Shown here: positions 1 to 64,000 of the stretch, in pieces
How positions within the stretch are numbered: position 1 is the stretch's first letter
Layout of the letters: each line of letters starts with the position of its first letter
Origin: Verrucomicrobiota bacterium
GTDB lineage: Bacteria > Verrucomicrobiota > Verrucomicrobiia > Opitutales > Opitutaceae
Length of the DNA: 64,000 bases
NCBI GenBank assembly: GCA_016871595.1
Contig: VHCY01000001.1
Span: 6,870 to 70,869 of the forward strand
Direction: 5' to 3'
Translations under genes and position numbers: made by a program
The notes under the pieces: generated by a model
What the model was told of the DNA's origin: nothing
The model's input: the letters and a program-made list of their open reading frames with translations, nothing else
Database searches by the model: none

Positions 1-2
1 CC

Positions 3-614
3 GTGACGCCCGCTCCCGCCGGGCTCATCCTCGCCTCCGCCTCCCCGCGGCGGCAGGAACTGCTGGCCCGCCTTGGCCTGCCCTTCACCGTCGTCGTGGC
101 CCGCGTCACCGAGGACGAGACCCCCGATGCCGATCCCCGCCGCCTGGTCGCGCACAACGCCGCCCTCAAGGCCGCTTGGGTCGCCGCCCGCTTCCCCGCC
201 GCGACCGTCCTCGGGGCGGACACCACCGTCTGCCTCGACGGCCACGTGCTGAACAAGCCCGCGGACGCCGCCGAGGCCCGTGCGATGCTCCGGCGGCTCA
301 GCGGACGGGCCCACACGGTCCACACCGGCCTCGCCCTGCGCCGCGGCCGGGATAGCCTCGCCCTCGAGGCGGTGGTCGACAGCACGGTCCGCTTCCGCGC
401 CCTCGATGAGGCGACGATCGAGGCCTACCTGGCCAAGGTCCACACCCTCGACAAGGCGGGTGGCTACGCCATCCAGGAACACCCCGAACTGATCATCACG
501 GGTTATGAGGGCTCCCTGACGAACATTGTCGGCCTGCCGCTGTCGGAGACGAAACAGATTTTGACCCGCGCCGGCCTCGCCCCAGACTTTTCCGCTTCCG
601 GCCCGTCCCTGTGA
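3..614 (+). CDS. maf: Maf/YhdE-family nucleoside triphosphate pyrophosphatase
   Basis: LILASASPRRQELL start, GADTTV, NKPAD, DKAGGYAIQ and NIVGLP motifs; start is at the window edge. Confidence 0.93.
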   Translation: MTPAPAGLILASASPRRQELLARLGLPFTVVVARVTEDETPDADPRRLVAHNAALKAAWVAARFPAATVLGADTTVCLDGHVLNKPADAAEARAMLRRLSGRAHTVHTGLALRRGRDSLALEAVVDSTVRFRALDEATIEAYLAKVHTLDKAGGYAIQEHPELIITGYEGSLTNIVGLPLSETKQILTRAGLAPDFSASGPSL

Positions 615-618
615 ACCG

Positions 619-1746
619 ATGATGACGAGCGATACCATCCTGCGGCCCCCGCCGCTGACCGTGCTGCGGCGCGCCGTGGCCCGGGGCGTGCGGGATCCGG
701 ATACCCGCTCGGTGCTGATCGGCCTCGCCGGGGTCGTCCTCATCCACCTGCTGCTCTGGCTGCTCGGGCCCGCGGTGCTCCGCTTCGAGGCCGTGCCGGT
801 GACGGCCCGCCCGGAGTCGACGGAGCGGAATTTCTCGATCGAGTTGGAGCCGGAGGTCCAGGTGCAACCCCAGCCGAAGCCCGCGGACCCCTTCCGCTTC
901 GTGGAGACCAATCCCGAGGCGCCGGAGAACGTGCCGGACAAGACGAACAACTTCGCCGCCCAGAACCAGCAGGTCGCCCAGGAGAAGCCCACGCCCGAGG
1001 GCCGCAGCGACCGCCCCGCGCTCGAGGGCCGCACCGACATCGAGTCCACCCAGATCGTGAGCGGCCGGCTGACGCAGCCGCAGGAGTTCACCCCGGCCCC
1101 GCCGCCCCCGACGGAGGCCCCGCCCGCCCCTGAGGTGGTCGCGGCTCCCCGGCGCGAACAGAACCCCCTTTCCGGCGTGGAAAAGGTCGAGGGCGACAAC
1201 CGCGAGGGCTACGGCAGCAGTCTCGCCAAGCGCTTGGACCGCGCCGAGGCCGTGCCGGAACGCGTGGAGGGCACCAAGGAAGGGGAGGGCGCGACCGCCC
1301 AACCCGCCCCGCGGCCGGCGATCGACCCCCGCCGCCCGCAGCCCCGGCCGCAACTGGTCAAGACCATCCAGACCCGCCCGGCGATCCTCGCGGAAAACAA
1401 GTTCGGCACCACCAACATCGGCCCCACGGCCGTCGACGCCCGCTGGAGCAACTATGGCGCCTACCTCCAGCGGATGATCGATTCGGTGCAGATCCAATGG
1501 GAGCGCATCGTTATCGAGCAGAAGGCCAATCCGGTCGGCGGCAGCTCCGTCACGGTCAAGTTCGTGATGAATGACGAGGGCCGCATCGTGGACATCGGGG
1601 TCGAGAACTCGACCGCGAACGACACCGCGACCCGCGCCTGCGTGAGCGCGATCACCGACCGGATGCCCTACGGTCCCTGGACCGACGATATGAAGGCGGT
1701 GCTCGGGGACCGGCAGCAGATGACGTTCACGTTCTACTACCAGTGA
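619..1746 (+). CDS. TonB/TolA-like membrane-anchored protein (TM helix, Pro-rich linker, TonB C-terminal-like domain)
   Basis: N-terminal hydrophobic helix with His (GVVLIHLLLW), long P/E/Q-rich linker, C-terminal beta-alpha-beta domain (VTVKFVMNDEGRIVDIGVENS). Confidence 0.6.
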   Translation: MMTSDTILRPPPLTVLRRAVARGVRDPDTRSVLIGLAGVVLIHLLLWLLGPAVLRFEAVPVTARPESTERNFSIELEPEVQVQPQPKPADPFRFVETNPEAPENVPDKTNNFAAQNQQVAQEKPTPEGRSDRPALEGRTDIESTQIVSGRLTQPQEFTPAPPPPTEAPPAPEVVAAPRREQNPLSGVEKVEGDNREGYGSSLAKRLDRAEAVPERVEGTKEGEGATAQPAPRPAIDPRRPQPRPQLVKTIQTRPAILAENKFGTTNIGPTAVDARWSNYGAYLQRMIDSVQIQWERIVIEQKANPVGGSSVTVKFVMNDEGRIVDIGVENSTANDTATRACVSAITDRMPYGPWTDDMKAVLGDRQQMTFTFYYQ

Positions 1747-2501
1747 GCGGCTTGCCGGACACCTCCGACCTGCCCCTAGGCCGCGGCGTCACGCTCCTCC
1801 ACGTGGATGCGCAGGGGTTGCTCGCCTTCGCCAAGCCGGCCGGACTGCTCTCCCATCCCAACGAACCCGGGGATGAACCGCGCTCCACGCTCCGGGCCCG
1901 CTACGATCTGGAGGCCGAGGCCTACGAGTGGGAGTCGCCCGCGGGTGGCCCGTTGCGCCGCTGCTGGCTGCTCAACCGGATCGACTCCGCCACCTCGGGC
2001 GTGCTGCTCGGGTGCCTGCGGCAGGATCTCGCGGTCGAGATCCGGGCCCAGTTCCGCCGCAAACAGGTCCGGAAGGTGTATTTCGCCCTCGTCTTCGGCG
2101 CCCCCCGCGCCCCGCTCGAGCTCTGGCGCGACCTGCTGGCGGTGGAGCGCCGGGAGGGCCGGGTGCGCACCTCCGCCCGCGCGGGCAACATCCCCGCCGA
2201 GTGCCGGATGAGCGTCGCGCGCCGGGGCCTGGGCGAACCGCGCCTGACCCTCCTGCGGCTCGAGCCCCGCACCGGCCGCAGCCACCAATTGCGGGTGCAG
2301 TGCGCGCAACGCGGCCTGCCCATCGTCGGCGACCAGACCTACGGTGATTTCCCGCGGAACCGCGAGTTCGCCCGCAGCTCCGGCACGCGCCGGCTCTTCC
2401 TCCACGCCTCCGAGACCACCTTCGAGTACCAGTGGGCGGGCGCGCCCCATTCCTTTGCCGCCCGCGCGCCCGTGCCGCCCGAGTTCGAGCAGGCCCTCTG
2501 A
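1743..2501 (+). CDS. RluA-family RNA pseudouridine synthase
   Basis: KPAGLLSHP, NRIDSATSGV (catalytic Asp), TGRSHQLRV, PIVGDQTYG, LFLHA motifs; GTGA overlap with upstream stop. Confidence 0.92.
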   Translation: MSGLPDTSDLPLGRGVTLLHVDAQGLLAFAKPAGLLSHPNEPGDEPRSTLRARYDLEAEAYEWESPAGGPLRRCWLLNRIDSATSGVLLGCLRQDLAVEIRAQFRRKQVRKVYFALVFGAPRAPLELWRDLLAVERREGRVRTSARAGNIPAECRMSVARRGLGEPRLTLLRLEPRTGRSHQLRVQCAQRGLPIVGDQTYGDFPRNREFARSSGTRRLFLHASETTFEYQWAGAPHSFAARAPVPPEFEQAL

Positions 2502-2573
2502 CGGAACCCCGCCCCGGGGCGGCCGCGAAAATCCGGTTTGTCCTCCGGCCCCGCGCGGCCCAAATCTCCGGGG

Positions 2574-3617
2574 ATGATCTTGCCCAAGTCCAACCGCCTG
2601 ACGCCGGCCCAGCTCGCCGAGGTCACCGGGATCGTCGCCGAATTCGGCTGCACCATCCAGCCGATCATCGGCGCCCTGCGCACGATCTACGCGATCGTGG
2701 GGGACGAGCGGGATGACCTAATGATCAACCGGCTCGAGGGTCTCGATTACGTCGAGCGCATCGACCGCATCCAGTCGCCGTTCAAGCTGATGGACAAGCG
2801 CTCGGACCTCGCCAGTCACCGCATCCGGCTCGGGGGCGTGACCCTCGGCGAGGAACTCTTCGTGATCGCCGGGCCCTGCACCATCGACCCGAAGAACCCG
2901 AATTACTTCTACGAGAGCGCCGCCGCGGTGAAGGAGGCCGGCGCCCAGATGATCCGCGGCGGGGTCTGGAAGCCGCGCACCAACCCGTACACCTTCCAGG
3001 GCGATACCCGCTCGATGGACATCCTGCTGGAAGGCTCCCGGCGCACCGGCCTCCCGGTCGACACCGAGGTGATGGAGGAAGCCCACATCGGCGTGGCCCT
3101 CGAGGCGGGCGTGACCTGCCTCCAGGTCGGCGCGCGCAATGCCCTCAATTACTCCCTGCTCCGCGCCATCGGCCGCGCCGTGGCCGGCCGCGAGACGGCC
3201 GTCCTGCTCAAGCGCAGCATCCATATGGGCCCGGTGAACGAGTTCATCTCGGCCGCCGAGTACATCGCCGCCTTCGGCAACCCCAACATCCTGCTTTGCC
3301 CCCGCGGCACCGCCCCGGGGCTCGACGGGTACCGCAATCATCCCGACGAGAGCATCACGCCGCTGCTGAAGGAGAAGACCTGGGCGCCCGTGGTGGTCGA
3401 CCCCTCCCATTCCGTGGGTAAGGCGGCCTACGTGCCCGCCAGCGCCCTCGCGGCGGTGGCCTACGGGGCCGACGGGCTGTGCCTCGAGGCGCACGTCAGC
3501 CCCAGCCACGGCATCGGCGACGATCCCAAGCAGGCGCTCACGCCCGAGGGGCTGGCCGAGACGATCCGGCAGGCGCGCGCCCTCTGGCGGCTGCGCCGCG
3601 GCCTCACAGCAGGCTGA
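2574..3617 (+). CDS. aroF: DAHP synthase, class I-beta, with N-terminal regulatory domain
   Basis: IAGPC, RGGVWKPRT, QVGARNA, VDPSH motifs; ATG 2574 chosen as start. Confidence 0.9.
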   Translation: MILPKSNRLTPAQLAEVTGIVAEFGCTIQPIIGALRTIYAIVGDERDDLMINRLEGLDYVERIDRIQSPFKLMDKRSDLASHRIRLGGVTLGEELFVIAGPCTIDPKNPNYFYESAAAVKEAGAQMIRGGVWKPRTNPYTFQGDTRSMDILLEGSRRTGLPVDTEVMEEAHIGVALEAGVTCLQVGARNALNYSLLRAIGRAVAGRETAVLLKRSIHMGPVNEFISAAEYIAAFGNPNILLCPRGTAPGLDGYRNHPDESITPLLKEKTWAPVVVDPSHSVGKAAYVPASALAAVAYGADGLCLEAHVSPSHGIGDDPKQALTPEGLAETIRQARALWRLRRGLTAG

Positions 3618-6162
3618 GCTGGGGATCGTCCGCCGCCGCCACCCGCAGCTTCCGGCGCGGGCGCACCTCCGGGGCCGGCAACTCGACATCCGGGTTCTCG
3701 CCCTCGAGCCGGCCGAGGATCGTCCGCGCCCGCGCGATCACCGTGGGCGGCAGCCCCGCGAGCCGCGCGACCTGGATGCCGTAGCTGCGGTCCGCCGCCC
3801 CGGGCACGATCCGCCGAACGAACAGGATCTCATCGTTCCACTCCTTCACCGCCACGGAGAAGTTCCGCAGGCGCGGCAGGTGTCGCTCCAGCTGGGTCAG
3901 TTCCTGGTAATGGGTCGCGAACAGGGTCCGCGGGCCCCGCTCCGGGCCCTGGTGCAGGTGCTCGACCACCGCCCACGCGATGGCCAGGCCGTCGTAGGTC
4001 GAGGTGCCCCGGCCGATCTCGTCGAGGATGATCAGCGAGCGCTCGGTCGCGTGGTTGAGGATGTTCGCGGTCTCGTTCATCTCGACCATAAAGGTCGAAT
4101 TGCCCCGGGCCAGGTCGTCGCTCGCCCCCACGCGGGAGAAGATCCGGTCCACCAGCCCGACCCGGCACCGGCGCGCCGGCACCCAGCAGCCGATCTGCGC
4201 GAGCAAGGTGATCAGGGCCACCTGCCGGATGTAGGTCGATTTGCCCGCCATATTCGGTCCCGTGAGCAGCATCAGCTGCGCCTCGTCCGCCCGCAGCGCG
4301 GTGTCGTTCGGCACGAAGCCCGCCGTGCCCCCGAGCCCCACGGCCGCGTCCGGGGCCCGCAACACCTGCTCCACGACTGGATGCCGCCCCTCCGTGATCT
4401 CGAGCTCCTCGCCCTCGTCGAGCTCGGGCCGGCAATAGTCCCACTCCCGGGCCAGCAACGCCCAGCCGGCCAGCACGTCCAGCTCCGCCAGCGTCTCGGC
4501 GGTCCGCATCAGGGCCAGGGCCTCGTCCAGCACGGCCGCGACGAGGGCGGAGAAGAGCTCCAGCTCCCGCGCCTGCGCCCCCTCCTCGGCGTGAAAGATC
4601 TCCTTCTCCTTGGCCCGCAACGCCTCGGTGACGTACCGCTCGCCGCCCACGGTGGTCTGCCGGCGGATGTAGTCGGCGGGCACCAGGTGCAGGTTCGCCT
4701 TGGTCACCTCGATGTAGTACCCGAAGTTCTGGGTGAAACGCACCTTCAGGCTGCGGATGCCGGTGCGCTCCTGCTCCGCGCGCTCCAGGTCCGAGAGCCA
4801 GGTGCGGTTGCCGCTGGTCAGCGCCCGCAGGCGGTCCAGCTCCGCATCGTGCCCGGCCCGGATGAAGTTGCCGTCGGCGAGGTCGTTCGGGAGCTCCTCG
4901 GCCAGCCCGCGGCGGAGCAGGTCGAGCAACACCGGCTGCTCGGTGAGGGCCTCCGCGGCCCCCGCGAGCGGCGATTCCGGGCCAAAGGTCGCCAGCACCG
5001 CCCGCAGGCCCGGCAGGCGCTCCAGGGTGTCGCGGATGCCGCCCAGCTCCCGGGGATTGCGCAACCGGTTCTGGAGGCGGCCCAGGATCCGCGGGATGTC
5101 GCGCACCGCCTGCAGGAGCTCGTGGAGCTCGCCGAGGCGCAGCGGCTGGGCCAGGAGGTCGCCGACGATCGCCTGGCGCCGCCGGATCTCCGGCAGATCC
5201 AGGGTGGGCGCGGCCAGCCAGCGCTCCAGCAGCCGCGCGCCGGAGGCGGTGGCGGTGCGGTTGACGGCCTGGAGCAGGGAACCTTCCCGCGAACCCCGGC
5301 TGGAGCTGAAGATCTCGAGGTTGCGCAGGGTCGCGGGATCGAGGAGCAGCGCCCGCCCGCTCCGGTACTCCTGCAACCGGGTGAGGTTCTCCGGCCGCGC
5401 CCGGAGATTCTCGGTCACGTACTGCACCAGCGCGCCCGCGGGCCCCAGTCCGGGGTGGTCCGCGCTGAGCCCGAAGCCCTCGAGGTTCAGCACGCGCAGG
5501 GCGTCCGTGACCGCCCGGGCGCCCGCCCGCGGGTCAAAGTGGTAGCCGGGCAGTTCCGAGACCAGCCGCTCGGCCGCGAACGCGTGCAGGGCCCGCAGCC
5601 CCGCCTCCTCGGCCGGCGCCGCCGCCCAGCGCTCCCGCTCCCCCTCAATCACCAGCAGTTCGGCCGGCGCGAGGGCGGTCAGCACGGGCAGCAGGTTCGC
5701 CGGCCGGGCGTCGGTCGCGACGCGGAACTCGCCCGTCGAGAGGTCGAGCCACGCCGCGTGCAGGCCCGCGCGGTCCGCCACCACGGCCGCGAGGTAGTGG
5801 TTGCGCCCCGCCTCCATCTGGCCGGGCGCCAGGGTGGTGCCCGGGGAGAGGATGCGCGTGAGCTGGCGGCGCACCAGCTTGCCCGCCTTGGCCGGCTCCG
5901 CCTGGTCGCAGAGGGCCACCTTGCGGCCGGCGGCGAGCAGCTTGGTCACGTACCCATCCGCCGCGTGCGCCGGCAGTCCCGCCATCGGCACGTCGTTCCG
6001 GCGGGTCAAGGTCAGGCCCAGCAGCCGGGAAGCCGTCACGGCGTCCTCAAAGAACAGCTCGAAGAAATCCCCCAGCCGGAAGAGCAGCAGGGTGTCCTTC
6101 GGCAGGCCGCGGCGGACCTCGAAGTACTGCTGCATCATGGGCGTGAGCTTCGCGTCCGACAT
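3604..6162 (-). CDS. mutS: DNA mismatch repair protein MutS
   Basis: LTPMMQQY, GDFFELF, TGPNMAGKST Walker A, STFMVEM, DEIGRGTST; C-terminal QLSLL beta-clamp motif. Confidence 0.98.
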   Translation of the reverse strand: MSDAKLTPMMQQYFEVRRGLPKDTLLLFRLGDFFELFFEDAVTASRLLGLTLTRRNDVPMAGLPAHAADGYVTKLLAAGRKVALCDQAEPAKAGKLVRRQLTRILSPGTTLAPGQMEAGRNHYLAAVVADRAGLHAAWLDLSTGEFRVATDARPANLLPVLTALAPAELLVIEGERERWAAAPAEEAGLRALHAFAAERLVSELPGYHFDPRAGARAVTDALRVLNLEGFGLSADHPGLGPAGALVQYVTENLRARPENLTRLQEYRSGRALLLDPATLRNLEIFSSSRGSREGSLLQAVNRTATASGARLLERWLAAPTLDLPEIRRRQAIVGDLLAQPLRLGELHELLQAVRDIPRILGRLQNRLRNPRELGGIRDTLERLPGLRAVLATFGPESPLAGAAEALTEQPVLLDLLRRGLAEELPNDLADGNFIRAGHDAELDRLRALTSGNRTWLSDLERAEQERTGIRSLKVRFTQNFGYYIEVTKANLHLVPADYIRRQTTVGGERYVTEALRAKEKEIFHAEEGAQARELELFSALVAAVLDEALALMRTAETLAELDVLAGWALLAREWDYCRPELDEGEELEITEGRHPVVEQVLRAPDAAVGLGGTAGFVPNDTALRADEAQLMLLTGPNMAGKSTYIRQVALITLLAQIGCWVPARRCRVGLVDRIFSRVGASDDLARGNSTFMVEMNETANILNHATERSLIILDEIGRGTSTYDGLAIAWAVVEHLHQGPERGPRTLFATHYQELTQLERHLPRLRNFSVAVKEWNDEILFVRRIVPGAADRSYGIQVARLAGLPPTVIARARTILGRLEGENPDVELPAPEVRPRRKLRVAAADDPQLSLL

Positions 6163-6230
6163 CCGGCCGAGACGAAGGACGCGACGGCCCGGAGGCAAGC
6201 TCCGGTCCGACCCGGAAACCCGGGGTCAGA

Positions 6231-7667
6231 TCAGCGCGCCGCAGGGAGGCGCAGGGGGCGGGGATCCGCGACCCAGCCGGCCGGACGCTGGCCCCGGCCG
6301 GGGCGATCGGTGTCCCCGAGCTCCACGCGCGCCGCGGCGGCCGCCCGCTCAAGCCGGGCGACGATCTCGGGCCGTTGCGCGTGGAGGTCCTCGGTTTCCC
6401 CGGGGTCCCGCGCCACGTCAAACAGCTGGGCCTTCCGCGGCCCGCCCGCCTTGCCGACGGTGCCCGTCGCCCGCGCCCCGAGCGCGAGGTGCAGCTTCCA
6501 CGGGCCGGAACGCACGGCCTGCAGCTGCTCGCCGTAGTAATAGAAAAAGGCCTCGTGCGGGCTGCGGGCGCCCGGTTCCCCCGCGAGCAGCGGCCAGACG
6601 TCGCGCCCGTCAATGGCCGCGGCGGGCGGCCTGCCCCCGGCGAGGCGGACGAAGGTCGGCAGGACATCCATCAGCGTGGTGAGCTCCGCGCATTCGCGCC
6701 CGGCCGGCACGCGCCCCGGGGCCCAGACGATCCCGGGCACGCGCATCCCGCCCTCGCTCGTGGTGTAACCCCAGCCGCCGAGGGGGCGGTTGCTGCCCTG
6801 CACGGGTTCGCGGCGCGGGGCCCCGTTGTCCGAGGTCCACAGCACAAGGGTGTGCTCCGCCAGGCCCGCCTCACGGACGGCCGCGAGGATCTGCCCCGCC
6901 GCCCAGTCCAGCTCCTCGACCGCGTCGCCCCACGGACCATTGCGGGAATGCCCGCGGAAGGCCGGGCTGGAGTACGGCGCCCGGGTGCTGCCCGGCATCG
7001 CGTGGGCCACATACAGGAAGAACGGACGTTCCCGGTGTTCCCGGATGAAGCGCACCGCCGCCTCCGCCTCGCGCCGGGTGAGGTGGTCGCGGTCGACCGG
7101 GGCCTCGATGACCTCCTCGTTCCGCAACAACGGCAGATCCGGCCACGGCTGGCCCTCCCGCGGCGTCATATCGTCGCTGTAGGGCACGCCGAGATAGGAC
7201 TCGAAACCCTGCCGCGTGGGCAGGAACGGCGCCTGATCGCCGAGGTGCCACTTGCCGATCATCGCCGTCGCGTAGCCGCGCGCCCGCAGCAACTCGGCGA
7301 TGGTCTCCTCCGCGGGATGCAGCCCGATCGGCTCAACCGGTTGCAGCACGGCCCCGCCCCGCGCGTTGCGGTGCAGGTTCACCCGGCGAGGATACGAGCC
7401 CGTCATCAGGGCCGCGCGCGAGGGCGTGCAGACGCCACTGGCGGCATAGAGGTGGGTGAGGCGCATCCCCTCGCGCGCCATCCGGTCGAGCTCCGGCGTG
7501 CGGTGCACGGTCGGGCCGAAGGGCGCGGTGTCGCCGTAGCCGAGATTGTCGCACAGCAGCACGATCAGGTTCGGCGGGCGCGGCACCGGGCCGGCCGCGC
7601 GCCCCGGCGAGCCAGCCACCAGCACGGCCAACAGGAGCGCGGCGAAGGCGCGCGGAGACCGGGGCAC
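6231..7667 (-). CDS. Arylsulfatase (formylglycine-dependent), secreted
   Basis: PNLIVLLCDNLGYGD, CTPSRAALMTG (CxPxR), GKWHLG; signal peptide after GTG 7667 (ORF open to 7754). Confidence 0.92.
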   Translation of the reverse strand: MPRSPRAFAALLLAVLVAGSPGRAAGPVPRPPNLIVLLCDNLGYGDTAPFGPTVHRTPELDRMAREGMRLTHLYAASGVCTPSRAALMTGSYPRRVNLHRNARGGAVLQPVEPIGLHPAEETIAELLRARGYATAMIGKWHLGDQAPFLPTRQGFESYLGVPYSDDMTPREGQPWPDLPLLRNEEVIEAPVDRDHLTRREAEAAVRFIREHRERPFFLYVAHAMPGSTRAPYSSPAFRGHSRNGPWGDAVEELDWAAGQILAAVREAGLAEHTLVLWTSDNGAPRREPVQGSNRPLGGWGYTTSEGGMRVPGIVWAPGRVPAGRECAELTTLMDVLPTFVRLAGGRPPAAAIDGRDVWPLLAGEPGARSPHEAFFYYYGEQLQAVRSGPWKLHLALGARATGTVGKAGGPRKAQLFDVARDPGETEDLHAQRPEIVARLERAAAAARVELGDTDRPGRGQRPAGWVADPRPLRLPAAR

Positions 7668-7864
7668 GCGGAAATCCGGGGGTCTGCTTCCACCGGAGGG
7701 GCAGGGCGAGGAAAGCACGCCGGGAGCCTGGCCGAGGGCGGCGCGCCGGGTCAAGGGGCGCTCGGCGGTCCGCGCCCCAGGTCACGTTCCCGTGGCGGCC
7801 GCACATTACGTTCGACAGCCGCGGTCCGCCGGCTAGTTGTTCACCAATTATTCACACCCTACCG

Positions 7865-9376
7865 ATGGAACAAATGCGTGGGGCGGAAGCCCCGGTCTCG
7901 CGGTTCAAGGTCTCGGCCAAGGTGAAGACGTTCGTCCTCGATACGAATGTCCTCCTCCACGATCCCCAGTGCATCCTGAAGTTTCAGGACAACAACCTGG
8001 CGATCCCGGTGGAGGTCCTCGAGGAGCTCGACGCCATCAAGGGCGAGCAGTCCACGGAGCGCGGCCGCAACGCGCGGCGCGTGCACCGGATGCTGCAGGA
8101 ACTGCTCCCCGACACCCGCTCGATGCACGAGGGCGTCGAGCTCGAGACCGGCGGCACGCTCTCCATCATCATCAACCCCTACCTGCTCAACCCGGGACAC
8201 TGGTCGCCGGCGATGGACCGGTTGCGGGCGATCCTGCCGGACCTCACCAAGAAGGACAATCGCATCCTCGCCTGCGCGCTGTTCGTGCAGGAGCGCTTCC
8301 CGCCCCCGACGATCCTCGTCACCAAGGACGTCAACGTGCAGCTGAAGGCCCGCGCGGTCGGGCTCGAGTCCCAGGACTATCTCAACGACAAGGTCCCCGC
8401 GACCGACGACGAGGCCAGCTACCGCGAGGTGGCGCTCGACCAGTACGAGCTGCAGCGCTTCTGCTCCGAGGGCGCGTACGCCCTGCCGTCCTCCGCCGCG
8501 GCCCCGCTGGTCCTCAACGAGTACGTGCTGCTGCGCTCCCCGGAGGGCAAGACGATGCCCGCGCGGCACTACGGCGAGGGCGTCGTCCGCCGCCTCAAGC
8601 TGCCCGATTTCGTCAAGGCTCCCGGCGGCATCCCCATCCGCGCGCGCAACCTCGAGCAGCAGTTCCTGATGGACGCCCTGCTCGACGAGAGCCTCTCGCT
8701 CATCACGTGCTTCGGCAAGGCCGGCACCGGCAAGACCCTCCTCTCGACCGCCTGCGCGCTGCACCAGCTGCAAGATGATCACTGCCGGTACGACGGGCTC
8801 TCGATTTCCCGGCCCATCATCAGCCTCGGCAAGGACCTCGGGTTCCTGCCTGGCTCGCTGGAGGAGAAGATGCGCCCGTGGCTGCAGCCGTACCACGACG
8901 CGCTGGAGGTCCTCATCCCCTCGAAGCCGCCCAAGGATCCCCAGTTCGCGGCCAAGAAGGTCACGCGGCGAAAGGGCAAGCGGCAGGAGATTCCGCCAAC
9001 CCCCTCCCCGGCGCCGACCGGCGCGCCGGGCGCCCTCCTCAAGCCCTACGAACGCCTGCTGCGCAGCGGCCTGGTGGAGATCGAGGCGCTCGCCTTCATT
9101 CGCGGCCGCTCGATCGCGCGGCGATTCTTCATCCTCGACGAGGCCCAGCAACTCACGCCGCACGAGGTCAAGACGGTCATCACGCGCATCAGCGAGGGCT
9201 CCAAGATCGTGCTGATCGGGGACCCCGCGCAGATCGACAACCCCTACGTCGACGCCCGCAGCAACGGCCTAGTCTACTGCCACAACCGGATGAAGGGCCA
9301 GCCCCTCGCGGCCCACGTGAAGCTGACGAAGGGCGAGCGCTCCCGCCTCGCCGAACTGGCCGCGGACCTGCTCTAA
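7865..9376 (+). CDS. PIN-domain PhoH-family ATPase (PhoH2/YlaK-like)
   Basis: FVLDTNVLLHDP PIN start, GKAGTGKT Walker A, FIRGRS, LDEAQQ, GDPAQID, RSRLAELAA. Confidence 0.93.
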   Translation: MEQMRGAEAPVSRFKVSAKVKTFVLDTNVLLHDPQCILKFQDNNLAIPVEVLEELDAIKGEQSTERGRNARRVHRMLQELLPDTRSMHEGVELETGGTLSIIINPYLLNPGHWSPAMDRLRAILPDLTKKDNRILACALFVQERFPPPTILVTKDVNVQLKARAVGLESQDYLNDKVPATDDEASYREVALDQYELQRFCSEGAYALPSSAAAPLVLNEYVLLRSPEGKTMPARHYGEGVVRRLKLPDFVKAPGGIPIRARNLEQQFLMDALLDESLSLITCFGKAGTGKTLLSTACALHQLQDDHCRYDGLSISRPIISLGKDLGFLPGSLEEKMRPWLQPYHDALEVLIPSKPPKDPQFAAKKVTRRKGKRQEIPPTPSPAPTGAPGALLKPYERLLRSGLVEIEALAFIRGRSIARRFFILDEAQQLTPHEVKTVITRISEGSKIVLIGDPAQIDNPYVDARSNGLVYCHNRMKGQPLAAHVKLTKGERSRLAELAADLL

Positions 9377-11772
9377 ACTCGCGCGCCCGCCAGCAGCCCG
9401 CGCAGGTCCGCCAGGCTGAGCTTGGCGGCCGCCGCGTCGCTCGCCTCGAACACTTCCGCGAGCAGGGTTCGCTTCTCGTCCTGCAGCGCCAGCACCCGCT
9501 CCTCGACGGTGCCGGTTGCGATCAGCTTGTAGCTGGTCACCGTCCGCGTCTGCCCGATGCGGTGCGCGCGATCGGTCGCCTGCGCCTCCGCCGCCGGGTT
9601 CCACCACGGGTCCAGGTGCACCACGGTGTCCGCGCCCGTCAGGTTCAGGCCGGTGCCGCCCGCCTTCAGGGAAAGCAGGAACACCGGCACGCCCGGCCCG
9701 GACTGGAAGCGGTCCACCTCCGCTTGCCGCTGCGGCGGGGACATCGTGCCATCCAGCCGGCACCACGGAATGCCCTGCGCCTCCAACTCCTGGCCGACGA
9801 GGTCCAGCAGGCGCGTAAACTGGGAGAAGACCAGCAACCGGTGCCCGTCATCCACGGCCTCCGCGAGGAGCTCGCGAAAGGCTTCCAGCTTGGCAGAAAC
9901 CGTCGCGCCCGGCTCCTCGGGCAGATTGGCCACCAGCCGCGGATCGCAGCAGATCTGCCGCAGGCGCAGCAGCTGGGTGAGGGCCGCGAGGCGCAGCCGG
10001 GATTCGCCCGCACCGGAGGCGGCCAGGTCGATCAGTTCCCGTTCGCTCTCCTGCTCGACGCGGCGGTACAGGGCCGCCTGCGCCGGGCTCAACTCGACCC
10101 ACAGGACCTGCTCGAGGCGCGGCGGCAGCTCCGGCGCCACCGCCCGCTTGGTTCGCCGCAGCAGGTAGGGCGCCGCCTGCCGGCGCAACCGTTCGTCGTG
10201 CCATTCCCGCTCCTCGGCGCTCAGGCCGGCGGGGAGCCGCGGCAGGTAGCCGGGCAGCAGGAATTCGAGCAGGGAACGCAGGTCCGCGAGGGAGTTCTCC
10301 AGCGGCGTGCCGGTCAGGAGGAACCGCGTCCGCGCCCGCAGGGCCCGCAGCGCCGCCGCGCTCTGCGAACGCCGGTTCTTGATGTGCTGGGCTTCATCGG
10401 CCACGACCGCCGTGAATTCCACCGCGGTGAAGAGCTCCTGGTCACGGGCGAGGGTGCCGTAGCTCGTGATCAGGAGGTCCGCGCGCGCCAGATCGGCCGC
10501 GCGCGTCAGCCGACTGGCGCCGTGATGCACCTCCACGCGCAATTGGGGCGTGAAGCGGGCGGCCTCGCGGCGCCAGTTCTCGAGCAGCGAGGCGGGGCAC
10601 ACCACCAGGGTGGTGCCGACCGTTCCGTGCGCCGGCTGGTGGACCGCCGCCAGCAACGCGAGTGCCTGCAGGGTTTTCCCGAGGCCCATCTCGTCCGCGA
10701 GGATCCCGCCCAGGCCGTTCCGGTGCAGATGCCACAGCCACGCCACGCCCAGGCGTTGGTAAGGCCGCAGCAGGGCGTCGAGGGCGGCCGGGACCGGCGC
10801 CGCCTCCAAGGCGGACAAGCGTTCAACCGCCCCGGTCAGACGCTGCCAGTCCGCCGGCGGCCGGAAGCCGGGGGCCAGATCCTCCAACAACTCCGCGACC
10901 TCGGCCACGCGGCTGCGCGGTACCCGCTGGCGCGCCACGGGGGCCATCGCCACCCGGGGATCGCCCGCGAGGGCCTGCTGCGCCTGGGCGAGACGCCCCG
11001 TGAGCTCCGGGTCGATCAGCAGCACGCGTCCCTTGGACTCCAGGTAGCCGCGGCCGGCCGCGAGGGCGGCCCGGAGTTCGGCCTCCGAGGCGCCCTCCGC
11101 GGCGAGTCCCAGTTCAACGCTGAATTGTCCGCCGGTCGTCTCCACCTGCGCGGCGAGTCGCGCGGGCACGAGATGCGCGGTCTGCCGCGTGAAGGCCGGG
11201 GTGAAGCGGGCGGCCAGCACCCCCCTGAGCCGCTCGCCGTGGCGCGCCAAGAAGGAGAGCGTCCGGTGCCGGTCGCGCAGCCACCAACGCCCGTTCGAGG
11301 GCTCCAGCAAGAACCCCGCATCCTTCACCAGCGCTAAGGCCTCCGCATACTGCGGATGTTCCCGCGAGGGCAGGCTCAATGCTAGGTAGTGCTCGGTGCC
11401 GTCCACCTCCAGGGGCCGATCCTCTGCCCCCGCCTTGGCGCGCAGGTTCCGCCCGATCGGCGCCGCGGCCACGGGCACCGACGGCTCCCGTAGGAGATCA
11501 TCGTGCCGCCACGTCACCGCGGTGCCACCCTCCACGAAGACACATTGTCCGGACGCCGCCCGGCTCAATTCGCCCAGTTGCCGGCGGTTCAACTGCAGCA
11601 CCCCCGGTGCCTGCGGACCGCACCAGCGTTGTAACAGGACCAGCACCGGGAGCAGTTCCGCCGGCGGCGCCGCGCTCAGATCGAGCTCCACCCGCACGGC
11701 GACCGCGTCCCGTGCGGCCGCGGCGAGGAGGTTGGGCGGCAGGTGGATCCGGAGCACCGCGCCAGCCAGCAA
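9373..11772 (-). CDS. SNF2-family DEAD/DEAH-box helicase-like ATPase
   Basis: LRPYQ, LADEMGLGKT, DEAQHIKN, LTGTPLEN, SLKAGGTGLNL, WWNPA..QATDRAHRIGQ; start uncertain. Confidence 0.92.
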   Translation of the reverse strand: MLAGAVLRIHLPPNLLAAAARDAVAVRVELDLSAAPPAELLPVLVLLQRWCGPQAPGVLQLNRRQLGELSRAASGQCVFVEGGTAVTWRHDDLLREPSVPVAAAPIGRNLRAKAGAEDRPLEVDGTEHYLALSLPSREHPQYAEALALVKDAGFLLEPSNGRWWLRDRHRTLSFLARHGERLRGVLAARFTPAFTRQTAHLVPARLAAQVETTGGQFSVELGLAAEGASEAELRAALAAGRGYLESKGRVLLIDPELTGRLAQAQQALAGDPRVAMAPVARQRVPRSRVAEVAELLEDLAPGFRPPADWQRLTGAVERLSALEAAPVPAALDALLRPYQRLGVAWLWHLHRNGLGGILADEMGLGKTLQALALLAAVHQPAHGTVGTTLVVCPASLLENWRREAARFTPQLRVEVHHGASRLTRAADLARADLLITSYGTLARDQELFTAVEFTAVVADEAQHIKNRRSQSAAALRALRARTRFLLTGTPLENSLADLRSLLEFLLPGYLPRLPAGLSAEEREWHDERLRRQAAPYLLRRTKRAVAPELPPRLEQVLWVELSPAQAALYRRVEQESERELIDLAASGAGESRLRLAALTQLLRLRQICCDPRLVANLPEEPGATVSAKLEAFRELLAEAVDDGHRLLVFSQFTRLLDLVGQELEAQGIPWCRLDGTMSPPQRQAEVDRFQSGPGVPVFLLSLKAGGTGLNLTGADTVVHLDPWWNPAAEAQATDRAHRIGQTRTVTSYKLIATGTVEERVLALQDEKRTLLAEVFEASDAAAAKLSLADLRGLLAGARV

Positions 11773-11903
11773 GCGGCCGGAGCACGCCGCAAGAGCTTAC
11801 TGGTTGGGCGACCCGTGCCGTGGGGAAAGTTCCCCGCCGAGCAGCACGAAAACTTATTAACAAAATGAACCCAAGTGCTGACCAGTGCGTCTCAGGGTGC
11901 GGT

Positions 11904-12410
11904 ATGCCCAAACTCCCACCCAGTCCTGCGCGCGCCCTTCTCCGGACCGGCCTGCGCCTCTTTGTCCTCTCGGTGGTCGCCGAGTCCGTGGAGGCTTCCC
12001 CGGAACGCGCCGCCACCCTCGAGGCGATCCGCTTGATCGAGAATCCCCGCAACGTCTCCCGCCCGGGTCCCGGCGGCGAACTCGGTCCCTGGCAGTTCAA
12101 GGCCGAGACGTGGCGGATGCACTCAACCCGTCCCTTTGCGGACGCACTCGACCGCAAGGAGGCATTCCGCGTCGCCTGCCAGCACTACGATTGGATCTGC
12201 CGGGGACTGGCCAAAGCGAAGAAGCCTCAGGACGCTTACCACGTGGCCCTCGCTTGGAACAGCGGCCTCTACGCCGTGCTCAGGGGCCAATCCCCCGGGC
12301 GGGCACACCGCTACGCCGAACGGGCCGCCAACCTCGCGGAAACGCTCCGCCACGGTCCGCTGGTCGCCGCGCACGACCCCTCCCCACCGGCCCTGGCCCG
12401 AGTGCCCTGA
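11904..12410 (+). CDS. Secreted lysozyme-like/lytic transglycosylase-fold protein
   Basis: Signal-like N-terminus, LEAIRLIEN (candidate catalytic Glu), GELGPWQF, ALAWNSG resembling SLT GLMQ and AYNAG motifs. Confidence 0.6.
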   Translation: MPKLPPSPARALLRTGLRLFVLSVVAESVEASPERAATLEAIRLIENPRNVSRPGPGGELGPWQFKAETWRMHSTRPFADALDRKEAFRVACQHYDWICRGLAKAKKPQDAYHVALAWNSGLYAVLRGQSPGRAHRYAERAANLAETLRHGPLVAAHDPSPPALARVP

Positions 12411-12460
12411 CCGCCGGTGCACCCGGTGCGATGGAACCAACCTTCGCGCCGGGTCCCTCG

Positions 12461-13918
12461 TCAGGCGAAGAGCTTGTGGTTCACCTTGCCGTGGACGTCC
12501 GTCAGCCGGAAGTCCCGGCCCTGAAACCGGAAGGTGAGCTTGGTGTGATCGAGGCCCAGCAGGTGCAGGAGGGTGGCGTGGATATCGTGCACGTGCATCG
12601 GGTCTCGCACCGCGTTGAAGCCGAGCTCATCGGTCTCGCCGATCACCTCGCCCGCCTTCATCCCGCCGCCGGCGAACCACATCGTGAACGCATCGATGTG
12701 GTGGTTGCGCCCGGTGGTGTCGCGGTTCTCGCCCATCGGGGTGCGGCCGAACTCCCCGCCCCAGATGACCAGGGTGTCCTTCAGGAGCCCGCGCTCTTTC
12801 AGGTCCTGCACGAGGGCGGCCTGGCCTTGGTCCACCTCGCGGCAGACCTTCTCGAAGTCCGCCTGCAGGTTCTCCCCGGGCCCGCCGTGGCTGTCCCAAT
12901 TGGTGTGGTACAGCTGCACGAAACGCACGCCCCGCTCGACGAGCCGCCGCGCGAGGAGGCAGTTCCGGGCGAAGGAAGGACGCTGGTCCTCGATGCCGTA
13001 GCGCTTCATCGTGGCCGCGCTTTCGGACTTGAGGTCGATGAGGTCCGGCGCGCTGGACTGCATCCGCGACGCCATCTCGTAGGCGGCGATGCGGGTGGCG
13101 ATCTCCGGGTCGCCGGTGGCGACGGCGCGCTGCAGGTTCAGGTCCCGCAGCGCATCCAGCGCGTCCCGCTGACCGTCCGCGGTGACCGCCGCGGGCCGGG
13201 TCAGGTTGAGGATCGGTTCCCCGGTGCCGCGGAAGGGCACGCCTTGGTAGGTCGTGGGCAGGAAGCCTGAGCCCCAGTTGACGGCGCCGCCGCGGGGGCC
13301 GCGGGGACCGGACTGGAGGACCACGAAGCCGGGAAGATCCTGGCATTCGCTGCCGAGGCCGTAGTTCAGCCAGGAGCCGAAACTGGGGCGCCCGAACTGG
13401 CCGGACCCCGTGTTCATAAAGAGCTTCGCGGGGGCGTGGTTGAAGAGGGTGGCCTGGCACGACTTTACCATCGTGAGGTCATCGACGATGCGTGCCGTGT
13501 GCGGGAAGAGCTCGGAGACCCACATCCCGCTGCGGCCGTGCCGCGCGAACTGGCGGCGGGTGCCCATCAGCCGCGTCCCGTGGCTGGAGTCCATAAAGGC
13601 GAAGCGTTTGCCCTCGATGAACGAGGCCGGGATGGGCTGGCCGTTCAGCTCGACCAGCTTGGGCTTGTGGTCAAAGAGCTCCAGCTGGCTGGGCCCTCCG
13701 GCCATAAACAGGTAGATGATGTTTTTCGCCCGCGCGGGGAAGTGGGTCGGCTTCGGGGCCAGGGGGCCCGAGGGCGCCGCGGAAGCCCCGCGCGCCTGGT
13801 TGAGCATCGAGGCGAGGGCGATGCCGCCGAGCCCGACCGCGCAGCGGCTGAGGAAGTGGCGGCGGGTGCGGGCGGCGAGGAAGTCCGGCCAGGTCGGGGG
13901 AGGGAGGGTCGGATTCAT
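12461..13918 (-). CDS. DUF1501 domain protein (Tat-exported)
   Basis: TRRHFL twin-Arg, IYLFMAGGPSQLELFD, CLLARRLVERGVRFVQL, GGEFGRTP, FRLTDVHG. Confidence 0.92.
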   Translation of the reverse strand: MNPTLPPPTWPDFLAARTRRHFLSRCAVGLGGIALASMLNQARGASAAPSGPLAPKPTHFPARAKNIIYLFMAGGPSQLELFDHKPKLVELNGQPIPASFIEGKRFAFMDSSHGTRLMGTRRQFARHGRSGMWVSELFPHTARIVDDLTMVKSCQATLFNHAPAKLFMNTGSGQFGRPSFGSWLNYGLGSECQDLPGFVVLQSGPRGPRGGAVNWGSGFLPTTYQGVPFRGTGEPILNLTRPAAVTADGQRDALDALRDLNLQRAVATGDPEIATRIAAYEMASRMQSSAPDLIDLKSESAATMKRYGIEDQRPSFARNCLLARRLVERGVRFVQLYHTNWDSHGGPGENLQADFEKVCREVDQGQAALVQDLKERGLLKDTLVIWGGEFGRTPMGENRDTTGRNHHIDAFTMWFAGGGMKAGEVIGETDELGFNAVRDPMHVHDIHATLLHLLGLDHTKLTFRFQGRDFRLTDVHGKVNHKLFA

Positions 13919-16380
13919 TCGCGGGTGATGGTCTCGTCGAGGTTCAGGAGCACGCGGGCCACGGCGATCCAGGCCGCGCGTTGGCGGGCGGCGGGTTCCC
14001 CGGTCTCGGCGGCCAGGCGCCGGGCGTGGAGGTCCGCGAGGCGGTCGCGTTCGGTCGCGCTTGGCAGCCGGGCCGTGCTCAGGCGGAAGGCGTGGGCCAG
14101 TTGCTCCGCCAAGGAGGCGTGGGCCCGCTCCCGGAGCACGCGGTCGGCGAGGCCCTCCGCAAACTCGTAGAACTGCTGGTCATTGAGCAGGGTCAGGGCC
14201 TGCAGCGGGGTGTTGGAACGCAGCCGCCGGGTGCAGCTGCTGAAGCCATCGGCGGCATCAAACACGGCCAGCGCCGGGTGCGGCGTCGCCCGCCAGAAAT
14301 GGGTGTACAGCCCGCGGCGGTAGCGGTCCTCGCCCGTGCTCGCCTTCCACTCGCGCTTGACCTGGCCCAGGCTCATCACGCCGTCCGGCTGCGGCGGGTA
14401 GACCGGGGGACCGCCCAGCCGCGGCACCAGCAGGCCGCTGGCGGTGAGGGCGGCGTCCCGCACCAGCTCGGCATCGAGCCGCAGCCGCTGCTGGCGGGCC
14501 AGCAGCCGGTTCAGCGGATCGACGAGGGCGAGGTCCTCGCGGGCGTGGGACGCCTGCCGGTAGGTGGCCGACGTGACGATGAGGCGATGGAGGGCCTTGA
14601 GACTCCAGCCGCGGGCGGTGAACTCGGTCGCCAGCCAGTCGAGCAGCTCCGGGTGCGAGGGCGGCAGGCCCTGCGAGCCGAAATCGTTCTCCGTCTCCAC
14701 CAGGCCCAGGCCGAAGTACTGTTGCCAGACGCGGTTGACCATCACCCGCGCGGTCAGGGGATGGTTCGGGTCGGCCGTCCACCGGGCAAGGTCCAGCCGG
14801 TTCGGCCGCGGTCCGGCGCTGCGCAGGGGCGGCAAGATGGCCGGCGTGCCGGGCTCCACCCGCTCCCCGAGGCGCGTGAAGTCGCCCTGCACTAACCGGT
14901 GGCTCGGGCGCGGCTCCGGCAACTCCTCCATCACCAGCGTCGTGATCGCCCCGGCCACCGGACGCTGCAGTTCGGTCAGCTGGCCGGACAAGGCCTTGAA
15001 CTCGGCATCCGCGGGGCGGGCGAGGGGGTAGACGCTGCGGCGTTGGGCGAAGGATTGTTTTTCCCAGGGCACGTCGAGGGCGGCCCGCAGGCTCGCCGAG
15101 CGCTGGGCGGCCCGTTTCTCCGCGGGCAGCGCCTGCCGCCAGGCCTCGAGGGCCGTGGCGTGGGTGGTGAACAACGCTTCCAGCTTCTCCTGCACCTCGG
15201 CGACCCGCGCCTCCAGGCCCTCGTCGACCTTGCCGTCCGGCCCGAGGGTGAGGATGCCGGTCGAGCGGGAGCGGCGGCCACCGTGGCCGTCATCCACGCT
15301 GCTGTTGAAGAACGCGAACAGCTGGTAGTACTCCCGGTGGGAAATCGGATCAAACTTGTGATCGTGGCACTGGGCGCACGAGATCGTCAGGCCGAGGAAG
15401 GCGGTCCCGTAGGTGTTCACGCGGTCGAGCACGGACTCGATGCGGAACTGCTCCGGATCGATGCCCCCTTCCTGGTTGATCTGGGTATTGCGGTTGAAGC
15501 CGGTCGCGATCCGCTGCTCCACCGTGGCCTTCGGCAATAGGTCGCCGGCCAGTTGCTCGATGATGAACTGGTCGTAGGGCAGGTCGCGGTTCAGGGCGGA
15601 CACGACCCAATCGCGGTATTTCCAGATCTGCCGGGGGGCATCGATGCTGTAGCCGTTCGAGTCCCCGTAACGGGCCGCGTCGAGCCAGGGCCGGGCCCAG
15701 CGCTCGCCGTGGTGCGGGGAGGCGAGCAGGCGGTCGACGGCCCGTTCCCAGGCGCCCGGAGCCTCGTCCGCGAGGAAGGTGTCCAGCTCCGCCGGCGTCG
15801 GCGGCAGCCCGGTGAGGTCCAGGGCGGCGCGGCGCAGCAAAGTCACGCGGTCCGCCTCCGGGGCGGGAGCCACCTTCACCGCGGCGAGGCGCTGCAGGAT
15901 GAACGCGTCGATGGGGTTGCCGGACCAGGCCGCAGGGGCTCCGGGGACGACCGGGACAGGCGGCCGCGAGGGGGCACGGTAGGCCCAGTGCTCGAAGCGG
16001 CCGGGTTCCTCCTGCTCCGGGGCGGGTGCGCCTGCCTCGACCCACGCCTTGAGCACCGCGATTTCCGCCGCGCCCAGCGGGGGCTTCTTGTAGGGCATCG
16101 CCGGAATATCCGCGTGGGTATTGAGGATCACGGCCACCAGGTGACTCTCCCGACCGCCCGGCGTGCGGACGACGGATCCGCTGGCCCCGCCGAGCCGCGC
16201 ATTCGCCGCGGTGTCGAGCCGGAGGCCGGCCTCCTCCTTGGCCGTGCCGTGGCACCGGACGCAGTGCTGCGTGAGGATGGGCTTCACCTCGCGCACGTAG
16301 TCGGGCGCGGCCGGGGCGGGCAGGGCGGAGGCGACCGCGGCCAGCGGCAGAAGCACACGGAGGGGCAGGGGACGACGCAT
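13915..16380 (-). CDS. Planctomycete cytochrome c / DUF1549 / DUF1553 (PSD1) protein
   Basis: Signal peptide, CVRCH and CAQCHDHKFDP haem motifs, HGERWARPWLDAARY, ARVMVNRVWQQYFG, HPELLDWLA, LLNLDETITRE. Confidence 0.92.
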   Translation of the reverse strand: MRRPLPLRVLLPLAAVASALPAPAAPDYVREVKPILTQHCVRCHGTAKEEAGLRLDTAANARLGGASGSVVRTPGGRESHLVAVILNTHADIPAMPYKKPPLGAAEIAVLKAWVEAGAPAPEQEEPGRFEHWAYRAPSRPPVPVVPGAPAAWSGNPIDAFILQRLAAVKVAPAPEADRVTLLRRAALDLTGLPPTPAELDTFLADEAPGAWERAVDRLLASPHHGERWARPWLDAARYGDSNGYSIDAPRQIWKYRDWVVSALNRDLPYDQFIIEQLAGDLLPKATVEQRIATGFNRNTQINQEGGIDPEQFRIESVLDRVNTYGTAFLGLTISCAQCHDHKFDPISHREYYQLFAFFNSSVDDGHGGRRSRSTGILTLGPDGKVDEGLEARVAEVQEKLEALFTTHATALEAWRQALPAEKRAAQRSASLRAALDVPWEKQSFAQRRSVYPLARPADAEFKALSGQLTELQRPVAGAITTLVMEELPEPRPSHRLVQGDFTRLGERVEPGTPAILPPLRSAGPRPNRLDLARWTADPNHPLTARVMVNRVWQQYFGLGLVETENDFGSQGLPPSHPELLDWLATEFTARGWSLKALHRLIVTSATYRQASHAREDLALVDPLNRLLARQQRLRLDAELVRDAALTASGLLVPRLGGPPVYPPQPDGVMSLGQVKREWKASTGEDRYRRGLYTHFWRATPHPALAVFDAADGFSSCTRRLRSNTPLQALTLLNDQQFYEFAEGLADRVLRERAHASLAEQLAHAFRLSTARLPSATERDRLADLHARRLAAETGEPAARQRAAWIAVARVLLNLDETITRE

Positions 16381-16453
16381 CGCTCAGGTCAACTTGGGTC
16401 GCGTTCGCCGCCTTGGCAACCTGCGGGTGCAGCGATGGAAAACGCGCCCGCCG

Positions 16454-17806
16454 CTAGAAGCGTCCGGGCATTCCGGGGCCGCCGCGGCCGCGCATCGCCT
16501 CCATCTGGCGCATCAACTTCTTCCCGCCGCCGCCCTTCATCATTCTCATCATCTGCTGCATCTGCTGGAACTGCTTCAGCAGTTGGTTCACCTCGACGAT
16601 CTTCACGCCCGCGCCGTCGGCGATGCGCTTGCGGCGGCTGCCGTTGAGGATCTCCGGCTTCCGGCGCTCCTGCTTGGTCATCGACTTGATGATCGCCTCG
16701 GTCCGCGCCATCTGGCGGTCCGCGCCCTCCGGCAGCTGCATCCCGTTCATTCCCGGGATCATCCCCATAATGCTCTGCATCGAGCCCATCTTTTTCACCT
16801 GCTGCATCTGCGCGAGGAAGTCCTCCAGGTTGAAATCCGCCTGCCGGAGCTTCTCGGCCATCCGCTCCGCCTCCTTCTGGTCGATGTTCTCCTGCGCCTT
16901 CTCGACGAGCGAGACCACGTCGCCCATCCCGAGGATCCGCGCTGCCAGCCGGTCCGGATGGAACGCCTCGAAGTCCTCTGCCTTCTCGCCGGTGCCGATG
17001 AACTTGATCGGCACGCCGGTCACGGCCTTGATGGAGAGGGCGGCGCCGCCCCGGGTGTCACCATCGAGCTTGGTCAGGACCAGCCCCGTCAGCTTCAGCG
17101 CGTCGTGGAACGCCTGCGCGACGTTGACCGCCTCCTGGCCGAGGGCGCCGTCCGCCACCAGCAGCACCTCGTCCGGCTGCACACGCTCCCGCAGGCGGCG
17201 GACCTCCTCGATGAGGTCCGCATCGATCTGGAGGCGCCCCGCGGTGTCGAACAGGATGCAGTCCGCCCCCGCCGCGCGGGCCGCGTCCAGCCCGGCGGTG
17301 CCGATGGCCGGCACGTCGCGGGACTGGCGGTCCGCGTAGAAGCCCAGTTCCTCCTGCCGGGCGAGGATCTCCAGCTGGTCGATCGCGGCCGGGCGGTAGA
17401 TGTCGGCGCCGATGACGAACGGCTTGCTCCCGCGCCGCCGCAGCAGGCGGCCGAGCTTGGCCGTGGAGGTGGTCTTGCCGGAGCCGTGGAGGCCGACCAG
17501 CAGCACCTTCAGGGGCCGGGTGGCGGAGAGACCGGTGGCACCTTCGCCGAGCAGGCGCACCAGCTCGTCGTGGATGACCTTGACCACCTGCTGGCCCGGG
17601 GCGACGCCCTTCAGGACCTCCTGGCCCACGCATTGGAGCTGGACGCGGTCGATGAAGTCCCGGACCACCCGGAAGTGCACGTCGGCCGAAAGCAGGGCGG
17701 TGCGCACCTCCTGCAGGGCGGCGGCCATGTTTTCCTCGGTCAGCTTGCCCGCGCCGCGGAGGTTGCGCAGCGCGCCGGTGAGTTTCTCGGTGAGGGATGC
17801 GAACAT
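16454..17806 (-). CDS. ffh: Signal recognition particle protein Ffh
   Basis: [39 protein letters not shown], Met-rich M domain with [11 protein letters not shown]. Confidence 0.97.
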
Positions 17807-17915
17807 CGGGAGGCGATAGCTGGGGCGATTTCGGGCGCGTTGCAATCCGGCGCTCGCGCGCGGGGCAACTTCGTCCTCGTCAAGGCCCGGGTGATGGCCG
17901 ATAACCGCCGGTCCT

Positions 17916-18404
17916 ATGAATCCAGTGCTCAAGCTCCTGATCGACGGCGGCAGCCTCACCACCGGCCAACTGGCCCAGGTGGCCGGGCTGACCGAGGCGG
18001 AGGTGAACCAGCACCTGGAGCAGCTGCGCCGGGAAGGGATTTTCCTCGGCTGGCGCCCGGTGCTCGACCTTTCCCGCGAGGCCGCCGCCGCCCTGGCCGT
18101 GCGCGCCGTGATCGAGGTCAAGGTCACCCCGGAGCGGGGCGGCGGCTTCAACCGGCTCGCCGAGCGGATCGCCCGGTTCGACGAGGTCGAGTCCTGCTAC
18201 CTGGTCTCGGGCGGCTACGACCTGCTGGTCTTCGTCCGCGGCGCCACCCTCCAGCGGGTCGCCTCCTTCGTGTCCGAGAAGCTCTCCACGATCGAGGGGG
18301 TGCTCTCGACCTCCACCCATTTTATGCTCCGCTGCTACAAGGAACAGGGGTTCCTGCTCGGCACGGATGATTCCCAGACGCAGCGGCTCAACGTCGCGCC
18401 CTGA
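17916..18404 (+). CDS. Lrp/AsnC-family transcriptional regulator (AlaR/YugG-like)
   Basis: N-terminal [19 protein letters not shown] domain, [12 protein letters not shown]; directly upstream of class I aminotransferase. Confidence 0.88.
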
Positions 18405-18417
18405 ACGCTCCCCTCCG

Positions 18418-19599
18418 ATGAGCACCGACGCGCAACGTTGGGTGGCCGGCCACATCGCCAGCCTCCCCAAGAGCGGGATACGCGATTTCTTCGAGCTGGT
18501 CGCGAAGATGAAGGGGCAGGACGTGATTTCCCTCGGCGTGGGAGAACCCGACTTTGTCACGCCCTGGCACGTCCGCGAAGCCGCCATTTACGCCCTTGAG
18601 CGGGGCAAGACCTACTACACTTCCAATCTCGGGATGATCGAGCTGCGGCGCGAGATCTCGACGTACGTCGAGCAGCACTTCGGGGTCGCGTACCGGCCCG
18701 AGGACCAGGTGATCGTGACCGTCGGGGTGAGCGAGGCGCTGGACCTCGCCTTCCGCGCCTTCTGCAACCCGGGCGACAAGGTGATGTTCCACCAGCCCTG
18801 CTACGTCAGCTACCACCCGAGCATCTCCCTGGTGCACGGGGCCGGGATCGCGGTGCCGACCTTCGCCCAGGACAACTTCGCCCTGACCGCGGCCGCCCTC
18901 CGCGCGGCGTGGCAGCCCGGCGCCAAGATCCTGATGCTCAATCTCCCCTGCAACCCCACGGGCGGCACCTGCACCCGCGGGCAGCTCGAGGAGATCGCCG
19001 CCTTCTGCCGCGAGAAGGACCTGCTCGTGCTCAGCGACGAAATCTACTCGGAGCTCACCTTCGAGGGCACCCACACCAGCATCGCCAGCCTCCCCGGGAT
19101 GGCCGAGCGCACGATCTTCCTCCACGGCTTCTCCAAGGCCTTCGCGATGACCGGCTGGCGCATCGGCTACGCCTGCGGCCCGGCCCCGCTGATCGACGCG
19201 ATGATGAAGGTCCACCAGTACGCGATGATGTGCGCCTCCATCATCGCTCAGGAAGGCGCCCTCGAGGCCCTCAAGCACGGTTGGGACAACGTGGTCCGGA
19301 TGCGGGAGCAGTACCACCGCCGCCGCGACCTCATCGTCCGCCGTCTCAACGAATCCGGCCTGGCCTGTCACCTGCCGCGCGGGAGCTTCTACGCCTTCCC
19401 GGACATCACCGCCACCGGCCTTTCCGAGAAGGACTTCTCGTTCGGTCTGCTCCAGCAGCACAAGGTGGCCGTGGTTCCCGGACTCGCCTTCGGCGAGAAC
19501 GGCCGCGGGCACGTCCGCGCCTGCTTCGCCACCGCCTACGACCAGGTGATCGAGGCCTGCGATCGCATTGACCGCTTCGTCCAAGGGCTCCGGAAGTGA
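18418..19599 (+). CDS. PLP-dependent aminotransferase class I/II (AlaT/YugH-like)
   Basis: SGIRDFF, GVGEPDF, PCNPTG, SDEIYSEL, GFSKAFAMTGWRIGY (PLP Lys). Confidence 0.93.
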   Translation: MSTDAQRWVAGHIASLPKSGIRDFFELVAKMKGQDVISLGVGEPDFVTPWHVREAAIYALERGKTYYTSNLGMIELRREISTYVEQHFGVAYRPEDQVIVTVGVSEALDLAFRAFCNPGDKVMFHQPCYVSYHPSISLVHGAGIAVPTFAQDNFALTAAALRAAWQPGAKILMLNLPCNPTGGTCTRGQLEEIAAFCREKDLLVLSDEIYSELTFEGTHTSIASLPGMAERTIFLHGFSKAFAMTGWRIGYACGPAPLIDAMMKVHQYAMMCASIIAQEGALEALKHGWDNVVRMREQYHRRRDLIVRRLNESGLACHLPRGSFYAFPDITATGLSEKDFSFGLLQQHKVAVVPGLAFGENGRGHVRACFATAYDQVIEACDRIDRFVQGLRK

Positions 19600-19607
19600 G
19601 CCTCCCG

Positions 19608-21092
19608 ATGAACCGCATCGTGGCGATTGTCGGCCGGCCCAATGTCGGCAAGAGCCGGCTCTTCAACCGGCTGGCCGGTCGCCGCATCTCCATCGTCCAC
19701 GATCAGCCGGGGGTCACCCGCGACGTCATCTCGGCCGAGGTGGCCAATGGCGGGTACACGCTGCTCGACACGGGTGGCTTGGGGTACGAGGGCGAGGACA
19801 CCCCGGCGGCCCTCACCCGGGCCTCCGAGCGCCAGGTCGAGTTCGCCATCGCCACGGCTGGGCTGATCCTCTTCGTGGTCGATGGCCTCGCCGGGATCGC
19901 GGCCCTGGATGAGCGGATCGCGGCCAAGCTGCGCCGGTCCAAGCGCCAGGTCCGCCTGGTGGTCAACAAGGCGGATTTCGGGGATGAGAAGGTGGCCCTC
20001 GACGAGGCCTACCGGCTCGGCTTCGGCGAACCCCTGCGGATCTCCGCGGAACACGGGCGCGGCGAGACCGAGCTGCGGGAAGCGATCGCCGAGGCGATCG
20101 GCCCGGCCCCGGAGGCCGCCCCCGCCCGCACCGCGGCGGACCCCCTCTGCGTCTGCTTCATCGGCCGGCCGAACGTCGGCAAATCCTCCCTCAGCAACCG
20201 CCTGCTCCAGAGCGAGCGCCTGATCGTGAGCGACGTACCCGGCACCACCCGGGATTCGATCGAGTTGCCCTTCGAGTTCCTCGGCCGGGACGGCAAGCAG
20301 CATCCGTTCCGCCTGATCGACACGGCCGGCATCAAGGCCGCGACCAAGCTCGCGTCCCCGGTGGAGTACTTCTCCCGCCTCCGCTCGCTCGACGCGATCA
20401 AGCGCACGGACGTGGTCTTTCTGGTCCTCGATGCGCTCGAGGGAGTGACCCAGCAGGACAAGGCGATCGCCGGCGAGGCCGTGAAGGAGGGCAAGCCGAT
20501 CGTCATTGTCGTCAACAAGTGGGATCTGGTGAAGGACGCGTTCAAGGCCCAGGGCGGATTCGAACCTTACAAGAGCGAGCGCGATTACCGGGAAAAGTAT
20601 GAGAAGGCCCTGTTCGATCGCCTCTTCTTCACGCCCGGCTCCCCGGTGATCTTCGTGTCGGCGATGAGCGGGTACGAGGTGGACCGGATGCTCAATGCAG
20701 CGGTGAAGTTGAACCGGGCGCTGGATAAGCGGATTCCGACCGCGAAGCTGAACCAGCAGCTGACCTTCTTGGCCGAACGGAACCCGCCCGCCGCGATCGC
20801 CGGCCGCCGCTTCCGGATCTATTACGCCACGCAGACGGGCAACCGGCCGTTCCGGATCCGGCTCTTCTGCAACCGCGAGGAAAAGCTTTCCGAGCAGTAC
20901 CGCCGCTACCTCGAGGCGGGGTTGGTGGAGGAATTCGGCCTGCACGGCTGCCCGGTGTTCTTCGAGTTGGTCGGCAAGACCCGCGATGACGAGCGCGCCG
21001 CGGCCCACGCCGGTGGGTCCGGGGGCAGCCGCGATGGTCCGCCCCGTCCCCGCTGGGCCGCCGCGGAGGACCGCGCCATCGAGGAAGACTAG
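19608..21092 (+). CDS. der: Ribosome biogenesis GTPase Der (EngA)
   Basis: Two GRPNVGKS G1 motifs, PGVTRD/PGTTRD, DTGG/DTAG, NKAD/NKWD, C-terminal KH-like domain. Confidence 0.97.
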   Translation: MNRIVAIVGRPNVGKSRLFNRLAGRRISIVHDQPGVTRDVISAEVANGGYTLLDTGGLGYEGEDTPAALTRASERQVEFAIATAGLILFVVDGLAGIAALDERIAAKLRRSKRQVRLVVNKADFGDEKVALDEAYRLGFGEPLRISAEHGRGETELREAIAEAIGPAPEAAPARTAADPLCVCFIGRPNVGKSSLSNRLLQSERLIVSDVPGTTRDSIELPFEFLGRDGKQHPFRLIDTAGIKAATKLASPVEYFSRLRSLDAIKRTDVVFLVLDALEGVTQQDKAIAGEAVKEGKPIVIVVNKWDLVKDAFKAQGGFEPYKSERDYREKYEKALFDRLFFTPGSPVIFVSAMSGYEVDRMLNAAVKLNRALDKRIPTAKLNQQLTFLAERNPPAAIAGRRFRIYYATQTGNRPFRIRLFCNREEKLSEQYRRYLEAGLVEEFGLHGCPVFFELVGKTRDDERAAAHAGGSGGSRDGPPRPRWAAAEDRAIEED

Positions 21093-21101
21093 GCCCGGCA
21101 T

Positions 21102-21266
21102 AGCCGGACTCCTGCAGTTGATCAGGTCGCATCGAGGTGACCTGCCGGCACCTTTCAGTGGCTTTCTCCCGTCGCCATACCCTCCGGGTATGCCTCGGTC
21201 TTTCGCCGCTGAAATGTGCTCGCCATCTCACCCCGCTACTCCGCCTCCAACCGCAGGAGTCCGGCT
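21102..21266. repeat. 165-bp rod-like inverted-repeat element (ERIC-like MITE or structured ncRNA)
   Basis: Perfect 14-bp terminal inverted repeats AGCCGGACTCCTGC (21102-21115) and GCAGGAGTCCGGCT (21253-21266), nested helices, central hairpin CATACCC-TCC-GGGTATG (21176-21192). Confidence 0.75.
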
Positions 21267-22240
21267 CAGCGCCGCTGGCGCTGGCGGTACTCGTCGCCGC
21301 TCATCAGGGCCCGGCGCAAATCCCGCTCGGTGAGGCCCTTTTCCCGCATCTGGCGCTCGTAATTGGCCATTCCCGCGGGGTCGGGATCACGCCCGAGCAC
21401 CTCGCGGTAGGCGCGGGTGATGATCTCGCGGACGTTGCGCCCGCGCCCCTCTTGGCTGCGCCTGAGATCCTCCCGGATCTGCCCCTGCGTCCAGCCCTCT
21501 CGCCATTTGGCCCGGTAGTGGGCAAGGCCAGCCGGGTCCGCGTCGCGCCCCAGCACCTCCCGGTACAGCCGGCGGATGGCGGCTTCCGGCTGGATGGCCC
21601 GCGCTTCCGGGCTGCGCTGGAGCTGTTGGATGACCTCCTGCTGGCTCCAGCCCTCCTGCATCAACCGATCCCGGTACGTGCGGAGGCCGGTCGGATCAGC
21701 AGGGCGATCCAATACTTCACGGTAGGCGTGTTCCACCATCCGCTCGGCGGTCCGGCGGTCGATCCGCGGCCGCGGCGGCTCCACGATCACGACCCGGGGC
21801 GGCGGGGGAGGGGCCGGGACCACCACCACCGTCCCGGGGCCCCGGTCCGGGTAGGTGGGGGCCGGGGGGGCGTAGGTAGGTCCGCGCACCTCAATCGCGG
21901 CGATGGCCCGATCCCAAGTCTGTCCGCCCATCGGCTGGGCATAGAGGTCCGGGATGCTGGCCGCGATTTCCAGCCGCTCGCCGCGGAAACGGGGCGCGCT
22001 GGCCACGGTGGCCTGGGCCGCGCCTTCGATCCGGACCGAGGAAATGGATCCGCGCCAAGGTTGCTGGTTGGCGCGCCGCAGTGTGGCCAGATCCTCGACG
22101 CGGGCCCCCGCCTCCACCCGCAGGGACTCCCCTTGGAAATTCGGCTCCGTGAAGAAGACGACCGCATCCGCGGCCTCCGCCCGCGCGAGCAGGGCGAGCA
22201 GCAGGCATGAAAGCTGCCAAAAGATGGGACGGCGCGGCAT
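21266..22240 (-). CDS. Secreted protein: beta/gamma-crystallin-like domain plus three DUF4214-like repeats
   Basis: Signal peptide; FFTEPNFQGESL...ISSVRI crystallin-like motif; Pro-rich linker; three YREVL(D/G)R..DP.G...Y repeats. Confidence 0.75.
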   Translation of the reverse strand: MPRRPIFWQLSCLLLALLARAEAADAVVFFTEPNFQGESLRVEAGARVEDLATLRRANQQPWRGSISSVRIEGAAQATVASAPRFRGERLEIAASIPDLYAQPMGGQTWDRAIAAIEVRGPTYAPPAPTYPDRGPGTVVVVPAPPPPPRVVIVEPPRPRIDRRTAERMVEHAYREVLDRPADPTGLRTYRDRLMQEGWSQQEVIQQLQRSPEARAIQPEAAIRRLYREVLGRDADPAGLAHYRAKWREGWTQGQIREDLRRSQEGRGRNVREIITRAYREVLGRDPDPAGMANYERQMREKGLTERDLRRALMSGDEYRQRQRR

Positions 22241-22243
22241 CGG

Positions 22244-23068
22244 CTAGCGGGCGAAGAAGGGGTTGTGGACTTTCTCCTGATCGAGGGTCGTCAGCGGTCC
22301 GTGCCCGCAGGCGAGCACGGTGTCACGGGGCAGGGACAGGATCTTCCGGCGATTGTTGCGCAGCTGGTCCTTAAAATGGGTGGCGCTGCCGCCCATCGAG
22401 CTCGCGAAGATCGAGTCGCCGACCACGGCCAGCGGCCAACTGAGGCCCGTGACGTAAAAGGTGGTCTGGCCGGGCGAATGTCCGGTGGTGAGCAGGGTCT
22501 TCACCGCAAGGGCACCAACGTGGAAGTGGGCGTTCTCCGGGAACGCGCGCGCGCCCGGATGCGCCACTGGCTCCAGTTCACTGCTCCAGACTTCCGCCCG
22601 GGTAGCCTCCGCCAACCGCGGCAGATCCGCGATGTGGTCGGGATGCGTATGGGTCAGGAAAACATAACGCAGGCGCAGTTCCTCGGCCGCGATGATGTCC
22701 AGCATCGCGGTGCAGTCCGCCCCCGTATCGAACGCCGCCGCGACCCGGGCCCGCGGGTCCCAGATCAGGTAACTGTTCACCAGCATCTCGCCGTGCCGGG
22801 TGCTGAAGGCCGCGAACCCGGTCGGGAAGTCCGGGATCCGCGGGTACCAGCGCTGGTGCGCCAGCGCCTCCAAGGCATCCGGGGAAAGGCCGAGGTGGCG
22901 CGCCACCCGCCGCAGGACGGCGTCCTTGGCCTGGCCGGACTGGAGCGCCTGGAGATCCTCGAGGCTGACCTCGGCCCGGCGGGCCAGATCGGCGTCGCTG
23001 ATACCGAGGCCACGCTGGGCCTTGGCGATCACGTCCTGACAATTGTCCTCGAGGGGCAGATGCGGCAT
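22244..23068 (-). CDS. MBL-fold metallo-hydrolase with N-terminal XRE-type HTH
   Basis: THTHPDH (HxHxDH), TGHSPG, GDSIF, GHGP; N-terminal [16 protein letters not shown]-like segment. Confidence 0.85.
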
Positions 23069-23174
23069 CACCTCGCTGATACGGCGGTGGGCGGTGACCG
23101 GCAAGCCGGATGCGCCCCGGGTTTGCCGTTGCCACGGCCGGGGTGGGGTCTTTGCCTGCGCGCCTCACCCACTT

Positions 23175-23966
23175 ATGACCACCTCCGCGGAATACCTGTC
23201 CTCTCTGTACGCGCTCACCGGCAAGGTGGCCGTCGTCATCGGCGGCACCGGCGAATTGTGCGGGGCGATGGCTGAGGGCCTCGCCGGGGCCGGCGCTGAG
23301 GTCGTTCTAGTCGGGCGGCAGGCGGAGAAGGCCGCGCCCCGCCTCGAACGCATCCACGCCGCTGGAGGGCGCGGATATTTCCTCGCGGCGGAGGCGTCGG
23401 AGAAGGCCTCCCTGAAGGCCCTGCTCGCGACCGTGCGCGAGCGGTCCGGGGGCATCGATATCGTGGTCAACGGGGCCGGGGTGAACTCGGCGACGCCCTT
23501 CCTCGACATCTCCGAGGACGAGTTTGACCGCATTATGCGGGTGAACCTGAAGGGGGTGTTTTTGGGCTGCCAGGTGTTCGGCCGCTACCTAGTCGAGCGC
23601 GGGCAGGGGGGCTGCATCATTAACCTCGGCTCGATGAGCGCCGTCGTTCCGCTCTCCCGGGTGTTTACTTATTCCGCGTCCAAGGCGGCCGTGCACAACC
23701 TCTCGAAGAACCTCGCCCGCGAGTGGGCGCCGCAGCGAATCCGCGTCAACACGCTGGTGCCCGGCTTCTTCCCGGCCGAGCAGAACCGCAAGATCCTCTC
23801 GCCGGACCGCGTGGCCAGCATCCTCGGCCACACCCCGATGAAGCGCTTCGGCGAGGCCCGCGAGCTCATCGGCGCCACCCTGCTGCTCGCCAGCGACCGG
23901 GCCGGCGGTTTCATCACCGGGTCGGAACTCATCGTGGATGGCGGTTATCACGCGATGACCATCTGA
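23175..23966 (+). CDS. SDR-family oxidoreductase
   Basis: [18 protein letters not shown] (YxxxK), [21 protein letters not shown]. Confidence 0.92.
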
Positions 23967-24035
23967 GCCTATAGCATTCTTTCGGGTTAAAATAGAACTT
24001 GATAGAAGCGGCCTCAAGGGGGAGAGTCCCAACGT

Positions 24036-24416
24036 ATGCTATTCAAAAAGCTCAAGGAACTGAAGGCCGCGCGGGATCGTCTCGACAGCCTCGAGAAAAC
24101 GATGGAAGCCGAGTTGGCGGCGCTGCCCGCCCAGTTCGGCTTCGATTCCGCGCAGGCGTTCGCGAACGCGGTGGTGAAGGCCTCCGCCAGCGGCGCCCGT
24201 CCGGCGCGCAAAGGCGGCCGGCCGAAGGCCGCGGCGAAGCCGAAACGCAAGCGCAAGCGGAGCGTGGTAACCGAGGAACTGCGCACCCAGGTCAAGCAAC
24301 TCGCCGAGGCCGGCCAGACCGGCGCCAAGATCAAGGCCGCCACCGGCCTCTCCTTGCCGACGATCCAGAACATCAAAAAGGCGTTCGGGCTGGTGAAGGC
24401 CCGGGCCGCTTCCTGA
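24036..24416 (+). CDS. Small basic putative DNA-binding protein (coiled coil, K/R/A linker, C-terminal HTH)
   Basis: Amphipathic N-terminal helix, PARKGGRPKAAAKPKRKRKR linker, GQTGAKIKAATGLSLPTIQNIKK HTH-like; SD GGAG upstream, terminator downstream. Confidence 0.7.
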   Translation: MLFKKLKELKAARDRLDSLEKTMEAELAALPAQFGFDSAQAFANAVVKASASGARPARKGGRPKAAAKPKRKRKRSVVTEELRTQVKQLAEAGQTGAKIKAATGLSLPTIQNIKKAFGLVKARAAS

Positions 24417-24436
24417 GCACCACCCCGTGGTGACCC

Positions 24437-24461
24437 GCCCCCGCCCGCGCGGGGGCTTTTT
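24437..24461 (+). terminator. Rho-independent terminator
   Basis: GCCCCCGC-CCGC-GCGGGGGC followed by TTTTT. Confidence 0.85.
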
Positions 24462-24528
24462 AATTTAAGCGGATCGAAGGCCAGGCGACCTTTGCCTGTT
24501 CCCGCGCCTATAGGGACTCCTGTGAAGG

Positions 24529-25431
24529 ATGGCACTTTCCTATATTCAAGCCAATAGCAACGGTCGCCTGCACCCCGCCGACGAGCCCGCGGTCCCGCCC
24601 CTGAACCGGGGCTACCTCTATGGCGACGCGGTCTACGAGGTCTGGCGAACCCACGCGGGAGTGCTGTTCGCGTTCGCGGAGCATTGGGCCCGGCTGGAGC
24701 GCTCCGCCTCCGCCCTGCACCTGGCGTTGCCGCTGACGCCCGCGTCGTGCCGGGAGGAAATCGCCCGCACCGCGGCCGCCTTCCGCACCCGTACGGGCGA
24801 GTCGGGTGAACTCTATGTTCGTCTGCAGGTCACGCGCGGGGCCGGGCCCATCGGGCTGGACCCAGGGCTCGCGGACCGCCCGGACTGGACGCTGCTGGTG
24901 CAACGCGCCCCGGCGCCCGTTTCCCGGGCCCTGCGGCTGGCGATTCCCCTCGGGCTGCGGCGCAACCCCGCCGACTGCCTGAACCCCGCGTGGAAGACCG
25001 GCAATTACCTGAATAACCTGCTTGGAGTGGGGGAGGCCCGCCGCCGCGGCGCCGCCGACGCGCTCTTCCTGAATCAGGCCGGCCATCTGACCGAGGTCTC
25101 CGCGGCCTCCCTAGTCGTCGTCGAAGGCACCCGGCTGGTCACCCCGCGCCTGGAGGATGGCCTGCTCGCCGGAATCACCCGCGCGCTTCTGCTGACGCAG
25201 GTGGCCCCGGCCGTGGGCCTGGCCGTCGAGGAGCGATCCATCCTTCCGAGCGAGCTGGATCGCTTCTCCGAGGCAATGGTGCTTTCGACCACCAAGGATG
25301 TCGCACCCGTGGCGTCGATTGACGGCCACGAATGGCCGGAGGCTCCCGGTCCCGTCACGCGCCGGTTGATCGCCGGCTGGCAGGAGTGGGTGGGAGGGTA
25401 TGCGCGGCAAAACCCCGGACTCCGGGTGTGA
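24529..25431 (+). CDS. Aminotransferase class IV (IlvE/PabC/D-amino acid aminotransferase family)
   Basis: NRGYLYGDAVYE, HWARLERSA, KTGNYL, LAGITR, STTKDVAPV. Confidence 0.9.
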   Translation: MALSYIQANSNGRLHPADEPAVPPLNRGYLYGDAVYEVWRTHAGVLFAFAEHWARLERSASALHLALPLTPASCREEIARTAAAFRTRTGESGELYVRLQVTRGAGPIGLDPGLADRPDWTLLVQRAPAPVSRALRLAIPLGLRRNPADCLNPAWKTGNYLNNLLGVGEARRRGAADALFLNQAGHLTEVSAASLVVVEGTRLVTPRLEDGLLAGITRALLLTQVAPAVGLAVEERSILPSELDRFSEAMVLSTTKDVAPVASIDGHEWPEAPGPVTRRLIAGWQEWVGGYARQNPGLRV

Positions 25432-25463
25432 AGCCAGCCAGGTCCGGGGGGCGCGGCCGCGGC

Positions 25464-27701
<2,238 letters not shown>

Positions 27702-27850
27702 TTAAAAAGGGCGAGAGGAACCGAAGGGCCCGGGCGGGTCAAAAGCAAATGCGGGACCGGGGCCGCGGCGGGCCGGCGTTGGCCCGGGAATCGGGGTCAC
27801 GGAAAGATTTGATTGCGTTCAGTCTGCGCCAGGCTTTGCCTCAAATCCTT

Positions 27851-27892
27851 TTCCATTACGCCTGCCCCCGATGGTCGGGGCGACAGGTGGAA
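27851..27892 (+). promoter_or_regulatory. Candidate structured leader of rplY
   Basis: Nested pairing TTCCA/TGGAA, CCTG/CAGG, CCCCGA/TCGGGG ending 7 nt before ATG 27900. Confidence 0.45.
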
Positions 27893-27899
27893 CGAAACT

Positions 27900-28688
27900 A
27901 TGAGCCAAAAGTTCAAACTCAACGTCGCCGCTCGCGCCCAAACCGGCCGCAGCGCCTCCCGTCGTCTCCGCAAGGCCCAGCGGGTCCCTGCCGTCCTGTA
28001 CGGAAAGCACACCAAGCCCGAGTCGCTCTCGATTGACGCCCCCGAGTTCGTGCGCCTGCTGAAGGCCGTCGGCGGTCGCGCCGTTCTGCTCGATCTCCAG
28101 CGCGGCGACCAGTCGGCGCCGGTCATTTCCTTCCTGCAGGAGGTCCAGCGGGATCCGATTACCGACAAGTACCTGCATATCGACCTGCAGGAGGTGAAGG
28201 CGGACGAGAAGTTCGAGATTCGCGTCCCGGTTCGTTTGAGCGGCGAGTCCTTCGGCGTGAAGAACCAGAGCGGCGTGTTGGAAATGGCGACCCCCGCCCT
28301 CCGCATCCGCGTGCTCCCCAAGGATCTGCCCGAGGCGATCGTCGTCGACGTCACAGAGCTCAAGGTCGGCGAGACGATCAAAGTTGGCAGCCTGAAGGCG
28401 CTCCCCGGCGTGGATTTCCTCGATTCCAAGGGTCAGCCCGTGGTCGCCTGCGTGGAGCCGGTCGCCGAGGTGGTGCAGGCCGTGGCTGCCGCGGCCGCTC
28501 CGGCCGAGGGTGCCGCCGCCGCGCCCGCCGAGGGTGCCGCCGCTGCCGCTGCGCCTGCCGCGGCTGGCGACGCGAAGGCTGCCGCTCCCGCCGCCGCTGG
28601 TGCGAAGGCTGCCGCTCCCGCCGCCGCTGCGAAGGCTGCCGCTCCCGCCGCGGGGGCCAAGCCGGCCGCCGCCCCGGCCAAGAAGTAA
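27900..28688 (+). CDS. rplY: 50S ribosomal protein L25/CTC with Ala/Lys-rich tail
   Basis: GRSASRRLRK..VPAVLYG, EVQRDP..HIDL, PKDLPEAIVVDVTEL. Confidence 0.95.
   Translation: MSQKFKLNVAARAQTGRSASRRLRKAQRVPAVLYGKHTKPESLSIDAPEFVRLLKAVGGRAVLLDLQRGDQSAPVISFLQEVQRDPITDKYLHIDLQEVKADEKFEIRVPVRLSGESFGVKNQSGVLEMATPALRIRVLPKDLPEAIVVDVTELKVGETIKVGSLKALPGVDFLDSKGQPVVACVEPVAEVVQAVAAAAAPAEGAAAAPAEGAAAAAAPAAAGDAKAAAPAAAGAKAAAPAAAAKAAAPAAGAKPAAAPAKK
28572..28651 (+). repeat. Intragenic tandem repeat in rplY tail
   Basis: Three copies of GCGAAGGCTGCCGCTCCCGCCGC starting at 28572, 28602 and 28629, encoding AKAAAPAA(AG). Confidence 0.85.
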
Positions 28689-28753
28689 TCCTCCCGCAGG
28701 TTCGCGGCCGTCCCCACCAAGGGCCGGCCGCTCGGTTCGAAGTTCTTTGAGTT

Positions 28754-29338
28754 ATGTTCCACTCGCTCGTCGTCGGCCTGGGTAATCCGGGCCGCGAATA
28801 CCGCGATACCCGGCACAACGTGGGCTGGCAGGTGCTCGATGCCCTTGCCGCCCGGGAATGTCTGGAGTGGCGCCCCGCGCCGCAGTTTCGCGCGGAGGTC
28901 GCGCGCTGGGACCGTCCTGGCGCCCCGGCTTGCTGGCTGGTCAAACCGCAGACGTTTATGAACGCCAGCGGCGAGTCCATCGGTCCCTTGGCCCGCTACC
29001 ACCGGATTCCCGCCGCGGCAATCGTGGCCGTCTACGACGATCTCACCCTCGACCTCGGCCTCATCAAGGTTTCGGTCGGTGGCGGCTCCGCCGGACACAA
29101 TGGAGTTGCCAGCCTCGTCCAGCACTTGGATGGCCCTTTTGTCCGCTACCGGCTGGGCATCGGCCCCCGCGAGCCCGCGGCGATGGAACTGACTGACTTC
29201 GTCCTCGGAACCTTCACTCCCGACCAATCCATCCTCGTTTCCCAGCGCCTGCCGCATTTCCTCCAAGGCCTCGACCTCCTGCTTACCCGGGGCGCCGACG
29301 CCGCTATGAACCAACTCAACCGCCGAGATCCCAAATGA
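28754..29338 (+). CDS. pth: Peptidyl-tRNA hydrolase
   Basis: VGLGNPGREYRDTRHNVG, KPQTFMNASG, GHNGV, RLGIG. Confidence 0.97.
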   Translation: MFHSLVVGLGNPGREYRDTRHNVGWQVLDALAARECLEWRPAPQFRAEVARWDRPGAPACWLVKPQTFMNASGESIGPLARYHRIPAAAIVAVYDDLTLDLGLIKVSVGGGSAGHNGVASLVQHLDGPFVRYRLGIGPREPAAMELTDFVLGTFTPDQSILVSQRLPHFLQGLDLLLTRGADAAMNQLNRRDPK

Positions 29339-29631
29339 ACCCGTCCCACCGCAGCTACCACGCTTCCTTCATCCTCGATAACCGGGGCAGGGAGGAGACC
29401 GTCGACCAGATCGTCGAGGGCATCAAGAAGGTCATCACCGAGGTCAAGGGTGAGGTCGCCACCGTCGAGAACATCGGACGCAAGGACTTTGTCCGCGTGA
29501 CCGACCGCAAGTTCACGGGCGCCCACTACGTGCACATCGACTTCTCCGGCCCCGCCGAGGCGCCGGCCGCGCTGCGCGAGAAGCTGCGCCTTAACGGCAG
29601 CGTCTACCGCACGTTCATCCAGAACGCCTGA
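29335..29631 (+). CDS. rpsF: 30S ribosomal protein S6
   Basis: 98 aa, Y..FIL start, ENIGRK, LRLNGSVYR; position before ssb. Confidence 0.88.
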   Translation: MNPSHRSYHASFILDNRGREETVDQIVEGIKKVITEVKGEVATVENIGRKDFVRVTDRKFTGAHYVHIDFSGPAEAPAALREKLRLNGSVYRTFIQNA

Positions 29632-29647
29632 GGCGCCTCTTGCCACC

Positions 29648-30115
29648 ATGCCCGCGCTCAACAAAGTCCTGCTGATGGGGAACCTGACCCGCGACCCCGA
29701 GTTGCGCGTCACCCCCAAAGGCACCCCGATCTGCCAGTTCGCCCTCGCGATCAATCGGCAATTCAAGATGGAGTCCGGGGAGAGCCGCGAGGAGGTGATC
29801 TACGTCGACGTCGAGGCCTGGGGTAAGCAGGGCGAGACCATCGCCAAGTACTGCACCAAGGGCCGTCCCCTGTACGTCGAAGGCCGCCTCAAGCTCGACC
29901 AGTGGGAGGACAAGAACACCAAGGAAAAGCGCAGCCGGATGAAGGTTGTGCTGGAGCAGTTCCAATTCCTGGGTGATGGCCGGGGCGGCGGCGCCCCCGC
30001 CGGCGCCGGCGATGGCCCGGCGGCCGCCTCTCCCGAACGCTTTTCCCCGCCCCCGCGGGCTTCTTCCCCGAAGCCGGCGACGACGGAGAACCTCGACGAG
30101 GACGTTCCCTTCTGA
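29648..30115 (+). CDS. ssb: Single-stranded DNA-binding protein
   Basis: NKVLLMGNLTRDPELR, KGRPLYVEGRL, acidic C-terminus DEDVPF. Confidence 0.97.
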   Translation: MPALNKVLLMGNLTRDPELRVTPKGTPICQFALAINRQFKMESGESREEVIYVDVEAWGKQGETIAKYCTKGRPLYVEGRLKLDQWEDKNTKEKRSRMKVVLEQFQFLGDGRGGGAPAGAGDGPAAASPERFSPPPRASSPKPATTENLDEDVPF

Positions 30116-30219
30116 ACGGCCTCTTTTCCCCCGCATCGGTGCGGACCCGCTCCCGGGTCCGTCGGCGGTGAACCCCGCCACGAAACCAAATCCAGTCCCA
30201 ACCTCATCCCAACACGCAT

Positions 30220-30762
30220 ATGGCCTCCAAAGAAGTGCTCCTCGTCAAACCCGTCGAAGGTCTCGGCGGCGAAGGCGACCAAGTCAAAGTCCGCGCCGGC
30301 TACGCCCGCAACTACCTGCTGCCCCGCAAGATCGCGGTGTCGCTGACCACCGCCAACCGCAAGCAGGTCGACGCCCTCAAGAAGCGTCGCGCCGAGCGCG
30401 AGCAGGCGGAGCTCTCCGGCGCCCAGGAACTCGCGCGCAAGCTCGAGAAGACCTCGCTGGCCTTCGTGGTCAAGACGGGTGAGGGCGGGCGGATGTTCGG
30501 CGCCATCACGGCGCAGGACGTTCAGGAGAAGCTGGCCGCCGCCGGCTTCACCCTCGATCGCAAGAAGGTCCACCTCTTCACCCCGGTGAAGACCCTGGGC
30601 CAGCACACCGTGAAGATCCGCCTCCACGCGGACGTCTCGGTGGACCTGTCCTTCGACGTCGTCTCCGAGAACCCCATCGAGCCGGCCGCCCCGGTCGCCG
30701 AGCCCGCGGGCGAGAAGACCGAGAAACGTTCCGACCGCCAGCGCAAGGAGGCTTCGGCCTAA
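30220..30762 (+). CDS. rplI: 50S ribosomal protein L9
   Basis: LGGEGDQVKVRAGYARNYLLP, GRMFGAIT, PVKTLG. Confidence 0.97.
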   Translation: MASKEVLLVKPVEGLGGEGDQVKVRAGYARNYLLPRKIAVSLTTANRKQVDALKKRRAEREQAELSGAQELARKLEKTSLAFVVKTGEGGRMFGAITAQDVQEKLAAAGFTLDRKKVHLFTPVKTLGQHTVKIRLHADVSVDLSFDVVSENPIEPAAPVAEPAGEKTEKRSDRQRKEASA

Positions 30763-30897
30763 CCGCCGTCCGCTCCGGCTCCCAAGGCCGCGTTCCCCCT
30801 CCGGAGGACGCGGCCTTCGTGTTGCCGTGAACGGATTGTGAGCAAGGAGGGATTGCCGCGGCGCCCCGGGCCCGCTTCCTCCCGCACTGCTCGCCCG

Positions 30898-32280
30898 ATG
30901 CCGCCCAGCGATAACTCCCCGCCCAACCGCCCGGCCCCCGCCGGACGGGTGCTGCCGCACAGCCTGGAGGCCGAGGAGCATCTGCTCTCGTGCTGCCTCC
31001 TCGACGGCGCGGACATCGTCGCCCGCTGCCTCGAGGCCAAGATCGAGCCCCGTTCCTTCTATGACCCCAAGCACGGGGTGATCTTCGGTTGCCTGCTCGA
31101 GCTGTACATCCGGCAGGCCCCCATTGATGTCGCGATTGTCGCGGAGGAACTCAAGACGGCCAAGCAGCTCGACCAGATCGGCGGCTACGCGTTCCTCACC
31201 CAGGTCAGCAGCCGGATCCCCACCACCGCCCAGGCCGAGTACTTCATCGAGAAGGTCCGCGAGCAGGCCCTGCTGCGCGACCTGATCCGCTCCGCCACCG
31301 GGGCCATCGAGGACTGCTACGGCTTCACCGGGGGGATCGAGGAGTTTGTCGATCAGGTCGAGCAGAGGCTCTTCAGCGTCACGCAGAGCCGGGTGAGCGA
31401 AAGCGCCAAGCAGATGCGGGAGCCTACCCGGGAGGCGATGAACGTCATCACCCGGATGATGATGAAAAAGGGGGAGCTCACCGGCGTCTCCTCCGGCTTT
31501 AAGGACCTCGACGCGCTGCTGTGGGGGTTCCAGCGCAACGACATGATCGTCCTCGCGGCCCGGCCGTCGATGGGGAAGACGTCCCTAGCGCTCAATTTTG
31601 CCGAGGCCGCTGCGATGCCGCGCAAGGCCGGCCAGCCCCCCGCGCCAGTTCTGGTCTTCTCCCTCGAAATGGGCGCCTCGCAGCTCGCCTTGCGCATGCT
31701 CTGCTCTCGCGCCCGGGTGAACATGAAGTTGCTGCGGGATGGGCTCCTATCCAAGAATGGCGAGGAGCAGAACCGCTTGGTGGCCGTGGCCGACGAGTTT
31801 TCCAAGGCCCCCATCTTCATCGACGACTCCAGCGCTTTGTCCATCATGCAGTTGCGGGCCAAGGCGAGGCGTCTCCACGCGCGAACGCCCCTCGGCTTCA
31901 TTGTGGTGGACTATCTGCAGCTCCTGAGCCCCACAGATCCGAAGGTGCCCCGCGAGCAGCAGGTGGCCGAGGCTTCCCGTGGGCTAAAGGCGCTCGCGAA
32001 GGAACTTGAGGTTCCCGTGCTGGTACTATCCCAGCTCAACCGCGCCTCCGAGAAGGACAACCGCACGCCCAAACTTTCCGACCTCCGTGAATCCGGCTCG
32101 ATCGAACAGGACGCTGACGTGGTGCTTATGCTCGCCCGGCCGAAGGACGCGGACGAGAAATTCCAAGTGGCGGCGGATTCGGCCGAGTTAATCGTTGCAA
32201 AGCAGCGAAACGGGCCGGTAGGAGAACTGAAACTTACGTTCCTGAGGGATATCACACGCTTTGAAAACTTTCACCAGTAA
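30898..32280 (+). CDS. dnaB: Replicative DNA helicase DnaB
   Basis: PHSLEAE, AARPSMGKT, VDYLQL, LSQLNR, SDLRESGSIEQDAD, AKQRNGP; no intein. Confidence 0.98.
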   Translation: MPPSDNSPPNRPAPAGRVLPHSLEAEEHLLSCCLLDGADIVARCLEAKIEPRSFYDPKHGVIFGCLLELYIRQAPIDVAIVAEELKTAKQLDQIGGYAFLTQVSSRIPTTAQAEYFIEKVREQALLRDLIRSATGAIEDCYGFTGGIEEFVDQVEQRLFSVTQSRVSESAKQMREPTREAMNVITRMMMKKGELTGVSSGFKDLDALLWGFQRNDMIVLAARPSMGKTSLALNFAEAAAMPRKAGQPPAPVLVFSLEMGASQLALRMLCSRARVNMKLLRDGLLSKNGEEQNRLVAVADEFSKAPIFIDDSSALSIMQLRAKARRLHARTPLGFIVVDYLQLLSPTDPKVPREQQVAEASRGLKALAKELEVPVLVLSQLNRASEKDNRTPKLSDLRESGSIEQDADVVLMLARPKDADEKFQVAADSAELIVAKQRNGPVGELKLTFLRDITRFENFHQ

Positions 32281-34642
32281 CCCCTTCAGCGGGTTCCTTC
32301 GCGGTTTTATCTCTTTGCTGCTCTGGGTCTTGCCCGGGCTGACGCCGGTCTCGGCCCAATTGGCCAGCCCGCCCACCCAGCGACAGTTGCAGGCCCCCGC
32401 CTTCAAGGTTGAGACGCTCGCGATCAAATTCGTCGGCACGGCCAACGTGAACGAACAGGTGGTGCGCGCCAACATGCAGATTCGGGAAGGCGGTGAATTC
32501 GACGAGGTCATCCTCGACCGCGACATTCGCTCTCTTTACCGCACCGGCCTGTTCGAATTCATCGAGGTCAAGCAGGAGCAAGTGGATGCGCAGACCTTCA
32601 ACCTCGTCGTCGAGGTCACCCCGAAGTTCCGCGTCCTGGCCGTCCGTTTCGAGGGGAACGTCAAAATGAAGTCCACCCGGCTCGAGAAGGAGGTTAAGGT
32701 CAAACCGAACCAGGCCCTCGACGAGCGGCAGATCAAGGAGGACGCCGAAAAGCTTCGGGAATACTACCAGAAGGCCGGTTACAACCAGGTCTCGATCAAC
32801 TACACCGTGGATCGCGACCGCGTGGGGGGCTTCGGCACCGTGATCTTCAAGGTCAAGGAAGGCGAGAAGGTCAAAATCGCGGACATCAAGTTCGTGGGCA
32901 ACAAATCCGTGACCATCCGCAAGTTGCGCGGTGCCATGGAGACCAAGAAATGGTGGCTGTTCTCGTGGCTTACCGGTTCGGGCCGGTTCAAGGATGACCA
33001 GTTCGAGGATGATCTGGACAAGCTGCGCGACCTCTATCGCGAGTTGGGTTTCCTGGACGTCGAAATCCCCCAGGATAAGGTCAAGTTCAACTACCCCGGC
33101 GGAGAGCGGCTGGAACTGGTGATCCAGATCAACGAGGGCCGGCAATACCGGGTGGGCGAGGTCACTTTCACCGGGAACAAGCTCTTCAACTCGGCGCTGC
33201 TCAAGCGGGTGGTGCGGCAGAAGACCGGCGTGGTGTTCGTGCCGTCCAAGCTGGACAAGGATGTGGAGCGGCTGGACGACTTCTACGGCAAGGATGGGTA
33301 CCTCGACACGCGCGTGCGGCTGAACCGCAAGCCGAACGTGACGACCGGCGCGATCGACGTGGAGTATGTCGTGAACGAGGGCGAGAAGTTCAGCGTCGAG
33401 TCGATCGTCATCGAGGGGAACACCAAGACCAAGAGCACGGTGATCCTCCGCGAACTGGTGCTGGGGCCGGGCGACGTCTTCAGCACCGTGCTCATGAAGA
33501 TCAGTCAGCTCCGCCTCGAGAATACCCGCTTCTTCGAGAACGTCACCGTCAACCATCAGGAAACCAACATCCCTGGCCGCCGGAACATGCGCATCGCCCT
33601 GCAGGAGGGTCGAACGGGCAACCTGACCTTCGGCGCGGGCTTCTCCTCGCTGGAGCGGGCGACGCTCTTCGCCGAGGTCTCGCAGGCCAACTTCGACCTT
33701 TTCAACCGGCGTTCCTTCTTCCAAGGCGACGGCCAGAAGTTCCGTCTCCGGATGCAGCTCGGCTCCCTCTCCAGCGAGGTGGTGCTCTCGTTCGAGGAGC
33801 CCTGGCTCTTCCAGCGCCAGCTCGGGCTGGGCTTCAGCGTGTTCCGCACCAGCTCGGAGTACAACAGCACCTTTTACAGCCAGATCCAGACCGGCTTCGA
33901 GGTCTACCTGCGCAAGCACCTCTTCGAGCTCTGGAACGGTCGCCTGGCCTACACGTACGAAATCTTCGATATCCGCGACATTTCGCCCAGCGCCTCCGCC
34001 ATCATTCGAGCGCTCGAGGGTGCCAATGCCTCCTCCAGCATTGGCCTGCAGCTGGAGCGCGACACCCGGGACAAGATCATCAACACCACGGCCGGCAATC
34101 GCGTCGAGGTGAACGCCCGCTTCGCCGGCGGCCCCCTCGGCGGCAGCAAGATCAACAACAACTACAGCATCGAGTTCCGGGGATCCCAGTTCTTCCCGGT
34201 CTTCGAGCTCCAGACCCAAGTCCTCAGCCTGATCGCCCGCGGCGGCGTCATCCAGAACTTCGGCGACTCCAAGAACGTCCCGTACTACAACAAATGGTAC
34301 CTCGGCGGCCCGACGACCCTGCGCGGCTTCGAGTTCCGGGAGGTCGCCCCACGCGACCAGTTCAACGAGCCGATCGGCGGCAAGACTTACGGCTTCTTCA
34401 GCGCGGAGTACTCCCTGGATATCGTCAGCCCCATCCGCTTCGCCCTCTTCTACGATGCCGGCTTCGTCAACCGCGGCGCCTACGACTTCAACGTCGCGCG
34501 CTACCACGACAACTTCGGCTTCGGGTTGCGGCTCTTCGTGGCGGGAGCCCCCCTCAGCCTCGACTTCGGCATTCCCATCACGGGCGAAGAACTCGCCAAG
34601 AAGGGCAACCAGTTCAATTTTTCCTTTGGCACCCGGTTCTGA
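32261..34642 (+). CDS. bamA: Outer membrane protein assembly factor BamA
   Basis: Signal peptide, POTRA repeats (GNTKTKSTVILREL), LGGPTTLRGF loop, C-terminal FNFSFGTRF; TTG start uncertain. Confidence 0.95.
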   Translation: MKTFTSNPFSGFLRGFISLLLWVLPGLTPVSAQLASPPTQRQLQAPAFKVETLAIKFVGTANVNEQVVRANMQIREGGEFDEVILDRDIRSLYRTGLFEFIEVKQEQVDAQTFNLVVEVTPKFRVLAVRFEGNVKMKSTRLEKEVKVKPNQALDERQIKEDAEKLREYYQKAGYNQVSINYTVDRDRVGGFGTVIFKVKEGEKVKIADIKFVGNKSVTIRKLRGAMETKKWWLFSWLTGSGRFKDDQFEDDLDKLRDLYRELGFLDVEIPQDKVKFNYPGGERLELVIQINEGRQYRVGEVTFTGNKLFNSALLKRVVRQKTGVVFVPSKLDKDVERLDDFYGKDGYLDTRVRLNRKPNVTTGAIDVEYVVNEGEKFSVESIVIEGNTKTKSTVILRELVLGPGDVFSTVLMKISQLRLENTRFFENVTVNHQETNIPGRRNMRIALQEGRTGNLTFGAGFSSLERATLFAEVSQANFDLFNRRSFFQGDGQKFRLRMQLGSLSSEVVLSFEEPWLFQRQLGLGFSVFRTSSEYNSTFYSQIQTGFEVYLRKHLFELWNGRLAYTYEIFDIRDISPSASAIIRALEGANASSSIGLQLERDTRDKIINTTAGNRVEVNARFAGGPLGGSKINNNYSIEFRGSQFFPVFELQTQVLSLIARGGVIQNFGDSKNVPYYNKWYLGGPTTLRGFEFREVAPRDQFNEPIGGKTYGFFSAEYSLDIVSPIRFALFYDAGFVNRGAYDFNVARYHDNFGFGLRLFVAGAPLSLDFGIPITGEELAKKGNQFNFSFGTRF

Positions 34643-34682
34643 TTCTGCTCGTTTCGCCCCCCTTTAGCACCCACTTGAACTT

Positions 34683-35354
34683 ATGAAGTATTCCCTCAAA
34701 TCCCTCACCGCGCTGGCGGTCCTCGGTCTGGCCGCCCTCCCGGCCTCCGCCCAGCCGGCCGTCAAGATCGCCGTCGTCGATATGGCGAAGCTGTACGACA
34801 CCCACTACAAGACGGTCGAGCAGAACGCCAAGATCCAGGCGGACGACCAGAAGGCCCAGGAGGAGGTGGAGCGGATGAACAAGGAGGGCAACGCCCTCGT
34901 GGAGGAGTACAAGAACCTCTCCGAACAGGCCAGTAGCCCCGCGCTCTCCGCCGAAGCCAAGTCCAAGGCCCAGAACGAGGCCCAGAAGAAACTGGAGCTG
35001 ATCCAAAACAAGCAGCGCGAGGTCCAGACCTTTATCCAGAATACCCGCAACTCCCTCAGCCAGCGCCTGAACACCTTCCGCGGGATGATGCTTGAGGAGA
35101 TCGCCAAGGTGGCCACCGAGCTCGCGAAGAAGCGCGGCGCCACCCTGCTCCTCGACAAGGCCGGCCCGACCGCCATCGGGATTTCCAATATCCTCTACTC
35201 TGATGCCGCCTACGACCTCACCGATGAGGTCGCCAAGGAGGTCAACAAGGACAAGCCGGTGGGAGCCCCGAGCGCTCCTGCCGCCCCGGCCGCCGCACCC
35301 GCTGCAGGCGCCACGCCCGCCGTCTCGGTCCCGGGGCTTCCCTCCAAGAAGTAG
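34683..35354 (+). CDS. skp: OmpH/Skp periplasmic chaperone
   Basis: Signal peptide, KIAVVDM, long coiled coil, YDLTDEV; between bamA and lpxD. Confidence 0.9.
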
Positions 35355-35375
35355 GTTTGAGCAGACCCGCTTGCG

Positions 35376-35404
35376 AACCCCGCCTGCTTCAGGCGGGGTT
35401 TTTT
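35376..35404 (+). terminator. Rho-independent terminator
   Basis: AACCCCGCCTG-CTT-CAGGCGGGGTT followed by TTTT. Confidence 0.85.
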
Positions 35405-35467
35405 CTTGCTCCTGCCGCGCTCTCGCCTGCCAGTCTGGCCACTGCGCTGACCCGCGCGCATGCCGCG

Positions 35468-36580
35468 ATGAACCTGAATCTCAGCCCAGACGAACTCGCC
35501 TCTCTCTGCCAGGCTCAGGCCCGACGCGGCTCCTGTCCGATCCCGGTGACCGGCATCGCCGCGCTCACCGAGGCAGCCCCGGGGGACCTCTCTTTTCTCG
35601 GTAACGCCCGCTACAAGGGCGAAGTCCTTGGCTCCCTGGCCTCCGTCATCCTTGTCCCGCCCGATTACAAAGGTGCTCCGGGGCCTGATCAGGAGTTGCT
35701 GGTGGTGCCAAACCCTTCCGCCGCCTTGGCGTTGATCTGCGCTCGAATGGAGCAGGCATTGTGGCCGCGTCCAGTACCCGGGATTCACCCCTCCGCGGTG
35801 GTCGCGCCCGGAGCCCAGATCGCCGCCTCGGCGACGATCGGTCCCCTCTGCGTGCTGGAAGCTGGAGCGGACGTAGGGGAGGGCGTCCATCTTCAGGCGC
35901 AGGTCTTTGTCGGCCGTTCCGCCCGGGTCGGCGAAGAATCCTGGCTGTCGCCCGGCGTGATCATCGCCGCTGAATGCAAGGTCGGGCGCCGCGTACGGCT
36001 GCATCCGGGCGTGGTGGTGGGCGCGGATGGGTTTGGTTACGAGTTCGTCCAAGGCCGACACGCCAAGGTTCCGCAGGTTGGCCGCGTGGAGATCGGCGAT
36101 GACGTGGAGATCGGCGCGCATACGACCCTCGACCGCGCGCGTTTCGGGGCCACGACCATCGGGGCCGGCACCAAGATTGATAACCTGGTCCAGATCGCCC
36201 ATAATGTCCGCATCGGGCGCCATTGCATCCTCTGCGCCCAGACGGGAGTCTCGGGCAGCACCGTGATCGAGGATTACGTGGTCCTGGGCGGTCAGGCCGG
36301 CGTCGCGGGGCACCTCCGCCTCGGCAAGGGGGCTAAGGTCGGCGGCGGGGCCGCGGTCACCACGGACTTGGAGGCCGGGGTGTTCGTCAACGGCAGTCCG
36401 GCCATTCCCCTGATGCTCGAGCGCCGGATCGCCGTCCTCAAACAGCGGTTACCCGACCTTTTCCGCCGGGTCGATACCCTGGAACAGCAACTCGCCCGTG
36501 AAAAAGAGCTTCCGCCCGCGGCGGCTCCCGCCAACATCCGCGGCAATGACCGACTCCCGGCTCAAGATCCTCTCGGGTAA
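35468..36580 (+). CDS. lpxD: UDP-3-O-(3-hydroxymyristoyl)glucosamine N-acyltransferase
   Basis: GDLSFL, hexapeptide repeats, [18 protein letters not shown]; overlaps prs by 35 bp. Confidence 0.95.
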
Positions 36581-37493
36581 TTCAAATCGCGTCCTCGCCG
36601 AGGAGATCTGCCGCGCCATTGGCGAGCCGCTGGGCGAGGCGACGGTCACGAGCTTCCCGGACGGCGAGACGTTCGTCAAAATCAACGAGAACGTCCGCGG
36701 CAACGACGTCTTCATCATCCAGTCGACCTGCCCCCCGACCAATCACCACCTGGTCGAGTTGCTGATTATGATCGACGCGGCCCGGCGCGCCTCCGCCCAG
36801 CGCATCACGGCCGTGCTGCCGTTCTACGGTTACGCCCGCCAGGACCGCAAGGACCAGCCCCGCGTGCCGATCACGGCCAAGCTGGTGGCCAACCTGATCG
36901 TGGCCGCCGGCGCGAACCGGATCCTCACGATGGACCTGCACAGCCAGCAGATCCAGGGGTTCTTCGATATCCCGGTGGATCACCTGTACGCCTCGCCGGT
37001 CTTCTTCGAATACCTGTCCCGCTCGAAGCCCGAGAAGTTCGTGGTCTGTTCCCCGGATGTCGGTGGGATGAAGATGGCGGCCGCCTATGCCGATATCCTT
37101 GGCGCCGGGCTCGCCCTCGTCGCCAAGAAGCGCAAGAACGCCACGACGGTCGAAGCGATCAACGTGGTCGGCGACGTCGAGGGCTGCGATGTGCTCCTGG
37201 TGGACGATATCACGGAGACCGCCGGCACCCTCTGCGCCGCCGCCAAAATCCTCCGGGCCCACGGCGCCAAGCGCATCCGCGCCGCGGTCAGCCACTGCAT
37301 CTTGAATGAGGTTTCTGTCGATCGTCTAAAGTCGGGTCTGATCGACGAGCTGATCACGACGAATTCCACCCCGGTCAACACCCTCGGGCTCCCCGTCACG
37401 GTTCTCAGCATCGCCAACCTGCTCGGCCAGGCCATCCAGCGGATCAACAGCAACGAGAGCGTCACGGGACTATTCCGGGTGAAGGGCTTCTGA
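36546..37493 (+). CDS. prs: Ribose-phosphate pyrophosphokinase
   Basis: [44 protein letters not shown]. Confidence 0.97.
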
Positions 37494-37534
37494 GCCGGGA
37501 TTGTCTCCCGCGGGATCTGATGTAAGGTCCCGGC

Positions 37535-38959
37535 ATGCCCGTCCCCGCCTTTCGCCTTCTGGCCGTGGTCCTGCTGGCGGCCGCCTCCGCGGTTGCCGCC
37601 GAACCCAAGGCGCGCTCGGCCCCGGCCGTGCGTCCCGCGCCCCCCGCGGTCCGCCTGGATGCCTCGCCGCTGGAGGCGGGCTTGGAGCCGGCCCGCCTGA
37701 GGAGTTACGCGGACGTCATTGAACCCGCCCAGAAGGCGGTGGTCTCGGTCTACTCCACCCGGATCGTCAAGGAGCGGATGGCCATCAACCCGCTCTTCCG
37801 GCAATACTTCGGGGACCTGCCGGAGCGTGAGAGCCGCCAGGAAGGTCTGGGCTCCGGGGTCATCGTCTCCCCTGACGGGTACATCCTGACCAACAATCAC
37901 GTGATCGAAGGTGCGGATGAGTTGAAGGTCACCCTCGCCGACGATCGCGATTTCCCGGCGCGCGTCGTGGGCACCGATCCGAAGACGGACGTGGCCGTCC
38001 TGAAGATCGAGGCGGAGGGACTCCCGGTACTGACCGTGGCCGACAGCGACCGGGTCCGCGTCGGGGACATCGCCTTCGCCGTCGGCAATCCCCTGGGGGT
38101 TGGCCAGACCGTCACGATGGGCATCGTCTCGGCCAAGGGCCGGAGCCGTCTGGGGCTGCTGGAGCGGGTTTCCGGGTACGAGGATTTCATCCAGACGGAT
38201 GCCGCAATCAATATGGGCAATTCCGGCGGGGCGCTGATCGATGCCCGCGGACGCCTGATCGGGGTCAACAGCGCCATCATCTCCCCGTCCCGGGGCAATA
38301 TCGGCATCGGGTTCGCGATCCCGGTGAACCTGGCCCGCTTCATTATGAACAGCCTGGTGGAGACCGGCACCGTCGCGCGCGGCTATCTCGGGGTCACGAG
38401 CGACACCCTCACCGCGGAACTGGCCGAACAGCTGGGTCTGGCGCGGGGTACCCGCGGGGTGATCATCACCGAAATCGACGCCGCCAGCCCGGCCGAGGCC
38501 ACCGGCCTGCGCCGGGCGGATGTGATCGTCGCCCTCAACGGCCAGAATGTCCTCTCTTGGGAGGAACTCCGCGTCCTCGTGGCGCAGTGCCTGCCGGACT
38601 CCAAGGTTAGCCTAAAGGTGCTGCGTGACGGCAAAGCGCGCACCGTGGAGGTCGAGCTGGGCCGGGTGATCGACAACCCGGACGAGCTGGTCGCCGGCGT
38701 GGAGGCAGCCCCGCTCACGCCGGAGGTGCGGCGACGGCTCGGCTTGAACGATTCCCGGATCGCCGGCCTGGTGGTCACGCGGGTGAGCGAGGATTCCCCG
38801 CACCGCGGCCGCTTGGCCGAAGGAATGGTGATCCTGGAGATCAACCGGGCGCCGGTCCCGGACCTGGCGGCCGGCCGGGAACGCATCCGCAGCGGACGCA
38901 ACCTGCTCGCGGTCTTCGATGGCCGCGGGATCCGCTACCTGGTGATCACCGTCAAGTGA
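37535..38959 (+). CDS. HtrA/DegP-family serine protease with PDZ domains
   Basis: GLGSGVIV, TNNHV, DVAVL, IQTDAAINMGNSGGAL, two PDZ-like regions. Confidence 0.95.
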   Translation: MPVPAFRLLAVVLLAAASAVAAEPKARSAPAVRPAPPAVRLDASPLEAGLEPARLRSYADVIEPAQKAVVSVYSTRIVKERMAINPLFRQYFGDLPERESRQEGLGSGVIVSPDGYILTNNHVIEGADELKVTLADDRDFPARVVGTDPKTDVAVLKIEAEGLPVLTVADSDRVRVGDIAFAVGNPLGVGQTVTMGIVSAKGRSRLGLLERVSGYEDFIQTDAAINMGNSGGALIDARGRLIGVNSAIISPSRGNIGIGFAIPVNLARFIMNSLVETGTVARGYLGVTSDTLTAELAEQLGLARGTRGVIITEIDAASPAEATGLRRADVIVALNGQNVLSWEELRVLVAQCLPDSKVSLKVLRDGKARTVEVELGRVIDNPDELVAGVEAAPLTPEVRRRLGLNDSRIAGLVVTRVSEDSPHRGRLAEGMVILEINRAPVPDLAAGRERIRSGRNLLAVFDGRGIRYLVITVK

Positions 38960-38983
38960 GGGCCCGGACCCCGGGCGCCGCGC

Positions 38984-39559
38984 TCAGCTGCCCGGCTTGG
39001 TGACGGGGATGCGGGCCAGTGCCTCCGGCACGGCGTCGGCCGGATAAGTCGGGAAACTCAGTTCCAGCAGGGAAACCGCCGGTACCGCGAAGCGGGCCAC
39101 GCCCGCGCTGCGATCGACCAGCATCGCGATGGCCTGCGCCGTCCCGCCTGCCTGCCGGATGATCTCCAGACACTCCAGGACGCGGCCCCCGCGGGTCACG
39201 ACGTCCTCGGCGACGAGCACCCTCTCACCCGGGGTGAGGGTGAAGCCGCGGCGGAGCACCAGCACATTGTTCTCCTTCTCCGCGAAGATGAACCGGGCCC
39301 GGGCCTGCCGCGCAATCTCCTGGCCGATGACCAAGCCACCCATCGCGGGAGCCAGCACCGTGGTGAACTGGATTCCCTGGGCGCGCAGCTTGGCGAGCAG
39401 GAGCTCGGCCAGGCGTTCAACCGCATCGAGCTGCTGGCATACCTGAGCGCATTGGAAATAATGACCGCTATGCAGGCCGGAGCGGAGCACGAAGTGTCCC
39501 TGCTGGAGCGCCTTGGTGCGGGTGAAGATCTCGAGGATTTCCTGCTGGTGGGGGTCCAT
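38984..39559 (-). CDS. pyrE: Orotate phosphoribosyltransferase
   Basis: GHFVLRSGLHSGHY, PAMGG, VAEDVVTRGG. Confidence 0.95.
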   Translation of the reverse strand: MDPHQQEILEIFTRTKALQQGHFVLRSGLHSGHYFQCAQVCQQLDAVERLAELLLAKLRAQGIQFTTVLAPAMGGLVIGQEIARQARARFIFAEKENNVLVLRRGFTLTPGERVLVAEDVVTRGGRVLECLEIIRQAGGTAQAIAMLVDRSAGVARFAVPAVSLLELSFPTYPADAVPEALARIPVTKPGS

Positions 39560-39616
39560 AGGAAGGGAGGCTGCGGCAGCCGGGCGGGACGCTTCAATCC
39601 GATTCCGGAACGGTGC

Positions 39617-40684
39617 TCACCAGTGCCCGTTCTCGCCCGGCTCAATGTCCTGGGCGAAGGCGACCAGCAGCTGCACGCAGCGCTCCACGTCCTCCAAGTC
39701 CACGACCTCACTCGGGGTGTGCATATAGCGGAGAGGAATGCTCACCAGACCGGTCGCGACGCCGCCCCGGGCCATTTGGATGGCCCGGGCATCGGTGCCG
39801 GTCGGCCGGGGATCCGCCTCCACTTGAAAGGGAATGGAGTTTTTTCGCGCCGCGCGCTCCAGCCGCTCGTACACCCGCGGATTGATGTTGGCGCCTCGGC
39901 AGAGGATCGGTCCGCCGCCGAGCTTGGTCTCGCCGAAGCGGCGATTGTCACAGTCGGGATGATCCGTCGCGTGGCCGACGTCCACGGCGACGGCCACGTG
40001 CGGGTTGACCGCGTAGGCGGACGTGGTCGCCCCGCGGACCCCGATCTCCTCCTGGGTGGTCGCCACGCTCACGACCCGCGCCTTCAGGCGATCCTTCTGG
40101 CGCGCGAGCCGCACCAGGGCCTCGCCGACCACATAGGCCCCGACTTTGTTGTCGAAGGCCCGCGCCGCCCCGATGCTGCCATTGAACAGTTCGAGGCCGT
40201 GATCGTAGGTCGCGACGTCCCCGATGTTCACCCGCGCCAGGGCCTCCGCCTTGGAGCGCACCCCGATGTCGATCCAGATCTCGTGCTTCTTCGGCACGCG
40301 CTTCCGCTCGTCCTCCTCCATCAGGTGGATGGCCCGCTTGCCGGTCACGCCCCGCACGATGCCCTGTGCGGTCTGGATCAGCACCCGGCGCCCGGAGATG
40401 ACGCTGAGGTCGTGCCCGCCGATGGTATCAAAGTAGAGGTATCCCTCCTTGTTGATGTAAGTGATGATCAGCCCGAGTTCGTCCAGGTGTCCGGCGAACA
40501 TCACCACCGGGTCGCCCGAGGGATTGAGGGTCGCGAGGCGGTTGCCCAAGGGATCCCGCGCGTAGGCGTCGGCCGAGGGGCGCACGTGCTCGTCGAACAC
40601 CGCCTGAGCCTCCGTCTCGTAGCCGGAGGGCGAACGGGCGGCGAGCAGGGCGGCGAGAAACGGCGGGACGGTGTAGGAGGACAT
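39617..40684 (-). CDS. M42-family metallopeptidase
   Basis: SPSGYE, GHLDELG, AFDNKVG, QEEIGVRGA, RYMHTPSE. Confidence 0.93.
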   Translation of the reverse strand: MSSYTVPPFLAALLAARSPSGYETEAQAVFDEHVRPSADAYARDPLGNRLATLNPSGDPVVMFAGHLDELGLIITYINKEGYLYFDTIGGHDLSVISGRRVLIQTAQGIVRGVTGKRAIHLMEEDERKRVPKKHEIWIDIGVRSKAEALARVNIGDVATYDHGLELFNGSIGAARAFDNKVGAYVVGEALVRLARQKDRLKARVVSVATTQEEIGVRGATTSAYAVNPHVAVAVDVGHATDHPDCDNRRFGETKLGGGPILCRGANINPRVYERLERAARKNSIPFQVEADPRPTGTDARAIQMARGGVATGLVSIPLRYMHTPSEVVDLEDVERCVQLLVAFAQDIEPGENGHW

Positions 40685-40749
40685 TGGGACGAAAGTTCGG
40701 TTGCGTTCGGCGGAGCCTGAAAACGAAACTGTCCTTTCGGAAAGCCAAA

Positions 40750-41475
40750 ATGACCATTTATCCAGCGATTGATATCCGCGGTGGCCGGTGCGTCCGCCTC
40801 CTGCAGGGGCGGGCGGATCAGGAGACGGTTTACGCCGAGGATCCCGCCGCGGTCGCCGCCGGGTTCCGCCAGGCCGGCAGCAAGTGGGTCCACGTGGTAG
40901 ACCTCGACGGCGCCTTTGCCGGGGAACCGCGCAACGGGACCGCCGTCCGCGCCATCGTCGCCCAAGGGCTGCAGGTCCAGCTCGGCGGCGGCCTGCGCAC
41001 GCGGGCGGCCGTGGAACAGGCGCTCGGCCTCGGCGTCGCCCGGGTCGTGATCGGCACTCGCGCGGCTGAAAGCGCCGCCTTTGTCGGCGAACTGGTCCAG
41101 GCCTTCGGGGAACGGATCGCCGTCGGCATCGACGCGAAGAACGGTCAGGTGGCGGTCAAGGGCTGGGTAGCCGACTCGGGGCTCAGCGCGCTGGATCTGG
41201 CCCGGCGAATGGACGCCCTCGGCGTGCGCACGCTCATCCATACCGACATCGGCACTGATGGGATGTTGACGGGCCCGAATCTCCCCGCCCAGGAGGCGAT
41301 GCTGGCGGCAGGCAAGGCTAACGTGATCGCCAGCGGCGGCGTCAGTCGCCGGGAGGATGTGATCGCCTTGGCGGCCTTGGCCCGCCGCGAACCCCGGCTC
41401 GACGGGGTCATCGTCGGCAAGGCCCTCTACGAGGGGCGGGTGGACCTCGCGGACCTGCTGCGCCTCGCCGCCTGA
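40750..41475 (+). CDS. hisA: ProFAR isomerase HisA
   Basis: IYPAIDIRGGRCVRL, HVVDLDGA, GGGLR, TDIGTDGML, ASGGV, VGKALY. Confidence 0.97.
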   Translation: MTIYPAIDIRGGRCVRLLQGRADQETVYAEDPAAVAAGFRQAGSKWVHVVDLDGAFAGEPRNGTAVRAIVAQGLQVQLGGGLRTRAAVEQALGLGVARVVIGTRAAESAAFVGELVQAFGERIAVGIDAKNGQVAVKGWVADSGLSALDLARRMDALGVRTLIHTDIGTDGMLTGPNLPAQEAMLAAGKANVIASGGVSRREDVIALAALARREPRLDGVIVGKALYEGRVDLADLLRLAA

Positions 41476-41498
41476 GGCAGTCAGGGCCCGAGCCAGCC

Positions 41499-42884
41499 TC
41501 AGCCCGGTAGCTTTTCGACGATCTCCTCCAGAGGGTAGGTCACGATCTCGGCCAAAGTCGGATGGTACCAGGGCGCCCGCAACAGGTCGGCCGCGGTGGC
41601 GCGCATCGCCATCGGGCCGGTGAAAGCGTGGATGAGTTCACCGGCGGACGGGCCGACGATCTCCACGCCCAGCAGCCGGCCACGCCGCGGCTCCGCGAGG
41701 ACCTTCACGTGACCGTGGAGGGCCTCCATCAGGATGGATTTGCCGTGATCATTGAAGGGATAGCTGGCCGCCAGATAGGGCCGGCCGGCCGCCTGGAGCT
41801 CCCGTTCCAAAAGTCCCAGGGTCGCCACCTGCGGGTCGGTGAAGACCACGTTCAGCAACAGGGAGAAGTCCACGGGCTTCAGTCCTTTGACGCCCGCGGC
41901 GTGCCGGGCCGCCAATTCGCCCTGTTGAATGGCGATGTGCACGATCTCCGCCGGTCCGCTGCAATCGCCCCCCGCGTAAATATGGGGCTGTGAGGTTTGC
42001 TGCCACCGATTGATCCCCACGCGGCCACCGGGGAGGACGCGGACCCCCGCCGCCGCCAGGTCGAGTCCGGCGGTGTGCGGCTCCCGGCCCAAGGCGTTCA
42101 CCAGATGGGGCGTGCGGAGCGTGTGGCTTCGGCCTGCGTGCGTGTAGTCCACGCGGAACCCGCGCGGGGTGCGCGCCACCCGTTCGAGGCGGGTATCCGT
42201 GATGATCCGCAGGCCTTCCTCCCGCAGGGCCGCCGTCACCGCTTGCGCCGCCTCGGGCGAATGGTCGCGGAGCAGTTGCGCGCTCCGCTGGATCACGGTC
42301 ACCCGGGAACCCAACCGCGCCAGCAACTGCGCCAACTCGCAGGCCACGACGCCCCCTCCCAGCACGACCACCTGCGGCGGCAGGAAATCGAGATCCAAGA
42401 CCTCGTCGCTGGTCCAGGCCTGGGCTTCGGCCAGGCCGTCGATGGGCGGGACCGAGACCCGGGAACCGGTGGCGATCAGGAACTGCTTCGCCCGTAGCCG
42501 CTGCCCGTTGGACAAGGCGAGCGTGTGCGGATCTAGGAACCGGGCCTGCGCGCGGATCAGGGAGAAGTCCGCCCGGGCCATCGCCTGCTGCCGATAGGAC
42601 GCGAACTCGCCGATGATCCGCCGCTTGCGGGCGGCCAGCTTGGGCATATCCGCCCTCGCGGAGGGCACCCGCAGGCCGAACCGGCCCGCGTGGCGCGCGT
42701 GATGCAGGACCTCGGCCGCGTAAAGCAGGGTCTTGGAGGGCATGCAGCCCCGCAAAATGCAGAGCCCGCCCAATTCCTTCGCCCCATCGATCAGCGCCGT
42801 CCGGCGGCCCAAGGCCGCCGCGACCCGCGCCGCATTGAAGCCGGCGCTGCCGCCGCCGATCACCGCGAAATCAAAGGTCCGCAT
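41499..42884 (-). CDS. Pyridine nucleotide-disulfide oxidoreductase (LpdA/MerA-like class I)
   Basis: IGGGSAG, GGLCILRGCMPSK redox disulfide, HPTLAE; lacks the MerA C-terminal CC pair. Confidence 0.9.
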   Translation of the reverse strand: MRTFDFAVIGGGSAGFNAARVAAALGRRTALIDGAKELGGLCILRGCMPSKTLLYAAEVLHHARHAGRFGLRVPSARADMPKLAARKRRIIGEFASYRQQAMARADFSLIRAQARFLDPHTLALSNGQRLRAKQFLIATGSRVSVPPIDGLAEAQAWTSDEVLDLDFLPPQVVVLGGGVVACELAQLLARLGSRVTVIQRSAQLLRDHSPEAAQAVTAALREEGLRIITDTRLERVARTPRGFRVDYTHAGRSHTLRTPHLVNALGREPHTAGLDLAAAGVRVLPGGRVGINRWQQTSQPHIYAGGDCSGPAEIVHIAIQQGELAARHAAGVKGLKPVDFSLLLNVVFTDPQVATLGLLERELQAAGRPYLAASYPFNDHGKSILMEALHGHVKVLAEPRRGRLLGVEIVGPSAGELIHAFTGPMAMRATAADLLRAPWYHPTLAEIVTYPLEEIVEKLPG

Positions 42885-42893
42885 AAATTGAGC

Positions 42894-43457
42894 TTAAGCC
42901 GCGATCGCCGTCCGCACCGCCGCGGCCTGTGCCGGGGACACGACCCGCGCCGCCACCTCCAGGCCGAAGGCCAGGGCCGTACCAGCCCCGCGCGAAGTGA
43001 TGAGTCGCCCATCGACCACGACGGCCTCACCCCACTCCGCCCGCGGCAACTCCCCAGCCACGGAGGGATGCGCCGTGTGCCGGCGCCCGCCGAGGACGCC
43101 TGCGTCCAGCAATACCGTCGGCGCCGCGCAAATCGCCGCGATCCAACCGCCGGCGGCGTCCTGGGCCCGCACCCGCGCCAGCAGGCCCGCGTGGCGCCGC
43201 AGCAGCGCCACCGCCGGGCCTCCCGGGAGCAGCAAACAGTCGTGGGCGCCTTCACCAAGGGCATCCCAGCGGGTATCCGCGACCAAGGTGAGTCCGTTGC
43301 GCCCACGCACGGGGAGCGTCGCGTCCAAGGCGGCAAGGGTCACCTCAGCCCCGGCCCGGCGGAGGACGTCCACCGGGGCCACCACCTCCAGTTCCTCAAA
43401 GCCGGGCGCGAGGGGCACCAGAACCTTGCGCGGGAGGGCAGGGGAGGCGAGGGACAC
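42894..43457 (-). CDS. DJ-1/YajL/ThiJ-family protein
   Basis: GFEELE, DVLRRAG, LLPGG, AAICAAP, ITSRGAGTA. Confidence 0.93.
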   Translation of the reverse strand: MSLASPALPRKVLVPLAPGFEELEVVAPVDVLRRAGAEVTLAALDATLPVRGRNGLTLVADTRWDALGEGAHDCLLLPGGPAVALLRRHAGLLARVRAQDAAGGWIAAICAAPTVLLDAGVLGGRRHTAHPSVAGELPRAEWGEAVVVDGRLITSRGAGTALAFGLEVAARVVSPAQAAAVRTAIAA

Positions 43458-43550
43458 CCCGGGAACGTTTCGCCGGGGTCGCGACGCGACAAGGCGAAAC
43501 GCGGGAAGGATTAGCCTCGCGCGGGCGGCACGAGTCGCTGCGATGGAGGA

Positions 43551-44429
43551 ATGGACGCGGACTCAGGTGGCGGCGTTTTCATCGTCGGGTGCGGCTACGT
43601 CGGTCAGGCGGTGGCGCTCCGGTTGCGTGCCCGTGGGGTGAGGGTCACGGGGCTCACCCGCAATCCGGATACCGCCGCGGCGCTGGAGCGCGCGGGAATC
43701 TCGGCGTTGATCGCGGAATTGTCCGGGGACGCCTGGCATTCGCGGGTGCCGGAGGGGATTGCCGCGGTCGTCAATTGCGTGAGCGCCGGCGGAGGCGGAC
43801 TTGAAGGTTACCGGCGCAGCTACGTCGAGGGGATGCAATCGCTGCTGCGCTGGGCGCGCCCGCGCCCGGGGATTCGCACCGTGGTCTACACGGGCAGCAC
43901 CTCCGTCTATCCGGTTTCCGGGGGCGCGGAGATCGATGAGACCGCCCCGGTGGGGGGCGGGGAACGCGCGCAGTTGCTGTTGGAGGCGGAGCGGCTCCTG
44001 TTGGCGGAGCCGGCGGCTTTCCGGGCCTTTGTCCTGCGGCTGGCGGGGATTTACGGGCCCGATCGGGATCATCTGGCGCGGCAGGTCCGTGCGGGGGCGA
44101 TTTCCGGACGCCCGGAGGTGCACCTGAACCTGATCCACCGCGACGACGCCGCGGCGGGCGTGGAGGCCGTGCTGCGGGCGGCGCCCGGGATTCCCGGCGG
44201 AATCTACAATCTGGCTGACGACGGCGCGGCCACGCGTGGCGAGGTCGTGGCGTGGCTGGCGTCCCGGTTGGGCGTGCCGCCGCCGGTCTTCACCGGCGAG
44301 GAAGGGCCTCGCCGCGAGGGGCCGGCGCCGGACCGCATCATCCGGAGCCGCCGCGCGCGGGATCTGCTGGGCTGGCGGCCACAGTACCCCGACTTCCGCG
44401 CGGGCTACGCCGGTTTTGTATCGCCTTGA
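43551..44429 (+). CDS. NAD-dependent epimerase/dehydratase family protein
   Basis: GCGYVG, GSTSVY, LRLAGIYGP, NLIHRDD, LGWRPQYP. Confidence 0.88.
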   Translation: MDADSGGGVFIVGCGYVGQAVALRLRARGVRVTGLTRNPDTAAALERAGISALIAELSGDAWHSRVPEGIAAVVNCVSAGGGGLEGYRRSYVEGMQSLLRWARPRPGIRTVVYTGSTSVYPVSGGAEIDETAPVGGGERAQLLLEAERLLLAEPAAFRAFVLRLAGIYGPDRDHLARQVRAGAISGRPEVHLNLIHRDDAAAGVEAVLRAAPGIPGGIYNLADDGAATRGEVVAWLASRLGVPPPVFTGEEGPRREGPAPDRIIRSRRARDLLGWRPQYPDFRAGYAGFVSP

Positions 44430-44472
44430 GCGGATCGCCCGGGTCACTTCCGGGGTTAATCTTACCCTTCCT

Positions 44473-44781
44473 ATGGCTGGACTCGGCAAACTGGTGAAAC
44501 AGGCGGAGAAAATGAAGCGCGGCATCGAGGCGCTGCAGGCCCAGCTGGACGCGAAGGAGATCGACGTCTCGAGCGGGGGCGGGGCCGTGAAGGTCAAGGT
44601 CACGGGCAGCGGCCGCTTCGTGGCCCTCACGCTCGATCCGGAGTTCCTCAAGGAGGATGCCAAGCTGGTGGGGGACACGGTATTGGCCGCGGTGCAGGAT
44701 GCGGCCAAGCAGGCGAAGGACTACCACGAATCCGAGATGCAGAAGGTCACCGGCTCCTTCCAGATGCCGGGCTTGTTTTAA
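44473..44781 (+). CDS. ybaB: YbaB/EbfC nucleoid-associated protein
   Basis: KLVKQAEKM, SGGGAVKV, MPGLF end; directly upstream of recR. Confidence 0.92.
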   Translation: MAGLGKLVKQAEKMKRGIEALQAQLDAKEIDVSSGGGAVKVKVTGSGRFVALTLDPEFLKEDAKLVGDTVLAAVQDAAKQAKDYHESEMQKVTGSFQMPGLF

Positions 44782-44814
44782 TTTGTCCGGGGGCGGCCCC
44801 GGTCTTCCGCGGCG

Positions 44815-45411
44815 ATGAGTCCGGCCTTTGAACGCCTGCAGCAGCAGCTGAAGCAGTTGCCCGGCTTGGGCTATCGGTCGGCCGAGCGCATCGCGCTGCA
44901 CCTTCTGGTGGAGAAGCCCGCGCGCCTGCCGGAGCTGGTGGCGGCGCTGGAAGCGGCCGCGGCCGCGGTACGCCGGTGCGAGCGGTGCGGCAACGTGGCC
45001 GAGGGCCCCGCCTGCGCGATCTGCGCGGATGAGCGCCGCGACGCCGGCGTGGTCTGCGTGGTGGAACACGTGCCCGACCTGGTGGCGATCGAGCGCAGCG
45101 GGGCTTTCCGGGGCCGTTACCACGTGCTGCACGGCAAGCTTTCGCCCATTCAGGGGGTGGGCCCGGAACAGCTGCACCTCGCGCCGTTGCTGGAGCGGGT
45201 GCGTTCGGGGGAGGTCACGGAGCTCATCTTGGCGCTGCCGAATGACGTCGAGGGCGAGGCGACCTGCCATTACCTGACCGAACACCTGCCGGCCGACCGG
45301 GAGGTGCGGACCTCGCGGATCGGCTTTGGCCTGCCGAGCGGGGGAGGGGTGCTTTATGCGGATGCGGTGACCCTGCGGAGCGCCCTGGAGGGGCGGAAGG
45401 GCTATCGGTAA
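44815..45411 (+). CDS. recR: Recombination mediator RecR
   Basis: LPGLGYRSAER HhH, CERC...CAIC zinc finger, YHVLHG, EGEAT Toprim. Confidence 0.97.
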   Translation: MSPAFERLQQQLKQLPGLGYRSAERIALHLLVEKPARLPELVAALEAAAAAVRRCERCGNVAEGPACAICADERRDAGVVCVVEHVPDLVAIERSGAFRGRYHVLHGKLSPIQGVGPEQLHLAPLLERVRSGEVTELILALPNDVEGEATCHYLTEHLPADREVRTSRIGFGLPSGGGVLYADAVTLRSALEGRKGYR

Positions 45412-45476
45412 TCCTACGCCGGCGCGGATTTACGCTTGCGCCCGATCGTTCTTCACCTACTTCTTTCCGCGCCCTC

Positions 45477-45551
45477 GCGGGCGTAGTATATCGGCTATTA
45501 TGTGGGCTTCCCAAGCCTGAGAGGCGGGTTCGACTCCCGCCGCCCGCACCA
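45477..45551 (+). tRNA. tRNA-Gly (anticodon CCC), CCA encoded, A73 discriminator
   Basis: Acceptor GCGGGCG/CGCCCGC, anticodon arm TGGGC-TTCCCAA-GCCTG, T arm GCGGG-TTCGACT-CCCGC, ends ACCA. Confidence 0.95.
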
Positions 45552-45593
45552 ATTTCCACCCGCACCCTAAACCTTAGTCCCTAAAACCAAATT

Positions 45594-45806
45594 ATGAAGA
45601 AGCTCCTTTCCCTCCTCTTTGTGTCCGCCTTCGCCACGGGTCTCGCCTTCGCGGGCGCGGCCGAGAGCAAGCCCGGCAAGTGCTGCGCCGCCGCCGCCAA
45701 GGACGGCAAGGCCTGCGCCCACAAGTGCTGCGTCGACGCCGCCAAGGATGGCAAGAACTGCACCAAGTGCGGTGGCGCCGGCGACATCGCCAAGGCCAAG
45801 AAGTAA
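45594..45806 (+). CDS. Small secreted cysteine-rich protein (70 aa)
   Basis: MKK-hydrophobic-AFA signal peptide, two KCCxxAAKDGKxC repeats, GC3-rich codons, terminator downstream. Confidence 0.8.
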   Translation: MKKLLSLLFVSAFATGLAFAGAAESKPGKCCAAAAKDGKACAHKCCVDAAKDGKNCTKCGGAGDIAKAKK

Positions 45807-45832
45807 GCGGACCCCGTTTCCGTTTTCTTTTC

Positions 45833-45860
45833 GAGCCGCCCTCCCAAGGGCGGCTTTTTT
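45833..45860 (+). terminator. Rho-independent terminator
   Basis: GAGCCGCCCT-CCCA-AGGGCGGCTT followed by T run. Confidence 0.85.
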
Positions 45861-45915
45861 CGCGCCGGTTGGCTGGCCTCAACGCGGATCAAGGTTCGGA
45901 TCGGGTCTGAATTCG

Positions 45916-45959
45916 ACTGGAGGCACACTGGAGGATCACTGGAAGATCGCTGGTGGCAA
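45916..45959. repeat. Four degenerate 11-bp tandem repeats
   Basis: ACTGGAGGCAC ACTGGAGGATC ACTGGAAGATC GCTGGTGGCAA. Confidence 0.6.
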
Positions 45960-46091
45960 GCCGAGGGCCCGTGCGGTGCCCGTGGAGCCGGCCCCGCCAC
46001 GCCATTCCGCGTCCGCGGCGGTTCACGGCGATTGGAGGGCGCGCCAGCGATGAGCGACCTCGACCAGGATCGGACGATCGCCGGTCGCTCC

Positions 46092-48041
46092 TCAAAGATC
46101 AGCCGGGATTCGTTCGGCCTGCAGGCTGCCCCAGCGCGCGAGCACGCGCCGGTGGAGGTCCGCCGAGGCCAGACCGTGCGCGGCGCGGAGCACCTCGACG
46201 TTCGAACCGTGTTCCACGAAGCGATCCGGCCACCCCAACCGCTCCACCGCGCAGGGGCAGTCGCCCTCCTGCACCACCTCGAGCACCGCGCTGCCAAAGC
46301 CACCAGCCAGCACGTGGTCCTCCAAGGTGACGAGCAGGGGAATGCAAGCCGCGTGGCTCAGCAGCAGGGTCCGGTCGAGCGGCTTCACGAAGCGCGCGTT
46401 CACCACCCCCACGGAAAGGTTCTCCTCCGTGGCCAGGCGGTCGGCGAGGGCGAGGGCGTCTGTGACCATCGAGCCCAAGGCCCAGATCATAATGTTGGAA
46501 CCCTCGCGCAGGACCTCGGCCTGGCCGACGGGCAGCAGCGCGGGCGTCGCCTTAATCGGCTGGCCGGTGCCCGCGCCACGGGGGTAGCGCAGGCACGACG
46601 GACCCGGCAGGTGGAGCCCCGTGTGGAGCATATCGACGAGCTCATCCTCGTCCTTGGGCTGCATCACCGTCAGGTTCGGGACGCACCGCAGGTAGGAAAG
46701 GTCGAACAGGCCGTGATGGGTGGGGCCGTCCGCCGGGGATAGCCCGGCCCGGTCCATACAGAACGTGACCGGCAGGTTCTGCAGGGCGACGTCGTGGATC
46801 ACCTGATCGTAGGCGCGCTGAAGGAACGTCGAATAGATCGCGCAGACGGGCCGGATGCCCTTGGTCGCGAGGCCGGCCGCGAACAGCACGGCGTGCTCCT
46901 CGGCGATGCCCACATCGAAGAACTGGCCGGGCAGGGTGTTCGCCAAGTGCGACAAGCCGGTGCCGCTGGGCATCGCCGCGGTGATCCCCACGATGTTCCG
47001 GTCCGCCTGGGCGAAACGGGTCAGGGCCTGACCGAGCACGTCCTGGTAGTTCGGCGGGGCGCCCGTGGTTCCCTTGCGGCCTTCGCCGGTGAGGGGATCG
47101 AAGGGCGACGCCCCGTGGAAACGCTCCGGGTGTTCGACCGCCGCGGGCAGGCCGCGGCCCTTCTTGGTCAAAACGTGCACCAGCACGGGGACGTCGCAGT
47201 GCTTGGCGAACTCCAGGTTCTTGGCGAGGGCCTCGAGATCGTGGCCATCCACCGGGCCCAGGTAGCGCAGGCCGAACTTCTCGAACAGCGAGGACTCCAC
47301 GAAGAAGTCCTTCGTCTCCCGCTTCCACTTGGTGTAGACCCGGTTCATCTCCACCCCCGCCGGGAAGCTCTTGAAGAAGGCCTCCACGTCGTGGTGGATG
47401 CGGTTGTAGGTGGGGTTCGTGCTGAGACGGTTCAGGTAGCGGGAGATCGCGCCGACGTTGCGCGCGATGGACCACTCGTTGTCGTTCAGGATGACAATCA
47501 GCCGCTTGGTGGCGCTGACCACGTTGTTGAGCGCCTCGAGCGTCACCCCGCAGGTGAAGGCGGCGTCGCCGCAGACCGCCACCACGTGCTCCGCGCTGCC
47601 GCGCAGGTCGCGGGCGGTCGCCATCCCGAGCGCCGCGGAGAGGGCGGTGCCCGCGTGGCCTGCCCCGAAGGCGTCGTGGGGGCTCTCGCCCCGGGTGAGG
47701 AAGCCGCTCGCCCCACCGCTCTGGCGGAGCCGCCGGAAGAAGTCCCCGCCGCGACCGGTCAACAGCTTATGGACGTAGCCCTGGTGGGCCACATCGAAGA
47801 CAAAGGAATCCCGCGGGCTATCGAAGACCCGGTGCAGCGTCACGGTGAGCTCGACCACCCCGAGGTTGGGCCCGATGTGGCCGCCGTTGCGGGCGGTCAC
47901 GGCAATGAGCTCCTCGCGGATCTCCTGCGCCAGCTGCGGCAGCTGCGCGGGGGCGAGGGCCTTGACATCGGAAGGGCCTTGGATCGCGTCGAGCAGGCGG
48001 GGGCCCGCGGGCGCGGGGGTGGCGGCGGTGCGGTGTGGCAT
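46092..48041 (-). CDS. dxs: 1-deoxy-D-xylulose-5-phosphate synthase
   Basis: GGHIGPNLGVVELT, AHQGYVHK, GAGHAGTALS, GDAA..NDN TPP motif, DVGIAEEHAV, YSTFLQRAYDQ, DGPTHHG. Confidence 0.97.
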   Translation of the reverse strand: MPHRTAATPAPAGPRLLDAIQGPSDVKALAPAQLPQLAQEIREELIAVTARNGGHIGPNLGVVELTVTLHRVFDSPRDSFVFDVAHQGYVHKLLTGRGGDFFRRLRQSGGASGFLTRGESPHDAFGAGHAGTALSAALGMATARDLRGSAEHVVAVCGDAAFTCGVTLEALNNVVSATKRLIVILNDNEWSIARNVGAISRYLNRLSTNPTYNRIHHDVEAFFKSFPAGVEMNRVYTKWKRETKDFFVESSLFEKFGLRYLGPVDGHDLEALAKNLEFAKHCDVPVLVHVLTKKGRGLPAAVEHPERFHGASPFDPLTGEGRKGTTGAPPNYQDVLGQALTRFAQADRNIVGITAAMPSGTGLSHLANTLPGQFFDVGIAEEHAVLFAAGLATKGIRPVCAIYSTFLQRAYDQVIHDVALQNLPVTFCMDRAGLSPADGPTHHGLFDLSYLRCVPNLTVMQPKDEDELVDMLHTGLHLPGPSCLRYPRGAGTGQPIKATPALLPVGQAEVLREGSNIMIWALGSMVTDALALADRLATEENLSVGVVNARFVKPLDRTLLLSHAACIPLLVTLEDHVLAGGFGSAVLEVVQEGDCPCAVERLGWPDRFVEHGSNVEVLRAAHGLASADLHRRVLARWGSLQAERIPADL

Positions 48042-48045
48042 CGGC

Positions 48046-48291
48046 TCAGGCCTCCCGGGCGGTTTCAAAGCGCTCGGTCACGAGGGCCCCGTCCTTCTGC
48101 CGGCGAAGCTGTTCGATCCGGAGCTCGGCCTCCTGGAGCCGTCCCTCGCACACCTTGAGCAGTTGCGTGCCCTGCTCGAAGCGGGCGATGAGGTCGGCGA
48201 GGGGGACATCGCCCGCCTCCATCGATTCCACGATGGCCTCGAGCCGGGTGAGGGCCTCCTCAAACGAAGGTTGCACGGAAGAGCTTTCCAC
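48046..48291 (-). CDS. xseB: Exodeoxyribonuclease VII small subunit
   Basis: SFEEALTRLEAIVESME..GDVPL..FEQG..C..RL..AE; upstream of dxs. Confidence 0.93.
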   Translation of the reverse strand: MESSSVQPSFEEALTRLEAIVESMEAGDVPLADLIARFEQGTQLLKVCEGRLQEAELRIEQLRRQKDGALVTERFETAREA

Positions 48292-48372
48292 GTCGGCACG
48301 ATGGAGCCGGACCGCGGTATTTCAAATCATCTTTCGGCTCGCGGCGTCCGCGCGATCGCATCTCGTGGTCGG

Positions 48373-49629
48373 ATGGTTTCCGTCCTCTGGATCGCCCTCG
48401 GCCTGCTGGCCCTCCGCCTCGCCGCCTCCCTCGTCCTGTCCGCCCTCAATCGCGCGGAGGTGCGCCGGAACGCCGCGAGCGCACCGCCCGCCGTCGCGGC
48501 GACGATGGACGCGGCCACCTATCGCCGGGCGGTGGATTACACCCTGGCCCGCTCGCGCTTCGGGATGCTGTCCGAGGTGTTCGACACACTGGTGCTGGCC
48601 CTTGCCCTGCTCAGCGGGATTCTGCCCCTGCTCTTCAATGAGACGGCCGTCTGGGGCGATCCGGACTCCACTTGGAACCAGGCCCTCTTCGTCCTGCTGG
48701 CGAGCGTTCTCCTGGCGATCCCCTCGCTGCCGTTCGAATGGTGGGAGCAGTTCCGGCTGGAGCAACGCTTTGGCTTCAATCAGTCGACCCCGCAATTGTG
48801 GGTCACCGACAAGTTGAAGGGCACGGCCCTGATGTTTCTGCTGGGTTTCCCGCTGCTGTGGGCGCTGCTCTCGCTGGTGCGCTGGGTCGGCGCCGCGTGG
48901 TGGCTCTGGGGCTTCGCCCTGCTCTTCGGGTTCCAACTGCTGATGCTCATCCTCTATCCCAAGCTCATTCTTCCCCTGTTCAACAAGCTCACGCCCTTGC
49001 CGGAGGGGGCGTTGCGCGATCGTCTGATGGCGCTCGGCGACCGCACGGGCTTCCAGGCACGCGCGATCGAGGTCATCGACGGTTCCAAGCGCTCCGGCCA
49101 CTCGAACGCGTACTTCACGGGCTTCGGCCGCTTCCGGCGGATCGTGCTGTTCGACACGCTCGTGGCCCAGCTGACGGCGGAGGAGCTGGAGGCCGTGCTC
49201 GCCCACGAGATCGGCCATTACCGCCGCGGCCATATCCCCAAGCTGATCGCGCTCTCGGCGCTGATGATGCTCTCGGCCTTTGCGGCCATCGCCTGGTTGG
49301 CGAACAGCTCCTGGTTCAACCCCGCCTTCGGGTTCCCGCCCGCCCAGCTCGCGCCCTCATTCCTGCTCTTCGGGCTGCTCAGCGGCGCCGTCACCTTCTG
49401 GTTCTCCCCGCTTAGCAACCTGCTTTCGCGCCGTCACGAGTACGAGGCGGACGCCTTCGCCCGGGAAGCGGTCGGCGGGGCGGCCCCGATGATCGCCGCG
49501 CTTCGCAAGCTGGCGCAGAAGAACCTCACCAACCTCACTCCGCACCCGTGGTACAGCGGGTTCCATTACTCGCACCCCACGCTGGTGGAGCGGGAACGGG
49601 CGCTGCTGGCGGCGCCCGCCCGGGGGTGA
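48373..49629 (+). CDS. M48 (Ste24-like) membrane zinc metallopeptidase
   Basis: Multiple TM helices, DGSKRSGHSNAYFTG, AHEIGH (HExxH), EYEAD, YSHP. Confidence 0.94.
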   Translation: MVSVLWIALGLLALRLAASLVLSALNRAEVRRNAASAPPAVAATMDAATYRRAVDYTLARSRFGMLSEVFDTLVLALALLSGILPLLFNETAVWGDPDSTWNQALFVLLASVLLAIPSLPFEWWEQFRLEQRFGFNQSTPQLWVTDKLKGTALMFLLGFPLLWALLSLVRWVGAAWWLWGFALLFGFQLLMLILYPKLILPLFNKLTPLPEGALRDRLMALGDRTGFQARAIEVIDGSKRSGHSNAYFTGFGRFRRIVLFDTLVAQLTAEELEAVLAHEIGHYRRGHIPKLIALSALMMLSAFAAIAWLANSSWFNPAFGFPPAQLAPSFLLFGLLSGAVTFWFSPLSNLLSRRHEYEADAFAREAVGGAAPMIAALRKLAQKNLTNLTPHPWYSGFHYSHPTLVERERALLAAPARG

Positions 49630-50552
49630 GCCCGAGGCTGGCTCCCCGCATCGGTCGCGGTCGGAGGACCGGGGTGCTCCTCCTGCTGTTGGCCGCGGGC
49701 CGGTTGGCCGGGGAACCCCTTCGGATCGCGACCTGGAATATCGCCAACTACGGACCGGCCGGCCGCGTGACCGCCGCCGGTTACCGCTCCGAATATCCCA
49801 AGCCGGAGGCCGAAAAGGCCGCCCTGCGAGCCGCTTTACACCGCCTCGACGCCGATGTGCTGGCCCTGCAGGAAATGGGTCCGCCCGCGTATCTGGAGGA
49901 ACTGGCGCGCGACCTCGCCCGGGAGGGGCTCCATTACCCCCACCGCGCCATCGCCGCGGACGGCGAGCCCCGGCGCAACGCCCTGCTGTCACGACGTCCG
50001 CTTCACGCGGTCCACACGCACCGGGACCTGGAGTTTCCCTACCTGGGCCAGACCACCCGCCTGCGCCGCGGCTTGCTGGAAGCGACGCTCGTCACTTCCG
50101 AGGGCGACCTCACGCTGATCGTCCTGCACCTGAAGAGCCCCTTGTCCGACGACCCCCGCGATCCCCGGGCAGACGCGCTCCGGCGGGCGGAGGCCGGGGC
50201 GGTGCGGGACCGCCTGCGCGAACGCTTCCCCGATGCCCGTGGCGCCCGTTTCCTGCTCTTGGGCGACTGCAACGAGGTCCCGAATGGCCCAGCGGTGCAA
50301 CTGCTCCGTCGGCGCGGCCGCACCGAGGTGCTCCGCCTGGCGCCGGCGGCCGATGAGCGGGGCGACTCGTGGACGCACCACTACCGCCGGGGGGAGACCT
50401 ACGCGCGGGTCGATCTGATCCTGTTCTCGCCCGCCTTGGCGCCGTGGGTCGCGGGGCCGGGCGTGATTCTGGACGGACCGGACGTGCGTCAGGCCAGCGA
50501 CCACCGTCCGGTGGTCATTGAATTGGCGCTGAGCCCCATCAGCGGGGGCTGA
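49626..50552 (+). CDS. Endonuclease/exonuclease/phosphatase family protein, secreted
   Basis: ATWNIAN, DVLALQEM, HLKS, GDCN, SDHRPV; GTG 49626 start assumed. Confidence 0.88.
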   Translation: MSPRLAPRIGRGRRTGVLLLLLAAGRLAGEPLRIATWNIANYGPAGRVTAAGYRSEYPKPEAEKAALRAALHRLDADVLALQEMGPPAYLEELARDLAREGLHYPHRAIAADGEPRRNALLSRRPLHAVHTHRDLEFPYLGQTTRLRRGLLEATLVTSEGDLTLIVLHLKSPLSDDPRDPRADALRRAEAGAVRDRLRERFPDARGARFLLLGDCNEVPNGPAVQLLRRRGRTEVLRLAPAADERGDSWTHHYRRGETYARVDLILFSPALAPWVAGPGVILDGPDVRQASDHRPVVIELALSPISGG

Positions 50553-51456
50553 CCGTCACGGGCACGGTCACCTCGCCGGAGCCGTAGCCCTTGAGGTACA
50601 GTTTGCCGGAGCCCGGCTTGCCGCCCTCGACGTTCACGGTCACCTGCGTCTGTCCCTGCGGCACGATCACCTCGGGCATAATCACGCTCTCGGGCACGTC
50701 GGTGGCGACGTCCAGCAGGGTGCCGCCGACCGGGGCGGGATTGGGCAGCGCGAAGCTCAGACTGGCGCGCTCGCCGGTGCGGAGGGTGAGGGCGGACGGG
50801 GAGACCGTGATGCTACTCGGGTCGATCCGGAAGGTGCCCACCGGAGAGGTGCCCGCGGCGCTGGCCACGGCCACCTGATAGTTGCGGTTGGCCTCGAGGG
50901 CCGGGACGAAGAAGCTGATGGAGTTGGGTGACTCGAAGGCGGTCCGAGCGGGAGAACCATTGAACTGGATCACGTCCTGCGGGGTGAAGCCGCGGCCGAC
51001 CACGCTGATCCGGGCTCCGACCGGGCCGCGGTTGACCTCCAGCGACAGCACGTAGCGGCGTACGATCTGCACCGTCTCGACCTGCGTGTAGGCCTCGCGG
51101 GGGGTGAGGACGCCGTTACCCTCGACGTTGTAGGTCACGAGGAAGTAGTAGGCCAGACGGTCGCGGCCGGCAGGCAGCTGATACTCGAACTCGTGCAGGC
51201 CGCCGCCGAGCGGGCTGGGCTTCATCTCGAAGCTCTTCCCGTCGACCACAATGTTCGGCGTCAGCCCGACCACGGTGCTCGTGCGCTTCGCGATGCGGAG
51301 GCTGAAGGTGTAGATCTGGGACGGGTTCTCCGCCATCGACTTCGGCGTGAGGTCCGTGAGCGTCACCGCGTCGCACCCACTGAGGAGCGCAAGGCCGGCG
51401 GCGCAGGCTAGCCAGACGAGGATCTTGGTCGCGACGGGACGGACGAGGGAGTGCAT
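50539..51456 (-). CDS. Lipoprotein with IPT/TIG (Ig-like) domains
   Basis: Lipobox LLSGC, NRGPVGARISVVGRGF IPT-like motif, beta-rich composition. Confidence 0.7.
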   Translation of the reverse strand: MHSLVRPVATKILVWLACAAGLALLSGCDAVTLTDLTPKSMAENPSQIYTFSLRIAKRTSTVVGLTPNIVVDGKSFEMKPSPLGGGLHEFEYQLPAGRDRLAYYFLVTYNVEGNGVLTPREAYTQVETVQIVRRYVLSLEVNRGPVGARISVVGRGFTPQDVIQFNGSPARTAFESPNSISFFVPALEANRNYQVAVASAAGTSPVGTFRIDPSSITVSPSALTLRTGERASLSFALPNPAPVGGTLLDVATDVPESVIMPEVIVPQGQTQVTVNVEGGKPGSGKLYLKGYGSGEVTVPVTVSPR

Positions 51457-51500
51457 TTTTTCCTATGAGTGGTGGGAAGAGCCGGCTTCAATGGCAAGCC

Positions 51501-52709
51501 ATGAACGGGTCGATGACAGGTTCGGAGCGGTCCGGGTTCCCCGCCGTCACGTGGCCCTCGCCGGAGCAATCCACGGGGCTTTACGTGCACGTCCCGTTCT
51601 GCGCGTCCACCTGCGACTTCTGCGCCTTCTACCAGGAACAACCGGAGGCGGGGCAGATCCGGCGCTATCTGGCGGGTGTGGCCCGGGAGGCGGAACTGGT
51701 GCCCACGCCGGCCCGCATCGACACCGTCTTCATCGGCGGGGGCACGCCCGGATTACTGGCCCCCCGCGATCTCGCCCGGTTGCTGGAGGTCATCCGTGCC
51801 CGTTGCGGCGGCTCCCCCAGGGAATGGAGCATCGAACTTGCGCCGGGGTCAGTGAGCCCCGAACGCCTCGCCGTCCTGCGGGAAGGCGGGGTCACGCGGA
51901 TTTCCCTCGGGGTCCAGAGCTTTCAGCCGGCCTTGCTGGAGGCCTTGGGTCGCCGGCATTCACTCGCGCAGATCGAACGGGCCTGGGAATGCATCCACGG
52001 CGCGGGTTTCGCGAGCGTGAACCTGGACCTGATGTTTGCCCTGCCCGGCCAGACGGCCGAGGAGTGGGCGGCGGACGTGCGGCGCGCGGTCGAGCTTGGC
52101 CCCGACCATCTCTCGACCTATTGCCTGACCTTCGAGGAGGACACGCGCCTGTGGCTGAAGCTGTCGCAGGGCCGGGTGCGGCTGGATCCGGAGTTCGAGG
52201 CGCGACTGTACGAGGACACCTGGGCCCAGCTGGCGGCCGCCGGCTACGCCCAGTACGAGGTGTCCAACTTTGCCCGGCCCGGCCACGCCTGCGCCCACAA
52301 CGTCTCGACGTGGCGGATGGGGCAGTGGATCGGACTCGGCCCCTCGGCCGCCTCCCAAGAGGGCGATTGGCGCGGCAGCAACATCGCGGATCTGGAGGCG
52401 TGGCTGACCGCCCTCGACCAAGGGGAGCGCCTGACCGGCGAACGCACCCGGCTCACCCCGGCCCTGCTGGCGGAGGATGCCGTCATCTTCGGGCTCCGGA
52501 TGAACGCCGGGGTGGATCTCGCCCCGTGGCGCCGCCGGGTCCCCGAGCTCCCGTGGTTGGCGCTCGACGCGGAGCTGGCGACCTTGGAGGCTGAAGGGAT
52601 GCTGCAGCGGTCCGCCGACACGCTTCGCCTCACGCCCCGGGGACGCCTGCTGGCGGACGCCCTCGCCGTGCGGATCATCGCCGCGCTCGAAACCGGAGTC
52701 CCCGCCTGA
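51501..52709 (+). CDS. hemW: Radical SAM heme chaperone HemW (HemN-like)
   Basis: LYVHVPFCASTCDFC (CxxxCxxC), GGGTP, SLGVQSF, YEVSNF, HN; start uncertain (51465/51501/51513). Confidence 0.9.
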   Translation: MNGSMTGSERSGFPAVTWPSPEQSTGLYVHVPFCASTCDFCAFYQEQPEAGQIRRYLAGVAREAELVPTPARIDTVFIGGGTPGLLAPRDLARLLEVIRARCGGSPREWSIELAPGSVSPERLAVLREGGVTRISLGVQSFQPALLEALGRRHSLAQIERAWECIHGAGFASVNLDLMFALPGQTAEEWAADVRRAVELGPDHLSTYCLTFEEDTRLWLKLSQGRVRLDPEFEARLYEDTWAQLAAAGYAQYEVSNFARPGHACAHNVSTWRMGQWIGLGPSAASQEGDWRGSNIADLEAWLTALDQGERLTGERTRLTPALLAEDAVIFGLRMNAGVDLAPWRRRVPELPWLALDAELATLEAEGMLQRSADTLRLTPRGRLLADALAVRIIAALETGVPA

Positions 52710-53194
52710 TGCCGCGGGCCCTGCTGCTCTTCGCCTTGGCGCTGGCGCTCGGGGGCTGCGCCTCGACCCCGCCGCTGCCCGCCGAGGCCCGGCTGACCGC
52801 CCGTTTCCACTTGGAAAACCAGCAGGGCCAAGGGGTGCCTTCGACGCTGCCGCGCAGCGGCCTCAGGCTCGGGCTGAATCCCCAGCCCGTGGTGACCGAA
52901 GGGGACATCATCAACGTCGAGTTGGTGCAGGTGGAACTGGGCCGTTGCCTGATGTTCCAGGTTTCGCCGTCCGCCGCCCGTGACCTGTACCGGATGACCG
53001 GTTCGAATCAGGGCCGCCGGCTCGTGCTTTTCCTCGATGGAGTCGCCAGCGGCGTGCGCCGGATCGATGGTCCCATCACGGACGGGATCCTGTACTGTTT
53101 CGTGGAGGTGGACGACGAGGCCCTGCCCGAGCTGGTGGAGAAGCTGCGGCGCACCACCGAATTCCTGCAGCGGGAACTGCGGAGGAAGGGATGA
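52709..53194 (+). CDS. Hypothetical lipoprotein (possible SecD/SecF head-like fold)
   Basis: Lipobox LGGC; N.GRRLVLFLDG..RI..PI..G pattern reminiscent of the SecDF P1 head. Confidence 0.55.
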   Translation: MPRALLLFALALALGGCASTPPLPAEARLTARFHLENQQGQGVPSTLPRSGLRLGLNPQPVVTEGDIINVELVQVELGRCLMFQVSPSAARDLYRMTGSNQGRRLVLFLDGVASGVRRIDGPITDGILYCFVEVDDEALPELVEKLRRTTEFLQRELRRKG

Positions 53195-54219
53195 GGCGAA
53201 GGGCGTTTTTGGGCGGGCTTTCGGCCTGGACGTGCGCGCGGGGCGCCTCCGCGCCCACCCGGCCGGGCTTTGAACTGGTCTGGCCCACACCGCACCCGGG
53301 CTGGCGCGAACGCCGGCCCGTTTCCGAATGGCTCCAGCACGCCGGCTCCGGCGATCCCGCATCCGGGGGATTCGGCGGGGTGCGGAGCGGGGGCAGTCGT
53401 TTTCACGAGGGCATCGACATCCAGCCGGTGGGCCGCGACCGGCAGGGCAATGCCACCGACCCGGTCTTCGCCGCGATGGAGGGCGTCGTGCGTCACGTCA
53501 GCGGGACCGCCGGGAACAGCGGGTACGGCCGCTACGTGGTGCTGGAGCACCCCGCGCGGCAACCCGCCGTTTACACCCTTTACGCCCACCTCGCGCGGAT
53601 CTCCCCCGAGGTGCGTCCCGGGGCCGCGGTGCAGGCGGGGCAGACGCTGGGCGTGATGGGGCACAGCACCGGCGGCTACCGCATCCCGCCGGCGCGGGCG
53701 CACTTGCATTTCGAGGTCGGGCTGGCGGTGACGCGGGACTTTGACGGCTGGTACCTGCGCCGCCGCCTCGGCGGACGTAATGAGCACGGGATGTGGAACG
53801 GGATGAACCTGCTCGGGGTGGATCCGGTGCGGTTCTTCGATGAGTGGCGGGAAGGCAAGGTGGCTGAACCACGGGACTTCCTCGCGCGTTTACCCACCGC
53901 GGTGCGCTTCCGGGTGGCCTCGTTCCGCCGGCCCGATTTCGTCGAACGTTATCCCGCGCTGGTCCGTCAGCCGCTGCCCCTCGGCCCCGTGGCTGGCTGG
54001 GAAATCCGGTGCCATTGGACCGGGTTGCCCTTTGCCTGGACCCCGCTGAGCGCCGCGGAGACGACAGGTCTGCCGGTGAACCAAGCTTCCTTCCTGGAAG
54101 TCGATCCCGCGATTGGTCGCCAACAGCGCAGCCGCATCCTCGCGGTGCCGTGGCGCGGCGGCTGGAAGGCGGGCAAGGATCTCGAGACCGTGCTGCAACA
54201 GCTATTCGCCTGGGGCTGA
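53191..54219 (+). CDS. M23-family metallopeptidase
   Basis: RRRAFL Tat-like signal, HEGID, YGRYVVLEH, YAHL, HLHFE. Confidence 0.92.
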   Translation: MRRRAFLGGLSAWTCARGASAPTRPGFELVWPTPHPGWRERRPVSEWLQHAGSGDPASGGFGGVRSGGSRFHEGIDIQPVGRDRQGNATDPVFAAMEGVVRHVSGTAGNSGYGRYVVLEHPARQPAVYTLYAHLARISPEVRPGAAVQAGQTLGVMGHSTGGYRIPPARAHLHFEVGLAVTRDFDGWYLRRRLGGRNEHGMWNGMNLLGVDPVRFFDEWREGKVAEPRDFLARLPTAVRFRVASFRRPDFVERYPALVRQPLPLGPVAGWEIRCHWTGLPFAWTPLSAAETTGLPVNQASFLEVDPAIGRQQRSRILAVPWRGGWKAGKDLETVLQQLFAWG

Positions 54220-54233
54220 CCCCGGCGCCGCCG

Positions 54234-55736
54234 TCACTTGGCTTTCTTGCTGCCTGGGGCGGACAGCGAGGGGCGCGCCTCGGGGTGACGCGCGAGGATC
54301 GCGCGCAGCCGGGCCACGACCTCCGGCTGCGCCGCCGCGAGATTGCGTCGCTCCGCCGGATCGGCTGCGTAATCGTACAATTCCAGCTCCGCCGTCTCCG
54401 GCGCCGCGCCCGGGCGCTTCCATTCCACGAGCCGGTGTTGCTCGGTGCGGATCGCGCGGCCCATCCGTCCCTCGCGAGGGTAGCAATGATAGGCGTGGTC
54501 GCGGACGCGCGCGGCCGGATCCCGCAACACCGGGACCAGGCTCACGCCGTCAATCGGCTGGGGTCCGACCGGCCGGGGCAAGCCCGCCAGCTCCGCCAGC
54601 GTCGGGAAAATATCCACCGTCTCCGCCGGCTGCCGCGAGAAGGTCCCCGGCCGGGCCACCCCGGGCGCCACGATGACGAGCGGGATGCGGTTCGCCTGCT
54701 CGTAATTGGTGTGCTTCGTCCAATAGCCGTGGTCGCCGAGGTGCCAGCCGTGGTCGCCCCAGAGGACGATCAGCGTGTTGCGGGCCAAATCCAGGCGGTC
54801 CAGTTCCGCGAGCACGCGCCCGATCTGGGCATCCACGTAACTGACGCACGCATAATAGGCGTGGATCAAGGTCCGTTGCAGCGCCTCGCCGCGAAGGTTG
54901 TCCACCTCAAGCGGACTGTAGTTGACGATCTCGCCTCCGACCTTGCCGGCGTAAGCGGGGGCCCCCTCCGGATCCGCGGTGAAGTCCGCCAAGGGCAATC
55001 GCGCCGGATCGTGCAGGTCCCAGTAGCGGGAGGGAGCGGTGAAGGGCAAATGCGGCTTCACGAAGCCGAGGGCGAGGAAGAAGGGCGTGTCTTGCCGGCC
55101 GGCGGCGGCCTGGAGGCGGCGGATGCCCTCGTCGGCGATCCGCCCATCGGCGTAGGCCGAATCGGGGACGTCGAGCCGTTCCCAGGCGGCGCCGCGGGGC
55201 AGCGTGCGAATCTCGCCCAGGCGCTGGTTGGTGAAGTAGGCCTCCTCGCGGGTCAGTTGGCCATTGGCCGAATTCGCCGGGTCCAGGTACTCGACCACCT
55301 TCTCCACGACGGTGGGCACGCTCCACGAGGCGTCATCGTCGCGGTTACCGTGGCCGGTATGCAGGATCTTGCCCACGGCCTCGGCTCGCCAACCCTGCCG
55401 GATGAAGTGCTGGGTGAGGGTGACGGCGCCCGGTACGGCCTGCCGGAAGTTCTGCGCCAGGCCGTAGATGCCGAGCGAGGTCGAACGGGAGCCGAGCAGC
55501 AGGTTGTTGCGCGAAGGGGAGCAGACGGACTGGTTGCAGAAGGCCAGATCGAAGCGCATCCCGCGGCCGGCGAGACGGTCGAGGTGCGGCGTCCGCGCCC
55601 AGGGGTCGCCGTAGGCGCCGAGGTTCGGCTTCAGGTCGTCGACGCACAGCAGCAGCACATTCGGCCGCGGGCCGGCGAAGGCGCTCACGCCCAGCAGCAA
55701 GGGGAGCAGGAACAGGTGGGGGGCGGTTAACTTCAT
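54234..55736 (-). CDS. Sulfatase (iduronate-2-sulfatase-like)
   Basis: PNVLLLCVDDL, CSPSR, GFVKPHLPF, GDHGWHLGDH...KHTNYE. Confidence 0.92.
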   Translation of the reverse strand: MKLTAPHLFLLPLLLGVSAFAGPRPNVLLLCVDDLKPNLGAYGDPWARTPHLDRLAGRGMRFDLAFCNQSVCSPSRNNLLLGSRSTSLGIYGLAQNFRQAVPGAVTLTQHFIRQGWRAEAVGKILHTGHGNRDDDASWSVPTVVEKVVEYLDPANSANGQLTREEAYFTNQRLGEIRTLPRGAAWERLDVPDSAYADGRIADEGIRRLQAAAGRQDTPFFLALGFVKPHLPFTAPSRYWDLHDPARLPLADFTADPEGAPAYAGKVGGEIVNYSPLEVDNLRGEALQRTLIHAYYACVSYVDAQIGRVLAELDRLDLARNTLIVLWGDHGWHLGDHGYWTKHTNYEQANRIPLVIVAPGVARPGTFSRQPAETVDIFPTLAELAGLPRPVGPQPIDGVSLVPVLRDPAARVRDHAYHCYPREGRMGRAIRTEQHRLVEWKRPGAAPETAELELYDYAADPAERRNLAAAQPEVVARLRAILARHPEARPSLSAPGSKKAK

Positions 55737-55846
55737 CCGGGCCAGACCAGCAGGCGCGAGCCCCGGCTGGCAACGCCATTGCCCGCCGGGGCGCCGCTTC
55801 CGGCTCGCCTCGGCGCCGCCCCTCCGCGCACGCTCCGGCTTCGCCT

Positions 55847-56524
55847 ATGAAGATTGTCATCACGGGAGTGACCCGGGGCCTCGGCCGGGCGCTGGTCGGG
55901 GAGTTCATCGCCGCCGGGCACACGGTCATCGGTTGCGGCCGCACGGGTGGGGCCATCTTCGACCTCCGGATGACCCACGGGGCGCCCCACGACTTCACCT
56001 GCGTCGATGTCGGGCTCGACGCCAAAGTGGCGCTCTGGGCCGCCAAGGTGCTTGAGCACGATCAGCCCCCGGACCTGCTCATCAACAACGCCGCGGTCAT
56101 CAACCGGCTGGCGCCGCTTTGGGAGCAGGATGACCGGGAATTCACGCGGCTGGTGGACGCGAACATCCGTGGGGTGCAGAACGTGATCCGGCACTTTGTG
56201 CCCGCGATGGTCGCGCGGGGCCGCGGCGTCATCGTCAACCTGAGTTCCGGCTGGGGCCGGAGCGTCGCCCCGCAGGTGGCCTCCTACTGTATGTCCAAGT
56301 GGGCGATCGAGGGGCTCACGCGCGCGCTGGCGGCCGAGTTACCCGCCGGGATGGCGGCGGTCCCGCTCAATCCCGGCGTGATCGACACGGAACTGCTCCG
56401 CTCGTGCTGGGGCGAAGGCGCGGGGGATTACCCGACGCCGGAGGACTGGGCGCGGCGGGCCGCACCCTTCCTGCTGGCGCTGGGCCCCAAGGACAACGGC
56501 CGGCCCCTGACGGTGCCGGGCTGA
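55847..56524 (+). CDS. SDR-family oxidoreductase
   Basis: ITGVTRGLG, INNAA, SSGWGR, YCMSK, NPGVIDT. Confidence 0.92.
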   Translation: MKIVITGVTRGLGRALVGEFIAAGHTVIGCGRTGGAIFDLRMTHGAPHDFTCVDVGLDAKVALWAAKVLEHDQPPDLLINNAAVINRLAPLWEQDDREFTRLVDANIRGVQNVIRHFVPAMVARGRGVIVNLSSGWGRSVAPQVASYCMSKWAIEGLTRALAAELPAGMAAVPLNPGVIDTELLRSCWGEGAGDYPTPEDWARRAAPFLLALGPKDNGRPLTVPG

Positions 56525-56546
56525 ATCTTGGGCTCCCGCTTGGGAA

Positions 56547-56744
56547 TCAGGCCGGACGCTCGTCGCCGGCGCGAAACTCCGTCGGAACCGGGCCGCGCAG
56601 GGACGCCAACTCGGTCGGGAGGTTCAGGCTCGGCAGCGCGGTCCGCTCGAACGTTTCCAGAAACCGCTGCAGCCGGTGTTGGCGGCGTTCGCGGGTGAAG
56701 AGCGGTTCCGCGCCTTGGGGGGGAAGGGGGAACGGGGTTTGCAT
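56547..56744 (-). CDS. Small hypothetical protein (65 aa) behind a sigma-54 promoter
   Basis: ATG 56744 about 10 nt after the predicted start site; A/C-rich leader; MQTPFPLPPQGAEPLFTRERRQHRLQRFLETFER... Confidence 0.55.
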   Translation of the reverse strand: MQTPFPLPPQGAEPLFTRERRQHRLQRFLETFERTALPSLNLPTELASLRGPVPTEFRAGDERPA

Positions 56745-56764
56745 GGTGGTGTGTTCACAAGCTC

Positions 56765-56781
56765 TGCACAGGGCGTGCCAA
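56765..56781 (-). promoter_or_regulatory. Sigma-54 (-24/-12) promoter
   Basis: Minus strand TTGGCACGCCCTGTGCA versus consensus TGGCACG-N4-TTGCW, exact GG-N10-GC spacing. Confidence 0.75.
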
Positions 56782-56851
56782 AGCGTCACTGTTTCATTAA
56801 GCTTTGCAGGATAGAGGGATGGGACTAAATTAGTCTGCGCGCAGGATTCCG

Positions 56852-56904
56852 AAGTGGGGAATTGTTCCCAACTTGACCTCGCCAGCTAGGGGAGGTTCCC
56901 CAAC
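56852..56904. promoter_or_regulatory. Two palindromic upstream sites (candidate enhancer)
   Basis: GGGAA-TTG-TTCCC-AAC (56857-56872) and GGGGA-GGT-TCCCC-AAC (56889-56904), centres 32 bp apart. Confidence 0.6.
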
Positions 56905-56931
56905 GCAAACGAGATTAGCCCGAATGCACCC

Positions 56932-57012
56932 TCAGTCGCGCGACGGTATCGCGGATTCGCGGCCCAATTCAGCTTTTCGCTCGGCCGCGGGCCGAAGGAT
57001 GCGGATTTTCAC
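56932..57012 (-). pseudogene. Truncated RelE/ParE-like toxin remnant
   Basis: GTG overlapping the antitoxin stop (GTGA); begins VKIRILRPA like ParE-family N-termini, stops after 26 codons. Confidence 0.5.
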
Positions 57013-57224
57013 GCCAAGCGCCGTCTCAGGTCCGCTTTGGCTTCTTCCCATTCGAGTGCTTTCAGGGCGCCTGACTCCCAATCTGCCGCAGTCTGACGCA
57101 AGGCCTCGGCGTGCCAAGCCGGGCTGTCGAAAGCGCCATCCTCCGTCGCCAAGTCCCCCCACAGCGCCTCGACGATCCGCAACTTTTCGAGGCGGGGAAG
57201 CTTTTGGAGTTCAGCGATGCTCAC
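57009..57224 (-). CDS. Addiction-module antitoxin component (TIGR02574-like)
   Basis: SIAELQKLPRLEKLRIVEALWGDL...SPAWH.E.L...WEEAK..LRR pattern; GTG start 57224. Confidence 0.8.
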   Translation of the reverse strand: MSIAELQKLPRLEKLRIVEALWGDLATEDGAFDSPAWHAEALRQTAADWESGALKALEWEEAKADLRRRLA

Positions 57225-57300
57225 CGCGAGACGGGAATCCCAATCACCGCCTGCGGCAAGATCAGTCTTGGCCCCGAAATTAGGTGGAGGGATATCCTCC

Positions 57301-57753
57301 TCACTCGCGCCGGCGCGAGTCCAGGAGCAAGGTGACCGGGCCGGCGTTGACCGAACTGACCGCCATCTCCGCGCCAAAGCGGCCCGTCGCCACCGGCCGG
57401 CCCAGAGCTTCGGCCGCCAAAGCGCAGAAGCGATCGTAGAGCGGCCGCGCGACCTCCGGGCGGGCCGCGGGATGGAAGGAGGGCCGGGTGCCCTTGCGCA
57501 AACTCGCCAACAGCGTGAACTGGCTCACCACCAGCAGCCCGCCGCCGGTGTCGATCAGGCTCCGGTCCAGCCTTCCCGCCTCGTCCGCGAACACCCGCAA
57601 GGCCAGGATCCGCCCGACCAGCCAGCTTGCATCCTCCTCGTTATCCTCGGCCGCCACGCCCAGGAGGATCAGCAGGCCGGGACCGATCGCACCGGTCTCC
57701 TCGCCGTCCACGGTGACGCGCGCCGCGGAGACGCGTTGCAGCACGGCGCGCAC
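57301..57753 (-). CDS. dtd: D-aminoacyl-tRNA deacylase (DTD1)
   Basis: MRAVLQRV, LRVF.D, VSQFTL, GRFGAEM, NAGPVT (Gly-cisPro). Confidence 0.96.
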   Translation of the reverse strand: MRAVLQRVSAARVTVDGEETGAIGPGLLILLGVAAEDNEEDASWLVGRILALRVFADEAGRLDRSLIDTGGGLLVVSQFTLLASLRKGTRPSFHPAARPEVARPLYDRFCALAAEALGRPVATGRFGAEMAVSSVNAGPVTLLLDSRRRE

Positions 57754-57763
57754 GGGACGGCCC

Positions 57764-58951
57764 TCAGATCATCGGGTGGTGCGGCTCGGTCTCCGCCTCG
57801 TAATTGATCCCGGGCAAGCCGAAGCCGAACAGCTTCAGGAACTCGGAGCGGTAGCCGGCGATGTCCGTCTCCTGAGCCAGATTCTCCGTGGTGACCCGCG
57901 GCCAGATCTCGCGCACGGCCCGCTGGATCTCCGGCCGCATCTCCCAGTCGTCGACGCGCACGCGCCCGGCCTCGTCAAAGCGCGGCGGACGCTCTCCGAA
58001 AAGCTCGGTGGCGAACAGCCGCTGGATCTGCTCGATGCAGCCCTCGTGGCTGCCGGCGGCCTTCATCACCTTGTAAAGGATGGCGATGTACAGGGGCACC
58101 ACCGGGATCGCCGAGCTGGCCTGCGTCACGAGGGCCTTGTTCACGGAAACAAAGGCCCGGCCGCCGCCGTTCAGCTTCAGGAGGGAATCGATGTTGCGGG
58201 CGGCGCGCTCGAGGTCGTTCTTCGCCAGCCCGATGGTCCCGTTCTTGTAGACCGCCCACGTCACCTCCGGCCCGATGTAGGAGTAGGCCACCGACTGCGC
58301 CCCGGGGGCGAGCAGGCCGCCCTCCGCGAGGGCGTTCATCCAGAGTTCCCAATCCTCGCCGCCCATCACCGCCACCGTATCGGCGATCTCCGCCTCCGTC
58401 GCCGGCTCGATGGTCACGTCGCTCACGATGCCCTTGTCCGTGTCGACCGTCCGATTGGTGTAGGGTTGGCCGACCGGCTTGAGGACCGAGCGGTGGACGA
58501 CCCCGGTGCGGGGGTGGGTGCGGCGCGGGGAGGCGAGGGAATAGACCACGAGATCCACCTGGCCGAGCTCGGCGCGGACCGTCGCGAGGGCCTGGCGCTT
58601 GATGTCGTCCGAAAAGGCGTCGCCGTTCAGGTTGCAGGCCTTGAGTCCGGCCGCGCGGGCGGCGCGCGTGAAGGCGAGGGTGTTGTACCAGCCGGGGGTG
58701 GCGGGGCGCCCTTCCTCGGAGGGTCGTTCGAAGAACACGCCCACGGTGGCGGCACCGGAGCCGAAGGCCGCGGTGATGCGCGAGGCGAGGCCATAGCCGG
58801 TGGAGGCCCCGATCACGAGCACCCGCTTGGGGCCGCGGGCCACGGGGCCCTTGGCCTTCACGTGGTCGATCCACTCCTGAACGTGCGCCGCGCAGCCCTC
58901 GGGATGGGCGGTGACGCAGACGAAGCCGCGAACCTTGGGTCGGATGATCAT
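57764..58951 (-). CDS. fabV: Enoyl-ACP reductase FabV
   Basis: MIIRPKVRGF..TAHP.GC, GASTGYGLASR, YSLASPRR, VMGGEDW, YIAILYKVMK, HEGCIEQ. Confidence 0.96.
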   Translation of the reverse strand: MIIRPKVRGFVCVTAHPEGCAAHVQEWIDHVKAKGPVARGPKRVLVIGASTGYGLASRITAAFGSGAATVGVFFERPSEEGRPATPGWYNTLAFTRAARAAGLKACNLNGDAFSDDIKRQALATVRAELGQVDLVVYSLASPRRTHPRTGVVHRSVLKPVGQPYTNRTVDTDKGIVSDVTIEPATEAEIADTVAVMGGEDWELWMNALAEGGLLAPGAQSVAYSYIGPEVTWAVYKNGTIGLAKNDLERAARNIDSLLKLNGGGRAFVSVNKALVTQASSAIPVVPLYIAILYKVMKAAGSHEGCIEQIQRLFATELFGERPPRFDEAGRVRVDDWEMRPEIQRAVREIWPRVTTENLAQETDIAGYRSEFLKLFGFGLPGINYEAETEPHHPMI

Positions 58952-59051
58952 TGAGCCGGCATCCTCGGCGGGGGCCTTCGCGCGAGGCAAGTGGGTTTTG
59001 CCGGGCGGAATTTGGTTGGCGGCCACGGTGCGGGGGCGTTCGCTGCCGCTT

Positions 59052-60098
59052 ATGCCCCTGCTTGCTGAACTGACTCCCGAGGTGGCCGCCGGGCGGGAAC
59101 TGACCGCGGCGGAAGTGCAACGGATCGCGGGCGCGCTCGCGGGCCCCGAGGAGACGGAGGCTGACAAGGGCGCGTTCCTCACCGCTCTGGCGCGGCGCGG
59201 CGAGACGCCCGCCGAGGTGGCGGCCTTCGCGGTGGCCTTCCGCGACCGGGCCCGGGATCCCGGGCTCGGCGAATGGTCCGGACGGGCGATCGACATCGTC
59301 GGCACCGGCGGGGACCACTCCGGCGGCTTCAACGTCTCCAGCGTGGTGGTGCTGGTGCTCGCGAGTGCGGGCGTGCCCGTGATCAAGCACGGCAATCGCG
59401 GCATCACCTCCCGCTGCGGTAGCGCGGACCTGCTGGCGGGCCTTGGGGTGGACATCGAGGCCGGGGAAGAACGCCTGCGCGGTGCCCTGCGTGAACTCGG
59501 TTTCGCTTTCCTCTTCGCCCCCGCCTACCATCCGGCCTTCCGCCTGATTGCCCCCGTGCGCCGCGCGCTCGCGCAACAGGGCCAGCGCACCGTGTTCAAC
59601 ATCCTTGGCCCGCTCATCAACCCGGTACGCCCGGCCCACGCGCTCGTCGGCACCTTCTCGCCCGGGCTGGTGCCGGTACTGGCCGGCGCGCTCGATGCCC
59701 TTGGCACCCGCGCGGGACTGGTCGTCCACGGCACCATCGAGCCGGGCCGGGGCATCGACGAGCTCACGACCGCCACCGAGAATCTGGTCCGCGGCGTGGG
59801 CGCGCGGCGGGAGGTGGCCGGCAACTGGCGCGCGGCGGATTTTGGCCTGGCGCCCGCGCCCTTTGCCGACCTTGCGGGCGGGGACCTCGCGGAGAACCTG
59901 GCCCGCGTGGAGAGTTTACTGGCGGGCCAGGCGCCCCGGGGTCTGGAGGATACGGTGGTTCTCAATGCCGCCACCGGCCTCTGGCTCACCGGACGGGTGG
60001 AAACCGTACGCGCGGGGCTGGAGCCCGCCCGGGACCTGCTGCGGGGCGGGGCGGTCCAGCGCAAGCTCGCGGCGGTCCGCGAGTTCTTCCGCGCGTGA
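59052..60098 (+). CDS. trpD: Anthranilate phosphoribosyltransferase
   Basis: GETPAE, DIVGTGGD, FNVSS, KHGNR, GSADLL, RTVFNILGPLINP, GIDEL. Confidence 0.96.
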   Translation: MPLLAELTPEVAAGRELTAAEVQRIAGALAGPEETEADKGAFLTALARRGETPAEVAAFAVAFRDRARDPGLGEWSGRAIDIVGTGGDHSGGFNVSSVVVLVLASAGVPVIKHGNRGITSRCGSADLLAGLGVDIEAGEERLRGALRELGFAFLFAPAYHPAFRLIAPVRRALAQQGQRTVFNILGPLINPVRPAHALVGTFSPGLVPVLAGALDALGTRAGLVVHGTIEPGRGIDELTTATENLVRGVGARREVAGNWRAADFGLAPAPFADLAGGDLAENLARVESLLAGQAPRGLEDTVVLNAATGLWLTGRVETVRAGLEPARDLLRGGAVQRKLAAVREFFRA

Positions 60099-61435
60099 GT
60101 CGGCGCTACTTCGGTACGGACGGGGTCCGCGGGCCCTATGGCGGCCCCGTGATGAACGAGGCCTTTGCCTTCCGCCTCGGCTGGTCCGCCGCCACTTGGT
60201 CCCTTGCGGCCGATGCGCCCGGCGAAGTGTTGCTCGGACGTGATCCCCGGGCCTCCGGTCCGTCGCTGCTGGCCGCGGTCGCCGCCGGGATCACCGCCGC
60301 GGGCCTGCGGCCGGTTTCCTTGGGCGTCCTGCCCACGCCGGCGGTCGCCCGCGCGGTCCAGACCCGCGGCGCCGCCCTCGGAGTCGTGCTCACGGCCTCC
60401 CACAATCCCTCCAGTGATAACGGGATCAAGTTCTTCACCCGCGGGGGACGGAAGCTCACGGACGCCGACGAGGCCGCGATCGAGGAACGTCTGCCAGCCG
60501 CGCCCGCGCCGCAGGCCTTCCCCGAGCCCGCGGAGAGCCCCGCGGCGCAAGCGTATCGTGACTGGGCCGCGACGCTTCTCCCGGCAGGTGCCCTCGCCGG
60601 GTGGCGACTGGTCGTGGATTGCGCGCACGGTGCCACGGCGGAAACGACCCCCGCGGTGCTGCGCCAGCTCGGCGCCGAGGTGATCCCCCTCGGCATCGCG
60701 CCGGACGGCACCAATATCAACGCCGGGGTGGGCAGCGAGCACCCGGGAACAATGCGGGCCACGGTCCAATCCACCCGAGCACACCTCGGGCTGGCCCACG
60801 ATGGAGATGGTGATCGACTCGTCCTCGCTGATGAAACCGGGACCCTGCTCGATGGGGACGATCTTCTCACGTTGCTCGCCCTCGACGCGCTCGACCGCGA
60901 GGCGCTCCCGGGGCGCACGCTGGTGGTCACGGAACAGAGCAACCTCGGGGTCGACGCCGCGATCGCCCGCCGCGGCGGCCGGGTCCTGCGGACCGCGACC
61001 GGGGACCGTCAGGTCATTGCGCGGATGCGGGCGGAAGGAGCCACGCTCGGCGGCGAGACCTCCGGGCATATCGTCTGCGGGGACCTCTCGCCCACGGGCG
61101 ATGGCTTGGTCGCGGCGCTGCGCGTTTTGGAAGTGATGCGGCGCCGGGGTGAGCCCCTGTCCCAACTGCGGCGGCAATGGGAGCGTTTCCCGCAACGGAC
61201 CGCGGCGATCCGGGTCCGGGCGCGGCCCCCGCTGGCCAATCTGCCCGTCCTTTCCGCGGCGATCGCGACCCTCGAAGCCAGCCTGGCCGGGCGCGGCCGG
61301 ATTCTGGTTCGCTATTCGGGCACTGAGCCTTTGCTGCGTCTGCTCGTGGAGGGGCCTGCGGATGCGGACGTGGCCGCCGGCTTGGGGCAGCTGGCCGCGG
61401 CGGTGCGGGCCGAGGGGATCGCGGCGGACGATTAG
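60095..61435 (+). CDS. glmM: Phosphoglucosamine mutase
   Basis: YFGTDGVRG, TASHNP..DNGIKF, DGDGDR, GGETSGH, RYSGTEP. Confidence 0.93.
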   Translation: MSRRYFGTDGVRGPYGGPVMNEAFAFRLGWSAATWSLAADAPGEVLLGRDPRASGPSLLAAVAAGITAAGLRPVSLGVLPTPAVARAVQTRGAALGVVLTASHNPSSDNGIKFFTRGGRKLTDADEAAIEERLPAAPAPQAFPEPAESPAAQAYRDWAATLLPAGALAGWRLVVDCAHGATAETTPAVLRQLGAEVIPLGIAPDGTNINAGVGSEHPGTMRATVQSTRAHLGLAHDGDGDRLVLADETGTLLDGDDLLTLLALDALDREALPGRTLVVTEQSNLGVDAAIARRGGRVLRTATGDRQVIARMRAEGATLGGETSGHIVCGDLSPTGDGLVAALRVLEVMRRRGEPLSQLRRQWERFPQRTAAIRVRARPPLANLPVLSAAIATLEASLAGRGRILVRYSGTEPLLRLLVEGPADADVAAGLGQLAAAVRAEGIAADD

Positions 61436-61527
61436 GGACCGAAAAGGTTACAGCTGCCGGACAGTGAGTGTGTTAGGCCGACTCTGACGTTGACCGCCGC
61501 CGATCCCGCGCCCTTGGTTCTAGGCGT

Positions 61528-62925
61528 ATGCCCGAGATTCCCGTCGCTTCCCTGGATCCCCGACATCAGAAGCTGATCGAGAACGCGCGGATCGCGCTGG
61601 ATCGGGGCAACCTCGAATACGTGATCGAGGTCACTGAGCAGGTGCTGCGGATGCAGCCCGGGTGCCTGCCGGTCCGGAAGCTCCGCCGGGTGGCCCAACT
61701 CCGCGCGCATCGCGGCAAGGGCGGCTGCTTCGTCGGGCGCGCCCTCTCCGGCCTCTCCGCGGCCCCCGTGCTGCTGACCGCGGCCAAAAAGGAACCCGCC
61801 CAGATGCTCGAGGCGGCCGAGGGTCTGCTGGAAAAGGATCCGACCAGCGTCGGCGCCCTCAAGTTGCTCGCCGAGGCGGCCAGGGGCCTGAACTTGCCGG
61901 AGACGGTGGCCTTCGCCCTCGAAGCCGTCCGGGAGCAGGAACCGGCCAACCGCGCCAACCTGCTATCCCTCGCCGAAGCCTGGCTTGCCGCCGGCAAGCC
62001 CGCCGAGGCCCTCAAGGTGGCCGATGACATCCTCCGCGACCGCCCGGCCGATGCCGAGGCCCAGAACCTGATGCGCAAGGCCTCCGTCGCCCAGACGGTC
62101 GGCAAGCAGAAGTGGGACGATCAAACCTCGTTCCGGGACAAGCTGCGCGACGAGGCCCAGGCCGTCTCGCTGGAGCAGGCGGCGAAGGTCGTGACCGGCG
62201 ACACGATGGGCAACCGGCTGCTGGAGGAGGCCCTCGCGCGGGTCGCCAAGGAGCCCAACAATCTGAACCACTACCGCACGGTGGCGCAGGCCTACCGGCA
62301 GATGGGCAACCTCGACGAGTCGCTCGCGTGGGTCCGCAAGGCGCGGGAGCAGCCGGCCGGCCGGGCCGACGCCGCGCTCGAGAAGCAGGAATCCGAACTG
62401 GCGACCGCGGTGATCGAGCAGCACACGAAGGCCGCCGAGGCCGCCGTGGCCGCCGCCCCCGGCGACGCCGCCGCCCAGGCCCGCCTCGAGGCGGCCCGCA
62501 AGGAGCTTGCGGACTTCAAGCTCACCGAGGCCCGGCGCTACGTGGAGCGCTACCCGAACGACTATCCGGCCCGCTTCGCGCTCGGCGGGCTGCTGCTCGA
62601 ATCCGGCCAGGTCGATGCCGCCATCGCCCAGTTCCAGCAGTCGCAGAAGGGGCCCGCCGTCCGGGTCAACTCGCTCGTCGGGCTCGGCCGCTGCTTCAAG
62701 ACGAAGCGCCTCTTTGACCTTGCCGTCACCCAGCTCACGCTCGCCAAGAACGAGCTCACGACGATGGATGACGCCAAGAAGGAGGTCATTTATGAGCTGG
62801 GGGCCTGCTACGAGGCGATGGGCAAGGCGGACCTCGCCATCGAGGAATACAAGGTGATCTACAGCGAGGACATCGGCTTCCGGGACGTCGCGGACAAGAT
62901 CAACGCCTTCTACGCGAAGGCCTGA
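61528..62925 (+). CDS. Tetratricopeptide-repeat protein
   Basis: All-helical with TPR-like units (FALGGLLLESGQVDAAIAQFQ, YELGACYEAMGK..AIEEY), ends DIGFRDV. Confidence 0.85.
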   Translation: MPEIPVASLDPRHQKLIENARIALDRGNLEYVIEVTEQVLRMQPGCLPVRKLRRVAQLRAHRGKGGCFVGRALSGLSAAPVLLTAAKKEPAQMLEAAEGLLEKDPTSVGALKLLAEAARGLNLPETVAFALEAVREQEPANRANLLSLAEAWLAAGKPAEALKVADDILRDRPADAEAQNLMRKASVAQTVGKQKWDDQTSFRDKLRDEAQAVSLEQAAKVVTGDTMGNRLLEEALARVAKEPNNLNHYRTVAQAYRQMGNLDESLAWVRKAREQPAGRADAALEKQESELATAVIEQHTKAAEAAVAAAPGDAAAQARLEAARKELADFKLTEARRYVERYPNDYPARFALGGLLLESGQVDAAIAQFQQSQKGPAVRVNSLVGLGRCFKTKRLFDLAVTQLTLAKNELTTMDDAKKEVIYELGACYEAMGKADLAIEEYKVIYSEDIGFRDVADKINAFYAKA

Positions 62926-62940
62926 GCCGCCCCACGAAAC

Positions 62941-63789
62941 TCATTGCGCCGGCGGGCGCCCCCGTTCCGCGAGCAGCACCGCCGCGGCCATCGCCAGCAG
63001 GCTCAGCAGCAGCGGCCCCGGCTCGGCATTTTCCCCAAAGAGCAGGAGAGACGCGGCCACGCCCAGAGGCACCTTGGCGTTGTTCATCACCGCGAGGGTG
63101 CCCGTGCCGCAGCGGCGGGCGCCCGCGTTCCAAAGGTAGAAGCCCAAGCCGGAGGCGACGAGCCCCAGGTAGGCTACCGTCAGGAGCTGGCCGCCGTCCA
63201 GCCGGGGCGGCACGGGTTGGCGGGCGATCAGGAGCAGCGCGGGCAGCATTCCGCCGCCATAGAGCAGCCCCATCGCCGCGTGGTCCGGCAGGGCGGGGCG
63301 GGCCCGGCTCCAGCCGCGATAGGCCAGCTGGCCGGCCGCAAACGCGAGGTTGGCCCCCTGCACCAGCAGGACCCCGCGCAGCGTCACCGCGAAATCCGCC
63401 GCCCGGTTCACCAGCAGGGCCGCGCCCGCGATCGCGAGCAGGGAGGCCCCCAACGCCCACGGCCGGAGGCGCCGCTCCCGCAGGTCCGCCAGCAGCGTCA
63501 CGAACAGCGGCGTGGTCAGCGTGAACAGCGCGACCTCGTGCGCCCGCAGGTGCCGGAAGCTCTCGAGGTACAGGACGTACATCACCCCGAACTGGAGCGC
63601 CCCGATGCCGGCGAGGGTCGCGGCGCCGCGGAACCCCAGCGCCCGTGGCCGCACGAAAGGCAGGAACACCAGCGCCGCCAGCCCGAGCCGAGCCGCGGTC
63701 ACCCAGGCGGGATCCACCCCCGCCAGGTGGCGCTTGATCAGCCCGAACGAGCAGGCCCAGATCAGCGAGGCAAGCAGCAGGGCCGGCAT
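62941..63789 (-). CDS. EamA/DMT-family transporter
   Basis: LIWACSFGLIK, about 10 TM helices, YLGLVASGLGFYLWN.G, FGE. Confidence 0.9.
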   Translation of the reverse strand: MPALLLASLIWACSFGLIKRHLAGVDPAWVTAARLGLAALVFLPFVRPRALGFRGAATLAGIGALQFGVMYVLYLESFRHLRAHEVALFTLTTPLFVTLLADLRERRLRPWALGASLLAIAGAALLVNRAADFAVTLRGVLLVQGANLAFAAGQLAYRGWSRARPALPDHAAMGLLYGGGMLPALLLIARQPVPPRLDGGQLLTVAYLGLVASGLGFYLWNAGARRCGTGTLAVMNNAKVPLGVAASLLLFGENAEPGPLLLSLLAMAAAVLLAERGRPPAQ

Positions 63790-63796
63790 CGGCGGT

Positions 63797-64000
63797 TCAG
63801 ACGCGGAAGAGGGCGCCCAGGCGACGCCCCAGCAGCAGCGAAAGTCCCGCGATGGTCACCCCAAGGAAAACCATCGCCCAGACGCCCAGCGCGCTGGCGA
63901 TGAACTTTCCATCCCCCAGCAGTTGGAACAGTTCGAGGATCGCCTTGGTGATGGGATAATAGGCCTGCTTCTGCGCCAGGATGAGCGAATCACTGACCTC
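63797..64000 (-). CDS. Partial CDS (3' end), probable ABC transporter permease (iron-type)
   Basis: Open frame from the window edge: EVSDSLILAQKQAYYPITKAILELFQLLGDGKFIASALGVWAMVFLGVTIAGLSLLLGRRLGALFRV*; terminal TM helix. Confidence 0.6.
   Translation of the reverse strand, partial: EVSDSLILAQKQAYYPITKAILELFQLLGDGKFIASALGVWAMVFLGVTIAGLSLLLGRRLGALFRV

Follow-up and report, generated by a model that had tools for sequence, protein, structure and literature searches.

Glycine tRNAs with discriminator base A73 beside an intact D-aminoacyl-tRNA deacylase in the bacterial order Opitutales

The tRNA-Gly(CCC) and dtd genes of the window

The window, that is the whole stretch of 64,000 nt of DNA that was analysed, contains a single tRNA gene according to ARAGORN, a tRNA-Gly(CCC) on the forward strand (45477..45551, +), on which Rfam concurs with 55.3 bits. 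The gene encodes its own CCA end and displays the features of a glycine tRNA, namely C35 and C36 in the anticodon, the acceptor pairs G1-C72, C2-G71 and G3-C70 and a cloverleaf; the anticodon CCC (45510..45512, +) decodes GGG, which represents about 25% of the glycine codons of the source genome. What is missing is the U73 of bacterial-type tRNA-Gly: the discriminator base is A73 (45548, +), as originally predicted and as the sequence shows, and the second tRNA-Gly of the same genome, a UCC isoacceptor on contig C364, is likewise A73. The anticodon arm (45503..45519, +) does carry the two adjacent G-U pairs noticed earlier, U27.G43 and G28.U42; common to most relatives, they occur together in 27 of 30 CCC loci, the window locus being counted among the 30, and were therefore rejected as a sign of decay. 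U15 (45491) stands opposite G48 (45523, the last position of the variable loop), an unusual tertiary pair common to many CCC tRNAs of the family. Minimum-energy folding of the tRNA did not reproduce the D-arm of the cloverleaf and is uninformative, and a promoter scan found none on the tRNA strand.

An assembly error at the discriminator position was considered and rejected because the identical 75-base gene is present in four other genomes, A73 occurs in all 30 CCC loci compared (one of which is the window itself), and the contigs from four of four public DNA runs, one possibly being the source sample, list no letter other than A at 45548, so that no T appears there. Chance is rejected as well, since the published tally for bacteria counts 239 A73 among 232,109 tRNA-Gly (Table 1 of PMC6097841; the papers identified here by PMC numbers are drawn on for the portions of their text that were available).

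Upstream of the tRNA gene lies recR (44815..45411, +), mentioned for context only. Directly 3' of the tRNA there is an open reading frame of 70 aa (45594-45806, +), rich in Cys, Lys and Ala and with a hydrophobic N-terminus, which has no NCBIfam match and at which the contigs of relatives in four metatranscriptome assemblies show the greatest depth of the region. Pieces from relatives (~90-95% identity) cover both the tRNA and fabV-dtd in four metatranscriptome assemblies, as contigs that cannot show transcription or its level.

The presence of an intact dtd gene, also part of the original prediction, is confirmed: D-aminoacyl-tRNA deacylase (DTD1), of 150 aa, is encoded on the reverse strand (57301..57753, -) directly downstream of fabV, after a gap of 10 bases, and the two genes (57301-58954, -) probably form one operon. 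The frame is open throughout, contains both the SQFTL and NAGPVT motifs and scores 163 bits with TIGR00256 against a cut-off of 101.5. The product has the sequence characters of DTD1 (TIGR00256 / PF02580), including R7, the equivalents of E. coli F125 and A102 and, by alignment, the Gly-cisPro motif at Gly138-Pro139 (57337..57342, -); the roles of these residues are taken from the available text of PMC3845328 and PMC5802732. A candidate specificity residue, His94, is encoded at 57472..57474 (-).

Distribution of A73 and the glycine codons involved

In a draw of 261 genomes from the phylum, a whole-tRNA pattern with A73 was found in 52 of 52 Opitutales and in none of the 209 other Verrucomicrobiota, while the mirror pattern with U73 was found in all 209 non-Opitutales genomes; these patterns miss tRNA-Gly genes with altered acceptor pairs. 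Hence, the exception to the bacterial U73 rule proposed for this DTD-bearing genome is real and extends to the whole order, and in this draw A73 is confined to Opitutales rather than common in the phylum. In particular, a hand tally of the 52 Opitutales genomes gave A73 in 34 of 35 CCC, 44 of 52 UCC and 0 of 48 GCC genes, the GCC gene not being found in four of these genomes. A73 is thus an order-wide trait of Opitutales, located on CCC and most UCC tRNAs and sparing GCC, and the bacterial DTD code, in which all tRNA-Gly are protected by a pyrimidine at position 73, does not hold here. Members of the source genus have identical acceptor stems in GCC and CCC, N73 being the one difference, and UCC toggles between A73 and U73 among those whose genes are otherwise the same, as would be expected near neutrality; in family f3, A73 is found on UCC only (two genomes). 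Such a mixed set, with UCC changed and GCC retained, corresponds to the transitional state known from jakobid mitochondria, with the GCC gene unassembled in the source genome. Some GCC genes have altered identity pairs (U2-A71 in G075, G176 and G134; A3-U70 in G209 and G137). In one genome (G230:C4:152027-152245), a UCC gene (A73) and a CCC gene (U73) stand in tandem and differ little in their bodies, which suggests that this CCC tRNA was recruited from a UCC duplicate.

The source genome (G000) is 3.6 Mb in size and 89.7% complete, and no tRNA-Gly(GCC) was found in its assembly. Its glycine codons, counted in a mechanical selection of 1,044 long ORFs, are 62% GGC, 25% GGG, 8% GGT and 5% GGA, and nine genes of the window show similar shares. 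By the wobble rules, a GCC anticodon is unable to read GGG or GGA, so the two A73 tRNAs deliver about 30% of the glycine. As the sole readers of both codons, these tRNAs are translational, and the earlier suggestion of a glycine isoacceptor used outside translation is unsupported.

A true Gly-GCC gene with A73 occurs in 26 of 301 Opitutales genomes, a count from which 25 other matching genomes were dropped (Leu, Ser or non-tRNA matches). DTD was undetected in 24 of the 26; as 23 of the 26 are smaller than 1.5 Mb and belong to four families, the link between A73 on GCC and loss of DTD amounts to few events and is confounded with genome reduction and kinship. Loss of DTD is also insufficient for this change, since many DTD-less genomes keep U73 on GCC. 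Among the DTD-bearing genomes examined, GCC has U73 in all but two. The genomes G349 and G375 (family f70, 3.1 Mb) have an intact DTD and A73 on both tRNA-Gly found in each (GCC and UCC), in fragmented assemblies and with DTDs that do not pair on the tree.

Beyond this phylum sample, a GTDB-wide scan for A73, whose results are examples rather than frequencies, gave at least 121 loci: 42 archaeal, 45 from named Patescibacteria, 5 unnamed, 16 of Opitutales type, 8 from alphaproteobacteria of Enterousia type and 5 others. Fifty genomes among the matches listed were examined for DTD: none of 8 alphaproteobacteria, none of 21 Patescibacteria and none of 3 reduced Puniceicoccales gave a match, and it was found in 12 of 13 other genomes of Opitutales type and in 2 of 5 others. 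The Flavobacteriaceae and Acidobacteriota matches resemble those of archaea or Patescibacteria and are possibly misbinned. In Patescibacteria only 20 of 201 genomes have DTD, and a weak control in matched genomes, with the centre genome excluded, gave A73 in 0 of 17 DTD-positive versus 3 of 38 DTD-negative ones (Fisher p ~0.3). A73 tRNA-Gly are frequent in the records of Saccharibacteria and Paceibacteria, with all three isoacceptors in G345, and most other Patescibacteria drawn have U73. Furthermore, the Enterousia-type alphaproteobacteria (~1 Mb) bear A73 on GCC or UCC, with an alpha2 GlyRS in the two tested, and are relevant to the argument on the mitochondrial switch that is discussed below.

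The GlyRS and DTD of Opitutales

The source genome contains a match to TIGR00389 and none to PF02091, which identifies its GlyRS as alpha2; an alpha2beta2 enzyme was not found in it and scored above the cut-off in only 2 of 261 genomes of the phylum. The native enzyme is represented by a fragment at a contig end (C277), which matches the alpha2 GlyRS of three close relatives at 99-100% identity. A full-length alpha2 GlyRS on contig C49 (15592-16965) shares only ~45% identity with the enzyme of the family, and its contig diverges in codon make-up, GC and GC3 both being lower; the contig is probably a foreign one in the source bin. All 30 genomes of the phylum tested, 15 of which lie outside Opitutales, have alpha2 GlyRS. 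The alpha2 GlyRS of Thermus thermophilus charges A73 and U73 alike (available text of PMC3990555), from which we infer that the Opitutales enzyme would accept both bases. The original prediction of an alpha2-type GlyRS accepting A73 therefore stands as regards the type and fails as regards the cause: non-Opitutales share alpha2 yet keep U73, and this enzyme was rejected as a sufficient cause; it is a background that allows A73 but did not trigger it. A change specific to the GlyRS of Opitutales was likewise rejected, as no alignment column reached 90% conservation in the order (17 sequences) while staying at or below 15% in the remainder (15 sequences), in a comparison that took in the foreign C49 protein. 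A fused alpha-beta GlyRS of ~1,025 aa replaces alpha2 in one family of the phylum (G108:C1, G276:C10).

DTD was found by profile search in 43 of 52 Opitutales and 223 of 261 phylum genomes, and R7, SQFT, R90, F126 and GP are invariant in 61 of 61 Opitutales DTDs. The window DTD aligns best with bacterial structures and lacks the eukaryote-type loop (N89, K90, D92, H94): it has T89, R90 and S92, and H94 alone matches. Asn or His occupies position 94 in 70 of 72 DTDs from Opitutales and in 0 of 59 genome-linked outgroup DTDs; elsewhere the residue is His in human and Plasmodium, Ser in E. coli and Haemophilus and Glu in Aquifex, and Asn or His also occurs in 12 of 150 unplaced representative DTDs. 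In Plasmodium DTD, Lys107, three residues past this position, contacts the base of A76 (available text of PMC3845328), which places the loop with residue 94 near the tRNA end. That residue 94 might contact N73 is a guess, and none of the literature examined names an N73-sensing residue of DTD. Asn/His94 may equally be a neutral marker of the clade: its match with A73 counts as one event, since both arose on one branch, and it is not required for A73, since one Pirellulales genome combines A73 on CCC with a DTD that has Ser94.

The phylogeny of DTD appears consistent with vertical inheritance in Opitutales. On a quick IQ-TREE, the 72 Opitutales DTDs need one change and adjoin 8 DTDs of the same class (SH-aLRT 83); one Pirellulales row lies inside the order group, insertions relative to the window protein were dropped and no eukaryotic sequence was included. 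An earlier FastTree with 150 representatives disagreed, as the Opitutales DTDs did not form one group there. Horizontal replacement of DTD is accordingly not supported. The DTD matches are split in two pieces in three genomes (G310:C7, G321:C50 and G263), and in G310 and G321 a single open frame of ~200 aa contains both pieces, which implies that there is an insertion around residue 70.

A proposed weakened reading of N73 and its alternatives

The combination found in Opitutales resembles several known systems and coincides with none of them. Archaeal and eukaryotic cytosolic tRNA-Gly also have A73 with an alpha2 GlyRS; unlike these, the tRNA body in Opitutales is bacterial and GCC keeps U73. 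To our knowledge, archaea have no DTD1, and the eukaryotic DTD1 has an inverted discriminator preference. With the E. coli DTD1 code (Kuncha et al. 2018, PMC6097841, in the text available) Opitutales share a canonical bacterial-motif DTD1, U73 on GCC and the standard glycine acceptor pairs, but CCC and most UCC carry A73, the base that in E. coli sensitises the tRNA about 100-fold. Thermus thermophilus, for which the available text of PMC3990555 describes a DTD-bearing bacterium with an alpha2 GlyRS charging both bases, has U73 in its tRNA-Gly genes, whereas in Opitutales A73 is genomic. The jakobid mitochondria (Gogoi et al. 2022, PMC8754408, in the text available) show a mix in one compartment, with A73 on UCC, U73 or A73 on GCC and a bacterial alpha2-type GlyRS; Opitutales, in contrast, are free-living, have a DTD of their own bacterial lineage, neither archaeal tRNAs nor eukaryote-type DTD and a set that involves the CCC isoacceptor; their set has an independent origin and is not a member of the jakobid system.

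An altered DTD preference, one of the explanations originally proposed, is plausible from the sequences. In the form that we favour, to which we give an even chance, the DTD of Opitutales would read N73 weakly, its preference flattened and not inverted, so that A73 would be almost neutral on CCC and UCC and a residual cost would hold GCC at U73. The alpha2 GlyRS would charge tRNA-Gly with either base, and a change in DTD, for which Asn/His94 beside the active-site loop is the candidate, would have occurred on the stem branch of Opitutales. Misediting of Gly-tRNA-Gly(A73) would thereby be reduced and the two minor isoacceptors could drift to A73; GCC, the isoacceptor in heaviest use, would remain U73 because of the residual cost for as long as DTD is present. 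More of the discrimination of Gly-tRNA-Ala would in that case fall to G3.U70. An unchanged DTD should be costly, considering that the E. coli enzyme is ~100-fold more active in vitro on Gly-tRNA-Gly with the U73A change and that protection by EF-Tu is only ~10-fold (both from the available text of PMC6097841), with 30% of the glycine codons at stake. The genomic pattern in Opitutales suggests a purine preference below this ~100-fold ratio.

The main alternative, possible if somewhat unlikely, is that the enzyme is an ordinary purine-preferring DTD that is scarce, the loss being absorbed by EF-Tu and by recharging through GlyRS, with only GCC, which serves ~70% of the glycine codons, held at U73. 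The retention of the bacterial R90 and S92, the U73 of GCC in all but two DTD-bearing genomes, the sporadic CCC-only A73 beside a DTD without Asn/His94 in Pirellulales and the in vitro nature of the E. coli measurement all agree with this explanation; it leaves unexplained both the absence of A73 from 209 other genomes of the phylum with the same GlyRS type and the two genomes with DTD in which only A73 tRNA-Gly were found, and GGG plus GGA, at 30% of glycine codons, are no small load. A complete inversion of the DTD code, as in the eukaryotic DTD1, which prefers pyrimidine 73, would have pushed both CCC and UCC towards A73, along the lines suggested for mitochondria, and the isoacceptor pattern shared with jakobid mitochondria (UCC A73 and GCC mixed, in the available text of PMC8754408) and the agreement of His/Asn94 with the eukaryotic column are in its favour. 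This explanation is very improbable, given that GCC retains U73 in the presence of DTD and has A73 mainly in genomes in which DTD is undetected, the opposite of what it predicts, that many genomes with DTD have U73 on UCC and that the eukaryotic K90 and D92 are absent.

Two further explanations set DTD aside. A73 could have been selected for an unrelated reason, such as escape from TacT-type toxins that read U73 or improved maturation through RNase P or the CCA enzyme, with a DTD that is simply tolerant. The identity of TacT on Gly-tRNA-Gly consists of U73 and G71 (available text of PMC9976931) and the near-fixation of A73 on CCC (34 of 35) exceeds what drift alone might give; still, a cell that retains U73 on GCC stays sensitive to the toxin and UCC toggles, and we regard such selection as improbable. 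Finally, the CCC tRNA could be labile, silent or non-ribosomal, which would make its sensitivity to DTD irrelevant. Some families dispense with CCC tRNAs, and the anticodon stem is weak and U15 faces G48, but this is scarcely credible when UCC is also A73, GGA and GGG have to be decoded by one or other of the two, and the gene is conserved across Opitutales.

Within the reading that we favour, that of a weakened DTD response to N73, a more specific proposal can be put forward tentatively: the DTD of Opitutales might be a natural intermediate between the bacterial and the eukaryotic codes, with changes near residue 94, the tRNA-Gly would have moved in the order UCC, CCC, GCC, and the family of G349 and G375 would have completed the move while keeping DTD. 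If so, free-living bacteria would have repeated independently the switch that has been proposed as essential for the origin of mitochondria, and their DTD would give a pointer to the residue responsible for reading N73.

A lineage-wide A73 beside DTD is real and apparently undescribed: in the mostly open-access literature no description of an A73 exception in Opitutales/Verrucomicrobiota or in Patescibacteria was found, although supplements may list the 239 cases. In the parts of these papers that were available, the 2018 study calls U73 invariant in bacterial tRNA-Gly despite its 239 A73 (PMC6097841), a 2024 review considers protection from DTD by U73 a necessity in all bacteria (PMC10954443) and the U-to-A switch is used as a step in the origin of mitochondria (PMC8754408). 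The literature examined also gave no answer as to how DTD senses N73. Opitutales, a free-living order, combine A73 and U73 tRNA-Gly of identical acceptor stem with an intact DTD, which is a ready-made controlled experiment; they supply a natural enzyme, and a candidate residue within it, with which to ask by what means DTD senses N73 and in what way this preference can shift.
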